Assembly (NCBI GenBank): GCA_964016885.1
Contig: OZ024747.1
Location: 62,372,001-62,436,000, forward strand
Direction of reading: 5' to 3'
Length of the DNA stretch: 64,000 nucleotides
DNA from: Eledone cirrhosa
Taxonomy: Eukaryota
Below the pieces are notes generated by a model that was not told the origin of the DNA, searched no databases, and saw only the letters and a list, made by a program, of their open reading frames with translations. This document shows positions 1 to 64,000 of this stretch, piece after piece; the stretch's first letter is position 1, and each line of letters starts with the position of its first letter. Made by a program: the position numbers and the translations under genes.

Positions 1-75
1 TGAACTCAGATCATAAAGGGCTGTAACTCTATGCTGCAAAGCATGTCGTCCGTCCCTCTACCGATACTGCCAATC
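1..75 (-). mobile_element. tRNA-derived SINE, partial (head portion, cut by window edge)
   Basis: Reverse complement of TTGGCAGTATCGGTAGAGGG...CTGAGTTCA (A box/B box head) shared with the other copies. Confidence 0.85.
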
Positions 76-443
76 AATCAATATATATATATATATATAA
101 TAAATGCTGATGTTACAACCGTTCTCATAACAACAACAAATGCATGAATTACATCTTGATTGCATGGGAGAACCGTTGAAATAATTATAATGAATAAACG
201 ATTTATGTAACATCAGCATCTTTATTAATGTTATTATTATACTGAACCTCCATCGTAACTACAAACTACGAATGTTGAGAGCTTTCTCCTGCTTGCTCCT
301 GTTTTTACCAAAACAATCTCTTCGGAACACACACACACATACATATATATATATTAAGAAAAAGAGAGACGGTTTCACAATTTCAATATCAGTTTATAAC
401 ATCACACCTGTTATGTACATTTCGAAGGCATCCATATGTCATT

Positions 444-617
444 TATCGGTAGAGGGTCGGACGCCATGCTTTCCAGCATAGTTACGTCCCTTTACGATCT
501 GAGTTCAAATCCCGCCGAGGTTGACTTTGTCTTTCATCCTTACGGGGTCGATAAAATAAAGTACCAGTAATGCACTGGGTAATTGCTGGCCTTGTGCCTA
601 AAGTAGAAACAATTATT
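444..617 (+). mobile_element. tRNA-derived SINE (dominant ~190 bp family)
   Basis: B box GAGTTCAAATCC, core CTTTCATCCTTACGGGGTCGATAAAATAAAGTACCAG, tail CTTGTGCCTAAAGTAGAAACAATTATT; many near-identical copies in window. Confidence 0.9.
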
Positions 618-1193
618 TAACAATTATCCAATGTGCCATCGTCAGACTGGCGTTTAAATGAAAAACAATGCTTTGATTTCGTTTTTGGTTTTTGATATGA
701 CTACTATCGAAGTGATGTTGACTTTTCAGGTTCTGGAAGGTATTTTGTCTGACACTCTACCGATAATGCCAAACTACCATCTTAGTTACCGGTTAAATGT
801 ATTTATGATTTTTTTTCAATTTAAACGGAAATATGTATATTTGGCATATTTACATATCTAAATATATATATGTATGTAAAAAGTAAACAGAAATAACAAA
901 ACAAACAACACAGTACATCGCAAAAATATATTTTATCACTTGAAAAAACAGGAAAAGAGTCTTAATATACATTTACGCAGTCTCTGTTACCTCTAAACTG
1001 TATATATACAGTTATAACTTTATCATATACATACAGCCACACACACACACATATATATACATATACACACGCCCACATGCATACGCGCGCACACACACGT
1101 ATATATATATGTAAAAGGCAAACAGAAATAACAACACAACCGGTACAGTATATAGAAGGAATATATTAGGTTAACGCTCAAAATAGCAGTGAG

Positions 1194-1258
<65 letters not shown>

Positions 1259-2165
1259 GTAAATGTTGTATTTATGTATGTACGTACATATGTATGTATG
1301 TATTCACGTATGCATGTATATATGTATGTATGTACGTATCTATGTATGTATGTATATATGCATGTATGTACGCATTTATGTATATAATGTATAAAGATGC
1401 AAGTATGCATACGCATGACAGATATCTGAGTGCGATTCTCTTAAAGGGAATAAATATAAGGAAAACAGAGCCAGAAATTGGAGATGGCCGAAAGGCAGTT
1501 ACAACGACGACAGCTCTGTGTAGTAGTTTGGAGAGAAAGCGAGAAACACTGGCGCCGGAAGATTCTTAAGAAATATCCATAGTAAATATCAGATGGACTA
1601 AGGAAATCCTAATGCAATAAAGCATCGTAGAATGCTATTGATTGAGTATTGAATTGCTTTCATCCCACAAGTCTCTTGGAGAGAAAGAGATTTTTTCTCA
1701 AATCAAGTTTGCCACCATTTAATGAAATTATTCACTCGGAAGCTGAAAATTGCTGAAATTAACGCGAAACTATTTGTTGAAGACTTGCACTATAATAAGG
1801 CTACGAATTAATAGAATCGTTAGGCTGTCGCATAGAATACTTTGCAGTATTCGTTCCAGTTCTGTGCGCTTTGTGTTCAAATATCACCGACGTCCATTTT
1901 GTCTGTTATTCTTTTGCAGTCGGTCAAAAATTACCAATCCAGTACAAGGATCTTTTGTTACTATCTAATATATGTCTTATTTCTCCCTCTCTTTCATTCT
2001 CTTTCTTGCCTTGGAAGAAATAGGCTTTGATCAGACTTAGAGAAGGTTTAACTCAGCCATGTTTAAATTGTCTAAGATGTCACAACGGTGCCTCTAGGAC
2101 ATCATCAGGGTTACGAATCCATGGCATATCATGTAGTTTAAATATCTGAGGAAACATACTTACGT

Positions 2166-2410
2166 TTGGTAAAGTCGTGTAATTTTGTAAGCATGCTTTA
2201 ATATGGTAAAATTGTGTAATTTTGTAAGCATGCTTGTTTGGTCAAGTGGTGTAGTTTTGTAAGCATGGTTTTATTTGATAAAATCGTGTAATTTTCTTAG
2301 CATGGTAAAGTGGCATAGTTTTTTTAGCATGCTATAATTTGGTAAAGTGGTGTAGTTTTCTAAGTAAACATCCCTATGTATAGTGAACTCGTGTAGTTTT
2401 CTAAGTAAAC
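2166..2410. repeat. Degenerate ~35-40 bp tandem repeat (TTTGGTAAAGTCGTGTAATTTTGTAAGCATG-like), ~7 units
   Basis: Recurrent GGTAAA-GTGTARTTTT-TAAGCATG motif seen directly. Confidence 0.7.
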
Positions 2411-3819
2411 ACTCTAATGATTGCGTTCAGATTAAATCCATGTTTTCTGGTAAAACTAATTAGATTTTTTTAAATAAAAAAAAAACCCATTTAACTGTGT
2501 AGTAGGCTGAACGTTGAAAATCAATTTAAAATATTCAATTGAAATTGAAGGAGGAAAATTAGCAGAAATTTGAAGAGCCTTGTTGAGAACCTTGATTTAG
2601 TTTATACATGTCATACACACAGGTATGCATACACACACACGTATACACACACACGCACACACACATCGCTATCTTCAATTCGGTGTTCATATCTACCCTT
2701 ACCTATGGTCATATCATCATCAACATTTTACATTCGCCTTCTATACTGGCATAGGTTGAATGGTGTGTCATGGTCCGAGTCTAGACAATTCTGGAGAGAC
2801 CTCATACGTTCTATATTTGGTATATATATATATCTGGATAGAAGCAGTTTAAAACTAGGTAGACCATTACACAACAAAATACTCGAAACTTGGTGTAGTA
2901 GAGTATGGTTATGTTATGGTTATATTATAAAAAGTCGGGTCCCAACGGCTGAGCTTTTGTCGTGTCAACCGCTAGTTCCGGGCTCCAGCTATTGAAACAG
3001 CAAGAATCAGCCGTCGAAACCCGATTCTTTATTATATATATATATATATATATGAAACACAAATTTAGATAATTTTGAAAACGAAACAATGCAATAGAAA
3101 GAAAATTAAATCGCCAAGATAACAAAAGAATCTTACCTTAGCAAATTTAATAATCCCAAATATTTTCGGGTTTAAAAAACCATTATCAAGGGAGTAACCC
3201 TATGAGAGACTTAAAAATCGATCAGAGTTGACTTGCTTATAGAAAAGGGGAAAGAAAATTCGACATCCCTGTTCTTCTTCAGGAGTACAAAAATAGAGAA
3301 AAGATCACAAAGGATACATATATATAAGCTAGGTATATGTCACAATTGAAGTCAAAGATCTATATAGGCGAACGAAAATGTTAAAACGGTGCTCCAGAAT
3401 GAACGCAGTCTAATGATTGAAGCCAGTAAAAGAATGAAAGAGTATACAAAAAAAAAAAAAAACCGAAGAAAAAATACATTTTACCAGTATATGCAAAATT
3501 TCGATAAGAAAGTTAAAATATTTATTTCTTGTTGAAGACCGATAAAAAAAAAGCCCAGAAAAAATATGGAAGCAAGTTTCCACATTTCAAATGACAGAAT
3601 TTAAATAGAAAAAAATTACACCTGAGAATAAAAGATGTCAAAAATAAAAACAAACAAACAAACAAAAAATCATCTTCGTGTTAAGATATTTTATGTCAGT
3701 TTATCTGATTTCACTACAAAATGACTTTCTCGAATATATTCAAGTCTATATCAAAGCATGTATGTATTTATGTATGTATGTATTTATGTATGTATGTATG
3801 TATGTTTGTATGTTCTTCT

Positions 3820-6800
3820 GGTTTTATAATTTCACAAAGTTTTACCAATAGAGAGAGAGTCGGTTTCTAACATAGGCACAAGACTCTCTCATTGGAATTT
3901 ACACAACATCAACTAGATAGGTATGTATGTATGCATGCATGTGTAGATATGGATGTTATTGTATGTGTGGATGTGTATGTGTGGATGTGTATGTTTTGAG
4001 TTGTATGTGTGCATGTGTATATGCTTTGTATCTGTACATGTGTATATGCAGTTATTAGATGCAAAATGTTTGGAAGGTTTTACATATTTTTACTGTTCCA
4101 TTAATGGATTGTACTTGTAATTTCCTAACAAGTTGTGTTCTTTCTGTTCCTGTGAAGCCTATCTTCTCAAGATTTGTATTGAGGCAGTTACTAACATATC
4201 CCAGTGCCCCAATAATCACAGGCAGAAATTTGAAGGTGTAATCAGGGTGGAGTATCTGCAGATTTCTCATCTGCATAAATATTCTCCTTTTCACTAATCT
4301 TTGATATTATATTGGCATCTGCTGGGCAGCTAATTTCCACTACTGTGCATGTTTTCTTCTCCCTGTCCCATATCATAATATCTGGTCTGTTACGCCTGCA
4401 TTTTATTGGGGTTTTTACTAGAACATTCCACCAGTCCTCTTTCATATTATGTACATGGATGTCTTCCACATTGTTGTAGCTTTTAATGTGTTTATTATCG
4501 GGGCTATCTTTTTTACGAACTGCATGGTACAGTGTTTTGGCCACGACATCATGCCTCATAGGTAGATAGTAGCGCGATGACATCTTTGGACAGCTGCTGA
4601 TGACATGGGTGATATCCTTGATGTTAGTTCTGCAGAGTCTGCACTTGTTATCACATCTAAGTGTTTTGCCTGCATCCCTATCTTTTTTGTGAATCAGGTA
4701 TTTCGTGCTAATCTACTGTTCCTGGATTGCAAAAGCGTATCCTTCAAAGTGGGAGCCAATATAGCGGTTGTTGGTCCAAGATAGACTACTTTCCTTATCT
4801 ATATTACTCTCACTCTGGAGCTTCCTGGCAACATATCCATGCATTGAATTTTTGCTGATAGGCACGCAGTTTTTCATCCATGGATTCACTGCGATACTGC
4901 TGAGCGACATCCCTGGGTGTGAGTTTTGATTATCACACAGGGAATATCTCTCAAGGAGTTCCTTCCCAACTCTCATGATCTTATCTGTTTCATGCAGATA
5001 GACTTGCTCGAGAAACGGGCTCCTACGCTTCGAGGTTCGTAGATGTTGTCGGAGAGATATGATGCAACATTCAAATGTTGTCTGGACTGATGTTAGGCCT
5101 CTGCCTCCCTGATTACGTTTCAAGTAAAGTCAGTCTATGTCACTGTTGATGTGGAAGTTTCCGGTGTTGTTTAGTATTCTTCGAGTTCTAACATCAACTG
5201 CTCGGATTTCGTCTATCGTCCAATTGAGTATTCCAAACGTTGGTGTTAGGACAGGCACAGCAAACACAGTGTGAGCCACTGTTTTGTTTTGCGCAGAGAG
5301 TTCCGATGACCAGATCTTTCTTAATCGGGTGTAGTATTCCCTGGTTACGCGTTCTTTATTACAGATACCATTATAGGATATGTTCTCATCTATCCCCAGG
5401 TATCTGTAGCAGTCCTCATCAGATATCGGTGAAACAATTAGGCCATTGATCACGATGTTGCTAGATTGAGTTGTTGTTTTCCCCCGCTTTACAGTCATAT
5501 ATGAGCATTTATCTTGGCCAAACTCCATTCCTATATCCTTTGAGAACGTTGTAACCAGGTCAAGATTTTTCTTCATCCCATCCATGTTCTTGGCATAGAG
5601 TTTCAGATCGTCCACAAAGAAATTATGGGTTAGGTTCGTATTTCTGTCCTCCTGTGAGCCAATGATGTATCTCTCACATTTCTTGAGCAGAAAGGACAAG
5701 GGGTTTAATGACAAGATGAATAATATCACAGAGAGACTGTCCCCCTGAAATATACCCCTGCAATATTTTATTTTATCAGTGAAAATAGAGTCCTCCCTCT
5801 CTGTCTTTAACCTTAGGATAGTAGTCCAAGAAGAAGACAGCCTCTCTATGGCTCTGACAATAATGTCTGGGACTTTAGCAAGTTGGAGGGCCTCTATCAT
5901 CCAAGAGTGGGGAACAGAATCGAAAGCTTTCCTGTAGTCCAGCCAGACTGTAGTCTTATTCCTCCTAAGTTGTCGCACCTCCGACATCGCAGTTTTGTTG
6001 ATTAGGACTTGTTCAGCACATCCCCAAACCCCTTTCTTTCCAGCTGCTTGTTCATCTGTGATGATGTTATTATTTTCACAGTGATCTTGGAGGAATAGGT
6101 TCAGGCAGGCTGTATACATCTTATACATCAGGTTCTGGCATGCAATGGGTCGGTAGTTTTTTGCCAAGTGGGTGTCTTTGTTCTTGGGGACCAGTAACGT
6201 TTGTGCTAATGTCAACCATTCTGGTATAAGTGTATCTCCCTTAAGAACTTGTTGGTAGAGGTCAGTAAGATACCTCCGATAGAATATTAGTTTTTGTACC
6301 AGTAGCCGACAATCATATCTCTTCCTGGTGTTTTCTTATCTTGGAGTTTTCCTATCACAGTCTCAAGGGTACCCTCACTTATTTCGTATGTTTTTGTTGT
6401 AGTGTAGGAGCAATAGTTCTTTCGGATTTCTCTTAGCCACACTGCATCTTGGTTGAAATTCTTCTTTTCACCCCATATTTTTCTCCAAAAGGAATCTTCT
6501 TTCTGGGATGGGGCCTCAGTGACACTTATTATTTTGCCCTTCATATCTCTATAGACTGATGTTTGGTTTCGTCTGATTCTTTTATTAAGCACTTTTCTCT
6601 CATTTACCTTCTTCAGGTATCGGCGTTTTTCGCTAATAGCTCTCAATTCTTGTTTGAGGGTGATCAGCTTATATTGGAGAGTTCTGGTTCTACTGTTACC
6701 AAACATCGTCTCTATTTTATTTTTCACTCTTTGTTGGTGAGGAGTGAGGTTTTTTTTGTGTTTGTTTGCATGTAAGGAGCATTGTCACATGTCTTATGTT

Positions 6801-7498
6801 TTTTCGTAGGTCAGCAATCTTTTTTTCTATTTTAGTTATATATGATGGTATTTTTGGTGGTGTTTTGTTCTTGTTAATATCTCTGCTATCACCAAGATAA
6901 TGCTTCACTGTCATTGCTAAGGCATATAAACAGGCGTCAATAACACGTAGTATTTCATTATTTGTTTTTTTTATTCACCATTGTTGTTTTAACACGTTCA
7001 GCAAGAGAGATATTTATACATGAATTAATTTCTCTCTTGAAGACTTCATTGAGGGAAATTTTCAATTGTTTATACTTTTGATTATCATTATCGATAGTAT
7101 TTTCCACAACAGCTGAGGTAGACTCGGATGGTACACGTGGTGTCACATTTATTCGATTATTATTATTATCGATAGTGTTTTCCCCAGCATTCGAGGTAGA
7201 CTTAGATGGTACAGGTGGTGTCAAGTCTCTTACAGGTATAGTTGTTTCAAGGCGCTGTTCGACCTGGCTGCTAGGAAGTCTAGTAGCATGGCGACCTGTA
7301 GCACGTATTGTTGATAACATGTTTGTTGTTGGGGACTTACAATTAATAATATGTATCTTATTTTTACGTTCAACAAACGTCGCTTCTTGGCGTAATTGTT
7401 TCGCTGTGAAATAATTTAGCTCTGGGTGCATTTCTTCCCAGTGTAGCTTCATTCTATTCATATAGCCAATGGAGGGATTGTTTTTTTGCCATTTTGCC

Positions 7499-7499
<1 letters not shown>
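3820..7499 (-). mobile_element. R4/Dong-like non-LTR retrotransposon (family A), near full ORF, frameshifted, 5'-truncated
   Basis: Collinear minus-strand ORF fragments: NYRPIACQN, WLDYRKAFDSVPH, GIFQGDSLS, FFVDDLKL, YRYLG (RT); CxxC...H...C zinc knuckle near 4590-4655; NRPDIMIWD..VVEISCP (RLE); flanked on both sides by (TATG)n. Confidence 0.92.
5130..6215 (-). pseudogene. Reverse transcriptase domain of family A element (361-aa open segment)
   Basis: All non-LTR RT motifs present, including FVDD; adjacent parts of the ORF are broken by stops/frameshifts. Confidence 0.9.
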
Positions 7500-7529
<30 letters not shown>

Positions 7530-7574
7530 TGTATGTATGTATGTATGTATGTATGTATGTATGTATGTGTATGA

Positions 7575-7618
<44 letters not shown>

Positions 7619-7964
7619 GTATGTGTGTACATACGTGCATATGTATGTATCTGTGTATGTGTGAATGCATATATGTAGTTATATATGCATGCATGTATGT
7701 ATATATGCATACATGTATGAATGTAGGTATGTTTGTTTGTATGTATGCATGTTTGTATGCGTCTTTTTCTATGTATGTATTGCGTGTGAATAGGTATGTT
7801 TTATTATATACATGTGTGCCCACACACGTATTTGTGTATGTATGTATGGGCATTCTTCTAGGAGAAGGTAACTCAGAGAATGGGATTGGCTCAGTGCACA
7901 GTCTTTCCTCACTTCAAAAAAAATGTTCACGCACAGGCATTGCACGATAGCATTAATTAATAAG

Positions 7965-8140
7965 GGCGGGGGGTTGGCAGTATCAGTAGAAGGTCGGACG
8001 CCATGCTTTCCAGCATAGTTACGTCCCTTTACGGTCTGAGTTCAAATCCCGCCAAGGTTAACTTTCATCCTTACGGGGTAGATAAAATAAAGTACCAGTA
8101 ATGTACTGGGTAGTTGCTGGCCTTGTGCCAAAAGTAGAAA
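7965..8140 (+). mobile_element. tRNA-derived SINE nested in a hairpin-bearing host repeat (7848-8200)
   Basis: Full head-core-tail; flanks CATTGCACGATA / TATCGTGCAATG form an inverted repeat. Confidence 0.88.
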
Positions 8141-8529
8141 TTAATTAATAATGTTATATCGTGCAATGACGATACTCGATAACGAGGGGGCAGCCATCAT
8201 GTTTATAAATATGTAGCGAAATTATCACAGTCATCCATCTATGGGTAGGGAACGCAAATTAGAATAGCTATGACAATATGGATGGCAATAGCTATGATGA
8301 AACCTACGAGTATTTAAGCCAAGAGGCAACTAAAACCTTCTTTCTCTGTTCTCCCTCAGACACAGGACCGAGACTTTCATGTGGCACACACCCCTTAGTA
8401 GTTGGGGCCGTCATCACCCATATTAATAAATCTGCTATCAAGGCAATATCTTATCTTAAACCACATCTTCACATTCTAACCTTCCCTCATTCCTGCTTCT
8501 CCCACAACGCCCCCATTTGCTCATAATAA

Positions 8530-9175
8530 TTGTTTCTACTTTAGGCACAAGGCCAGCAATTACCAGTACATTACTGGTACTTTATTTTATCGACCCCGTA
8601 AGGATGAAAGGCAAAGTCAACCTCGGCGGGATTTGAACTCAGACCGTAAAGGGCCGTAACTATGCTGGAAAGCAAGGCGTCCGACCCTCTACCGATACTG
8701 CCAACCCACCGCCCATTTGCTCATAATAATGATTTCTTATATAAGGCACAAGGCCAGCAATTTTGGGACAGGGGAAAGTCGATTAAATCGACCCCAGTGC
8801 GTGACTGGTACTTTATTTTATCGACCCCGTAAGGATGAAACGCAAAGTTAACCTTGACGGGATTTGAGGTTAACTTTGCCTTACGGGGTCGATAAAATAA
8901 AGTACCAGGCAGGCGCTGGGGTCGATTTAATCGACTTTCCCCTCCCCACAAATTGCTGGCCTTGTGCCTATATAAGAAACCATGGATTGGCAGTATCGGT
9001 AGAGGGTCGGACGTCATGCTTTGACGCATAGAGTTACGGCCCTTGCCATTCTGAGTTCAAATCCCGTCGAGGTTAACTTTGCCTTTCATCCTTACGGGGT
9101 CGATAAAATAAAGTACCAGTAATGCACTGATGTAATTGCTGGCCTTGTGCCAAAAAGTAGAAACAATTATTATTA
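8530..9175. mobile_element. SINE cluster: minus copy (8530-8714), inverted pair of SINE 3' halves (8731-8980), plus copy (8983-9175)
   Basis: Direct similarity to family consensus; 17-bp duplication CATTTGCTCATAATAAT around first copy. Confidence 0.88.
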
Positions 9176-10034
9176 TTACAGTCCATATATACTACATACA
9201 AACACATATATACATACATATATATACACATATATATATATATATATATATGTGTTTTTATGTAGTATATATGGACTGTAGTTACATTTACATATAGGGA
9301 AGTGAATATGTGAGCCAGCATGCCCCCCCCCACTTCCTCTCCCAGACCAATATCAACAATACATTTTTGACAAATATTCCCAAACTATCCTTCTTTTCTC
9401 TTTTTCCTGTCATCCCATTCTTATCAAAAGACATGTATCTTACACCTCATTAAAACCCAGACAAGCACCTAAATTCATCTTTGATATAGAAATCTGTAGA
9501 AGATATTCTTTATGGATTTGGAAGAGTTGATTCAGCTATGCCATTATATACTCACCAAAGGTCAGCTAATGAAATAAAACCAGCAGGAGAGTAGGTTTAT
9601 GACTACCTTCTCAAACACCCTTATCTTACAATCTCACCACACAGAGAGAGAGAGAGAGAGAAAGAGAAAGAGAAAGAGAGAGAGAGAATATATATATATA
9701 TATACTTTAATTCCTCAGGACCTTCATCATCATCAACACTCATTAACACCACACACCACACACCAGACACATCCAAATCTCTCTCTTATATATTTCAACA
9801 CAACCTGATCTCAGTTTGACAATCGCCACAGACAGACGAATGCGAGAAAGTTCTCCAACCCAAGTTAACCAGGAATCTCTAAATTTCTTCCTACCGAAGT
9901 TAACAAAGAACTTACTGGATCTACCAACTCATAATATTATATTATATAACATTAAATCATAAAAACTTTTTAACACTACAAGTGAAGTCATTCTTTTCCT
10001 TTCTTTTTTTTTTTTAAATATATATATATATATT

Positions 10035-10095
<61 letters not shown>

Positions 10096-10456
10096 CAGTT
10101 CCATTAATGGCTTTTAATTGTAATCTCTTAATTAGTAGCATCTCAGTATTGGTGCTGAGACAGACAGTTACATAATCAAGATTCCCAATAATCAATAAAT
10201 AACAGTTATTGATCTAAAGTTATATATACAAATGTCATATCTGTAGCTTTCTCATTACTCCAGTATAGGTGTTTCCTTCATTTTTCATCATCACCAATTG
10301 AGTAAACATCTGCTAGTGTAATGAGTTCTACGACCATGCATACTTTCTTATGTCTCTTATCATTATGTCGGGCCTGTTGTCATTTCAATTTACAGAGATA
10401 TCGACAGGAACATTACATCACTATATTTCATCTTATGAGTGCGATATACTCTACAT

Positions 10457-11105
10457 CAGTGCTTCTCAAAGTGGTGGTCCGCGGACCGGTGCCGGTACGC
10501 GAGCCATCAGCTACCGGTACGCGGCCAGTGTCGAGGCCATGCTAAGGAATCATTTGAGGAATTGGTTATTAAGATAAAGTAGAGGAATAATATGGATATT
10601 CATTCTCCATTGCGCGTGGCACTGTCCTCAATTGAACCACGACTGGATAAACTGACAAAGAAGAATCAAGCTCACCTTTCACACTAGTAAAGATTAAGGT
10701 TATTTAATTTTTATTTTTGTGTTAATGAACTGCTTGTTATTTTTTTTATTACTTCTTTATATGTTTTGATATTGTATTATTTGTTTACAAAATAAATAGA
10801 AGATAAAAAAATGGTCAACTTTTATTATATTCTCGGTACATCTACATATGTATACGTGTGTGTATTCATATGCATACTAGTATTTCAGTATACATATGTG
10901 GATGTACATTTTTAACTTAATTGTTTAAGCGTCAGTCATACAAAAGTGAGTTACAAACGAAACGAAATTTAATTTCGTTTCGTTATTTGATTTTATATAT
11001 ATATCGTTTCCGGTATAAATTAATATTACTACGAAATATTAGCGGTTCGTGGCACATTGAAAAAAAAATGCCGGTCCGCCACATCAGATAGTTTGAGAAG
11101 CACTG
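10457..11105. mobile_element. Non-autonomous hAT (Charlie-type) DNA transposon / MITE
   Basis: 14-bp TIRs CAGTGCTTCTCAAA / TTTGAGAAGCACTG, subterminal CCGGTMCGC repeats; 8-bp flanks CTCTACAT and GTGTAGAT fit the NTNTANAN pattern but are not identical. Confidence 0.8.
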
Positions 11106-11153
11106 GTGTAGATCATTGTAACATCTTATACTCCATGATTCTTCTATTTCTTT

Positions 11154-11230
<77 letters not shown>

Positions 11231-11232
<2 letters not shown>

Positions 11233-11384
11233 AATAGGGTGTGGTGAGATACCAGGTGGACCATAACGCACCAGAGTACTCAATATTTAGGGTAGTAGAG
11301 TGGGTAATAGGAAAAGTGTCAGGACCCCGATGGCTGAGCTCCGGCCGTTTCGCAGCTGTCGCATCTAGCTGTCGAAACGGCCGG

Positions 11385-11386
<2 letters not shown>
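11231..11386. mobile_element. Short (TA)n-embedded element with terminal fold-back (related to 17303-17497, 25411-25520, 2925-3035)
   Basis: Shared ACCAGGTGGACCATAACGCACCA...GACCCCGAYRGCTGAGCTC..GCCGTTTCG; probably a Penelope-type terminal repeat fragment. Confidence 0.6.
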
Positions 11387-11423
<37 letters not shown>

Positions 11424-11522
11424 GGATTTCGCTTCAAGCATAGCTTTATACAATATGTATAAATATTTCGTATCTCCAAAGAAATACAGGGGGGAAAAGT
11501 ATATATTCTCAGCTGTCTTCTA

Positions 11523-11616
11523 GTCCAGCAGTCGCAAGCGGTGGGAGGGACCGTCCTGACGAAGGCCAGTTAAGCCTGAAATGCATAGACGGTTGTCCCC
11601 CTTGCTTCTGCTGGAC
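11523..11616 (+). ncRNA. Type I hammerhead ribozyme with extended stem I
   Basis: ACCGTC-CTGACGA-AGGC(CAGTTAA)GCCT-GAAA-TGCA-TA-GACGGT; outer pairings GGGA/TCCC, GCAAG/CTTGC, GTCCAGCAG/CTGCTGGAC. Confidence 0.85.
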
Positions 11617-11727
11617 ATCACCAGAGGGCGTTAGACCCCCGGTGTTTGGATAGCTACGGCTTCCTAAAACTGTATTTCTTTGGAGATACGAAATATTTAT
11701 ACATACATATATATATATATAAGCAGA

Positions 11728-11818
<91 letters not shown>

Positions 11819-12560
11819 TTAGTTCAACTCGAGTTGAGAATCCGTTGGTTGACACGCGCGTCCTTGAGTATGGTTTACTAATTTGTTGTGGAAGTAACTT
11901 TATAACGAACACGTCCTATGGACTGAGTGCTCTACTTACTATGGATATAACCTCCCAGTGTTCTACCATTATATATATATATATATTAGGGAAAACGATG
12001 TGGTTTCGTTTACTTGTATTTAGATTTTTTTGTATCGACCTTGTACGCGCGTTTCACAGAGGCTTGGCTCGGGGTCACCCAAAAAGGTTACCGACCCAAC
12101 TCCATCATCGATCTACTCTTCTGCCTGTGCATTGAATGCTCGTTTTGGTACCACAACCACTAATCCCACACACTACCGATCGTGTTGTTATTTCTGTTTA
12201 CCTTTTACATTATATATATATATATATACTTCGTTTTCGTATTTGTTTTGCAAGGTTTCTTATCTGAAAACGTTTGTTGAAAAAGATATTGTTATACTTT
12301 GGTCGGGTCATGCTGTCATGTAAAAAAACACGCACCTCGGATTTCAGTTCAATTTAATATAAACTTCCAGTTTAATAACCGGGTCGTTGTTTATTAGTTT
12401 ATTGTAAAAGAACTTTCGTCACACATTCTGTGACCTCCTCGTTTTTGTGAGCTGTGTACTTGGGGTGCACATGTGTTGCTTCAGGGTATGTGTGTGTGTG
12501 TTTTTATTCATTTATTTATAAGCTTATTTACCTGTCACACACACACACACACACACACAT

Positions 12561-12603
<43 letters not shown>

Positions 12604-12717
12604 TACCAACACACATACAAATGGGAACAATTTATATTTAAACAGATATTTATATTCAGGGTAACGTGTGTGTGAGGTGGGAGAGACACTGTCGATGTGT
12701 ATATGTAAATGTATATG

Positions 12718-12789
<72 letters not shown>

Positions 12790-13070
12790 GTATGTGTGTA
12801 TGAAGTTGTATAATTCATCAACCCACTTTTTCGCAAAAAAACAATTTATTTCCTCTTACTTTGTTTCACATGATACGTTTTCCTCTTATTAATAATCTCA
12901 TACATATTCATAAGATTTGTATGCAAATCATGAACATTATTTTTAACAAACGATGAATGCATATTTTCCTCTATATTTTTGAAATTTTATTTATTAACAT
13001 AAAACGCACACACACACACACACACGTGTATACACACATACACACATAGGTATATATAATATGTGTATGG

Positions 13071-13125
<55 letters not shown>

Positions 13126-13223
13126 ATATATATATATATATATATAGTTGAAGGAAACGACAAAACAGAGATACAAAAAGTCTTATTAGTTTCAAGCTTT
13201 ATATGGAAAAGTGGAAAGAAAGT

Positions 13224-13254
<31 letters not shown>

Positions 13255-13611
13255 CTGTATATATATATATACACACACACACTTTCTTTCCACTTTATAT
13301 ATATATATAATATATATATATATCTGTGTGTCTGTGTATATATATATATATGTGTGTACAGTAATAAATCTAATGATTTACTCTCCATGCATTCCATCAT
13401 GTTTATTTGACATTTTTGCATATAATAATTTCATTGAAATACATTATATATATTAAATTTAAATTTATGGACTGGTAACGGAAACACTGGGAAATATATC
13501 AGCTTGAAATATTTATTATAGCTTGAATTTGCCTACTTGTTTATAAACTCTGTATGCATGTATGTATGAATACATACCTAGAATACCTCTTCGTGTATAC
13601 ACGCACACATG

Positions 13612-13651
<40 letters not shown>

Positions 13652-15000
13652 TACACATATATTTATATATATATATAAATATATATATATATTAATTAAA
13701 ATAACAGATTAAAGTTTAAGCAAAGAATCGCTGCTTTCACCCTTAACGGGATCTTCTGAAACTAAAAAGTCAATTTGTGAAAGCAGAAGTAAATATTTGA
13801 TATATATTTATCCTTATCGAGCGCTCTTTGGATTTTAGTCTTCAAATTTATTATTATTACTATATATATATATATATATATAAATCTAAGTTTATCCAGT
13901 TTGATATCGATGAATATTACTCATCGATATCACCTGAAACTTTGAATAGAGCCATTAAGTTTATAAGGATAACTCTGACCTTACAAACGATGAAATTAAG
14001 ATTATATTAGAAGCTAGGAAAACTATAGTCAAATTTGATAACAGTTATTGGGTACGTAAAGATAGACCCTCTAACTTTGACATAACAATGGGCTCTAACG
14101 ATTCGGCGGAAATAACTGATATTGTGGGGTTAGACTCCAGGAAAAATTCAGTAATCTCCACAGCGGAATATACCGCGACGATGTTCTCCTCCTAGTTAAA
14201 AACCTAAATAACCAAAAACTAGAAAAACTACGCAAAGATATAAGAAAACTACTACTCGAAATAGGACTAACTATAACATATGAATACAACCTTAAAGTAG
14301 TTAACTTCCTGGATGTCACACTCAATTTAAACTCTGGTCTGATTAAACCGTTTCATAAATTGAATGAAAATCTCAAATACGTAAATGTTGGGTCTAACCA
14401 CCCCATCTCTATAATTAAATCTATCCCTAAAAATATTTCCCTTAGAATCTCGGGTCTATCTTCTAACATACAAGTATTTAAGGAACACGCCGAGCACTAC
14501 GATAACGCCCTTAGTAAAGCAGGCTACCTCAACAAAATAGAGTATATAGATGGGAACAATCAAAACACCCAAAATAAATCCCACATAGGTAGATATAATA
14601 ACACAACACCAAACCACACTTACTACCATAGTATGCACACCAGTAAACCAACAAACAAAACTAATAGAAAGCGATGCAAAGAGTACTTATGGTATAACCT
14701 CGAATACAATAGTTCCATTAGTACAAATTTACCAGTACTCTTCTTTAAAATAATTAAGAGACATTTTCCTACATCACACAAATACCACAAAATCCTAAAC
14801 CCTACCACTATAAGACTGTCATACTCTACAGCGTTAAACCTTGAACAACACATAAAAAAGATCAATACTAGAAGGTTAAACGAAAACACTAAAAACTTAA
14901 GTACAAAGAACACAAAAAAACAGTAGACAATACACTACAGAACATAAATAAACCACACCTAAGTTCGTCCACAATACTACTCCAGAGAAAACCCAACGTA

Positions 15001-15438
15001 CACAACTGTAACTGCACCTATCCTGACAACTGCCCCCTCGGCAATAACTGCCTGGAAAAAAATATTATTTATAAGTGTACCATTAAATCCGGAGGCAACG
15101 AGTGGTATTACGTGGGATCAACGGCAACATCGTTCAAATCTCGATTATATAGGCATTCTTACTCAATAAAACACCAGAGCCAAAGAAATGTAACAACTTT
15201 AGCAGAGAAAGCTTGGACGCTCAGGGATAGCGATCAAAAGTTTACCCTAAAATGGGAGAAATTAGCTAAAACCCAAAGCTTTTCCAGAAGCCAAACTTTC
15301 TGCAAATTGTGTAATCTTGAGATTTATTACATAATCACACACAAGAAGAAATTGCTGAATAACAGAATTGAACGAACATTATTCTGCCGTCACCGAACTA
15401 AAACCCTTTTTTCCCACTACAAGCCGAATATTACATAA
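15001..15438 (+). pseudogene. GIY-YIG endonuclease domain of Penelope-like element
   Basis: IIY/YVG motif pair, catalytic R and E, Cys-rich flanking motifs; upstream RT region is disrupted. Confidence 0.88.
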
Positions 15439-15722
15439 AAGAGGGACATCCCCCCAACTATATAAACCTCAATCTAGTTAGAAAAATATAAAAACAATCT
15501 CTTCTCAACATATATATATATGTATATTAATAACCTCAAATTACCACACTAATAATGGAAAGATATGCTGATGAGAATAGGTGCAAATATGCTATAATGA
15601 ATGTGTCTAAAAGCGACCATAAGTATGTATATATATGTGAAAATGTATATAAATAAGTAAAGATATATATATATATGTTTGATGTGTATAGTTAGATGTA
15701 AGTGTATTCATGTATTAAAGTG

Positions 15723-15790
<68 letters not shown>

Positions 15791-16364
15791 TATATGTATA
15801 TATATATATATATAAATATATATGTATATATATATATATATATATATACACATAGACTAGAGTATGTATGTATATATATGTGTGTCTATACGTGTGTATA
15901 TAAAGATAAGTTGAGTATGAAAATGTATACACATGAACGCGTATGTATGTACATGAATACATGTGTGTATATATATATGTATGCATGTGTATATGTATGT
16001 AAGTATGAACATATTACTATGTGAATGTGAGTATATGTATTTTGTAGAGGTGTGCAAATATGTTTGTGTGTGAATGCGTGGGCGAAAGGATACGTACACT
16101 TGAAAGAAAAATTTAAGTCTGAATGTTAATTAAGTGCAAACACAAAACCAACCACGCGAATCTTTACTATCTCTAATCCTTCTATAGATTTAGAAAAATA
16201 ACCAATAATATATTCTATAAAAAATGTCAAAACAACAGATGGGAATCTAATTACTCACTGCCACCAAAAATTCTCACTGCTATCAAAAAACCACTCCCTC
16301 AACTATTCTTCTAACAACTTCACCCCTCCCTCCTAATATTCTCTATAAAAACCAAACAGTAATA

Positions 16365-16485
16365 TTATTCTGATGAAATGACAGTAGATAATAACATTGA
16401 AATATTGAATGTCTGCATAACTAATACTTTGTAGATAGCAGCTGTTTTTAGGTTATGTAACTGTTATAGAAACACGTGTCAATAA
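16365..16485 (+). ncRNA. Type I hammerhead ribozyme with long stem-II insertion (PLE pLTR)
   Basis: TTATT-CTGATGA-A-ATGACAG...~75 nt...CTGTTAT-A-GAAA-CACGTG-TC-AATAA; canonical GUC site at 16478-16480. Confidence 0.75.
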
Positions 16486-16517
16486 ATTCCTTTCAACTAA
16501 ACTGTATCCATTCAAAT

Positions 16518-16586
<69 letters not shown>

Positions 16587-16627
16587 CGAAACATAAGTCA
16601 ATTGCATGAACTCATAATCCTTTATTT

Positions 16628-16685
16628 ACTGCTATATATATATTTCGATGATAATCATTGAATGGCTATGACCTCATCAGGCAGT
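16628..16685 (-). ncRNA. Type I hammerhead ribozyme
   Basis: Minus strand ACTGC-CTGATGA-GGTCATAGCCAT(TCA)ATGATTATCATC-GAAA-(TA)n-GCAGT. Confidence 0.7.
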
Positions 16686-16866
16686 TAGTCAGTTCTTAGA
16701 TATGCCAGCTCTGTGTTTATAGTGTTGATGGTATCAGAGCCTTGGGACATATGAGCTTGTTAGGAATAATTTAATGTTGTCACCAGAAATAGTCTTGATT
16801 CTCATTGGTCAGTTTGTACTATAATATAATATATATTATATTATATTATATTATATTATATTATAT

Positions 16867-16898
<32 letters not shown>

Positions 16899-17302
16899 AA
16901 TATAATATATATAATATATATACAATATATATATATATATAATACATATATAATATATATATATAATATATATATAATAGATATATAATATATATATATA
17001 TAATAGATATATAATATATATATATATAATATATATATAATATATATATATAATAGATATATAATATATATGTATATATATAATAGATATATAATATATA
17101 TGTAAATATATAAATATATATATTTATATAATATATATATATATAATATAAATATATATAATATGTATAATATATATATATATATGTAAATATATATAAT
17201 ATATATATATACATAATATATATATATATAGCATATATATAATATACATATATATATGCTATATATATATATAAATAAATAAATAAATATATATATATAT
17301 AT

Positions 17303-17495
17303 ATAGGAACCAGTAAGACCCCGACAGCTGAGCTCAAGCCGTTTCGACGGCTAATTCTGGTCCAGAATTAGCCGTCGAAACGGCTTGAGCTCAGCTGTCG
17401 GGGTCTTACTGGTTTCTATTACCCACTCTACTACCTCAAGTATTGAGTACTTTGGTGCGTTATGGTCCACCTGGTTCCTTACCACATTTCCTTCG

Positions 17496-17497
<2 letters not shown>
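17303..17497. mobile_element. Short element with near-perfect 117-bp palindrome (17303-17419) embedded in (TA)n
   Basis: 58-bp arms around T17361 with one mismatch; homologous to 11231-11386. Confidence 0.75.
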
Positions 17498-17536
<39 letters not shown>

Positions 17537-18436
17537 CGCACACATATATACATGCACATTTATACACACAAACACACACACACACATATATATATATTAA
17601 CGGCGATGTATAATCATAAATATAAGCAGGCAATCATAAACTGAATGAACACTCAATATTTTTCTAACATAAAACTGTTTAATAGTTATTTGAACATCCT
17701 CCGTAAAAACGACTCCAGCCTAGTGTTTAATTGCGTCAACCGTCTGCTAAGAGTGTTTCGATATAAATATGTATAGATCGCTATAACCATACCCTCTAAA
17801 CTGCGTGTATGGTGTATGCACTGTTACGCAGTTTACGAATTGGTGCGGCCATTTGTAATTGTTACCACTGCTTAAGAATGTGCATACAGCGCAGTCATTT
17901 TGAATTAAAATATATTTGCTTGCCTTAAAGCATTAACATTTCCCACTCAGTTGTTAGGAAAGAAATTGAGAAAGAACTTATGTCTAGGATGTGTATAATA
18001 TATATCTTGATTCACTTTCTTAAGAAAAACATTTCTGAAAAATGTCTAGTATATCATTAACGAAAAGTAATAACAGATAAAGACCCCCATGGAGTTATGA
18101 ACTAACGAGCTTCTCTGTGTGAAGCTGATGACATATCCACAACACAATGGAACCACGTTAAGTTAATATATTCATCAATTTTGTAGTCGATATCTAATAC
18201 GAAGGACATTAGGTATGTTAGACTATTTAGAAAGTTTATTCTTTTGTAAGAGGGGAGAGAAAAGTAATAATGGAGTGAATGGAGATATCTTGTACTTTTT
18301 ATTAGGTTGTCAAGTATGAAATTTGTAGAAATTTGTTCTTTTTTCTCCAGAATTCTTCAAATTTCATACTTGATGACCCAATACATGTTACCAGTAGCTA
18401 ACATGTATGAAATAGAGTATAGAGTCAACGTTAGGG

Positions 18437-19800
18437 AGGTTACCACTGCAGGAGGGGTGGAGGTATCCCTCGTCTGTCATTACCCACAGGTTTACCACTG
18501 CAGGAGGGGTGGAGGTATCCCTCGTCTATCATTACCCACAGGTTTACCACTGCAGGAGGGGTGAGGTATCCCTCGTCTGTCATTACCCACAGGTTTACCA
18601 CTGCAGGAGGGGTGGAGGTATCCCTCGTCTGTCATTACCCACAGGTTTACCACTGCAGGAGGGGTGGAGGTATCCCTCGTCTGTCATTACCCACAGGTTT
18701 ACTACTGTAGGAGGGGGTGGAGGTATCCCTCGTCTGTCATTACCCACAGGTTTACTACTGTAGGAGGGGGTGGAGGTATCCCTCGTCTGTCATTACCCAC
18801 AGGTTTACTACTGTAGGAGGGGGTGGAGGTATCCCTCGTCTGTCATTACCCACAGGTTTACTACTGTAGGAGGGGGTGGAGGTATCCCTCGTCTGTCATT
18901 ACCCACAGGTTTACCACTGCAGGAGGGGTGGAGGTATCCCTCGTCTGTCATTACCCACAGGTTTACCACTGCAGGTGGGGTGGAGGTATCCCTCGTCTGT
19001 CATTACCCACAGGTTTACTACTGTAGGAGGGGGTGGAGGTATCCCTCGTCTGTCATTACCCACAGGTTTACCACTGCAGGAGGGGTGGAGGTATCCCTCG
19101 TCTGTCATTACCCACAGGTTTACCACTGCAGGTGGGGTGGAGGTATCCCTCGTCTGTCATTACCCACAGGTTTACCACTGCAGGTGGGGTGGAGGTATCC
19201 CTCGTCTGTCATTACCCACAGGTTTACTACTGTAGGAGGGGGTGGAGGTATCCCTCGTCTGTCATTACCCACAGGTTTACCACTGCAGGAGGGGTGGAGG
19301 TATCCCTCGTCTATCAGTAAATTACCCACAGTTTACCACAGCAGGAATGGAGGTATCCTACGCCAGTCAGTACATTACCCACAGTTTACCACTGCAGGAA
19401 GTGGAGGTATCCCTCGTCTGTCAATACCCACAGTTACCACTGCAGGAGAGGTGGAGGTATCCCTCGACAGTCAGTACATTACGCACAGTTTATACCACTG
19501 TAGGAAGGGGTATGCCTCGTCTGTCAGTACATTACTCACAGTTACCACTGCAGGAGGGGTGTGGCCACATCACTCAAGTCAAGTCAGTACACCTACCCAC
19601 AGTTTACCATTGCAGGAGGGGTGAGGTACATTACTTATCATCAGTCAGTACACTTACCCACAGTTTACAACTGCAGGAGGGGTGAGGTACATTACTTATC
19701 ATCAGTCAGTACATGTACCCACAGTTTACCATTGCAGGAGGGGTGAGGTACATTACTTATCATCAGTCAGTACACCTACCCACAGTTTACCACTGCAGGG
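18437..19800. repeat. GC-rich minisatellite, 52/53-bp unit (GGAGGTATCCCTCGTCTGTCATTACCCACAGGTTTACCACTGCAGGAGGGGT), ~17 clean units then degenerate and 61-bp variants
   Basis: Unit starts at 18459 and 18511 (52 bp); terminal units at 19621/19682/19743 (61 bp). Confidence 0.95.
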
Positions 19801-20861
19801 GGGGGGGGTGTAGTCACATCACTCATCTCCAGTCAGTCCATATAGATTAAACCGAATGTTAATTTACAAAAGTTAATCTAATATGTGAGGATGTATAATC
19901 ATATACAGACTTCTGTCTAATTTTGAACTGAAAAATCCAGGTGCAACCCTATTATTGTAAAGAATTTAATCTAATATTCCAGCGTTTCTTCTTAGTTTCA
20001 TCAACTCTGTGTGATAAGTATGAATAATATTAATAGAATTGAAAAGCTATAGAATTTAGTCCCATAAGTTTGACAGTAGAATTATTTATGCATACACTAA
20101 TTATCTATATACTTTGCTGATGTGAGTTTCTGTAGAGTAAAAAAAACAAAAAAAAAAACAGAGAAAATATCTGAGATGCTTTGATGTGATAACTTTGTTG
20201 GAAATGAAACGATGTAAATGTTGCATTGAAAATGTGAGGTGTATTGCAATGAAAGTGTCACTCAAGATGGCGACGAAAAGAAAAAAAATGAATATTATGT
20301 AAATAAAGTAGATTTCAGACCAAAGAGACTAGTGAAGTTTATAAATGATGTTATTGTAGGCTACAAAAAGAGAAGAAGAAAAAATATTGAAACTTTTTTA
20401 TGCTATTACTCTTTATGGAAAAGAATTTACAAAGAAAATGATGATGACAGATTAAAATACATATTTGAGAAAGGTGTGACACAACGGAGGATCTTTTTTG
20501 ACATAAAGAGTTTGTACCACCAGTTTACGGTGATAAGATTAAACACACACTCTCTCTCTCTCACACTCACACGTACACACACACTCTCTCTCACGCACAC
20601 ACTCTCTCTCACACACACACACTCACACATACACACACACACACTCTCTCTCTCACACACACACACGCACTCTCTCACACACACACTCACACGCACATAC
20701 ACACTCTCTCTCTCACACACGTTGAAGTCGACCCATGACGACTTTACCATTTATATTGGTTTAGCACTGAATTTTCTTCACAATTGTTCACCTATTGCAG
20801 TGATTCCCAACTTTTCCATTGTCAAGGACCCATTTTATTTAAATAAAATTTCCTACGGATT

Positions 20862-22132
20862 CCTTGCTACAAAAATTAGAAAATGCTTAACCATGCACAG
20901 AATCATTCACCCTAAGGCAGATACGGATGGAATATATCTCCCTAGGAAAGAAGGAGGACGTGGGTTAATCCAGTTAGATATTGCGTTGAAAACTGCAACA
21001 ATTGGATTATCTACATATCTAAGGGAATCACATGATTGAATGATCAAACTCGCTTTGAAACACGAAAGCATCAAAAGATGCACAATTACAAAAGATGCAC
21101 AAAGATACAGTAATGGACTCCAAATTTCAGAAGTTCCATTTACTGCTGAATTGAAAAACACAGAAAAAGCAAAGCAGGTAAAAGTAACTGCAAAGAAAGA
21201 ACTGCTTCAGAAACTGACTAAGAAATGGCAAGAAAAGCCTCTGTATGGAAAATACCCAGCAACATCAATCCTGATGTTGACAAAATTTTAACCCATCAGT
21301 GGTTGGCATCCTCTGGACTGAAATCGGAGACTGAAGGACTGTTTATATCAGCACAAGATCAGTGTCTGCCAACAAAAAATTACCAAGCCAACATAATAAA
21401 AAATGGATGCAACCCATTATGCCGTGTATGTAAAAAACAACCAGAGACCATTGACCATATAATTTCAATGTGCAGGCCTATAGCTCCAACCGAATACCTA
21501 AACAGGTACAACAGAGCTGCACAATACATACATTGGATAATGTGTAAGCATTTTGACCTGCCCCATCAAAATAATTGGTGGGAGCATCAACCACCTCCCA
21601 TACTTGAAAAAGATCACATCTCAATCTTGTGGAACTTTAGCATCCAAACAGACCGAAAAATAAATGCAAATAGACCTGATATAATACTGAAGGACTTTAA
21701 AAAGAGGGTATGCCTGCTAATTGATATGTCCGTTCCAATAGACAAGAATGTATCTATAAAAACATTTGAAAAATTGAGCAAGTATAAGGACCTGGAGATA
21801 GAAATTGGAAAAATGTGGAAATTTAGAACTAAAACAATACCAGTGGTTGTAGGCGCTCTAGGAATGATACCTAAGAGGTCGTATAATGATTACTTATCGC
21901 AAATCCCAGGAAACCCGCGTATAGGAGAAATAGAAAAGATAGTACTAATGCGAACTGCCCATATACTAGGGAATATTCTGTCAATATAAGTACATCACAA
22001 GTCTAAACACCTAAAGATGCATGTGTGTGTATGTATGTTCTTTCTTGAACATGGCGGACCTTGTTGTCTCTTGAGGTCACTGGTTGTGACTTGGTGATAA
22101 CTCGTATGAACATAAAGTAAGATAAATGCAAC

Positions 22133-22135
<3 letters not shown>
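20862..22135 (+). mobile_element. R4/Dong-like retrotransposon 3' fragment (family C), ends in (TAA)n
   Basis: HPKADTDGIYLPRKEGGRGL, ETEGLFISAQDQ, CRVCKKQPETIDHIISMC, NRPDIILKD..LLIDMSVP..EKLSKYKDL. Confidence 0.9.
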
Positions 22136-22195
<60 letters not shown>

Positions 22196-22196
<1 letters not shown>

Positions 22197-23315
22197 TCTG
22201 AAATGGAATGTTGCTGAACAAAAAGAAATGGATAGGAAAACTAGGAAGCTATTGACTATCTACAACATGTTTCCCAAGAGGAGTGATGTCGATAGACTCT
22301 ACTTAAAGAGATCTGAAGGTGGAAGAGGTCTTATCAGCATAGAGGACTGTGTTCAGATAGAGAAAAACAACCTGCACAAATACGTGATTGACAGAAGGGA
22401 GCCAATGCTCAGAATTGTACTGAAGGAGAGAACAATAGACCAGGGGATGTCCAAGGAGGAAATAACAAGGAGGAAGAGCAACCTTCATGAAAAATCCCTT
22501 CATAGTACCTTCGTTGAGAAAACTGAATTTAGAGATCCACAGACATGGAATTGGTTAAAAAGAGGAGACCTTAAAAAGGCTACAGAAGGAATGCTAATGG
22601 CTGCGCAAGAGCAGACCCTCAAAACGAAGTGGGTGAAAGACCATATTTACAAGGTGGAGGCTAGCCCACTGTGTAGGATCTGTGGAGAGTAAGAGGAGAC
22701 TGTGGCTCACATTTTATCCGAGTGCAAACACCTAGCCCAGACTCACTATAAAGGCTGGAGACATGATGGGCAGGGTGATCCACTGGCACCTATGCAAAGT
22801 AAACAATTTACCACATTCTGAGAAGTGGTATGAGCATAAGCCAGAGTCGGTGATAGAAAACGATCAGGTGAAGGTGCTATGGGATTTTAGGATACAGACA
22901 GATAAGAAAATGGAACACAACAGACCTGACCTGCTGGTTTTGGACAAGGAAAAAAGATCGTGCCTGATTGTAGATGTAGCCTGCCCATTTGACACGAGAG
23001 TGCAAGAAAAGGAGAGAGAGAAAATTAATCGATACCAGGACTTAAAGTGGGAGGTAAAAAGGATTTGGAACTGCCATGAAGTCAGAGTCGTCCCGATTGT
23101 CATAGGCACACTAGGTACTATCTCAAAGAGTTTCCAAGGATGGTTAAAGAAAGTTAGTCCAGCCCCGCTTTTTGGAACACTTCAAAAGGCATGCTTGCTG
23201 GGAACAGCAAGAACCCTCCGATACGTCCTGAATATCTGTGGCTGCAGGTAGCGGCTTGATATTCATTTCAACAAACTTTCCAGTTAAATAACATCAATGA
23301 CTGAGACTCAAAGAA

Positions 23316-23316
<1 letters not shown>
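22196..23316 (+). mobile_element. R4/Dong-like retrotransposon 3' fragment (family D), flanked both sides by (TAA)n
   Basis: DVDRLYLKRSEGGRGL, TEGMLMAAQEQ, CRICGE*EETVAHILSEC, NRPDLLVLD..IVDVACP..EKINRYQDL. Confidence 0.9.
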
Positions 23317-23376
<60 letters not shown>

Positions 23377-23459
23377 GTAATAATAATGGTAATAATAATA
23401 ATCAAAAGAGAGAATGTTTATACTTAGAAAAGAATGGCTACCTAATAGTATGCATGTAG

Positions 23460-23904
23460 CAGGGGCGGTGGAATGGCGGGGACGGGACACATTTTGTCAA
23501 TTTAGTTGTAGTGATTAGTTTAGCTCTTTGCACTCTAAAATGGCCAGAAAATGCAATTTGAGTCCAAGCAGGTCATATTACATTCATATTACATTTACAG
23601 CTTTGAATAAGTATTAAGTGATTATAGCAAAATGACCAATGAAATCTGTCTCTGAATGCACATACTAGTAATTGGCAAATAGTGGTATGTGGAGAAAAAG
23701 TTGACATGACAAAAACATTTACTATGAAGGTTAACATAATACATTACACTGTTATTATCAAATATCAACCAAGATATAAAAAGAACTTTGATTTACGATA
23801 AACATAATATGTACATAAATTGATGTGTTTTGGTAGTTTGGGGAGAAAAATATAATTATTGGGACACCATGGACACCCGCTCCCCCAGTTCCACCGCCCT
23901 TCTG
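23460..23904. mobile_element. Putative old MITE
   Basis: Imperfect TIRs CAGGGGCGGTGGAA / TTCCACCGCCCTTCTG around an AT-rich interior. Confidence 0.45.
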
Positions 23905-24147
23905 TATAATATTTCCTTAATAAACAAAGTACTTGGAATTTGAACTTGCTCGCAGACACTCATTTCTATATTTCCAGATTCCTAGGTGTGCTTTGATCCC
24001 AGGAAGGCAACGGCTTACCTATCGACTATATATCGTGTATTAAGTCACATAATAACAGTGATTAACCCTCATAGTAAATGTTTTTGTCATGTCATAATTT
24101 TTTCTCCATATATCACTATTTGCCAATTGCTAGTATGTGTATGCAAA

Positions 24148-24338
24148 GGCGGTGGATTGGCAGTATCGTTAGAAGGTCGGACGCCATGCGTTGCAGCATA
24201 GAGTTACGCCCCTTTATTGTCTGAGTCCAAATCCCGCCGAGGTTAACTTTGCCTTTCATCCTTACGGGGGTCGATAAAATAAAGTACCAGTAATGCACTG
24301 AGATAATTGCTGGCCTTGTGCCAAAAGTAGAAATAATA
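24148..24338 (+). mobile_element. tRNA-derived SINE
   Basis: Full match to family consensus. Confidence 0.9.
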
Positions 24339-24523
24339 TTGCAATAGCTGTTAGTTTTTCAGTCATAAGTATTTCGTATGTTTTTTTGGCAAAGTTTGGC
24401 AAACGGGAAAAAAATATATACATATACATATACACATACATATACATATACATATATACATACATATACATATACATATACATATGTAATATAAGAATCA
24501 AAGAACTGTTCAAAACATTATTG

Positions 24524-24570
24524 TGCTTACAGCTGTTTCCTCCAAACCGAGGTTTGGATTCTTCGGAGCA
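24524..24570 (-). ncRNA. Hammerhead-like motif with variant core CCGAAGA
   Basis: Minus strand TGCT-CCGAAGA-A-TCCAAAC(CTCG)GTTTGGA-G-GAAA-CAGCTG-TA-AGCA. Confidence 0.65.
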
Positions 24571-25356
24571 ATTTATTAATGCATGGACAGTTATATGACC
24601 TCCTTTTCAGCCGAGAGACATACCAATACATATTCAAACATTGATACATATTCAAACATTGTGGGTCAACATTCATTACAGAATTTAGAGTGGCAGTACA
24701 CACTTCGAGATTACATTTATATTAATAGGTACAATAAAAAATCAAAAATATAGGTTAAAATACAACATGAAGATAAGCGGTTATATAGTGCAAATGTTAT
24801 ATGTGTGGCACGCATGTGCGTCTTGTTTATATAGTGTGGCAGAGAGATATGTGTGGTAGAGGCACTTAGGTAGGTAAATAAGAGTGTTAGGTTGGTAGAT
24901 CTGGTGGCAAATTCTTTGGCAAATTACATATATACATATAACTGCTCTGTAAATCATCTGATGTTTTTACATTGAGCTACTTAACTTACTGGTAATAAGG
25001 TAGTAATACAATACTGCCTACCACTATTTAGGGTGTGTGTAAAATACTTACAACTGCTTAAGGTTTTGTATGTACATAACCATAAATAGTATAACTAATA
25101 CTATACATATACATATACATATATACATACATATACATATATTAAATATTCAATTATTTTGTTTGACCTGTTTGGCTTGCCTCGTCTTTTTGGCTTAGGT
25201 GGTTGATGGCTTCTTGACCGCCATCTCAGTTTGTTTGGCCTTTATAACTTATGTTTATTGCTCTGGGCTTTATTTGGTTCATGGAGCGCTTGCCAGCATA
25301 ACTCGGATATTGCGTTTCGCTTTGTTTTCGACCACAGCCGAAATCGGATCTCGCTG

Positions 25357-25413
<57 letters not shown>

Positions 25414-25569
25414 CGAAGGAAGTGTATTAAGGAACCAGGAGGACCATAACGCACTAGAGTCCAGAAATAACCTTCGAAACAGGTTGAGCTCTGCCGTCGG
25501 GGTCTTGAACATTTTCCTATATATATACATATATATATATGTATATATATACACACATAATACACACGT

Positions 25570-25653
<84 letters not shown>

Positions 25654-25964
25654 ACTTATTTTTAGCTCACGATGGATTGAATGGTGAATATATTATGTTT
25701 ACCATTTAAATAAACCAGAACGTGTGGAAATATAAAGAATACATATATGGGAGCGAATAAAAAGGAACAGAGATGTTTTAATGCTATCTTCTCCCATAAA
25801 TGCAGTCTTTATACTTGCACGTTTTGATTTATTTACGATGTTAACTCAAATACAGAAACAAGCATATACATATGTATGTATGGACATGTATGTATGTATG
25901 TATGGATGTATGTATGTATGGATGTATGGATGTATGTCTATCTATCCATCCATCTATCTATGTA

Positions 25965-25999
<35 letters not shown>

Positions 26000-26123
26000 A
26001 TCTATCTATCAATCTATCTACGTGAATATACATGTATGCGTGTATTTATCTAAACACACACACACATATATATATGCATGTTTATATGTACGTATATAAA
26101 TGTATATATATAAATGTATATAT

Positions 26124-26154
<31 letters not shown>

Positions 26155-26155
26155 C

Positions 26156-26252
<97 letters not shown>

Positions 26253-26483
26253 CGCGTGTGTGTGTGTGTTTATAAATATATACATTCATATATGTAGATA
26301 AATCTACCAAAATATACGGTAGTGTCCAATCCGTATGAAGAACTCAATGTAATCCAAATATCATGAAAAGAGAAGATGAATTCAAAAAGTTTTTCGATGA
26401 AAATCACAGGAAAACAGAGTCAAGATAAATTAATAAAAACAATTAATAAAAACAAAGAAACAGTTCCTTATATTAAAAAATTC

Positions 26484-26619
26484 ATCATTTTTACGATCGT
26501 TTCTAGGATATATATGTGTGTGTTGGTATGTATATCATATAGATCTATGTAAAATTTTTTACAAACTATCAGAGGAAATATACATAGCTACACATATATA
26601 TGCTGTCTTCAGAAATGAT
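26484..26619 (-). ncRNA. Type I hammerhead ribozyme with long, microsatellite-based stem II
   Basis: Minus strand ATCATTT-CTGAAGA-CAGC-ATATATATGTGT...ACACATATATAT-CCTA-GAAA-CGATCG-TA-AAAATGAT. Confidence 0.7.
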
Positions 26620-26964
26620 ATTTGTTTATTATATATACATATATATATGTTTATAACTATAAATATATATATATGTTTATAAATATATACATGCATATAA
26701 TATATGTTTATAACTATAAATATATATGTTTATAAATATATACATACATATATAAACATATAAATATATACATATAAATATATACATACATATATATGCA
26801 TATATATATATGTTTATAAATATATATATTTATATTTATATATATATATTTATATATATATATATTTATGTATGTGTGTGTGTGTGTATATATGTATGTA
26901 TGTGTGTATGTATATGTATATATGTGTGTGTATGTATGTATGAATGTAGTACGTAAGTATGTTT

Positions 26965-27145
<181 letters not shown>

Positions 27146-27299
27146 TCACGTATGGTATTCACGTATTTTTGCAGAATTGCTGTTTATCGTATATTTACAT
27201 TCCCTTTAAAGAACTCTATAACAACATTCAGAGTTATGCTATAATAATGTTTTAACATATCAAGTTATGGTAAACCAGATATTTTCTACATCTAGAAGA

Positions 27300-27670
27300 G
27301 AGATAGATAGATCGATAAATAGATGGAGTTAGAGATAGATAGGTAAGTAGAGAGAGGGAGAAAGAGAGAGAGAGATAGGTAGGTAGAGAGAGAGGGAGAG
27401 AGAGTGAGATATAAGTAGAGAGAGGGAGAGATAGGTAGAGAGAGAGAGTGATATATATAAGTATATATATAGAGAGAGAGAGAGAGAGTGAAATATAAGT
27501 AGAGAGAGGGAGGGAGAGAGAGTGAGATATAAGTAGAGAGAGGGAGAGAGAGAGTAAGATATAAGTAGAGAAAGGGAGGGAGAGAGAGTGAGATATAAAT
27601 AGAGAGAGGGGGCGGGGGAGAGAGAGTGAGATATAAGTAGAGAGGGTGAGAGAAAGAGAGAAAAAAGAGG
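27300..27670. repeat. Purine-rich degenerate tandem repeat (GAGAGAGTGAGATATAAGTAGAGAGAGG-like)
   Basis: Recurring ATATAAGTAGAGA motif within (GA)n. Confidence 0.75.
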
Positions 27671-27771
27671 GGGTTTATTTGAAATCATAGTTTGTGACAT
27701 CAGAAAAAAATAGATCATAGTTACTTAGCAACCATACTATACCTCTCGTCGATCGAACATAAAGCAACAAG

Positions 27772-29495
27772 CATCACTACCACCACCACCACCAACACTG
27801 TCACCTTTACCACCACCACGATACCATCTCTTCCACTACCATCACTACCACCACCGCCACTGCCACCTTCACTAACACCACCAACACCACCACCACCTCT
27901 ACCACCACTATCATCATCACGACGACGACCACCACCAACACTGATACAGCATTCACGATGCCAATCACCACCACCACCTCTACCACCACCTCTACCACCA
28001 CCACTACAACCACCACCACCACCACCTCTACTACCACCATCACAATCACCACCACCTCTACCACCACCACACAACGACGACGACCGCTACAACCATCACC
28101 ACAACTACCACAACCACCACAATCACCACCACTACCACCACCATCACCGTCACCACCATCACCACCACCACCCCACGACCACCACCACAACAACAACAAC
28201 AACAACAACCAACACCATCACCACCACTACCACCACCAACACCATCACCACTACCACCAATACAACCCCCCCCCCCAACATTATCACCACCACCACTACC
28301 ACCAACACCATCTATCACCACCCGCACCAACAGTCACCACCACCACTACAATCACCCCACCACCACCATCACTATCACCACCACCACCACCACCACTATC
28401 ATCACCACTCCCCCACGACCACCACCACAATCACCATCACCATCACCATCACCACCACCACCACCAACACTATCGCCACTACCACCACCACAACTACCAC
28501 CAACACCATCACCACACGCCACCACCACAATCACCATCACCACTACCACCACCACCACCACCGTCACTACCACTAACACCACTGCAATCCCCCCCCCCCA
28601 ACACCATTGTCGCCACTACCACCACCACCACCATCAACACCATTTACCACCACCCGCACCAACAGTCACCACCACTACAATCACACCACCATCACCACCA
28701 CTATCACCACCACCATCACCACCATCACCACTATCACCACCACCACCACTATCACCACCACCACCACCACCACCACCATCACCACTACAATCACACCACC
28801 ATCACCACCACTATCACCACCACCACCACCACCACTATCACCACTACTATCACCACCATCACCACCACTATCACCACCACCACTATCACCACCACCACCA
28901 CCACTATCACCACTACTATCACCACCACCACCACCACCACCACTACTATCACCACCACCACCACCACCACTACTATCACCACCACCACCACCACCACCAC
29001 TATCACCACCACCACCACCACTACTATCACCACCACCACCACTACTATCACCACCGCCACTATCACCACCATCACCACCACCACCACTATCACCACCACC
29101 ACCACCACCACTATCACCACTACTATCACCACCACCACCACCACCACTACTATCACCACCACCACCACCACCACTACTATCACCACCACCACCACCACCA
29201 CCACCACTATCACCACCACCACCACCACTACTATCACCACCACCACCACTACTATCACCACTATCACCACCACCACCACCACTATCACCACCACCACCAC
29301 CACCACTATCACCACCACCACCACCACCACTACTATCACCACCATCACCACCACCACCACCACCACTATCACCACCACCACCACCACTACTATCACCACC
29401 ACCACCACTATCACCACCATCACCACCACTATCACCACCACCACCACTATCACCACCACCACCACCACCACTATCACCACCACCACCACCATCAC
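27772..29495. repeat. Long (CAC)n/(ACCACTATC) low-complexity trinucleotide array
   Basis: Direct inspection; gives spurious poly-T/P/H ORFs. Confidence 0.95.
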
Positions 29496-29882
29496 TTCTA
29501 CAAAGAACTAATGAAACGGCCCAGAGTGCTATATGCAGAATGTTTAATGTGGCGTTATACATTAAAAAGAGTTGATTAGCTTCTAGTTCTCTCTGATCGA
29601 GCGCCGTTTGTTTATCACATTAAAATGTTATATTGCCATCAAACTATTATAGTTGGATAACTGTTTTACTGACACTTTTTAAATGATACTGGATGGCGGA
29701 GGAGGCTGGGGGAGCTGTTCTATAAGGGAGGTGGGAGGGTTGGTGGTTGTTTTTAGTTATATTTTACAGCCGGACCCCCTTCATACTACTAACTACTCAA
29801 CCGGAAATGAGGAATGGAAAAAATTGTTTTATCAGGTCATGTACACAGTAGGAAGTAAACAATTATGTATGTTACACAAAGG

Positions 29883-29927
<45 letters not shown>

Positions 29928-30798
29928 GTGAGTCTATCTTTCACCACCACCACCACCACCACCATCACCACCAACAACGCTACTACCATCACCATAATCA
30001 CTATCACCAAATCACTACAACCATCATCTCCACAACTAGTACAATCGCTACCACCACCAACAACATCATCATCATCATCATCATCACCCTCATCATCAAG
30101 ATAGTGCTCCCTCCGACCACCAGATAAAGACAAGGTAGCTGTTCACCCAATAAAGTGAACGACATTGGCTTAGGAAACACACCGAGAGAGTTTGAAAGAG
30201 GAAAACAAAATATGAAACGAAGGAGTTAAGGTGGAAAATATTTCACTACTTTTGTTCATCAAGGTAACTACTCTTCTTGGAGACAATGATAGTTCCGTGA
30301 TATAACAGAACAGTTTTACACCATTTTCCTTTCTTTAGAACTGAAGCTGGAACCATTGCGTTTAATCTAATAACTTCAGATTAACAGAATGAATGATAAC
30401 GTTCTTTGAATCCGACAATGAAAGAAAAGGGATAGAAGTGAATGATGTTAATATTATAAATTCGTTCGTTTTTCTTTTCTTTTAGTTTACGTGATAACAT
30501 GTGCTACGTTAAGATAAGGAATTTCTTAAGCCACCCTATCGTTATCTTTTATTATCATCTTAATTGGTTTAGCAGGAAATGTATTCTTCATAAATACAGT
30601 TGCTTTACTCACGGCAGCTAAAAAAAAAACATCGATATAATGTTGTTGTCATTCCAATTAAAAGAAAAAGAAAGGAAATGGACCAATTTGGTTGTGAGAG
30701 GGCATGGCGCTTTCTAGAAGATCACCAGTCTCTCATGTATACCACTCTCCCTTATCAACATAACCGACGTTGTCAAAGGCTTATGCAGCTTGGCACCT

Positions 30799-30876
<78 letters not shown>

Positions 30877-31128
30877 TGTGAATAAGAGAAACGGTTTTAT
30901 GTGTACATCTTTTTATTACATAATTCTGTTATACGTATTTCGAAATACGTATAACATAATTATGTAATAACAAGTTGTTTACATAAAGCTGTCTCTCTTA
31001 TTCATAATATTGAAACTCCGGTTGATACCTTACCGAGAAAATCTTAAGGAATACAAATCGTAGAATGCTTTACGTCTGTTTACGAAAAAAGTCGGCGGAT
31101 TATATGATCAACCAACTTGCATTAATTG

Positions 31129-31170
<42 letters not shown>

Positions 31171-31276
31171 CATATATACATGATATAAGATGTCACATAT
31201 ACATACATGATGGATGCGCCGTCGTTATCAAGTATGGCCATTGCACGATATAACATTATTAATAATAATCAATTAA

Positions 31277-31462
31277 TTGTTTCTACTTTTGGCACAAGGC
31301 CAGCAATTACCCAGTACATTACTGGTACTTTATTTTATCGAACCCGTAAGGATGAAAGGCAAAGTTAACCTCGGCGCGCGATTTGAACTCAGAATGGCAA
31401 GGGCTGTAACTCTATGCGCCAAAGCATGGCGTCCGATCCTCTACCAATACTGCCAATCCACC
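31277..31462 (-). mobile_element. tRNA-derived SINE nested in second copy of the hairpin-bearing host repeat (31209-31665)
   Basis: Flanks are reverse-complement homologues of 7848-7960 and 8141-8200. Confidence 0.85.
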
Positions 31463-31768
31463 TAATCAATCAATGCTATCGTGCAATGGCTGTGCGTGAA
31501 GATTCTTTTTAAAGTGAGGAAAGATTGTGCACTGAGCCAATCCCCCTTTCTGAGCGATAGTAACTATAACCCGAAAAGAAGGAAAGATCAACATCATCGG
31601 TAACTACCGAGCTGCAGATTTTATGTCAGTTTCCTGAGTTGCCTTCTCCTAGAAGAATGCCCTGACAAAGACTAGGGGACCTTCACTCTCAGTGGTTTAA
31701 TCGCGTGATCGGATATCCAGCCCGATTATTTCTATGTCCCCGCGCATATACATACACATGCACACATG

Positions 31769-31822
<54 letters not shown>

Positions 31823-31857
31823 TACACATGCATATATGCATATACATATTTACACAT

Positions 31858-32052
31858 TTTTGGATGGCCGTTGACTCTTTATGAGTTCTTTCTTCCTTTG
31901 TCAGGTTTTGTTTTTTGTCCTGCAGGGTGTCCAAAATCACCCTCCTCACCAAGTAAACTTGGTGGGGTTGCCGGTTTAGTCACCGACGACCCGACCATGC
32001 GACAGGTTGTACTGGGTTACATGTTGCCAGTAGCACTCAAGAGTGATCCGAC
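31858..32052 (-). mobile_element. GC-richer interspersed repeat fragment, possibly 5' region of an RTE-type LINE
   Basis: GC-rich block with hairpin CCTCACCAAG/CTTGGTGGGG between microsatellites; family assignment from recollection only. Confidence 0.35.
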
Positions 32053-32260
32053 ATAAATATACACACATATATATATATATAAACTATATATACACAATAT
32101 ATAAATCAAATATACATTATATAAGATGTTGTCTAAAGGAAAAACGAAGGTTAATACAACTTGGTACATGTGTCACCGACATCACATACATACATACTAT
32201 TTATCGACAAATATTCATACACACATATCTCATCTACCGTCCTCACAGATAATAATTACA

Positions 32261-32375
32261 TTTATTTCTGATGAAATGCAATTACAATATTCTACGGCAG
32301 TATTATGTAATCTATTGTTTAACAATTCAGATGTCATAGGCCACAAATATATTGTACTGAAACACGTGTTATAAT
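32261..32375 (+). ncRNA. Decayed hammerhead with long stem II (same style as 16365-16485)
   Basis: CTGATGA-AATGCAAT...ATTGTACT-GAAA-CACGTG-TT; stem I weak. Confidence 0.5.
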
Positions 32376-32449
32376 TATTAATAAATAATATATTGATCAT
32401 CAACATCTTTGCCTCCGTGTTTTTTTCCCAAACCCTTGATTATTATATA

Positions 32450-32637
32450 GGTGGATTGGCAATATCGTTAGAGAGTCGGACATCATGTGTTGCAGCATAG
32501 AGTTACGCCCCTTTATGGTCTGAGTTCAAATTCCACCGAGGTTAACTTTGCCTTTCATCCTTACGGGGTCGATAATATAAAGTACCAGTAATGCACTGGG
32601 GTAATTTCTGGCCTTCTGTCAAAAGTAGAAACAATTA
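32450..32637 (+). mobile_element. tRNA-derived SINE
   Basis: Match to family consensus. Confidence 0.88.
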
Positions 32638-32694
32638 TATATACAATATATAAACAATATATACATTATATATACTATATAATATATATATAAT

Positions 32695-32880
32695 GTGTTA
32701 CCCAAAGGAAAAACGAAGGCAGATACAGCTGGGCACAGGTGTCGTCGCAATACATTTTTCCCAGCTGAACTGACTGAAATAATGTTTCTTGTTTAAGGGT
32801 ACAATGTACTGTCCAGTCTGGAATCGAACCTACGATGGTAAGATCATGATTCTAGTACTTTACCCACTAAACAACGTGTC
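32695..32880 (-). mobile_element. Older, different tRNA-derived SINE
   Basis: Minus-strand A box TTTAGTGGGTAAAG and B box GGTTCGATTCC; diverged body. Confidence 0.5.
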
Positions 32881-32967
32881 TGTACTATTTCGATTGGACT
32901 TGTCTGCATTTAAACCGGCAGTATCTGGCCAGAATTCTCTCACCTCTTTCTGCTCAAACTGGCCGTA

Positions 32968-33089
32968 ACTGACCACTCATACTGACGTTAAGGTATTGTT
33001 TTCAAAATAAATAATATCCAAATCTCGTACTGACCACTCATAGTGACGTTAAGGTATTGTTCTCAAAATAAATAATATCCAAATCTCGT
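32968..33089. repeat. Two-copy tandem duplication of ~61 bp
   Basis: ACTGACCACTCATASTGACGTTAAGGTATTGTTYTCAAAATAAATAATATCCAAATCTCGT twice. Confidence 0.9.
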
Positions 33090-35508
33090 AGATTCGATAT
33101 TATAAGAGATAATTATGTAATATAAAGCCTTAACAAAAAATTACTATAGTATATATAGAGTAATGTAAATGCTAAAGGGTTATACATATATTTTAAAGAT
33201 ATTTGTTAGACTTGGTAAGAACGTCGATTTTCTATCTTGATTCTTTTACTTCAGTCTTGTATAGTTTCCTGCATTAGACATTGATCTGGGATACCTAGGT
33301 AAGAAATTCCATTAATGGTGTTAACGATTTGTAGATCTGTAATGAAAATTGATTTCTTCACACTCAGCTAGACATTCAATGCATTTGATATATAATTCTG
33401 AGTTGGAGACAGCACACCCACCAATGCTGAATTTACCATTACAGGACCCTGTTGGCCAGGCGCATATCTTCCTGCACGCCCCACCCAATTTTTTACGATG
33501 GGTCTTTCAAATGTTTGGGGTCTCATAACTTAACTAGCACAGGGCCTCATTTGTCCTAAATCAGACACTGACCTCCACAACATCTTAGAATGACAAATAA
33601 AAATAGCTTTTAGGTTCACAGATCCGGAAATTTTAAATGACACAGGAAATTGTTTCCAAGGGCACACTCTGTATGAAGAATAAATAGTTAAGTGCTGATT
33701 CTACTAAAGAGTATACGTGTTGGCAGAATAATCTGGAAATAGTCATCGTTGAAACTGACGAAAGTCCAATTTATTTTAGTCACTGCTGTACAAACATTCA
33801 GTCACTTCAGATAATTTTACAGCCATAAAAACATATCGATGAATTAACAAACAACCATTATATCTAATCTCAATAAAACAACAATATTTAATTAACGTAG
33901 GCTAAAAAAATACAACAGCTAATTAACAGCAATCAGAATATCTAATGACCCGATTCAGCAAACTTTAATTAAAATTACTATTTTTAGACACAACAGAAAC
34001 GAAGAGAAGAAATAAAACAAACAATAACAGAAATGATAAACAGTAAAAATGTTCAATACATTTACATTCGGACTGTTGATGTTGAATATAACAGACTTTT
34101 TAAAGTCATTGTTCCTGCTATAGTAGGGGTTAGCTTTGTAGGACCTAACACAGGCTTCATTCCCATTATGGGGTCATTTATTAAGCAATGACCAATGTTT
34201 TATGATAGGGTGTTCTTTCTGCAGCCAATACCTTTTAGGCATCTCATACGATGCGCTAGGATATAGTATACCTATTCCAAACTGAATACAAACAATTATT
34301 GCAAAAGAGTGGGCACTAATAAAGTGTTTTGAACTCGGTGATAATGAAACATGACCTCGGTGGTATTTAAACTCAGTGCGCAGATATCTTGACCAACACC
34401 ACACGACATTTTGACCTACGAACTTAAATCATCAAATTGGAAAATTTTGCACGTAACAGAGTGAACTCCGCTAAAGGCACCGAAGGATCAAGGGATGGTT
34501 TTAAATAAGCCACAGTTGGAATTTGAACTAATGATAGCCAATTCTATCCCATGATATCAGACAAAATTAAACATTCAAACAAAAAGTTGTCGACCATGAA
34601 AGTCATCAATCATGATAGATCAGCAATCAACAAAATTCCAAATTCTGATATATATGTAATCATCCAAAGAATTCTCACAAGCCAGTATTTAGAAGAACTA
34701 TCAATCATGTTAAGTTCTGTCTGTCTAAAATATTCCAACATATTCCGCGATCTCTTACAAAAATGAAAACAAAACAGTGTCGCCAGTTATTATCAATCTG
34801 ATATATTCACAGTCATGAAAATTATATATTCTAATGCTCATGTGCTCATCTAATTATCAATTCTGACATGCCTGATTGTCTAAAAGTTTAAATTCCTCAA
34901 TTATCAGTCAGCATGATGATTGTAATTCGACGACCACCTATATAATAAATACGTAGCTTCCAAAGCTAAATATTCTGACATATTTACAATGAAGAATATT
35001 GCAAACTCTGCCAGCTTCAGGATATATTAATTATCAATTCTAACTGGACATTCTAATACTTCAATATCTTGCATATAAATGTAATGATGATTAATCAACA
35101 ATGCGCAACACGTTAAAAGTTATCATAAAATGAAAGCTTTTGACGTATCTGCATCAAAGAAATTATAAACGATGAAGTATGAAAGGTCTACAGCTATCTA
35201 AATAATCATTTTTGACAGGTATGGCTTCAAATAGGCCGCACAGCAATTTAGTAGATACACATATACAGACAGACACACACACACAGACAGACATGCACGC
35301 ATACACATACGCATACATACACGCACACACGCATACAAACAGACGCGCACGCAAACACACATACGCACGCACACGTACATATATAGATATATGTTTTTTA
35401 AAAATGTTTTTCTTACAAGAGTAATGGAGAACCGTTTCAAATGAGTACTCAATACAGTAGAGATTGTATATTTTTTGATATAATTATCATGACAAAAAAA
35501 AAATCATT

Positions 35509-35690
35509 GGTGAATTGGCAGTATCGGTAGAGGGTTGGACATGCTTTCCAGCATAGTTACGCCCCTTTACGATCTGAGTTCAAATCCCGCCGAGGTTAAC
35601 TTTGCCTTTCATCCTTACGGGGTCGATAAAATAAAGTACCAGTAATACACTGGGATAATTGCTGGCCTTGTGCTAGAAGTAGAAATAATT
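35509..35690 (+). mobile_element. tRNA-derived SINE
   Basis: Match to family consensus. Confidence 0.88.
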
Positions 35691-35779
35691 ATATCAGGAT
35701 AAATTATGTCATAAACATAAACAGCTAACATTTCTTTATTATGGCTCAGTGATGTATTCACAGATACTCGGCCTAGACT

Positions 35780-35822
<43 letters not shown>

Positions 35823-35902
35823 AATGATATGCTTATGCGCAGAGATGCTAAAGTATAGCTTGTAAAAATATGGCGAAGACTCTTAAAAACGGGGAAATAA
35901 AT

Positions 35903-35982
35903 TGCCATTGACCACTATGAGGGATCGAACCCCATATCTCCCAGATACCGGCTAGTTGCTTTAAACCATCAAGCCAAGGGAC
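35903..35982 (-). pseudogene. tRNA-like sequence (tRNA pseudogene or SINE head)
   Basis: Minus strand TGGCTTGATGGTTTAAAGC (A box) ... GGGGTTCGATCCC (T arm/B box); acceptor stem not convincing. Confidence 0.5.
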
Positions 35983-35994
35983 TGTATACACGAT

Positions 35995-36117
<123 letters not shown>

Positions 36118-36617
36118 GTGAAGACTAACATCTAGGGTTCTTATATATTTATCCTTATCGAACCCTCTTTGGATTTTAGTCTTCACATTTATTATTATTA
36201 CTATATATATATATATATAGTCGAAACTTATACATACACACACAACGATGAGTATTCCACAGGCTTTCACCCAGTTTTCACTTACAAGAATTACCCAAGA
36301 TGCCATTCAGTGGGATCGAGCGAGCTCCATAACCAAACAATGAAAATTGAAGTCAATAAAACACTTCATTTAGTGTTGAACTAATTAACTACGTATACTG
36401 TATGCATTCTCACACCAAGAAGGTTGTTTTTTCTGTTGACACAAAAAGATACGGAAGGTGAAAAGTGTAAACTTATTTCACAAACCAATGAATCAATTTT
36501 AAAATTTATTGCTAAGAAAAAGAACTCATACTAACTGTCATGGCTCTCTTTCTCCTAGTACATGCTTTCTTTGCTGGCTGTTTGTCTATCTATTTTTTGA
36601 TTTTTTGTTTGTTTTCA

Positions 36618-36738
<121 letters not shown>

Positions 36739-37002
36739 CATCTCTCTCTATCTATCTCCACATCGAAATTTACGATATATCTATTTTAAAAATATCGAAA
36801 TTATGAATAAACGCATAATAAATTGGAAATAAAATATTTCATTTCAAGAAAAAATATCTCAATAAAATGTAAATAAAATCAAATAAAATCAATAAAATAT
36901 AAATATAAATCAAGCAAAACATAAAAAAAAATAATATAAATATGAAAGAGACACTGAAAAATACCACTAACAAAATATTGCTGTGATAAATAATTGGTTT
37001 TA

Positions 37003-37660
37003 ACATAAGCACAAGGTGAGAAAGTTATGAGTAAATCGACCCCAGTCCTTTACTGGTACTTTACTTTATATACTGGACCGATGAAGTACAAAGTTGATCT
37101 CAGTATGAAGTGCAAAGTTGACCTCGGTGGGATTTGAAACGAGAACATAAAGAGCCATAACATATGGTTTCTAATTTTGGCACAAGGCCAGCAATTTAGA
37201 GGGCTTGGAGGAGGAGGAGGAGGAGATAAAGTTGACTATATTAACCCTATTACTTGACTGATACATTATTTTATCGACCCACGAAAGGATGAAATGTAAA
37301 TTTGACCTCGGTGGGATTTTAAACCAGTGTTGAGTACCAGAACAAATACTATAAAATATTCTATTTAACGGTCTGATGTTTCTGCCAATCCCTCATCATA
37401 TTGCAGCGATGAATAATGGCGAAATAAACACACATCATTCATGTTTTATTTTATATTTTTTAAGATTGGGAATATTTAACAATGACTACTTTATCATTTC
37501 CTTTAAACCTACATAAGACGACGAATTGGCAGAGTCGATAGAACATTGGATAGAATACTTTACAGTATTCCTTTCGGCTTCCTGAACTTTCTGATTTTAA
37601 ATCCAGCCGAGGTCATCTTTGCCTTTCATCCATTCAAGGTCGATAAAAAAGTACCAGTCT
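37003..37660. mobile_element. Cluster of older diverged copies of the SINE family
   Basis: GCACAAGG, CTGGTACTT, AAAGTTGACCTCGGTGGGATTT, GCCTTTCATCC motifs recognisable. Confidence 0.65.
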
Positions 37661-39696
37661 AGTTCTGTGTCGATTCTTCCTCTATATATCTTTCACTCAT
37701 TCTTCGCTATCCTTCTCTGGAAGAAATCTGCTGTAGTCAGGCCAGAGTAGAGATCAATCAATGGGAATGAAGTTTAGAGTATGTTACGTGTCAGTATGTG
37801 ATACATAGTAGCCACAACATTAGCAACAAGGAGAAACCTAAAAAAATTAACGTCTTACATGAAACGAGATGTTTTAAGGATATAATTTACAAAAGTGACA
37901 AAAAGAAAGAAAAAAGGGAAATAATTAAAAATAAAGAAAGGGGGAGAAATGGCACTGGGACAGACTATACAGCCATGTCTGGTAGGTTTATCTCAGTTGC
38001 ATTCGCGAACGAGTCGTTGAAAGCATCGCTGCGGAAAACAGACAGCGATATTCGCTGTATCAAACACTAACAAGGCTCCTTCCTCAAGCCTGCTTCTCTC
38101 TTTCCGATTTGGCAGAAGAAAAAGTCAGTCAGATGACCAAGGTCACCGGAAGTCTTGATAATGTCAAGGACAAATAGGAAACGGCCAGTCAATGCTTTCT
38201 ATTTGGTTTTTGCTGCTCAATTGAAATTGTTTCCTTGTTGCGAGATTCACAACTAAATTTTATATGATAAAATGTCGTCTTTGCTTTATTTATAGAAATA
38301 TTTCTATTGAAGGTAGTTTGTGAAATGTTCATAGTTGATCTAATAACGACTTCGAAATCCATTTATATTTCACCTTCAGTTGATATAAGAATTTATATAT
38401 AAGAAGCAACCATGGAAGTATTGCTTTATTAATATTTCATTTCTAAACTTTGCTGTCTTGTACACAAGTTTAGATAAAATTTATATTCAATTATAGTTAA
38501 TCTTTGGTGAAAGCAATTATCGTGTCGTTTTGAGTTTTAAACTTATTTTACAATACTGATTACACTTATAGGTTTATCTAATTAACTAGACTCTTATATT
38601 GGTTGGAGAGAGACTTTAGAAAGTGTTGGTCTTAGAAGTGGTTCACTACCATTAATTCATTTTATATATAGCATAATGGTCACGAGGTCAGGACATGTGA
38701 GTTTTTATTATGTAGTTTAAATTAACACCTTATATCAAGCTATCATCTTGCAATAGCAGATGGCCACATTCCCTCTCTGCCCATTGCAGATTTCATATTT
38801 AGTTGTGACCCCTTGGTTGGATAATTATAATTAATTCAAGCTATCTTTGTGATTTGAATGCTGATGCAATAATTTGAACTCATAATGGAAGGTGCTGGAA
38901 TAATACCATAAAGTAACTCATCTACGTTCAAAAATGTCTGCCAATTCACTGCCTTGGACTGGTACTTAATTTTATTAACCTACAAAAATATAAAAGGCAA
39001 AGTTGACCTCGACGGTATTTGAACTTAGATTGCAGAAAGCCGGAACAAATACCACAAAATATTCTATCCGATCCTCTAAAGACTTTGCCAATTCGCTGCT
39101 TCCAGACGCTATGTCATGTACGTGACTGCGTAAGAGATCTAATTGTGCTTATGTGAAATAGTTTGGACTCACAGAATGGGTTGAGCATCGGACAAAAACT
39201 CTTATGATATAAAATTGCGTCCCTTGAAGTTTTGAGTTTAAATTCCACTGAAATCGACTCGACATTATTTATTCTACCAGGTTCGATAGAATAAAAACCA
39301 GGCGTGGAGTGAGGTTCATGCAATCGACAGCTTCAAAATAGAATACACAGCAAACCCCCCCAATTTTACACATCAAAGTTAGCTTGGCGCAAGTAATTGG
39401 AATTGAAAAGTTATACATACAGGTATTAAATTCAAAAATTCTAACCATCATGAAACTAAAAAGCCCAGCTGAGGACACAAATAAATTGCTACGGCCGTCA
39501 CTGGTGCCCCCTTCTACACGGTAGAGGGCCCGAGGCAATAGTTAACTTTGACCCCATTAAATCCGACCCTGCTTGTGTTGATGTTTTTAAAAAACTTTCT
39601 TAAAAAAAAAAAAAAAACGTTCTTCTCTCATTTTTAAGTAATTGTTTATACAGTCTATCTGACAATCACTACGAACACATACAGCTCTGAAATAAT

Positions 39697-40326
39697 GGTT
39701 TCTGATTTAGGCACAAGGCCAGCAATTTTGGGGGAGGGGAAATTCGATTAAATCGTTACTGGTACTTTATTTTATCAACTGCCTACAGATGAAAAGCAAA
39801 GCTAACCATAGTGTCCGACGCTCTACTGATACTGCCAATCCACCACCCTAAAGCTGTGAAATAATTGTTTCTACTTTAGGGAGAAGGCCAGCAATTTATT
39901 TTTTTTGGGAAAGTCGATTAAATCGACCCCAGTACGTTACTGGTGCTATATTTTATCGACCCCATAAGGATGAAAGGCAAAGCTAAATTCGGCGGGATTT
40001 GAACTCAGAAGTAAAGGCCCGTAACTCTATGCCGCAAAGCATGGTGTCAGATGCTCTACCGATACTACAAATCTACCGCCCTAAAGCTCTGAAATAATTG
40101 TTTCTACTTTAGGCAGAAGGCCAGCAATTTTTTTTATTGGGGGGGGGGGGGGGGGAGTCGATTAAATCGACGGCAGTGCGTTACTGGTACTTTATTTTAC
40201 TGACCCCGTAAGGATGAAAGGCAAAGTTAACATCGGCGGTATTTGAACTCAGACCGTAAAGGACCGTAACACTTTGCTGCAAAGCATGGCGTCCGACCCT
40301 CTACCGATACTGCCAACCCACCGCCC
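39697..40326 (-). mobile_element. Three head-to-tail SINE copies separated by the same target-like linker
   Basis: TGAAATAAT-ending linker (mostly GCTCTGAAATAAT) before, between and after the copies. Confidence 0.88.
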
Positions 40327-40589
40327 TCCTGAAATAATAGAACAGGTTTCTGTCAAATCAGCAAGTCTATTATAAACGGAATTATAATCAAACGAGGGAA
40401 AGAAAAAAATAAAGTAAAACAACATTATTTGATCATAATTCTGCTTATCTCAGTCTGAGTTAATAGAATCTTGTTCTAGTTTGAGTGGTTAGTACTAGAC
40501 AGGTAGCTGGTTGTAGAAACGTTAAAACAATTACTTCAATATGGAGAATAATGGATATATATATAATGTATATATCAAATAAAACCAAA

Positions 40590-41202
40590 AACCAATAAGA
40601 ATAACTGCATCAAAACAACTAAAAAAACACCACCACCAACAGCAAAAATAACAATAAAAACATCATCACCAACAACAACAACAGCAATAAAAACATCATC
40701 ACCACCATCACCAACAACACCCACAACCACCAACACCAACACCAACACCAACACCAACAACCTCACCAACACCACCACCACTAACAACAACAACAATAAA
40801 AACAGCAACAACAACAAACATCACCACCACCAACAACAACAATAGCAACATCAACAACAAAAGCAAAAACATCACCACAACCACCACCACCACCAACAAC
40901 AACCTCACCAACACCACCACCACTAACAACAACAATAAAAACAACAACAACAACAAACATCACCACCACCAACAACACCACCACCGCCGCCACCACCACC
41001 ACCACCAACAACAACCTCACCAACACCACTAACAACAACAATAAAAACAACAACAACAACCATCACCACCACCAACAACAACAACAGCAACATCAACAAC
41101 AAAAGCAAAAACACCACCACCACCACCACCACCACCAACAACAACAACACAAACAATAAAAAAAACATCACCACCATTACCACCAACAACAACAATAACA
41201 AT
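40590..41202. repeat. (CAA)n/(CAC)n low-complexity array with internal ~120-140 bp duplications
   Basis: Direct inspection. Confidence 0.9.
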
Positions 41203-41339
41203 GTTTTTTACTTTTTGTTTTTAATGTTAGGAATAATAAAAATCACGGCTAAAAGTATATATTAAATAATCGCCATATTATAGTGTTTTGAATCAGTAAG
41301 TTGTTAGTTTAAAAGTAATGGAGATGACAATGAAACCAG

Positions 41340-42270
41340 CGTTCTATTGAAGATTGATTAGTAGGCTCTCATACATAACTAGATATCAAGTATTTAACAT
41401 TTCTGAATGGTTATAATGGATGGAATTGTGAGAGAAAATATCTGTACATGTGTATATGCAGTTATTACCTGCAGAATTTTCGGAATGTTTTACATATTTT
41501 TACTGTTCCATTAATGGATTGTACTTGTAATTTCCTAACTAGTCGTGTTTTTTCTGGTTCTGTGAAGCCCAGCTTCTCAATATTTGTATTGGGGCAGTTA
41601 CTAACATATCCTAGTGTTCCAATAATCACAAGTATCTGAAGGTGTAATCAGGGTGGAGTATCTGCAGATTTCTCATTAGTTCTGCATAACTATTCTCATT
41701 TTCGCTAATCTTTAATATTATATTGGCAGCGTATATTTCTATTGGAGATTGATTAGTAGCTTGTCATACATAACTAGATAGCAAGTATCTAACATTTCTG
41801 ATGGTTAAAATGTATGAAATTTTGAAAAAAAAAAAATCTCTACATCTGTATATGCCGTTATTACATGCAGAATTTTCGGAATGTTTTACATATTTTTTAC
41901 TGTTCCATTAATGGATTGTACTTGTAATTTGCTAACTAGTAGTCGTGTTCAAGATTTGTGCTGAGGCAGTTACTAACATATCCTAGTGTCCCAATAATCA
42001 CAGGCATAAATCTGAGCGTATAGTCAGGGTGGAGTATCTGCAGATTTCTCATTAGTTCTGAATAGATATTCTCCTTTTCACTAACCTTTAATATTATATT
42101 GGCATCTGCTAGGTAGCTAACTTCCACTACTGTGCATACCTTCTTTTCCTTGTCCCATATCATTATATCTCGTCTGTTATGCCTGCATTTTATTGTGGTT
42201 TTTCACTAGAACATTCCACCAGTACTCTTTCATACAATGTATGTATATGTCTGCTACATTGCTGTAACTT
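41340..42270 (-). mobile_element. Tandemly duplicated 3' fragments of a family A-like R4/Dong element
   Basis: Homologous to 4030-4480 (RLE C-terminus); leader TTCTATTGRAGATTGATTAGTAG repeated at ~41343 and ~41737. Confidence 0.8.
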
Positions 42271-42302
42271 ATGTATGTATGTATGTATGTATGTATGTAT
42301 GG

Positions 42303-42501
42303 ATATCTCTCTGCACTTGTCGTGACATGGTACCATGGGCCCAGCACTATGTGTCAATAATTGTCACAAGTGTAGTGTTTGTACCAGAGTTTTCAAGTCA
42401 CTGGCTGGACTAAAAAGTCACACTCGTTCAGCGCATCGGTAGGGGTTCTCCTACATGGATATAAAGTAGTGGCCGTACTCGAAAACGAGTTGGCAGCCAC
42501 C
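42303..42501 (-). mobile_element. Short (TACA)n-embedded fragment, near-identical to 47432-47628 (probable 3' end of another R4-like family)
   Basis: CATGGTACCATGGGCCCAGCACTATGTGTCAAT...GAGTTGGCAGCCACC present twice, each followed by TATG repeats; strand is inferred from neighbours. Confidence 0.6.
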
Positions 42502-42512
42502 ATGTATGTATG

Positions 42513-45500
42513 TTATCTCTTTCTCTTAATTTCGAGTATATTTTTTTGACCGGCCACCTTCCTGGTGGCAAGGTTGTAAAAGAAAAGAAATTGTCATCCC
42601 TTGAATCGCAAGAATGTTTTGCAAATTTTGAAGGTGCCAGCTATCGCAGCCATTTGTAGACTATGAATTAGGGAGCTGCGCTCTTTGTCCGCAAATCCAA
42701 GTTCAGTCATACTTTTGTCCAAGCGGGTTGGTATATAACCCGTAGCTCCAATAATGATGGGTATGAAGCTAAAGGTGTATCTTGGATACTGGATTTGTAA
42801 ACTCCTCATCAACGGTCCGTAGATGTCCTCCTTCTCCTGTATTTTTCTGACAACGTTTACATCAAGTGGGCAGCTGATCTCCACAACGGAACACGTTTTC
42901 AATGTGTGGTCCCAAACAGCAATATCAGGCCGGTTGTTCTTTAATTTGGTGGCAGTTTTTATTTTCAGGTTCCACCAGTATTCCTTAGTGCCATCTGTCT
43001 CAATATATTCTTCCTCGTTTGTTGTTAATTTTGTTTTCCGAAGTGCGTTCCAGATGGTTCTAGCTATCCCATCGTGTCTCATGGGAGGTAGTAGCGAGAT
43101 GACATTCTTTCGCAGCTGGCAACAATGTGGCTTACATCCTCGATCTTTGTTTTACATAGCCTACATTTATTGTCAGCTGATGGCCCTCCCATTTTGTGCA
43201 GAAGATATTTGGTAGGGAGTTCTTGTTCCTGTATTGCATAGAGATATCCCTCAAGGTGTGATGTCATAAACTTGTCGGAACTCCATGCCAGGCTTTTTGA
43301 ATGGTTTATCCCCTCTATGGTCTGTGTTTTACGTCTCAAGAATCCATGCACAACCTTTTCTGTAAATTGGTCAATTTTTTCATCTTGTTTGAACATTGAA
43401 TAGGATCTTCCGATTTCTCAGGCTTTATTCCACATCTCTCCTCCAGATCAGTGGCTATTCTAATGATTTTTTTTTCATGCTCATAAACCTGGGCAAGATG
43501 GTTGCCAACCGTTTTCCTCTGTTGAAGATGTTGCTTCAGAGTTACTATCCGGGTCTCATATGATGTTAATATGGATTTTAGACCCCTGCCACCTTCCTTG
43601 CGTGAGAAGTATAGCCTATCCACACCACCTTTGATGTTAAAGTTCCCAGTAACACTGAGAAGTTTGCGAGTTCTAACATCCATCTCACTTAGTTCTTGCA
43701 ATGACCAGTTCAGCAGGCCAAATGTTGGCGTTAGAATTGGCACAGCATAAGTATTGTGGGCAATGTTGTACGCTGACAGTTCTGATGACCATATTTTCTT
43801 TACTCTTCTGAAGTATTCAGTTCTGGTTCTCTCCTTATTTATGGGTCCATCATATCTGACATTCTCATCCTGTCCAAGATATCTGTAGTTGTCACCTGAC
43901 TGTAGAGGTTGTATTGTCAGGCCGTTCATCTCTAGATTTCTAGAGGAGGGCACAGATCTTCCACGTTTTACTGCCAAATATGCACACTTGGACTCACCAA
44001 ATTTCATTTTGATGTCTGTTGAAAATTGTGTAATGAGGTCCAATTTTTTCTTGATGTCATTGATATTTGGCCCAAACAACTTCAGGTCATCAACAAGGAA
44101 AAGATGGGAGATACTTCTGGACCCACTCCTTTGTCCACCTTGTTTCCTGAGTAGGTAAGATAGTGGATTTAGTGAGAGAACGAAGAGTAGCACTGACAAG
44201 CTATCACCCTGAAAGATGCCCTTCTGGTAATGTATCTTATCAGTCTTAACTTGCTCCTTCTCACCTCTGAGGATCAAATTGGTGTACCAGTTCTTGGTCA
44301 GACGTTCAACAGCAGCTACCAGTGGTTGTGGGACTTTGGATAACTGTAAAGCCTTAACAATCCACCCATGAGGTACACTATCAAATGCTTTTTGATAGTT
44401 CAGCCACACCACAGTCATGTTTCTGCGATTCTTTGTTGTTTTTTCTTGAATCATTTTATTAGTTAGTAGGTGATCTATGCAACCCACACCTCCCTCTTTC
44501 CACCAGCTTGCTCAGGTGTTATGATGTTGTTGGTAGCACAGTGATCCTGTAAGAACAGGTTAAGGCACCCAGTATATAATTTATACATGATGTTTTAGCA
44601 GGCTATTGGGCGGTAATTTTTAACAAGGGTGGTTTGGCTATTTTTGGGAATGAGGAGAGTAGTGGCAGTTGATAACCATCTGGGCAGTTCTTGTGTGCCT
44701 TTAATGGTTTCTGTAAACAGCCGTATGAGATCTTGTCGATAGAAAGTGAAATTCTTCAACCAGTATCCTGTAATGAGGTCTGGGCCTGGTGATTTCCTAT
44801 TCGACATTTTCTGTAGAGCTGTTTCCAGTATTGACCCATCTATGTCATATTGTTTTGTCTGGACATGTTGGCAGTAGTCCTGTTCCAGTCCTTTTAGCCA
44901 ATTAGTTTGTCTGTTGAATCCGTCATCCGTTTCCCATACAGATCTCCAGTAGCTCTCAACCTGTTCTTTTGAAGGGGTGTCATTTACAGAGATTGAGGTT
45001 TTACCACCGAAGCTGCGATAAACTGAATTAGGATCTCTGGCAAACAATCTATTTAGCACTTGTCGTTTATGTGCTGTTGACTTATATTTTAGTCTTTCTG
45101 TTGTAGCTGTGAGTTGTTGTTTCAACTGGTGTAAATTGGAGTTCAAAGTTTTAAATTTTGTATCTCCAAATCGTCTCTCTAACCTTTTTTTTTAGTTCTT
45201 CCTGGTGTCGTGTGAAGTTGCTCTCTATGTTGCATTTCATAACGACTGCGATGTGTGAGATACTTCGTCTCAGGGACAAAATTTTGCTTTTTAAATTTCG
45301 CATCCACGCTGGTTCAGGCTTTTTGTTTGTATCTTGATTGCGTGGTTTTAGATGTTTGTTATATGATAGCAATGTGACAGCTGAAACATATAACAAAATG
45401 TTAAGCGTTTCAAATGTCGTTTCTACACCTTTAGATCGTATAGTCTTCAGATAATTGTCAGCTATTTCGTTCACCGCTTCCAATTCCAATTTAGTGGGTT

Positions 45501-46683
45501 CTTTACTGATTTGGGCGTTGTATGGTCTGTTACTCACATTAAGGCTGTGTATCTCTTGAAACATATAGTCCCATATCACTTGTAAGGTGTCCACAAGTTT
45601 TTGGTGTTCTGTTTGTACAGTAGAGTCATGAATTTCAGCCTCGTTGTTGATGTGGTGACAATTACTACTAGAGTTCTCGCTGTTCTTCAGTGGAAGTGGG
45701 ATGGATTTCAGCAAAATTGTTGGTGAGCTGTTCACTGTTAGATTTAGCTAGCCATTCTCTTTGTCTGTCAGTAAAGGTGGGCTGGTTGTCTACAAGGGCT
45801 GTATTTGTAGTATCATTCAATTCCGTTAGATGTATCAATTTACATCTAATGATACATTTTGCCTGTTCATTTAAATGCTTTGGAGAAAAGTCTAATTCTG
45901 TGTGTTTGGAGTTGCATAAAGTTTTTAGCCTTTGCATAAAACCGAACTTTTGGGGTTCAGATTGTTTGTATGCTTCATATAATTCTTTGTTAAGCTCGTA
46001 GCTCCACTGTATACATCGGTTGTAGTTGCGATTTGGTCGAAGGAGACTTGTACGTTTTGCCATGATGAATTCGTCTATTCACTAATATTTTGTATTTATT
46101 TTTCAAAATAGTCGATGATCTTCTTTAAAAGTTTCGCAAAGTTCTGTCAGAATCAAATTTAAAGTTATTCACAGCTTGGGTAATATTTCTTTTCAGTTAG
46201 TTTTTACTTTTACAACGTGTTTTAAACGTTGTTCTTGAATCGTTTGAATCGAGAACAAAAAAAAACGTTACTTAGTATATTTTTTTATGAATGTAATATA
46301 ATATAACAACGCTGTATTTATATGTTAAAGTTTATGTATTATTCATATAAATAGGTGTTCTACAACATACTCACAGTTCAAACACTTATGTTTTTGTTTC
46401 TGAATCGAAAACGTTACTTGCATATTTCTTTACAAATGTAATATAACAACGTTGCATTTATATGTTAAAGTGTATGTATCGTTCATATATCATAAGTGTA
46501 TGTATCGTTCATACAAATAGGTGTTTTACAACACACTTACAGTCCAAACACTTATGCAGAATTATCGTATGTAATCTTACCGCGTAATGTAGCTCAAATG
46601 TTTCCAATATATGGTATGTTGCCTTCATGTAAGCCGTAATTACACACGTCCGATTATCGGACACTGACCATAACGGTCGCCAT
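42513..46683 (-). mobile_element. R4/Dong-like non-LTR retrotransposon (family B), apparently full length (~4.2 kb) but mutated
   Basis: ORF from ATG 46063 to stop 42594 in fragments: NYRPIAC, KAFDSVPH, GIFQGDSLS, FLVDDLKL, CRLCKTKIEDVSHIVASC, NRPDIAVWD..VVEISCP; ~620-bp 5'UTR; (TATG)n on both flanks. Confidence 0.93.
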
Positions 46684-46764
46684 TGTATGTATGTATGTAT
46701 GTATGTATGTATGTATGTATGTATGTATGTATGTATGTATGTATGTATGTATGTATGTATGTAT

Positions 46765-47172
46765 GGTTTTATAATTTCACACATTTTTTACCAATAGAGA
46801 GAGAGTCGGTTTCTAACATAGACACAAGACTGTCATTGGAATTTACACAACATCAACTAGGTAGATATGTATGTATGTCTGCATGGGTAGATATGGATGT
46901 TATTGTATGTGTGGATGTGTATGTTTTGAGTTGTATGTGTGCATGTGTATATGCTTTGTATCTATACATGTGTATATGCAGTTATTAGATGCAACATTTT
47001 TGGAATGTTTTACATATTTTTAATGGATTGTACTTGTAATTTCCTAACTAGTTGTGTTCTTTCTGTTCCTGTGAAGCCCAGCTTCTCAAGATTTGTATTA
47101 AGGCAGTTACTAACATATCCCAGTGCCCCAACAACCACAGGCATAAATCTGAAGGTGTAATCAGGGTGGAGT
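46765..47172 (-). mobile_element. 5'-truncated family A copy (3' UTR + ORF end)
   Basis: Highly similar to 3820-4252; bounded by (TATG)n on both sides. Confidence 0.9.
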
Positions 47173-47695
47173 TATGTATGTATGTATGTATGTATGTATG
47201 TATGTATGTATGTATGTATGTATGTATGTATGTATGTATGTATGTATGTATGTATGTATCCATACATACATACACTGATATAACACCTGCAACCCTGATG
47301 GTATCCAATGATGTTGACTTGTTCTTCTTTTTGGTAAATATCATCTTGGTTAAGAGAGTGGGACTGGCTTTGTGCAGTGCCTTTGCTCACTATAAAAGCT
47401 TCACGGCACAGGCATTGCTTTATATCTGAAGATCTCTCTGCACTTGTCGTCACATGGTACCATGGGCCCAGCACTATGTGTCAATAATTGTCACAAGTGT
47501 AGTGTTTGTACCAGAGTTTTCAAGTCACTGGCTGGACTAAAAAGTCACACTCGTTCAGCGCATCGGTAGGAGTTCTCCTACATGGATATAAAGTAGTGGC
47601 CTTACTCGAGAACGAGTTGGCAGCCACCATATGTATGTGTATATGTATGTATGTGTGTATATGTATGTATGTGTGTATATATATGTATGTATGTG

Positions 47696-47726
<31 letters not shown>

Positions 47727-47788
47727 GTATATATATACATATGTGTATATATATGTATGTATGTGTAGATATATATATATGTATGTAC

Positions 47789-47827
<39 letters not shown>

Positions 47828-48420
47828 TGCGTGTATGTCTGTGTGTGTGTATGTATGTACGTATGTATGTGTCAGAGTATATGCATGTATGCAAGTGCGA
47901 GGATACGGAAATGTCTCCGGTTAGCCTACCAGGAGTGACAGACCACAGATTCTGGTTAGGACAAAGAAGTATAACCGATGTAAAATCTGTGACCCGATGG
48001 CAGTCAATGATGTTGACTTGTTCACTTGGGATACCTGTCGCCATTGTTCAGAGAGTGGGATTAGCCCAACGCAATGCTTTTATTTACTTAAAAAAGATTC
48101 AAGTTGAGGCATCACTTGGTCTCAGCAGCTTTCTCGTATCTCACATAGGCATGGCTGTTTATAGCCCTAAAAGGCATTTTTTGTATTGATAGAAACGTTC
48201 GTAAATCAAATTAGATTATTTATTATAATATAATCATGGTTATTTTTATTGATTTTATATCTATGCCCTGCGATATAGTAAAACTAATGAGATTGTAAAT
48301 TTACCGATTGGGTTAAACTCTAAGCAGTATTTTCCCTCTATCGTTGTGAGCTATAAAATCACATTTGAGCTTTGAATTATTCTTTGCCTTTATATGTTTG
48401 AATTATCAACTCATCTAACC

Positions 48421-48461
<41 letters not shown>

Positions 48462-48641
48462 ATAAGCTTACTACCTCCGAAACCCATCCCCGGACGGGAG
48501 CTTTGAGTAGCTGCAAAAATAAGGAAGCTTGTCCACTCGAAAACAAATGCCTGACGAATGACATCGTATATAAATGTGATGTCATCTCAGGCATCGGTGA
48601 CAACAACAAAAATACTTATATACTTATATCGGAATGACTTC

Positions 48642-48680
<39 letters not shown>

Positions 48681-48796
48681 GGTTGTGATATGTCCGCCAC
48701 ACGATATGCTCGCTTATAGACGGACTGTTAACATCGTGTTCTATACTAAAGCGAGCATATCAAAAGCAAAAAACAAAATAATATTAGACCTTAATA

Positions 48797-48867
48797 CTTG
48801 TCTGATGGCAACATTTCAAATTATTATCAGGCAACCACTTTGATGTATTCGAAATGTGCATAACAGG
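48797..48867 (+). ncRNA. Decayed hammerhead (core CTGATGG); paralogue of 54341-54410
   Basis: CTTGT-CTGATGG...GAAA-TGTGCA-TA-ACAGG; upstream hairpin GATATGCTCGCTT/AAGCGAGCATATC shared with 54440-54520. Confidence 0.5.
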
Positions 48868-49016
48868 ATGATGAAATAACCAGAGCATGTACACATGATA
48901 CCGTCTCTATTCTATTTCATAATATTGACACTCCATCTCACACCCATATTGACACCTAACGGAACCCACTTCGTGGAGTGCTTACGTGTGCTTACACCAC
49001 AGTCACTTTTTACTTG

Positions 49017-49051
<35 letters not shown>

Positions 49052-49074
49052 TATATTTATACACACACACACAC

Positions 49075-49117
<43 letters not shown>

Positions 49118-49126
49118 ATAAATATA

Positions 49127-49189
<63 letters not shown>

Positions 49190-49825
49190 GGTCAGACTCG
49201 TCAGAGTCAGGGCTTGACCTCAAACATATTTGTTTCAAAAATCAATTTCAAAGTTATAAAGCCGTTAAGGCATAAGGCGAAAATAATTGTGACGTTCCGC
49301 TTAACAATTCCATTTTGTCAAAGGTTTCCCACATGCTTTCCATCACTCTCGTTTGGAATTGTTGGACAAAGATTATTAGATGCTCTTTGTACTATATAGG
49401 AGAAGTTAATTCAACATAGAAGACTTAGCATTCGCTGGTTACTGCATAACTATTTCTCTACAATCCAATATAAGCGGCCATTTTTTTTTCTCGTTTATCA
49501 AACTGTGTGCTGTGGGAAATGCAGTCGATACAACATATCTGCCAAAGATTTGTCCGAAGCAAAATTTGAAGAAAAAACCCTTATGAGCAAAGGGATAGAG
49601 AGTGAGAGAGGGGCAGTGAGAGAAAGAGAGAGGAAAGAGGAGGGAGAGAGCGAGAGAGAATGAGAGAGAGACAGAGAGATAGATAGACAGAGAGAGAGAG
49701 AGGAGGGAGAGAGCGAGAGAGAATGAGAGAGAGATAGATAGACAGAGAGAGGGGGGGGGAGAGAAAGAGTAAAAGATTGATAAAGTGAACGAGGGTTAGA
49801 GAAAGCAATAACACGATATGCGCGC

Positions 49826-49872
<47 letters not shown>

Positions 49873-50326
49873 TGTGCGTGTGCGTGTGTGTGTGTAAAGG
49901 CGTTGTTTCCGTTCCTCATGTGCTAATGTCCATTTTTAAAAGCTCTATTATTATATATACATACGCACACACACACACACTCTCTCTCTCACACACGCAC
50001 ATATGTACACACACACACACACACATATATATACATATATATACCTCTCTACACACATATACATACACAGATACCCTTAACATAATCAGTTCTAACAATC
50101 TAGAACTCGGATGACAATTCAGTATGCCGCTGTGGGTCCTGCAGGAATTTCTAAATAGGTTTTATTAAACATTCTATAGAGAGCTTTTCATTTGAACAAT
50201 GTCCTCGCTTGTATTTTGTCAAATCTCAATATAGAACGAAAGCTAGAACGTGGATGAATTAATATATATATATATAATAAAGAGTTGATATATATCGGTA
50301 TGGTGAACTAACTGTTGTGTTACTAC

Positions 50327-50403
<77 letters not shown>

Positions 50404-50464
50404 TATATATAGAAATAAGCACATATATATAGAAATGAGCACATCTCTATATATATATATATAC

Positions 50465-50515
<51 letters not shown>

Positions 50516-50523
50516 GAAATAAG

Positions 50524-50569
<46 letters not shown>

Positions 50570-50634
50570 TATATATATATATATATATACACACACACGT
50601 ATATATACATACATAGATAGATATATTCATATAA

Positions 50635-50675
<41 letters not shown>

Positions 50676-50959
50676 AACACACACATATATATATATGACA
50701 ACTGTAATTAAACATGACATAACGACTGAACCTCCCCACCTATAGTTTAGAAAGAGTGATTTCCCCTCAAGCAGTAATGAAAGACACAGCACGTGTTTAA
50801 TAAAGTCATTTCTGAAACGACAGCTAAATAAGAAAATCTAATGACGGAATACATTCAGTTATTTATTTCACAATGCAATCTTCTTTGTTAATTATGATAC
50901 ACTATCTGTTCAATGTCCAATTTTACGCTACTAATCAATATATGTAATTTAATTAGCCA

Positions 50960-51019
<60 letters not shown>

Positions 51020-51028
51020 AACACACAC

Positions 51029-51062
<34 letters not shown>

Positions 51063-51163
51063 ATATATATATATATATGTGCACAAACAGACATATAAAT
51101 ATATATATATATATGCACAAACAGACATATATATATGCACAAACACACATACATATATATGTA

Positions 51164-51213
<50 letters not shown>

Positions 51214-51306
51214 ATATATATATTCTATATTAAACCTTTTATACTCTGCTATGTATTGAGTACCTTACTTACTGGGGTTACCTCCGACTCAACCCGGAAT
51301 AACTAA

Positions 51307-51335
<29 letters not shown>

Positions 51336-51340
<5 letters not shown>

Positions 51341-51391
51341 TAAACGGAATAGAAAATGCTGACAAATTGTTCACAGTGACAACGAACACTT

Positions 51392-51424
<33 letters not shown>

Positions 51425-51835
51425 ACACACACACACATATTTGTTGTGAAAGAGTCATTTCTCAGTCAGCCGACACAAACCTACATTTGGCGCAAATTCA
51501 ATTTTTTACATTCACATGACCTCTACCGACCAATCAAAATTGTTTTGACCACAAGAATTTTTGCAACACGAATTGGCGCAAAACTTATTTTAATACCGCT
51601 GGAGCCACTTTTTTAACATAAAAACAGGTAGAATTCCCAAAACTAATCAGATCTGAGCAAACATCACGGACGCTCTATCTCAAAATTATTTTTGAAAAGC
51701 ATTAGAAATGCGCAACCGGTAAAACTTAAAACCAAAACTGAATACTAACCAATACAATTACTAATTCTCACTTATTCCTAATTAAACTACTTTTCACTGA
51801 ACAATTTGTCAGCATTTTCTATTCCGTTTACCAAT
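51336..51835. mobile_element. Element with 38-bp perfect terminal inverted repeats inserted in (TA)n (MITE-like)
   Basis: ATTGGTAAACGGAATAGAAAATGCTGACAAATTGTTCA (51336-51373) and its reverse complement (51798-51835); interior resembles 53090-53440. Confidence 0.75.
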
Positions 51836-51864
51836 ATATAATAACTTGTGTGTTACACCTCTAT

Positions 51865-51919
<55 letters not shown>

Positions 51920-51925
51920 CACATA

Positions 51926-51973
<48 letters not shown>

Positions 51974-51974
51974 G

Positions 51975-52025
<51 letters not shown>

Positions 52026-52143
52026 TATATATATATATACATATACACACATATATTTATATATATATATGTATATGTATGCATATATATTTATATATAT
52101 ATATAGTAAGAATATTTTCGAAACAGCGAGTGGGTTTGAAATT

Positions 52144-52356
52144 ATTAGAAATGTAATCTATCGCCGTATTTTGACTAAAGAAATTAAAGAAGTTATTTAG
52201 CCTGATAGTGGGGTTAAGAACCCTCGGAGAAATGGAAAAAGATGAGTATTGTACGTCAATACTCATCTTTTTCCATTTCTCCGAGGGTTCTTAACCCCAC
52301 TATCAGGCTAAATAACTTCTTTAATTTCTTTAGTCAAAATACGGCGATAGATTACA

Positions 52357-52364
<8 letters not shown>
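52144..52364. repeat. Perfect palindrome, 108-bp arms, 5-nt loop TACGT
   Basis: Arms 52144-52251 and 52257-52364 are reverse complements; embedded in (TA)n. Confidence 0.92.
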
Positions 52365-52389
<25 letters not shown>

Positions 52390-53612
52390 AGCGAAGAGAT
52401 ATTTAATTTGTTGGTAATTTAACAAATATATTTATAACAGATTCGAAGCTCTCGACAAGTTTTCTGGGGTATAATATCAATGATGTTAATAAATGGAAAC
52501 TATATTTATAAAACCATGTACCAACATTTTGGTACGCTCTCATCAGATAAAATACAAAATTTGTTTTATAAATAGTGACATACCCATGTATGTCAGCTTT
52601 GTACCGAAGAAATATTTCATATAATTACCAATCCTGGTAATATTATTAACAAAAAGAAAGAGATATTTAATTCTTGTTTGCATAAATTTTCCAAGACCTT
52701 TAACAACTTAAACATTTATATGATGCTCTGAAATCTGATCTAAGTTGTTTATTTACAATATAAATAATATAATAATAACTATAAAACCTAATAGATCGAA
52801 GCATATCTTACTCAATGTTTATGGAAAACATACCGTGAATGCAATACTTGTAACCTTATGTAACTTAGAGTTATTCCCCGTAGTTTTGTTTACATATTTA
52901 TTAAACACGGTTATATATTTATTTACTCACATAATTATTATAATTAACCCTATACACGTGACTGCATAAAAAATGTTGTTTTTTTTATAAATGTAATTTT
53001 ATATTTACGCGACAGTCATAACCAATCAAATTAAATTTATAAAAAAACAACATTTTTTAGCCACTTTTTTAAGTGAAAATGACAAAGAACCCCAAACGCG
53101 AACTGGTGCGAAAGTTGATGCGCTTATTCACGTTACTACATCAACCAACCAAATTTCACTCATATACGAAAAAACAATTTGAGTCCCCTTTTTTTAAAGG
53201 CAAATACAATAAGAACTTTGTAACGCGAACTGGCGCGAAATTTATTATACTTATTCAGGTGATAGTCATGAACTAACGAAATTATTTTTCTAAAAAACCT
53301 AGCATCTCGAGCCACTTTTTTTTCCACATAAAACAGAAATAACATTCGAACACCAACCAGATGCTAGAAAAACCATAAACCCTCCATCTCAATTCTACTT
53401 TTGAAAAGCATAAGAACTGTGAAACCGATAAAGGAAACAATTAAATATTCTTAAAAAGACTCCAGTTGCATTTTCGATTTCATCTTTTTTCCTTAAACTT
53501 TCTCTCGTGTAGAATATCTCGTTTTTTTTTCATAAAAAAAAAAACACCTAATTTTCTTTATATATATATATATATATATATACATACGTGTGTGTATATA
53601 TGTATATATATG

Positions 53613-54280
53613 AATATATATGTCATGAAAGAACTGAAGAATCTCCTTGTACCGAGAGACCTCCATCTGACCAAATCTCAAACAGATTTGTAGCAGTGAG
53701 AAGTCCTATTGAACCTGCTGAAAATAGCCAGGAATGGGGAATAGAAACAGTACTCGAAGACTAAACTTTTACTGAAGAACACAGAGTCTATGAAGGAATT
53801 GAAACAGAAAATACTGAATGAGCTTGCAGTTGTAAGACATACTAGTATAAATGATAGAGAACCACTTAAAAAACTCCCAAATACCCCCCCCCCCCAAAAA
53901 AAAAACCCCCAACAAATAATTGTTTCTACTTTTGGCACAGGGCCAGCAATTATCCAGTACATTACTGGTACTTTATTTTATCGACCCCGTAAGGATGAAA
54001 GGCAAAGTCAACCTCGGCGGGATTTGAACTCAGATCGTAAAGAGACGTAACTATGCTGGAAAGCATGGCGTCCGACCCTCTACCGATACTGCCAATCCAC
54101 CAACAAATAATGATTGGTAACTCTGTAACAAAAGAAATTATAGAAAAAATTAGAACCTGATTTTACTGAGATAAATGAAATCTTTTATGATACATAAAAG
54201 ATTTCCTTTATCTCAGTAAAATCAGGTTCTAATTTTTTCTATAATTTATTTTGTTACAGAGTTACCAATCATTATTTGTT
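53613..54280 (+). mobile_element. Probable N-terminal fragment of an R4/Dong-like ORF, interrupted by a SINE and ending in a ~180-bp palindrome
   Basis: MKELKQKILNELAVVRHTSINDREPLKKL resembles the corresponding N-terminal region of families A/B; inverted arms 54102-54189 / 54193-54280. Confidence 0.5.
53921..54100 (-). mobile_element. tRNA-derived SINE with 11-bp TSD CAACAAATAAT
   Basis: Full consensus match; TSD at 53910-53920 and 54101-54111. Confidence 0.92.
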
Positions 54281-54340
54281 TGCTAGAGTAATTGAAACAA
54301 GTTGTTTACCACAAAAAAACAAAACAAAAAAACAAAAAGT

Positions 54341-54410
54341 TTGTTATGCACATTTCAAAAACATCAAAGTCGTTGTGTGACAATTATTTCCTGTGCTGTC
54401 ATCAGACAGG
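54341..54410 (-). ncRNA. Type I hammerhead motif
   Basis: Minus strand CCTGT-CTGATGA-CAGCAC...TGTTTTT-GAAA-TGTGCA-TA-ACAA; stem II imperfect. Confidence 0.55.
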
Positions 54411-55101
54411 TATTAAGGTGTAACATTCTTTTGGTTTTGTCTTTGATATGCTCGCTATAGTATGGGACATGATATGCTCACTTATAGCCGGACTGTTAAC
54501 ATCGTGTTTCATACTATGTCATTGATGTGACTGAGGTGTTGCTCCATTTGTTTGCGTCAGTTTGTTAAAAATGGTATCTTATACAGTAACCCGGATCACG
54601 TAAAATTTCCTGCCGTGTAAAGGTCAGTGGTAACTTGTGAAATTTGAGCTGAGAACGCGAAAAACGAAGCATATTCTATACTCGTATGTCCAGTGCATCT
54701 TAACCAATTTTGTGAATTTTGATCGAACATTTCCTTCTTATTCAGTTTTTTTCGAGTATTGGCCATATAAGGGTTTTTCTTGTTACCGTTTTATCATGGT
54801 ATTATGGAGATCAGCTTTCTATTTAGATTTAATCTTTCACCATTTCTGTTGTATCTTTGTTTCATTTTGTTCACAATTATCTGTCAATCCAGTTTCTGTT
54901 TTCAATTATTCGACTTCCCTGAAGATAAAGAACAATTTTTTGCTTCGTTCAAGTTTCGTGGCTATTTAATTAACTTTCGAATACTCTTCATTAAATATTG
55001 CTGAAGTTCTACAGTAGTTACTTTATAATAGTTTTCTAGCTGCTTATGGCCTCTACCTTCCTGTATTCGTGGTAGGTATAAACTTTCTACATCTGATTTT
55101 G

Positions 55102-55290
55102 GGTGGTGCGTGGCAGTATCGGTAGAGAGTCGGACGCCATGCTTTCCAGCATAGAGTTATGTCCCTTTATGATCTGACTTCAAATCCTGCCGAGGTTAAC
55201 TTTGCCTTTCATCCTTACGGGGTCGATAAAATAAAGTACCAGTAATACACTGGAGTAATTGCTGGCCTTGTGCCAAAAGTAGAAACACTT
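55102..55290 (+). mobile_element. tRNA-derived SINE (followed by a diverged partial head at 55315-55405)
   Basis: Match to family consensus. Confidence 0.88.
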
Positions 55291-55461
55291 ATTACAGTCA
55301 ACCAGACATAAGGGAGGTGAATTGGCAGAATTGTTAGAGTACCGCACAACATGCTTTGCGGCTTTTAGTTACGGCCCTTTATATTTTTAGTTCAAATACC
55401 GCCATGTGTCCAGTTCAGAATATTTATACTGTAGCTCATTTCTGTCTCGTCACGCTAGTCC

Positions 55462-55505
<44 letters not shown>

Positions 55506-55806
55506 ATTATTATTATGTAATAAACAACATAAAGCAATTATTCCATTTACCAGTGGTTTCTTAAAAGCAAAAGGTTTTGCTTTCAATCCTCAGAATGAAA
55601 AATCCTGGTTTGTTTATTGAATATGGATTCTAAAAACAAAAATGCAATCTATATGAAAGTGAGGCTGGAAAAGGGAGAAGGAAAGGAAAAATAAAATAAA
55701 ACTACACATGCAAACACATACAAAAAAAACACAAAAGCATACTTACACACACATACATATATACACATATATATAAATGCACGCATACACACATACATAT
55801 ACACAT

Positions 55807-55885
<79 letters not shown>

Positions 55886-55951
55886 AAGAGCGTACACCTA
55901 CACACACATACACATATATACACACATATACACATACATATATTCATACAT

Positions 55952-55996
<45 letters not shown>

Positions 55997-56331
55997 TACA
56001 CACACACATATATATACACACACATACATACATTCACACAAACATACAACGTACATACATACACATACATGAATGCACTCCACTACATATTAACACACGC
56101 ATATAAGAAAAAAATATATAAATATATTAACAAATTTTTGACAGCGATACATGCCCCAGCTAACAGGACAGACACGCGTGGTAAGTAATACACACATAAG
56201 CACATATACATACGTTCGAAATAGTAAACACATGCCTTATGTTGTTTATTACATAATAATAATAATTAAGCTCTGTTGCATACATAGAGCACTCTTTTTT
56301 CCTGGACTTTTCCGATGGAATTACTTCATTT

Positions 56332-56366
<35 letters not shown>

Positions 56367-56469
56367 TGTTTTTAACACAGCCTTTTACTTTAACTATAAA
56401 CTACTATTACCACTTGATCGAAATTATATATATATCTAATTATATATACATATGTGTGTGTGTATCTCT

Positions 56470-56669
56470 NNNNNNNNNNNNNNNNNNNNNNNNNNNNNNN
56501 NNNNNNNNNNNNNNNNNNNNNNNNNNNNNNNNNNNNNNNNNNNNNNNNNNNNNNNNNNNNNNNNNNNNNNNNNNNNNNNNNNNNNNNNNNNNNNNNNNNN
56601 NNNNNNNNNNNNNNNNNNNNNNNNNNNNNNNNNNNNNNNNNNNNNNNNNNNNNNNNNNNNNNNNNNNNN
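56470..56669. other. Assembly gap (200 N)
   Basis: Run of N. Confidence 1.
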
Positions 56670-56682
56670 GAGTGTGTGTGTA

Positions 56683-56738
<56 letters not shown>

Positions 56739-56739
<1 letters not shown>

Positions 56740-58292
56740 TAATAATATTAATCGTAAATGCAACTGCCCTAATAGAACTAAATGTCCTCTTAATAATTTC
56801 TGTCTCGATAAAATTTAGTATACGAATGTAAAGTGCTAACTAGTACCAATTCTTATACCTACATTGGCTCTACTTCTACTTCTTTTAAGGCAAGACTATA
56901 TAACCATTCTTCCTCATTTAAATATCCACTTAAAAGGACAAACACTGCACTTTCAGAACTTATCTGGTCCTTAAAAGACAAAAAACATTAATTACAAAAT
57001 TTCTTGGTGTAAAATATGCAATGCTTCTCCATATTCTAATGCTTCCATATCTAGGGCTTGTAATTTATGTCTAGCTGAAATATTTACCATCATCTCGAAT
57101 TTCAACTCTATAATAAATAGACGCACGGATTTATTTGGTCTCTGCATCCATAAATCTCTTAGTTCATTTCACAAAGTATACAGCTAATACCCTATATCTT
57201 ATTCCACGAATAAAGGTTAACATTTTTACACATATATATTTTTTTTACACAAATATCTTTTCACTCAATTTTCTCGCATATTTCAGTACATTCTACAAAG
57301 TTTTAAACAAACTATGACGTTATATGGTTTTCTACGCTTTAAATCACTCTAGCAATTTCCTTTATCTACTTGTTGATACAAAATAATATTTAAATAGTTC
57401 ATATATAATATTTCATTATATTCTTTTTCTCACTATTTTTAAGCCGCTGACTTTTCCTCCTTTATCACATCAAATTTTCAGTATAAACCATCGTAGATTT
57501 TGTAAACAAACTATGACGTCAGATGTTTTTTTCTTCGCTTTTTCTACGCTTAAACCATTCTAATATTTTCCTTTATTTACTTGTTGATTAAAATAATATT
57601 TAAGTATTTAAATAGTTTTCCCACATATATAATTTTTTATATATAATCTATAATTTTTAATGGTAAATTTTTAATTTTTGACATGGTTTGACTACTCTTA
57701 TTTATTTTTTTCTACACATATATATATATTTTTTTACACAAATATCTTTTCACATATTTTTCTCACATTTCTCAATTATACTCTACAAACTATGAGGTTA
57801 TATGGTCTTCTACGCTTATAAATCATTTAATTTAATTTTATTTTATTAATACATTTTCACACCTCTTAATCAATTATTTTAGTATATAAACCCTAAATAA
57901 ATAATATACCTAGTTTCTATATTTGTAATCTAGGCACATAAACCTCATCAATTTATTTATTAATTTATATTTTTTAGCCGTTATTCACAACTGTTTTTCA
58001 TTTTTAACAGCGTTTCCCGATCAAATGTCTCTCTCTCTCCTCTCTCTCCTCCTTCCTTCTTAATTTTTCCTCCGTTATTTTCTCCTCTTTTTCCAATCTT
58101 CTCTCTCCTTTTATATTATTTTTATCATATGTTGACTGTACACTTTCTTGTTCACAAGTGTTTTTAGGCCTCATATCATGTTACCTTATTTTATCTGATG
58201 AGAACGCAATTTTCGTCCCAGGATGATATTTGTTTTTGAAATGCGCATAATAAAATATATGGAACTTTTTTAACTATCTTTTAATTTCTTCT
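56739..58292 (+). mobile_element. Penelope-like element 3' fragment: GIY-YIG pseudogene (56739-57190) + AT-rich pLTR with hammerhead
   Basis: RKCNCPNRTKCPLNNFCL, then after frameshift VYECKV..YTYIGSTSTSFKARLYNH, CNLCLAE, INRRTDLFGLCIH. Confidence 0.85.
58187..58257 (+). ncRNA. Type I hammerhead ribozyme at 3' end of PLE
   Basis: TATTTTAT-CTGATGA-GAACGCAAT...ATTTGTTTTT-GAAA-TGCGCA-TA-ATAAAATA (8-bp stem I). Confidence 0.75.
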
Positions 58293-58341
58293 ATGTGTGT
58301 GTGTATTTATATTTGTATATAAATATATATCTCTATATATG

Positions 58342-58406
<65 letters not shown>

Positions 58407-58454
58407 CAGGAAAGAAGGTTTACATGGTTTGCTATACAAAAAAGTTTTTAATCA

Positions 58455-58567
58455 CATAGCTTACATTTGTTTCACTGAACTGGTATGTCTAGAGATCGCT
58501 ATCCGCTTAATTTTGCGTTACTCGATCGCCAATACAGAATTATAACCAGTCAGATCTTCGGAGCATG
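58455..58567 (-). ncRNA. Hammerhead-like motif (CCGAAGA core, long stem II), left pLTR copy
   Basis: Mirror of 60178-60290. Confidence 0.6.
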
Positions 58568-60177
58568 CGAGAATGAAGAAAATACGGCTACTATATGGAG
58601 TAGTTATGGCATTCAATTAGAACAATAATAACAATTACAACAATGCTATCAATAAACTATTTAAGGAGACCCTGACATTACTTAGGTGGGGGGTATATAA
58701 TGTATCTAATGTTACGGCGTGAAAATCAGCTGTCATAAGGCAAAAAGTATCGTAGTGTGTATCAATTTTAAATTATAAAGATAAGCTAGTTTTTACAGTC
58801 TTTCTCTTCATCTTCAACAGTATACATGAGTGGGACCACTGTCAAAGCTCAATAGTTGCAGAGTTAATACAGAGGTTAACGAATTAATATACGCATATAT
58901 CTACGCACACACACACATACACACACACACACATATATATATATATAAATATATATACACATATATACACATGCATGTGTACATAGACACATACATACAC
59001 ATCAATATACGCTCGTACAAAAATATACATACATGCAAAGAGAAAAGCGTGCTAATTGTAATTATGGCAAAAAGAAGGTAAAGTAACATTGTAGTAGTGA
59101 AATGAGAAAAACTAGGATCTAGGATCAAATGATTGCAGCAGCTGAGAAGGAGTAAGATTGTTGGTAGATGAGGTACTTACAGACAATTGTGTGGTATAGA
59201 CTTGTGAAGGAAATAGTATACTTAATGAATATATTTCTGTGGGTAGTAGGTATCCTAATTTAAAGCTATGTTATGTTGGTTCGATTCACGGAGGTTTGAA
59301 TCTTATGAATTTAGTGGCTATTCTATGTCTGCAGAAGATAGATCTTTCTAACTTATTATTAAGTAGCCTTTTAACATTTCTAAGGATATACAATAGCTCA
59401 AGATCACACAGCCCGCAATAGGACATCCCTGTACTATAGGTTTTAGCAGCCGACAACTTCGACCAGTTGATAGTGTAGTTAGTGTTGCTGTCCTTCAATA
59501 CCCACAGAAATATATTCATTAAGTATACTATTTCCTTCACAAGTCTATACCACACAATTGTCTGTAAGTACCTCATCTACCAACAATCTTACCCTTCTCA
59601 GCTGCTGCAATCATTTGATTCTAGATCCTAGTTTTTCTCATTTCACTACTACAATGTTACTTTACCTTCTTGTTGCCATAATTACAATTAGCACGCTTTT
59701 CTCTTTGCATGTATGTATATTTTTGTACGAGTGTATATTGATGTGTATGTATGTGTCTATGTACACATGCATGTGTATATATGTGTATATATATTTATAT
59801 ATATATATATATGTGTGTGTATGTGTATGTGTGTGTGTGCGTAGATATATGCGTATATTAATTCGTTAACCTCTGTATTAACTCTGCAACTATTGAGCTT
59901 TGACAGTGGTCCCACTCATGTATACTGTTGAAGATGAAGAGAAAGACTGTAAAAACTAGCTTATCTTTATAATTTAAAATTGATACACACTACGATACTT
60001 TTTGCCTTATGACAGCTGATTTTCACGCCGTAACATTAGATACATTATATACCCCCCACCTAAGTAATGTCAGGGTCTCCTTAAATAGTTTATTGATAGC
60101 TTTGTTGTAATTGTTATTATTGTTCTAATTGAATGCCATAACTACTCCATATAGTAGCCGTATTTTCTTCATTCTCG

Positions 60178-60290
60178 CATGCTCCGAAGATCTGACTGGT
60201 TATAATTCTGTATTGGCGATCGAGTAACGCAAAATTAAGCGGATAGCGATCTCTAGACATACCAGTTCAGTGAAACAAATGTAAGCTATG
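60178..60290 (+). ncRNA. Hammerhead-like motif (CCGAAGA core, long stem II), right pLTR copy
   Basis: CATGCT-CCGAAGA-T-CTGACTGGT...ACCAGTTCAG-T-GAAA-CAAATG-TA-AGCTATG. Confidence 0.6.
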
Positions 60291-60606
60291 TGATTAAAAA
60301 CTTTTTTGTATAGCAAACCATGTAAACCTTCTTTCCTGATTTATTATTACTCCAAGTGTTTACAACATAGGAATTACAGCATACCCGCAGCATCACTATG
60401 AAAACGCCTTGTTGAGTCAAACCAAGCCAAGCGTTAATATCATCCACTACCTGGAATACCATAACTGGACTTCACCTAAGTGGACTGCATTTAATTATTA
60501 TTTGTTAATCCGTATATATATATATATATATGTACATTATGAAGAGAGAAGAAACATTTAGATATAATTAGTAATAAAATGTATCATACCTAAACTGCTC
60601 CTAGAT

Positions 60607-60696
60607 TCCTCGACTACGTAGTTTCGTGGCATAATCAAAAACAATACATCATAAAGATATAGAGTCTTTGCGAGGTCTGCCGACTTATCAAGAGGA
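60607..60696 (-). ncRNA. Hammerhead-like motif with altered core TTGATAA
   Basis: Minus strand TCCTC-TTGATAA-GTCGGCA...TGCCAC-GAAA-CTACGTAG-TC-GAGGA. Confidence 0.55.
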
Positions 60697-61365
60697 TACC
60701 TCGTTTTACTAGCTTCAAGAACGCGTCTACATGACGTGAGAAAGAATCCCAAAAGGCGGAGGGGGAGATAGTCACGCGATATAACGGTCGAGAAACAGAG
60801 CTAAGCCTCTTATAACCACGGAGGCGGAGGTATATATATATATATATATTGTATATATATATATATATGTATATATACATACCTTTCCACCATATTTAAT
60901 CTTACAGTGATATCGTAACAAATGCTGAGATACCATAAAGTTTCGAAATCCGGATAACCTAATTAGAACATATTGCTTTGCCAAAAATATTACTGTTTTG
61001 CTGCAAGACTATAGATATATATATTTTAAGTACAGCTTTGGTCATAATTAGCTTACTAGTTCAGAAACCTGAATATAAGAAACCATATTAAACTTTATTC
61101 CAAAAGTGATATAAAGGTAGTTTATATAAATGTGTATAGTTACAATAAATGTTCGGAATGCTTTCCGTTTGCAAGCACACCCTTATTTCGTTTCTTTGTT
61201 ATTAATAAGCTAACTATGGTAAATCATGTATATTATATTAACCTTTTCCTGACCGTTTTTCTAACTAAAGATACAGCGTATATTTTTCGAACAATCAACA
61301 TATTTATGGCATTTTGTAATATAACGAACTTTTTCACGATTAAACTGGTGTAGTGAAACATCGGT

Positions 61366-63688
61366 GAAACCACACCAAAACGGACTTCCTAAATAATAAG
61401 GTCTTGAGTAAAATGTGTCAGGGAAACCACACCAAAAAAGGACTCACTAAATAATAAGGTCTTGAGTAAAATGTGTCAGGGAAACCACACCAAAAAAGGA
61501 CTCACTAAATAATAAGGTCTTGAGTAAAATGTGTCAGGGAAACCACACCAAAAAAGGACTCACTAAATAATAAGGTCTTGAGTAAAATGTGTCAGGGAAA
61601 CCACACCAAAAAAGGACTCACTAAATAATAAGGTCTTGAGTAAAATGTGTCAGGGAAACCACACCAAAAAAGGACTCACTAAATAATAAGGTCTTGAGTA
61701 AAATGTGTCAGGGAAACCACACCAAAAAAGGACTCACTAAATAATAAGGTCTTGAGTAAAATGTGTCAGGGAAACCACACCAAAAAAGGACTCACTAAAT
61801 AATAAGGTCTTGAGTAAAATGTGTCAGTGAAACCACACCAAAAAAGGACTCACTAAATAATAAGGTCTTGAGTAAAAGGTGTCAGGGAAACCACACCAAA
61901 AAAAGGACTCACTAAATAATAAGGTCTTGAGTAAAATGTGTCAGGGAAACCACACTAAAAAGGACTCACTAAATAAGAAGGTCTTGAGTAAAATGTGTCA
62001 GAGAAACCACACCAAAAAAGGACTCACTAAATAATAAGGTCTTGAGTAAAATGTGTCAGGGAAACCACACCAAAAAAGGACTCACTAAATAATAAGGTCT
62101 TGAGTAAAATGTGTCAGAGAAACCACACTAAAAAGGACTCACTAAATAAGAAGGTCTTGAGTAAAATGTGTCAGAGAAACCACACCAAAAAGGACTCACT
62201 AAATAATAAGGTCTTGAGTAAAATGTGTCAGGGAAACCACACCAAAAAAGGACTCACTAAATAATAAGGGCTTGAGTAAAATGTATCAGGGAAACCACAC
62301 CAAAAAAGGACTCACTAAATAATAAGGGCTTGAGTAAAATGTGTCAGGGAAACCACACCAAAAAAGGACTCACTAAATAATAAGGTCTTGAGTAAAATGT
62401 GTCAGGGAAACCACACCAAAAAAGGACTCACTAAATAATAAGGTCTTGAGTAAAATGTGTCAGGGAAACCACACCAAAAAAGGACTCACTAAATAATAAG
62501 GTCTTGAGTAAAATGTGTCAGGGAAACCACACCAAAAAAGGACTCACTAAATAATAAGGTCTTGAGTAAAATGTGTCAGGGAAACCACACCAAAAAAGGA
62601 CTCACTAAATAATAAGGTCTTGAGTAAAATGTGTCAGGGAAACCACACCAAAAAAGGACTCACTAAATAATAAGGTCTTGAGTAAAAGGTGTCAGGGAAA
62701 CCACACCAAAAAAAGGACTCACTAAATAATAAGGTCTTGAGTAAAATGTGTCAGGGAAACCACACTAAAAAGGACTCACTAAATAATAAGGTCTTGAGTA
62801 AAATGCGTCAGAGAAACCACACCAAAAAAGGACTCACTAAATAATAAGGTCTTGAGTAAAATGTGTCAGGGAAACCACACCAAAAAAGGACTCACTAAAT
62901 AATAAGGGCTTGAGTAAAATGTGTCAGGGAAACCACACCAAAAAAGGACTCACTAAATAATAAGGTCTTGAGTAAAATGTGTCAGGGAAACCACACCAAA
63001 AAAGGACTCACTAAATAATAAGGGCTTGAGTAAAATGTGTCAGGGAAACCACACCAAAAAAGGACTCACTAAATAATAAGGTCTTGAGTAAAATGTGTCA
63101 GGGAAACCACACTAAAAAGGACTCACTAAATAATAAGGGCTTGAGTAAAATGTGTCAGGGAAACCACACCAAAAAAGGACTCACTAAATAATAAGGGCTT
63201 GAGTAAAATGTGTCAGGGAAACCACACCAAAAAAGGACTCACTAAATAATAAGGTCTTGAGTAAAATGTGTCAGGGAAACCACACCAAAAAAGGACTCAC
63301 TAAATAATAAGGGCTTGAGTAAAATGTGTCAGGGAAACTACACTAAAAAGGACTCACTAAATAATAAGGTCTTGAGTAAAATGTGTCAGAGAAACCACAC
63401 CAAAAAGGACTCACTAAATAAGAAAGTCTTGAGTAAAATGTGTCAGAGAAACCACACCAAAAAGGACTCACTAAATAATAAGGTCTTGAGTAAAATGTGT
63501 CAGGGAAACCACACCAAAAAAGGACTCACTAAATAATAAGGGCTTGAGTAAAATGTGTCAGGGAAACCACACCAAAAAAGGACTCACTAAATAATAAGGT
63601 CTTGAGTAAAATGTGTCAGGGAAACCACACCAAAAAAGGACTCACTAAATAATAAGGTCTTGAGTAAAATGTGTCAGGGAAACCACAC
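61366..63688. repeat. Homogeneous 58-bp minisatellite, ~40 copies (GACTCACTAAATAATAAGGTCTTGAGTAAAATGTGTCAGGGAAACCACACCAAAAAAG)
   Basis: Unit starts at 61441 and 61499; few variant positions; no unique spacers. Confidence 0.97.
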
Positions 63689-64000
63689 AGGATTATCATG
63701 ACTGGAATGTTTTGATTCAACAACAACAACAACAGCAACAGCAGCAGCAGCAGCAACAGACGTGTGGTAGACTTAAGCAATCACCCGGTTTAACACCACA
63801 AGCTTTTAGAAGAGTATGTTGCAAGCATTTAGGCCAAGTCTCTCTAGTCTGAGGGTACCCTCTTCCCTCTACCTTCATCTACTTCATCCTCTTACTTTCC
63901 TGGTTCCTCCCCTACCCCTATCACATCAGATTTAGGGTTTATACTCCTTAACTAAACATTAAAAAAACCCAAAGCAGCAAGAACGTTTTTAATATGGCGC

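Follow-up and report, generated by a model that had tools for sequence, protein, structure and literature searches.

A hammerhead retrozyme copy in Eledone cirrhosa that bears the insertion signature of Penelope-like elements

Within a run of TA repeats, the genome of Eledone cirrhosa carries a short sequence that combines the core of a hammerhead ribozyme with a perfect inverted repeat, and the question it raises is what kind of element could have left such an arrangement behind. The locus lies in a stretch of 64,000 nucleotides (contig OZ024747.1, positions 62,372,001 to 62,436,000, forward strand), called the window here, whose coordinates are used throughout. A preliminary description made from the sequence alone took it for a self-contained, GC-rich, rod-like hammerhead cassette of ~250 bp bracketed by 36-bp inverted repeats. 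Our analysis leads to a different reading, to which we assign a probability of roughly 80%: the locus holds a truncated member of a family of non-coding hammerhead elements of 323 nt (non-LTR retrozymes), likely reverse transcribed from a small RNA circle and inserted at (TA)n by a Penelope-like element (PLE) enzyme. The parts of this copy are listed in Table 1.

Table 1. Parts of the window copy and its flanks. Monomer position 1 is the first base past the predicted cut.
Feature	Position in window	Strand	Basis or remark
(TA)n target, left	11389..11417	.	sequence
Inverted 5'-truncated arm, 72 bp, monomer ~83-154, ends at long (tailed) site B	11418..11489	-	
36-nt tail, this end only, monomer ~119-154	11418..11453	-	unnoticed in the preliminary description
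ACAG microhomology at inversion junction	11486..11489	.	arm matches overlap at 1533-1536 of locus L001
Forward arm, monomer ~222-323 then 1-118, reads through predicted cut, ends at short site A	11490..11705	+	
5' strand of extended stem I	11523..11555	+	predicted fold and pair counts
Type I hammerhead core (CUGACGA, GAAA, UA)	11556..11587	+	fold and motif; predicted cut after 11587
3' strand of extended stem I	11588..11616	+	predicted fold and pair counts
Forward-arm stretch common to inverted arm (the 36-bp repeat)	11670..11705	+	36/36 match
(TA)n-rich target, right	11706..11800	.	sequence

The hammerhead itself stood up well to scrutiny. Its claimed sequence elements, CTGACGA (11556-11562) and GAAA-TGCA-TA (11578-11587), are in place together with the stem I pairing ACCGTC/GACGGT, and the core consists of a 4-bp stem II with a 7-nt loop and a 1-bp stem III closed by the palindromic UGCA. 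These helices match the canonical type I definition of PMC4209133 (helix I of 6 bp, helix II of 4 bp, helix III of 1-2 bp with a palindromic loop; papers are cited here and below for those parts of their text that were available). The minimum-energy structure of the 252 nt originally delimited contains the hammerhead (z -10.7), and z is still -3.25 once the inverted arm is removed. An extended stem I exists, as had been proposed, at a smaller size: it comprises ~26 pairs in total, ~19 of them past the proximal 7, rather than ~25 more. The expected Rfam hammerhead match did not materialise, with no match in the window at the gathering score and no hammerhead among the 19 matches at E ≤ 10, and the basis for the assignment is therefore the fold, the core invariant in 17 relatives and covariation. 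These 17 aligned relatives were chosen by the core pattern, and the core is invariant in all of them; core conservation among copies was dropped as a separate line of evidence since many loci had been selected by the exact core pattern. A degenerate core pattern matched the genome 3016 times versus 2 for the reversed control. The hammerhead fold and core are not due to chance.

Covariation, suggested earlier as a check, was found in the 17 sequences as two-sided change in 9 of 31 named pairs; there were 29 covarying cells versus 8.4 in shuffled alignments, with 0/500 shuffles reaching the observed cells and score and 2/500 the observed pairs, under a control that ignores the relatedness of the sequences, and slid controls were far lower. 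The signal sits in stem II and the proximal part of stem I, in the palindrome, where UGCA becomes CGCG, and in the outer helix, to which only the two most distant rows contribute; the middle helices of the extended stem I show no covarying pairs in the same 17 sequences. In axolotl retrozymes, hammerheads with a 1-bp helix III and a palindromic tetraloop cleave poorly as monomers and well as dimers (PMC7229834), and eight of nine predicted Xenopus retrozyme dimers were without cleavage (bioRxiv 2026.07.22.740005). Three further hammerhead-like motifs, belonging to other repeat families, occur in the window at 16680 (-), 55593 (-) and 58195 (+), and such motifs were seen in fetched loci too.

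The boundaries of the element had to be redrawn. The inverted repeat of 11454-11489 with 11670-11705 is indeed perfect (36/36), and (TA)n flanks the element on both sides. The element starts, however, at 11418 and not at 11454, and only the inner 36 bp of its 72-bp left arm are paired on the right. The repeat is thus no fixed bracket of a ~250-bp unit; it is the stretch over which two cDNA arms overlap, and it is different in each insertion. Nor is the copy self-contained, as its forward arm carries ~220 of 323 nt and one hammerhead. The composition is not GC-rich (0.43-0.46), and instead of a rod the circular period folds into one long stem plus a multibranch loop. The lack of an ORF was borne out (the longest Met-started frame in the copy is 32 aa), and the view of the element as retrozyme-like, non-autonomous and PLE-linked is supported. 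With its ends in (TA)n, a target-site duplication, which is long in those retrozymes that have one, is unreadable. Having one hammerhead and less than one period, this copy would be a dead end from which alone no unit circle could arise; it is a real retrozyme copy and ordinary debris of the insertion process. Just to its left, between TA runs, a 157-bp piece of another repeat (11230-11386) ends in a GC-rich hairpin; similar pieces (81-91% alike) occur at numerous loci, and some of these pieces form inverted pairs.

The complete unit can be read from natural tandem copies in the 3.0-Gb assembly, where the period from cut to cut is 323 nt (312, 332 and 337 in copies with indels). The period is circularly closed: wherever one starts within the 323 nt, what lies upstream is always the monomer position that comes before. 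The best matches in the genome are 95-98% identical over positions 33-252 of the query (best 40 of 1996 candidates scored), and an exact 44-nt hammerhead pattern had 249 matches versus 0 for its control. Tandem dimers were found as well, with 14 arms holding at least two hammerheads; 52 of 191 arms are longer than one period and the longest reaches ~2.3 periods. Over a natural stretch of 2.3 periods the longest Met-started frame is 42 aa. The predicted circular fold keeps the hammerhead formed, with z of -2.3, -4.0 and -4.0 in three of four natural periods and -1.25 in the fourth, which has a deletion. The family is split ~50:50 into two subfamilies, with a mean divergence of 2.9% from the column majority, and older subfamilies with altered stem II and stem I were revealed among the degenerate-pattern matches listed. 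A distant member of the lineage (L176:1942-2044), 66% identical to the monomer, carries the palindrome CGCG in stem III. Contigs assembled from two sequencing runs, of unstated kind, contain head-to-tail joints, in which DNA tandems and circles are indistinguishable, and a loose-end motif taken from these contigs had no match in the genome. The copy is a metazoan non-LTR retrozyme that bears a Penelope-like insertion signature.

This signature was read from 111 insertions, obtained from 120 fetched loci after 9 duplicates of the same insertion were dropped; 35 had been found by similarity and the other 76, all from contigs C1-C3, by pattern. Tail-out pairs make up 81 of the 111, 29 are in a single orientation and one is complex. 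The outer 3' ends (n = 191) fall at site A (~118; 82 ends), at site B (~155; 84 ends), ~37 nt apart, or elsewhere (25 ends). When both ends of a tail-out pair could be scored (n = 58), 54 pairs were A/B, 2 A/A and 2 B/B (p = 1.6e-12 versus independent choice), and the rule held for 35 of 37 pairs in the pattern-found subset; in 23 of the 81 tail-out insertions an end lies outside both A and B. The tail is carried by the longer arm in 23 A/B pairs and by the shorter arm in 31. A TA run is present at one end or both in 94 of 111 insertions, and the arms overlap by at least 4 nt at 21 of 81 junctions versus 2% under the null, a figure that BLAST end points may inflate somewhat. The insertions therefore display an inverted 5'-truncated copy, a one-sided tail of 30-40 bp and a microsatellite target, of which the first two are PLE hallmarks (PMC8557442).

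The same insertions speak to the notion of a MITE-like DNA element that went into a TA site, has terminal inverted repeats of 36 bp and carries a captured hammerhead. The perfect repeat and TA flanks of the window copy are what such an element would have, but its two arms differ by 36 bp in length, the left being the longer, an inversion is lacking in 29 of 111 copies and no two copies have the same inner junctions. Further, the arms share anything from ~0 to 363 bp (median ~198), so that the 36 bp are particular to the window copy, and no fixed terminal inverted repeats common to all copies were found among the 111 insertions. We give this explanation next to no credence. The layout is also not that of plant LTR retrozymes, which have a type III hammerhead and two direct LTRs, as the topology here is type I and no LTR pair was found.

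A retrozyme copied by PLE machinery leaves the nature of the template to be considered. The 5' ends of the arms are scattered round the period and none of the 191 lies at the predicted cut, so the enrichment expected from cleaved linear templates was not found. Both arms of an insertion carry the same subfamily allele in 56/59 and 28/30 insertions at two diagnostic 50:50 sites (counts that exclude L116, a later duplication), and derived variants are common within an insertion at 0.0077 per site versus 0.0026 under the null, three times as often (L116 included).

Further evidence comes from a sister family of 311 nt with the same layout, uncovered by the degenerate pattern, which has 1034 exact tailed ends in the genome and arrays of up to more than 20 near-identical units. 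All 21 resolved sister insertions are tail-out A/B (24 were examined, 3 being incomplete owing to a gap or to the limits of the fetched range; loci L161-L164 and L218-L237, contig C1); as 20 of the insertions were fetched via their B end, the test is whether the other end is A. Among the first 100 of the 1034 tailed ends, no two face outward within 10 kb. The haplotype is uniform across all units of both arms (10/10, 14/14 and 21/21 units) and different between insertions, as expected from copying round one circular monomer. This family is very young, younger than the 323-nt family.

These observations bear directly on the idea that the same family, driven by a PLE, is copied from an uncleaved linear multimer transcribed from tandem loci, with the hammerhead incidental and no circle involved. 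It fits with the absence of arms ending at the cut, with most arms of the 323-nt family being shorter than two periods, and with uncleaved RNA as the main substrate of the Anolis PLE in vitro (PMC11167929), a property owing to which read-through alone is no proof of a circle. However, many sister haplotypes, each fixed in all units of both arms, would require a bottleneck of one monomer, and the hammerhead helices covary across subfamilies. The uniform sister haplotypes argue against a linear template, less so for the older 323-nt family, and we consider a linear multimer unlikely.

A circular template suggests the following course. Copies with at least two hammerheads would be transcribed, and their transcripts would cleave as dimers via the palindromic stem III and then be ligated to circles. 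The RT/GIY-YIG protein of a PLE may bind such an RNA circle and cut both strands of a TA tract, after which synthesis would start from one target strand at site A (~118 nt past the cut) and from the second strand at site B (~155). Both primed strands would copy round the circle, and the two cDNAs would be joined by microhomology. Several of these steps have precedents: hammerheads with a weak palindromic helix III cleave in dimeric form, and circular retrozyme RNA accumulates (PMC7229834); a PLE protein for which a dimer is predicted cleaves AT-rich DNA on both strands and extends each of them, with two internal start sites on the RNA that define the tail (PMC11167929). In the same study, the start site used by the Anolis PLE in vitro was no different between strands, and the RNA used was uncleaved. 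We would give even odds to the more specific proposal that each insertion takes one PLE dimer and one RNA circle with two fixed priming sites, both used for rolling-circle copying, and that the sister family is moving now with an intact Hydra-type element. If true, this one-circle model would explain the inverted pLTR and one-sided tail of PLEs, and DNA alone would prove that retrozyme circles are PLE substrates.

Candidate enzymes are encoded in the same genome. A PLE remnant occupies 13885-15438 of the window, in a 5'-truncated, broken Hydra-type copy that spans 13885-16520 and ends in (TA)n, the target of the Hydra clade (PMC8557442). In many copies of its family, the first of three, a frame of 785 codons is open (773 aa counted from Met), and the protein has the RWK, DKT and CxCX5C motifs that mark the Hydra clade. 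Copies of this family are 99.1-99.7% alike and form tail-out pairs with two end sites 118 nt apart, one per end in 4 resolved pairs. Two more Hydra-type families are older, with copies 91-99% and 94-98% alike and tails of ~90 nt, and the tails of Hydra-type elements (~90-118 nt) do not match the ~37 nt of the retrozyme. If age were the sole guide, the 323-nt retrozyme would pair with the third family or the second, and the sister family with the first. No Pfam family was matched by the PLE proteins. Broken non-LTR retrotransposons also occur in the window (4242-7800, 20230-23251 and 42594-46078), and two of their frames that were tested match RVT_1.

At three loci (L123/L248, L143/L249 and L147/L250) a retrozyme arm is joined without a TA spacer, and in the same sense, to a 5'-truncated PLE of the third family; the joins link the 3' side of the retrozyme to the middle or 3' UTR of the PLE at three different points, and the PLE has its own, different pLTR. 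Reading the joins as template switches that name the partner enzyme was set aside, since a later PLE insertion with target deletion turns A/A and B/B into A/B (two joins). A second reason not to count them as evidence is that the third family is the commonest of the three in retrozyme flanks, at 15 loci versus 5 and 1.

The PLE families also allow the alternative raised in the preliminary description itself to be judged, namely that the copy is a solo pLTR fragment of a coding PLE located elsewhere in the genome. The insertion architecture is identical to that of PLEs, three insertions abut PLE sequence, and true solo pLTR pieces from a coding family occur close by, such as the tail-out piece of the third family at 13690-13860, which has one short and one long end. 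This explanation does not survive the closure of the sequence round the whole 323-nt period, and no similarity of either monomer to the three coding Hydra-type families was found, a comparison that covered these three only. Further, the three abutting PLEs carry a different pLTR of their own and are joined at three different points, and the hammerhead, with a stem I of 6-7 bp and a stem II of 4 bp, is of the canonical kind and not the minimal one of PLEs (PMC4209133). A solo pLTR is thus very improbable, and the copy is best read as the non-coding retrozyme described above.

PLEs have been named as strong candidate movers of animal retrozymes (PMC7229834), and the link has been argued from co-occurrence and pLTR similarity, with the mechanism left open (bioRxiv 10.64898/2026.07.22.740005); the formation of tandem and inverted structures by PLEs has been called undefined (PMC8557442). 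Here, the retrozyme insertions themselves bear the PLE integration signature; one tail per insertion is almost a strict rule, and each insertion has a single haplotype. As templates of 311-323 nt and an intact 773-aa Hydra-type ORF occur in the same genome, both questions are testable in a published in vitro assay, for which the sister family is the best experimental material. A literature search that left most subscription papers outside its reach found no description of tail-out, one-tailed retrozyme insertions; in the available text, the word "inverted" does not occur in PMC7229834 and occurs in the preprint (bioRxiv 10.64898/2026.07.22.740005) only within a reference.

The family resembles the metazoan non-LTR retrozymes (PMC7229834; bioRxiv 10.64898/2026.07.22.740005) in its non-coding unit within the 150-450-bp range, its canonical type I hammerhead, a GC content below 50%, the occurrence of monomers and tandems and a hammerhead that can form within the predicted circle, and its stem III is like that of axolotl HHR_Amex1, with 1 bp and a palindromic tetraloop. 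Unlike metazoan retrozymes as far as described there, which form head-to-tail repeats only, most of its copies lie in (TA)n as inverted tail-out pairs of which only one side is tailed. In Xenopus, 24 of 57 retrozyme families have a sequence link to a pLTR, whereas none was found here with the three Hydra-type families compared. The hammerhead pairs of truncated Schistosoma PLEs, 100-700 bp apart on opposite strands, are a similar arrangement (PMC4209133); those motifs are minimal and were read as truncated coding PLEs, in contrast to the closed non-coding period found here. Partial tandems, an adjacent inverted 5'-truncated copy, a tail at one end and a (TA)n target are common to EN+ PLEs of the Hydra clade (PMC8557442), and two internal RT start sites downstream of the hammerhead to Poseidon of Anolis (PMC11167929). 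Unlike PLEs, the retrozyme has no RT or endonuclease ORF, a unit of 323 nt and a canonical hammerhead with a long stem I. In the twin priming of L1 elements, both target ends serve as primers on a single RNA and microhomology links the resulting cDNAs, which produces an inversion. The retrozyme insertions would be alike in that the inversion comes from two primings and microhomology joining, and different in their fixed internal sites, the lack of poly(A), arms that overlap in sequence and the possibility of several periods per arm. This class of retrozyme is already known, and the insertion footprint described here links it to the PLE machinery more directly than the available text of the cited papers does.
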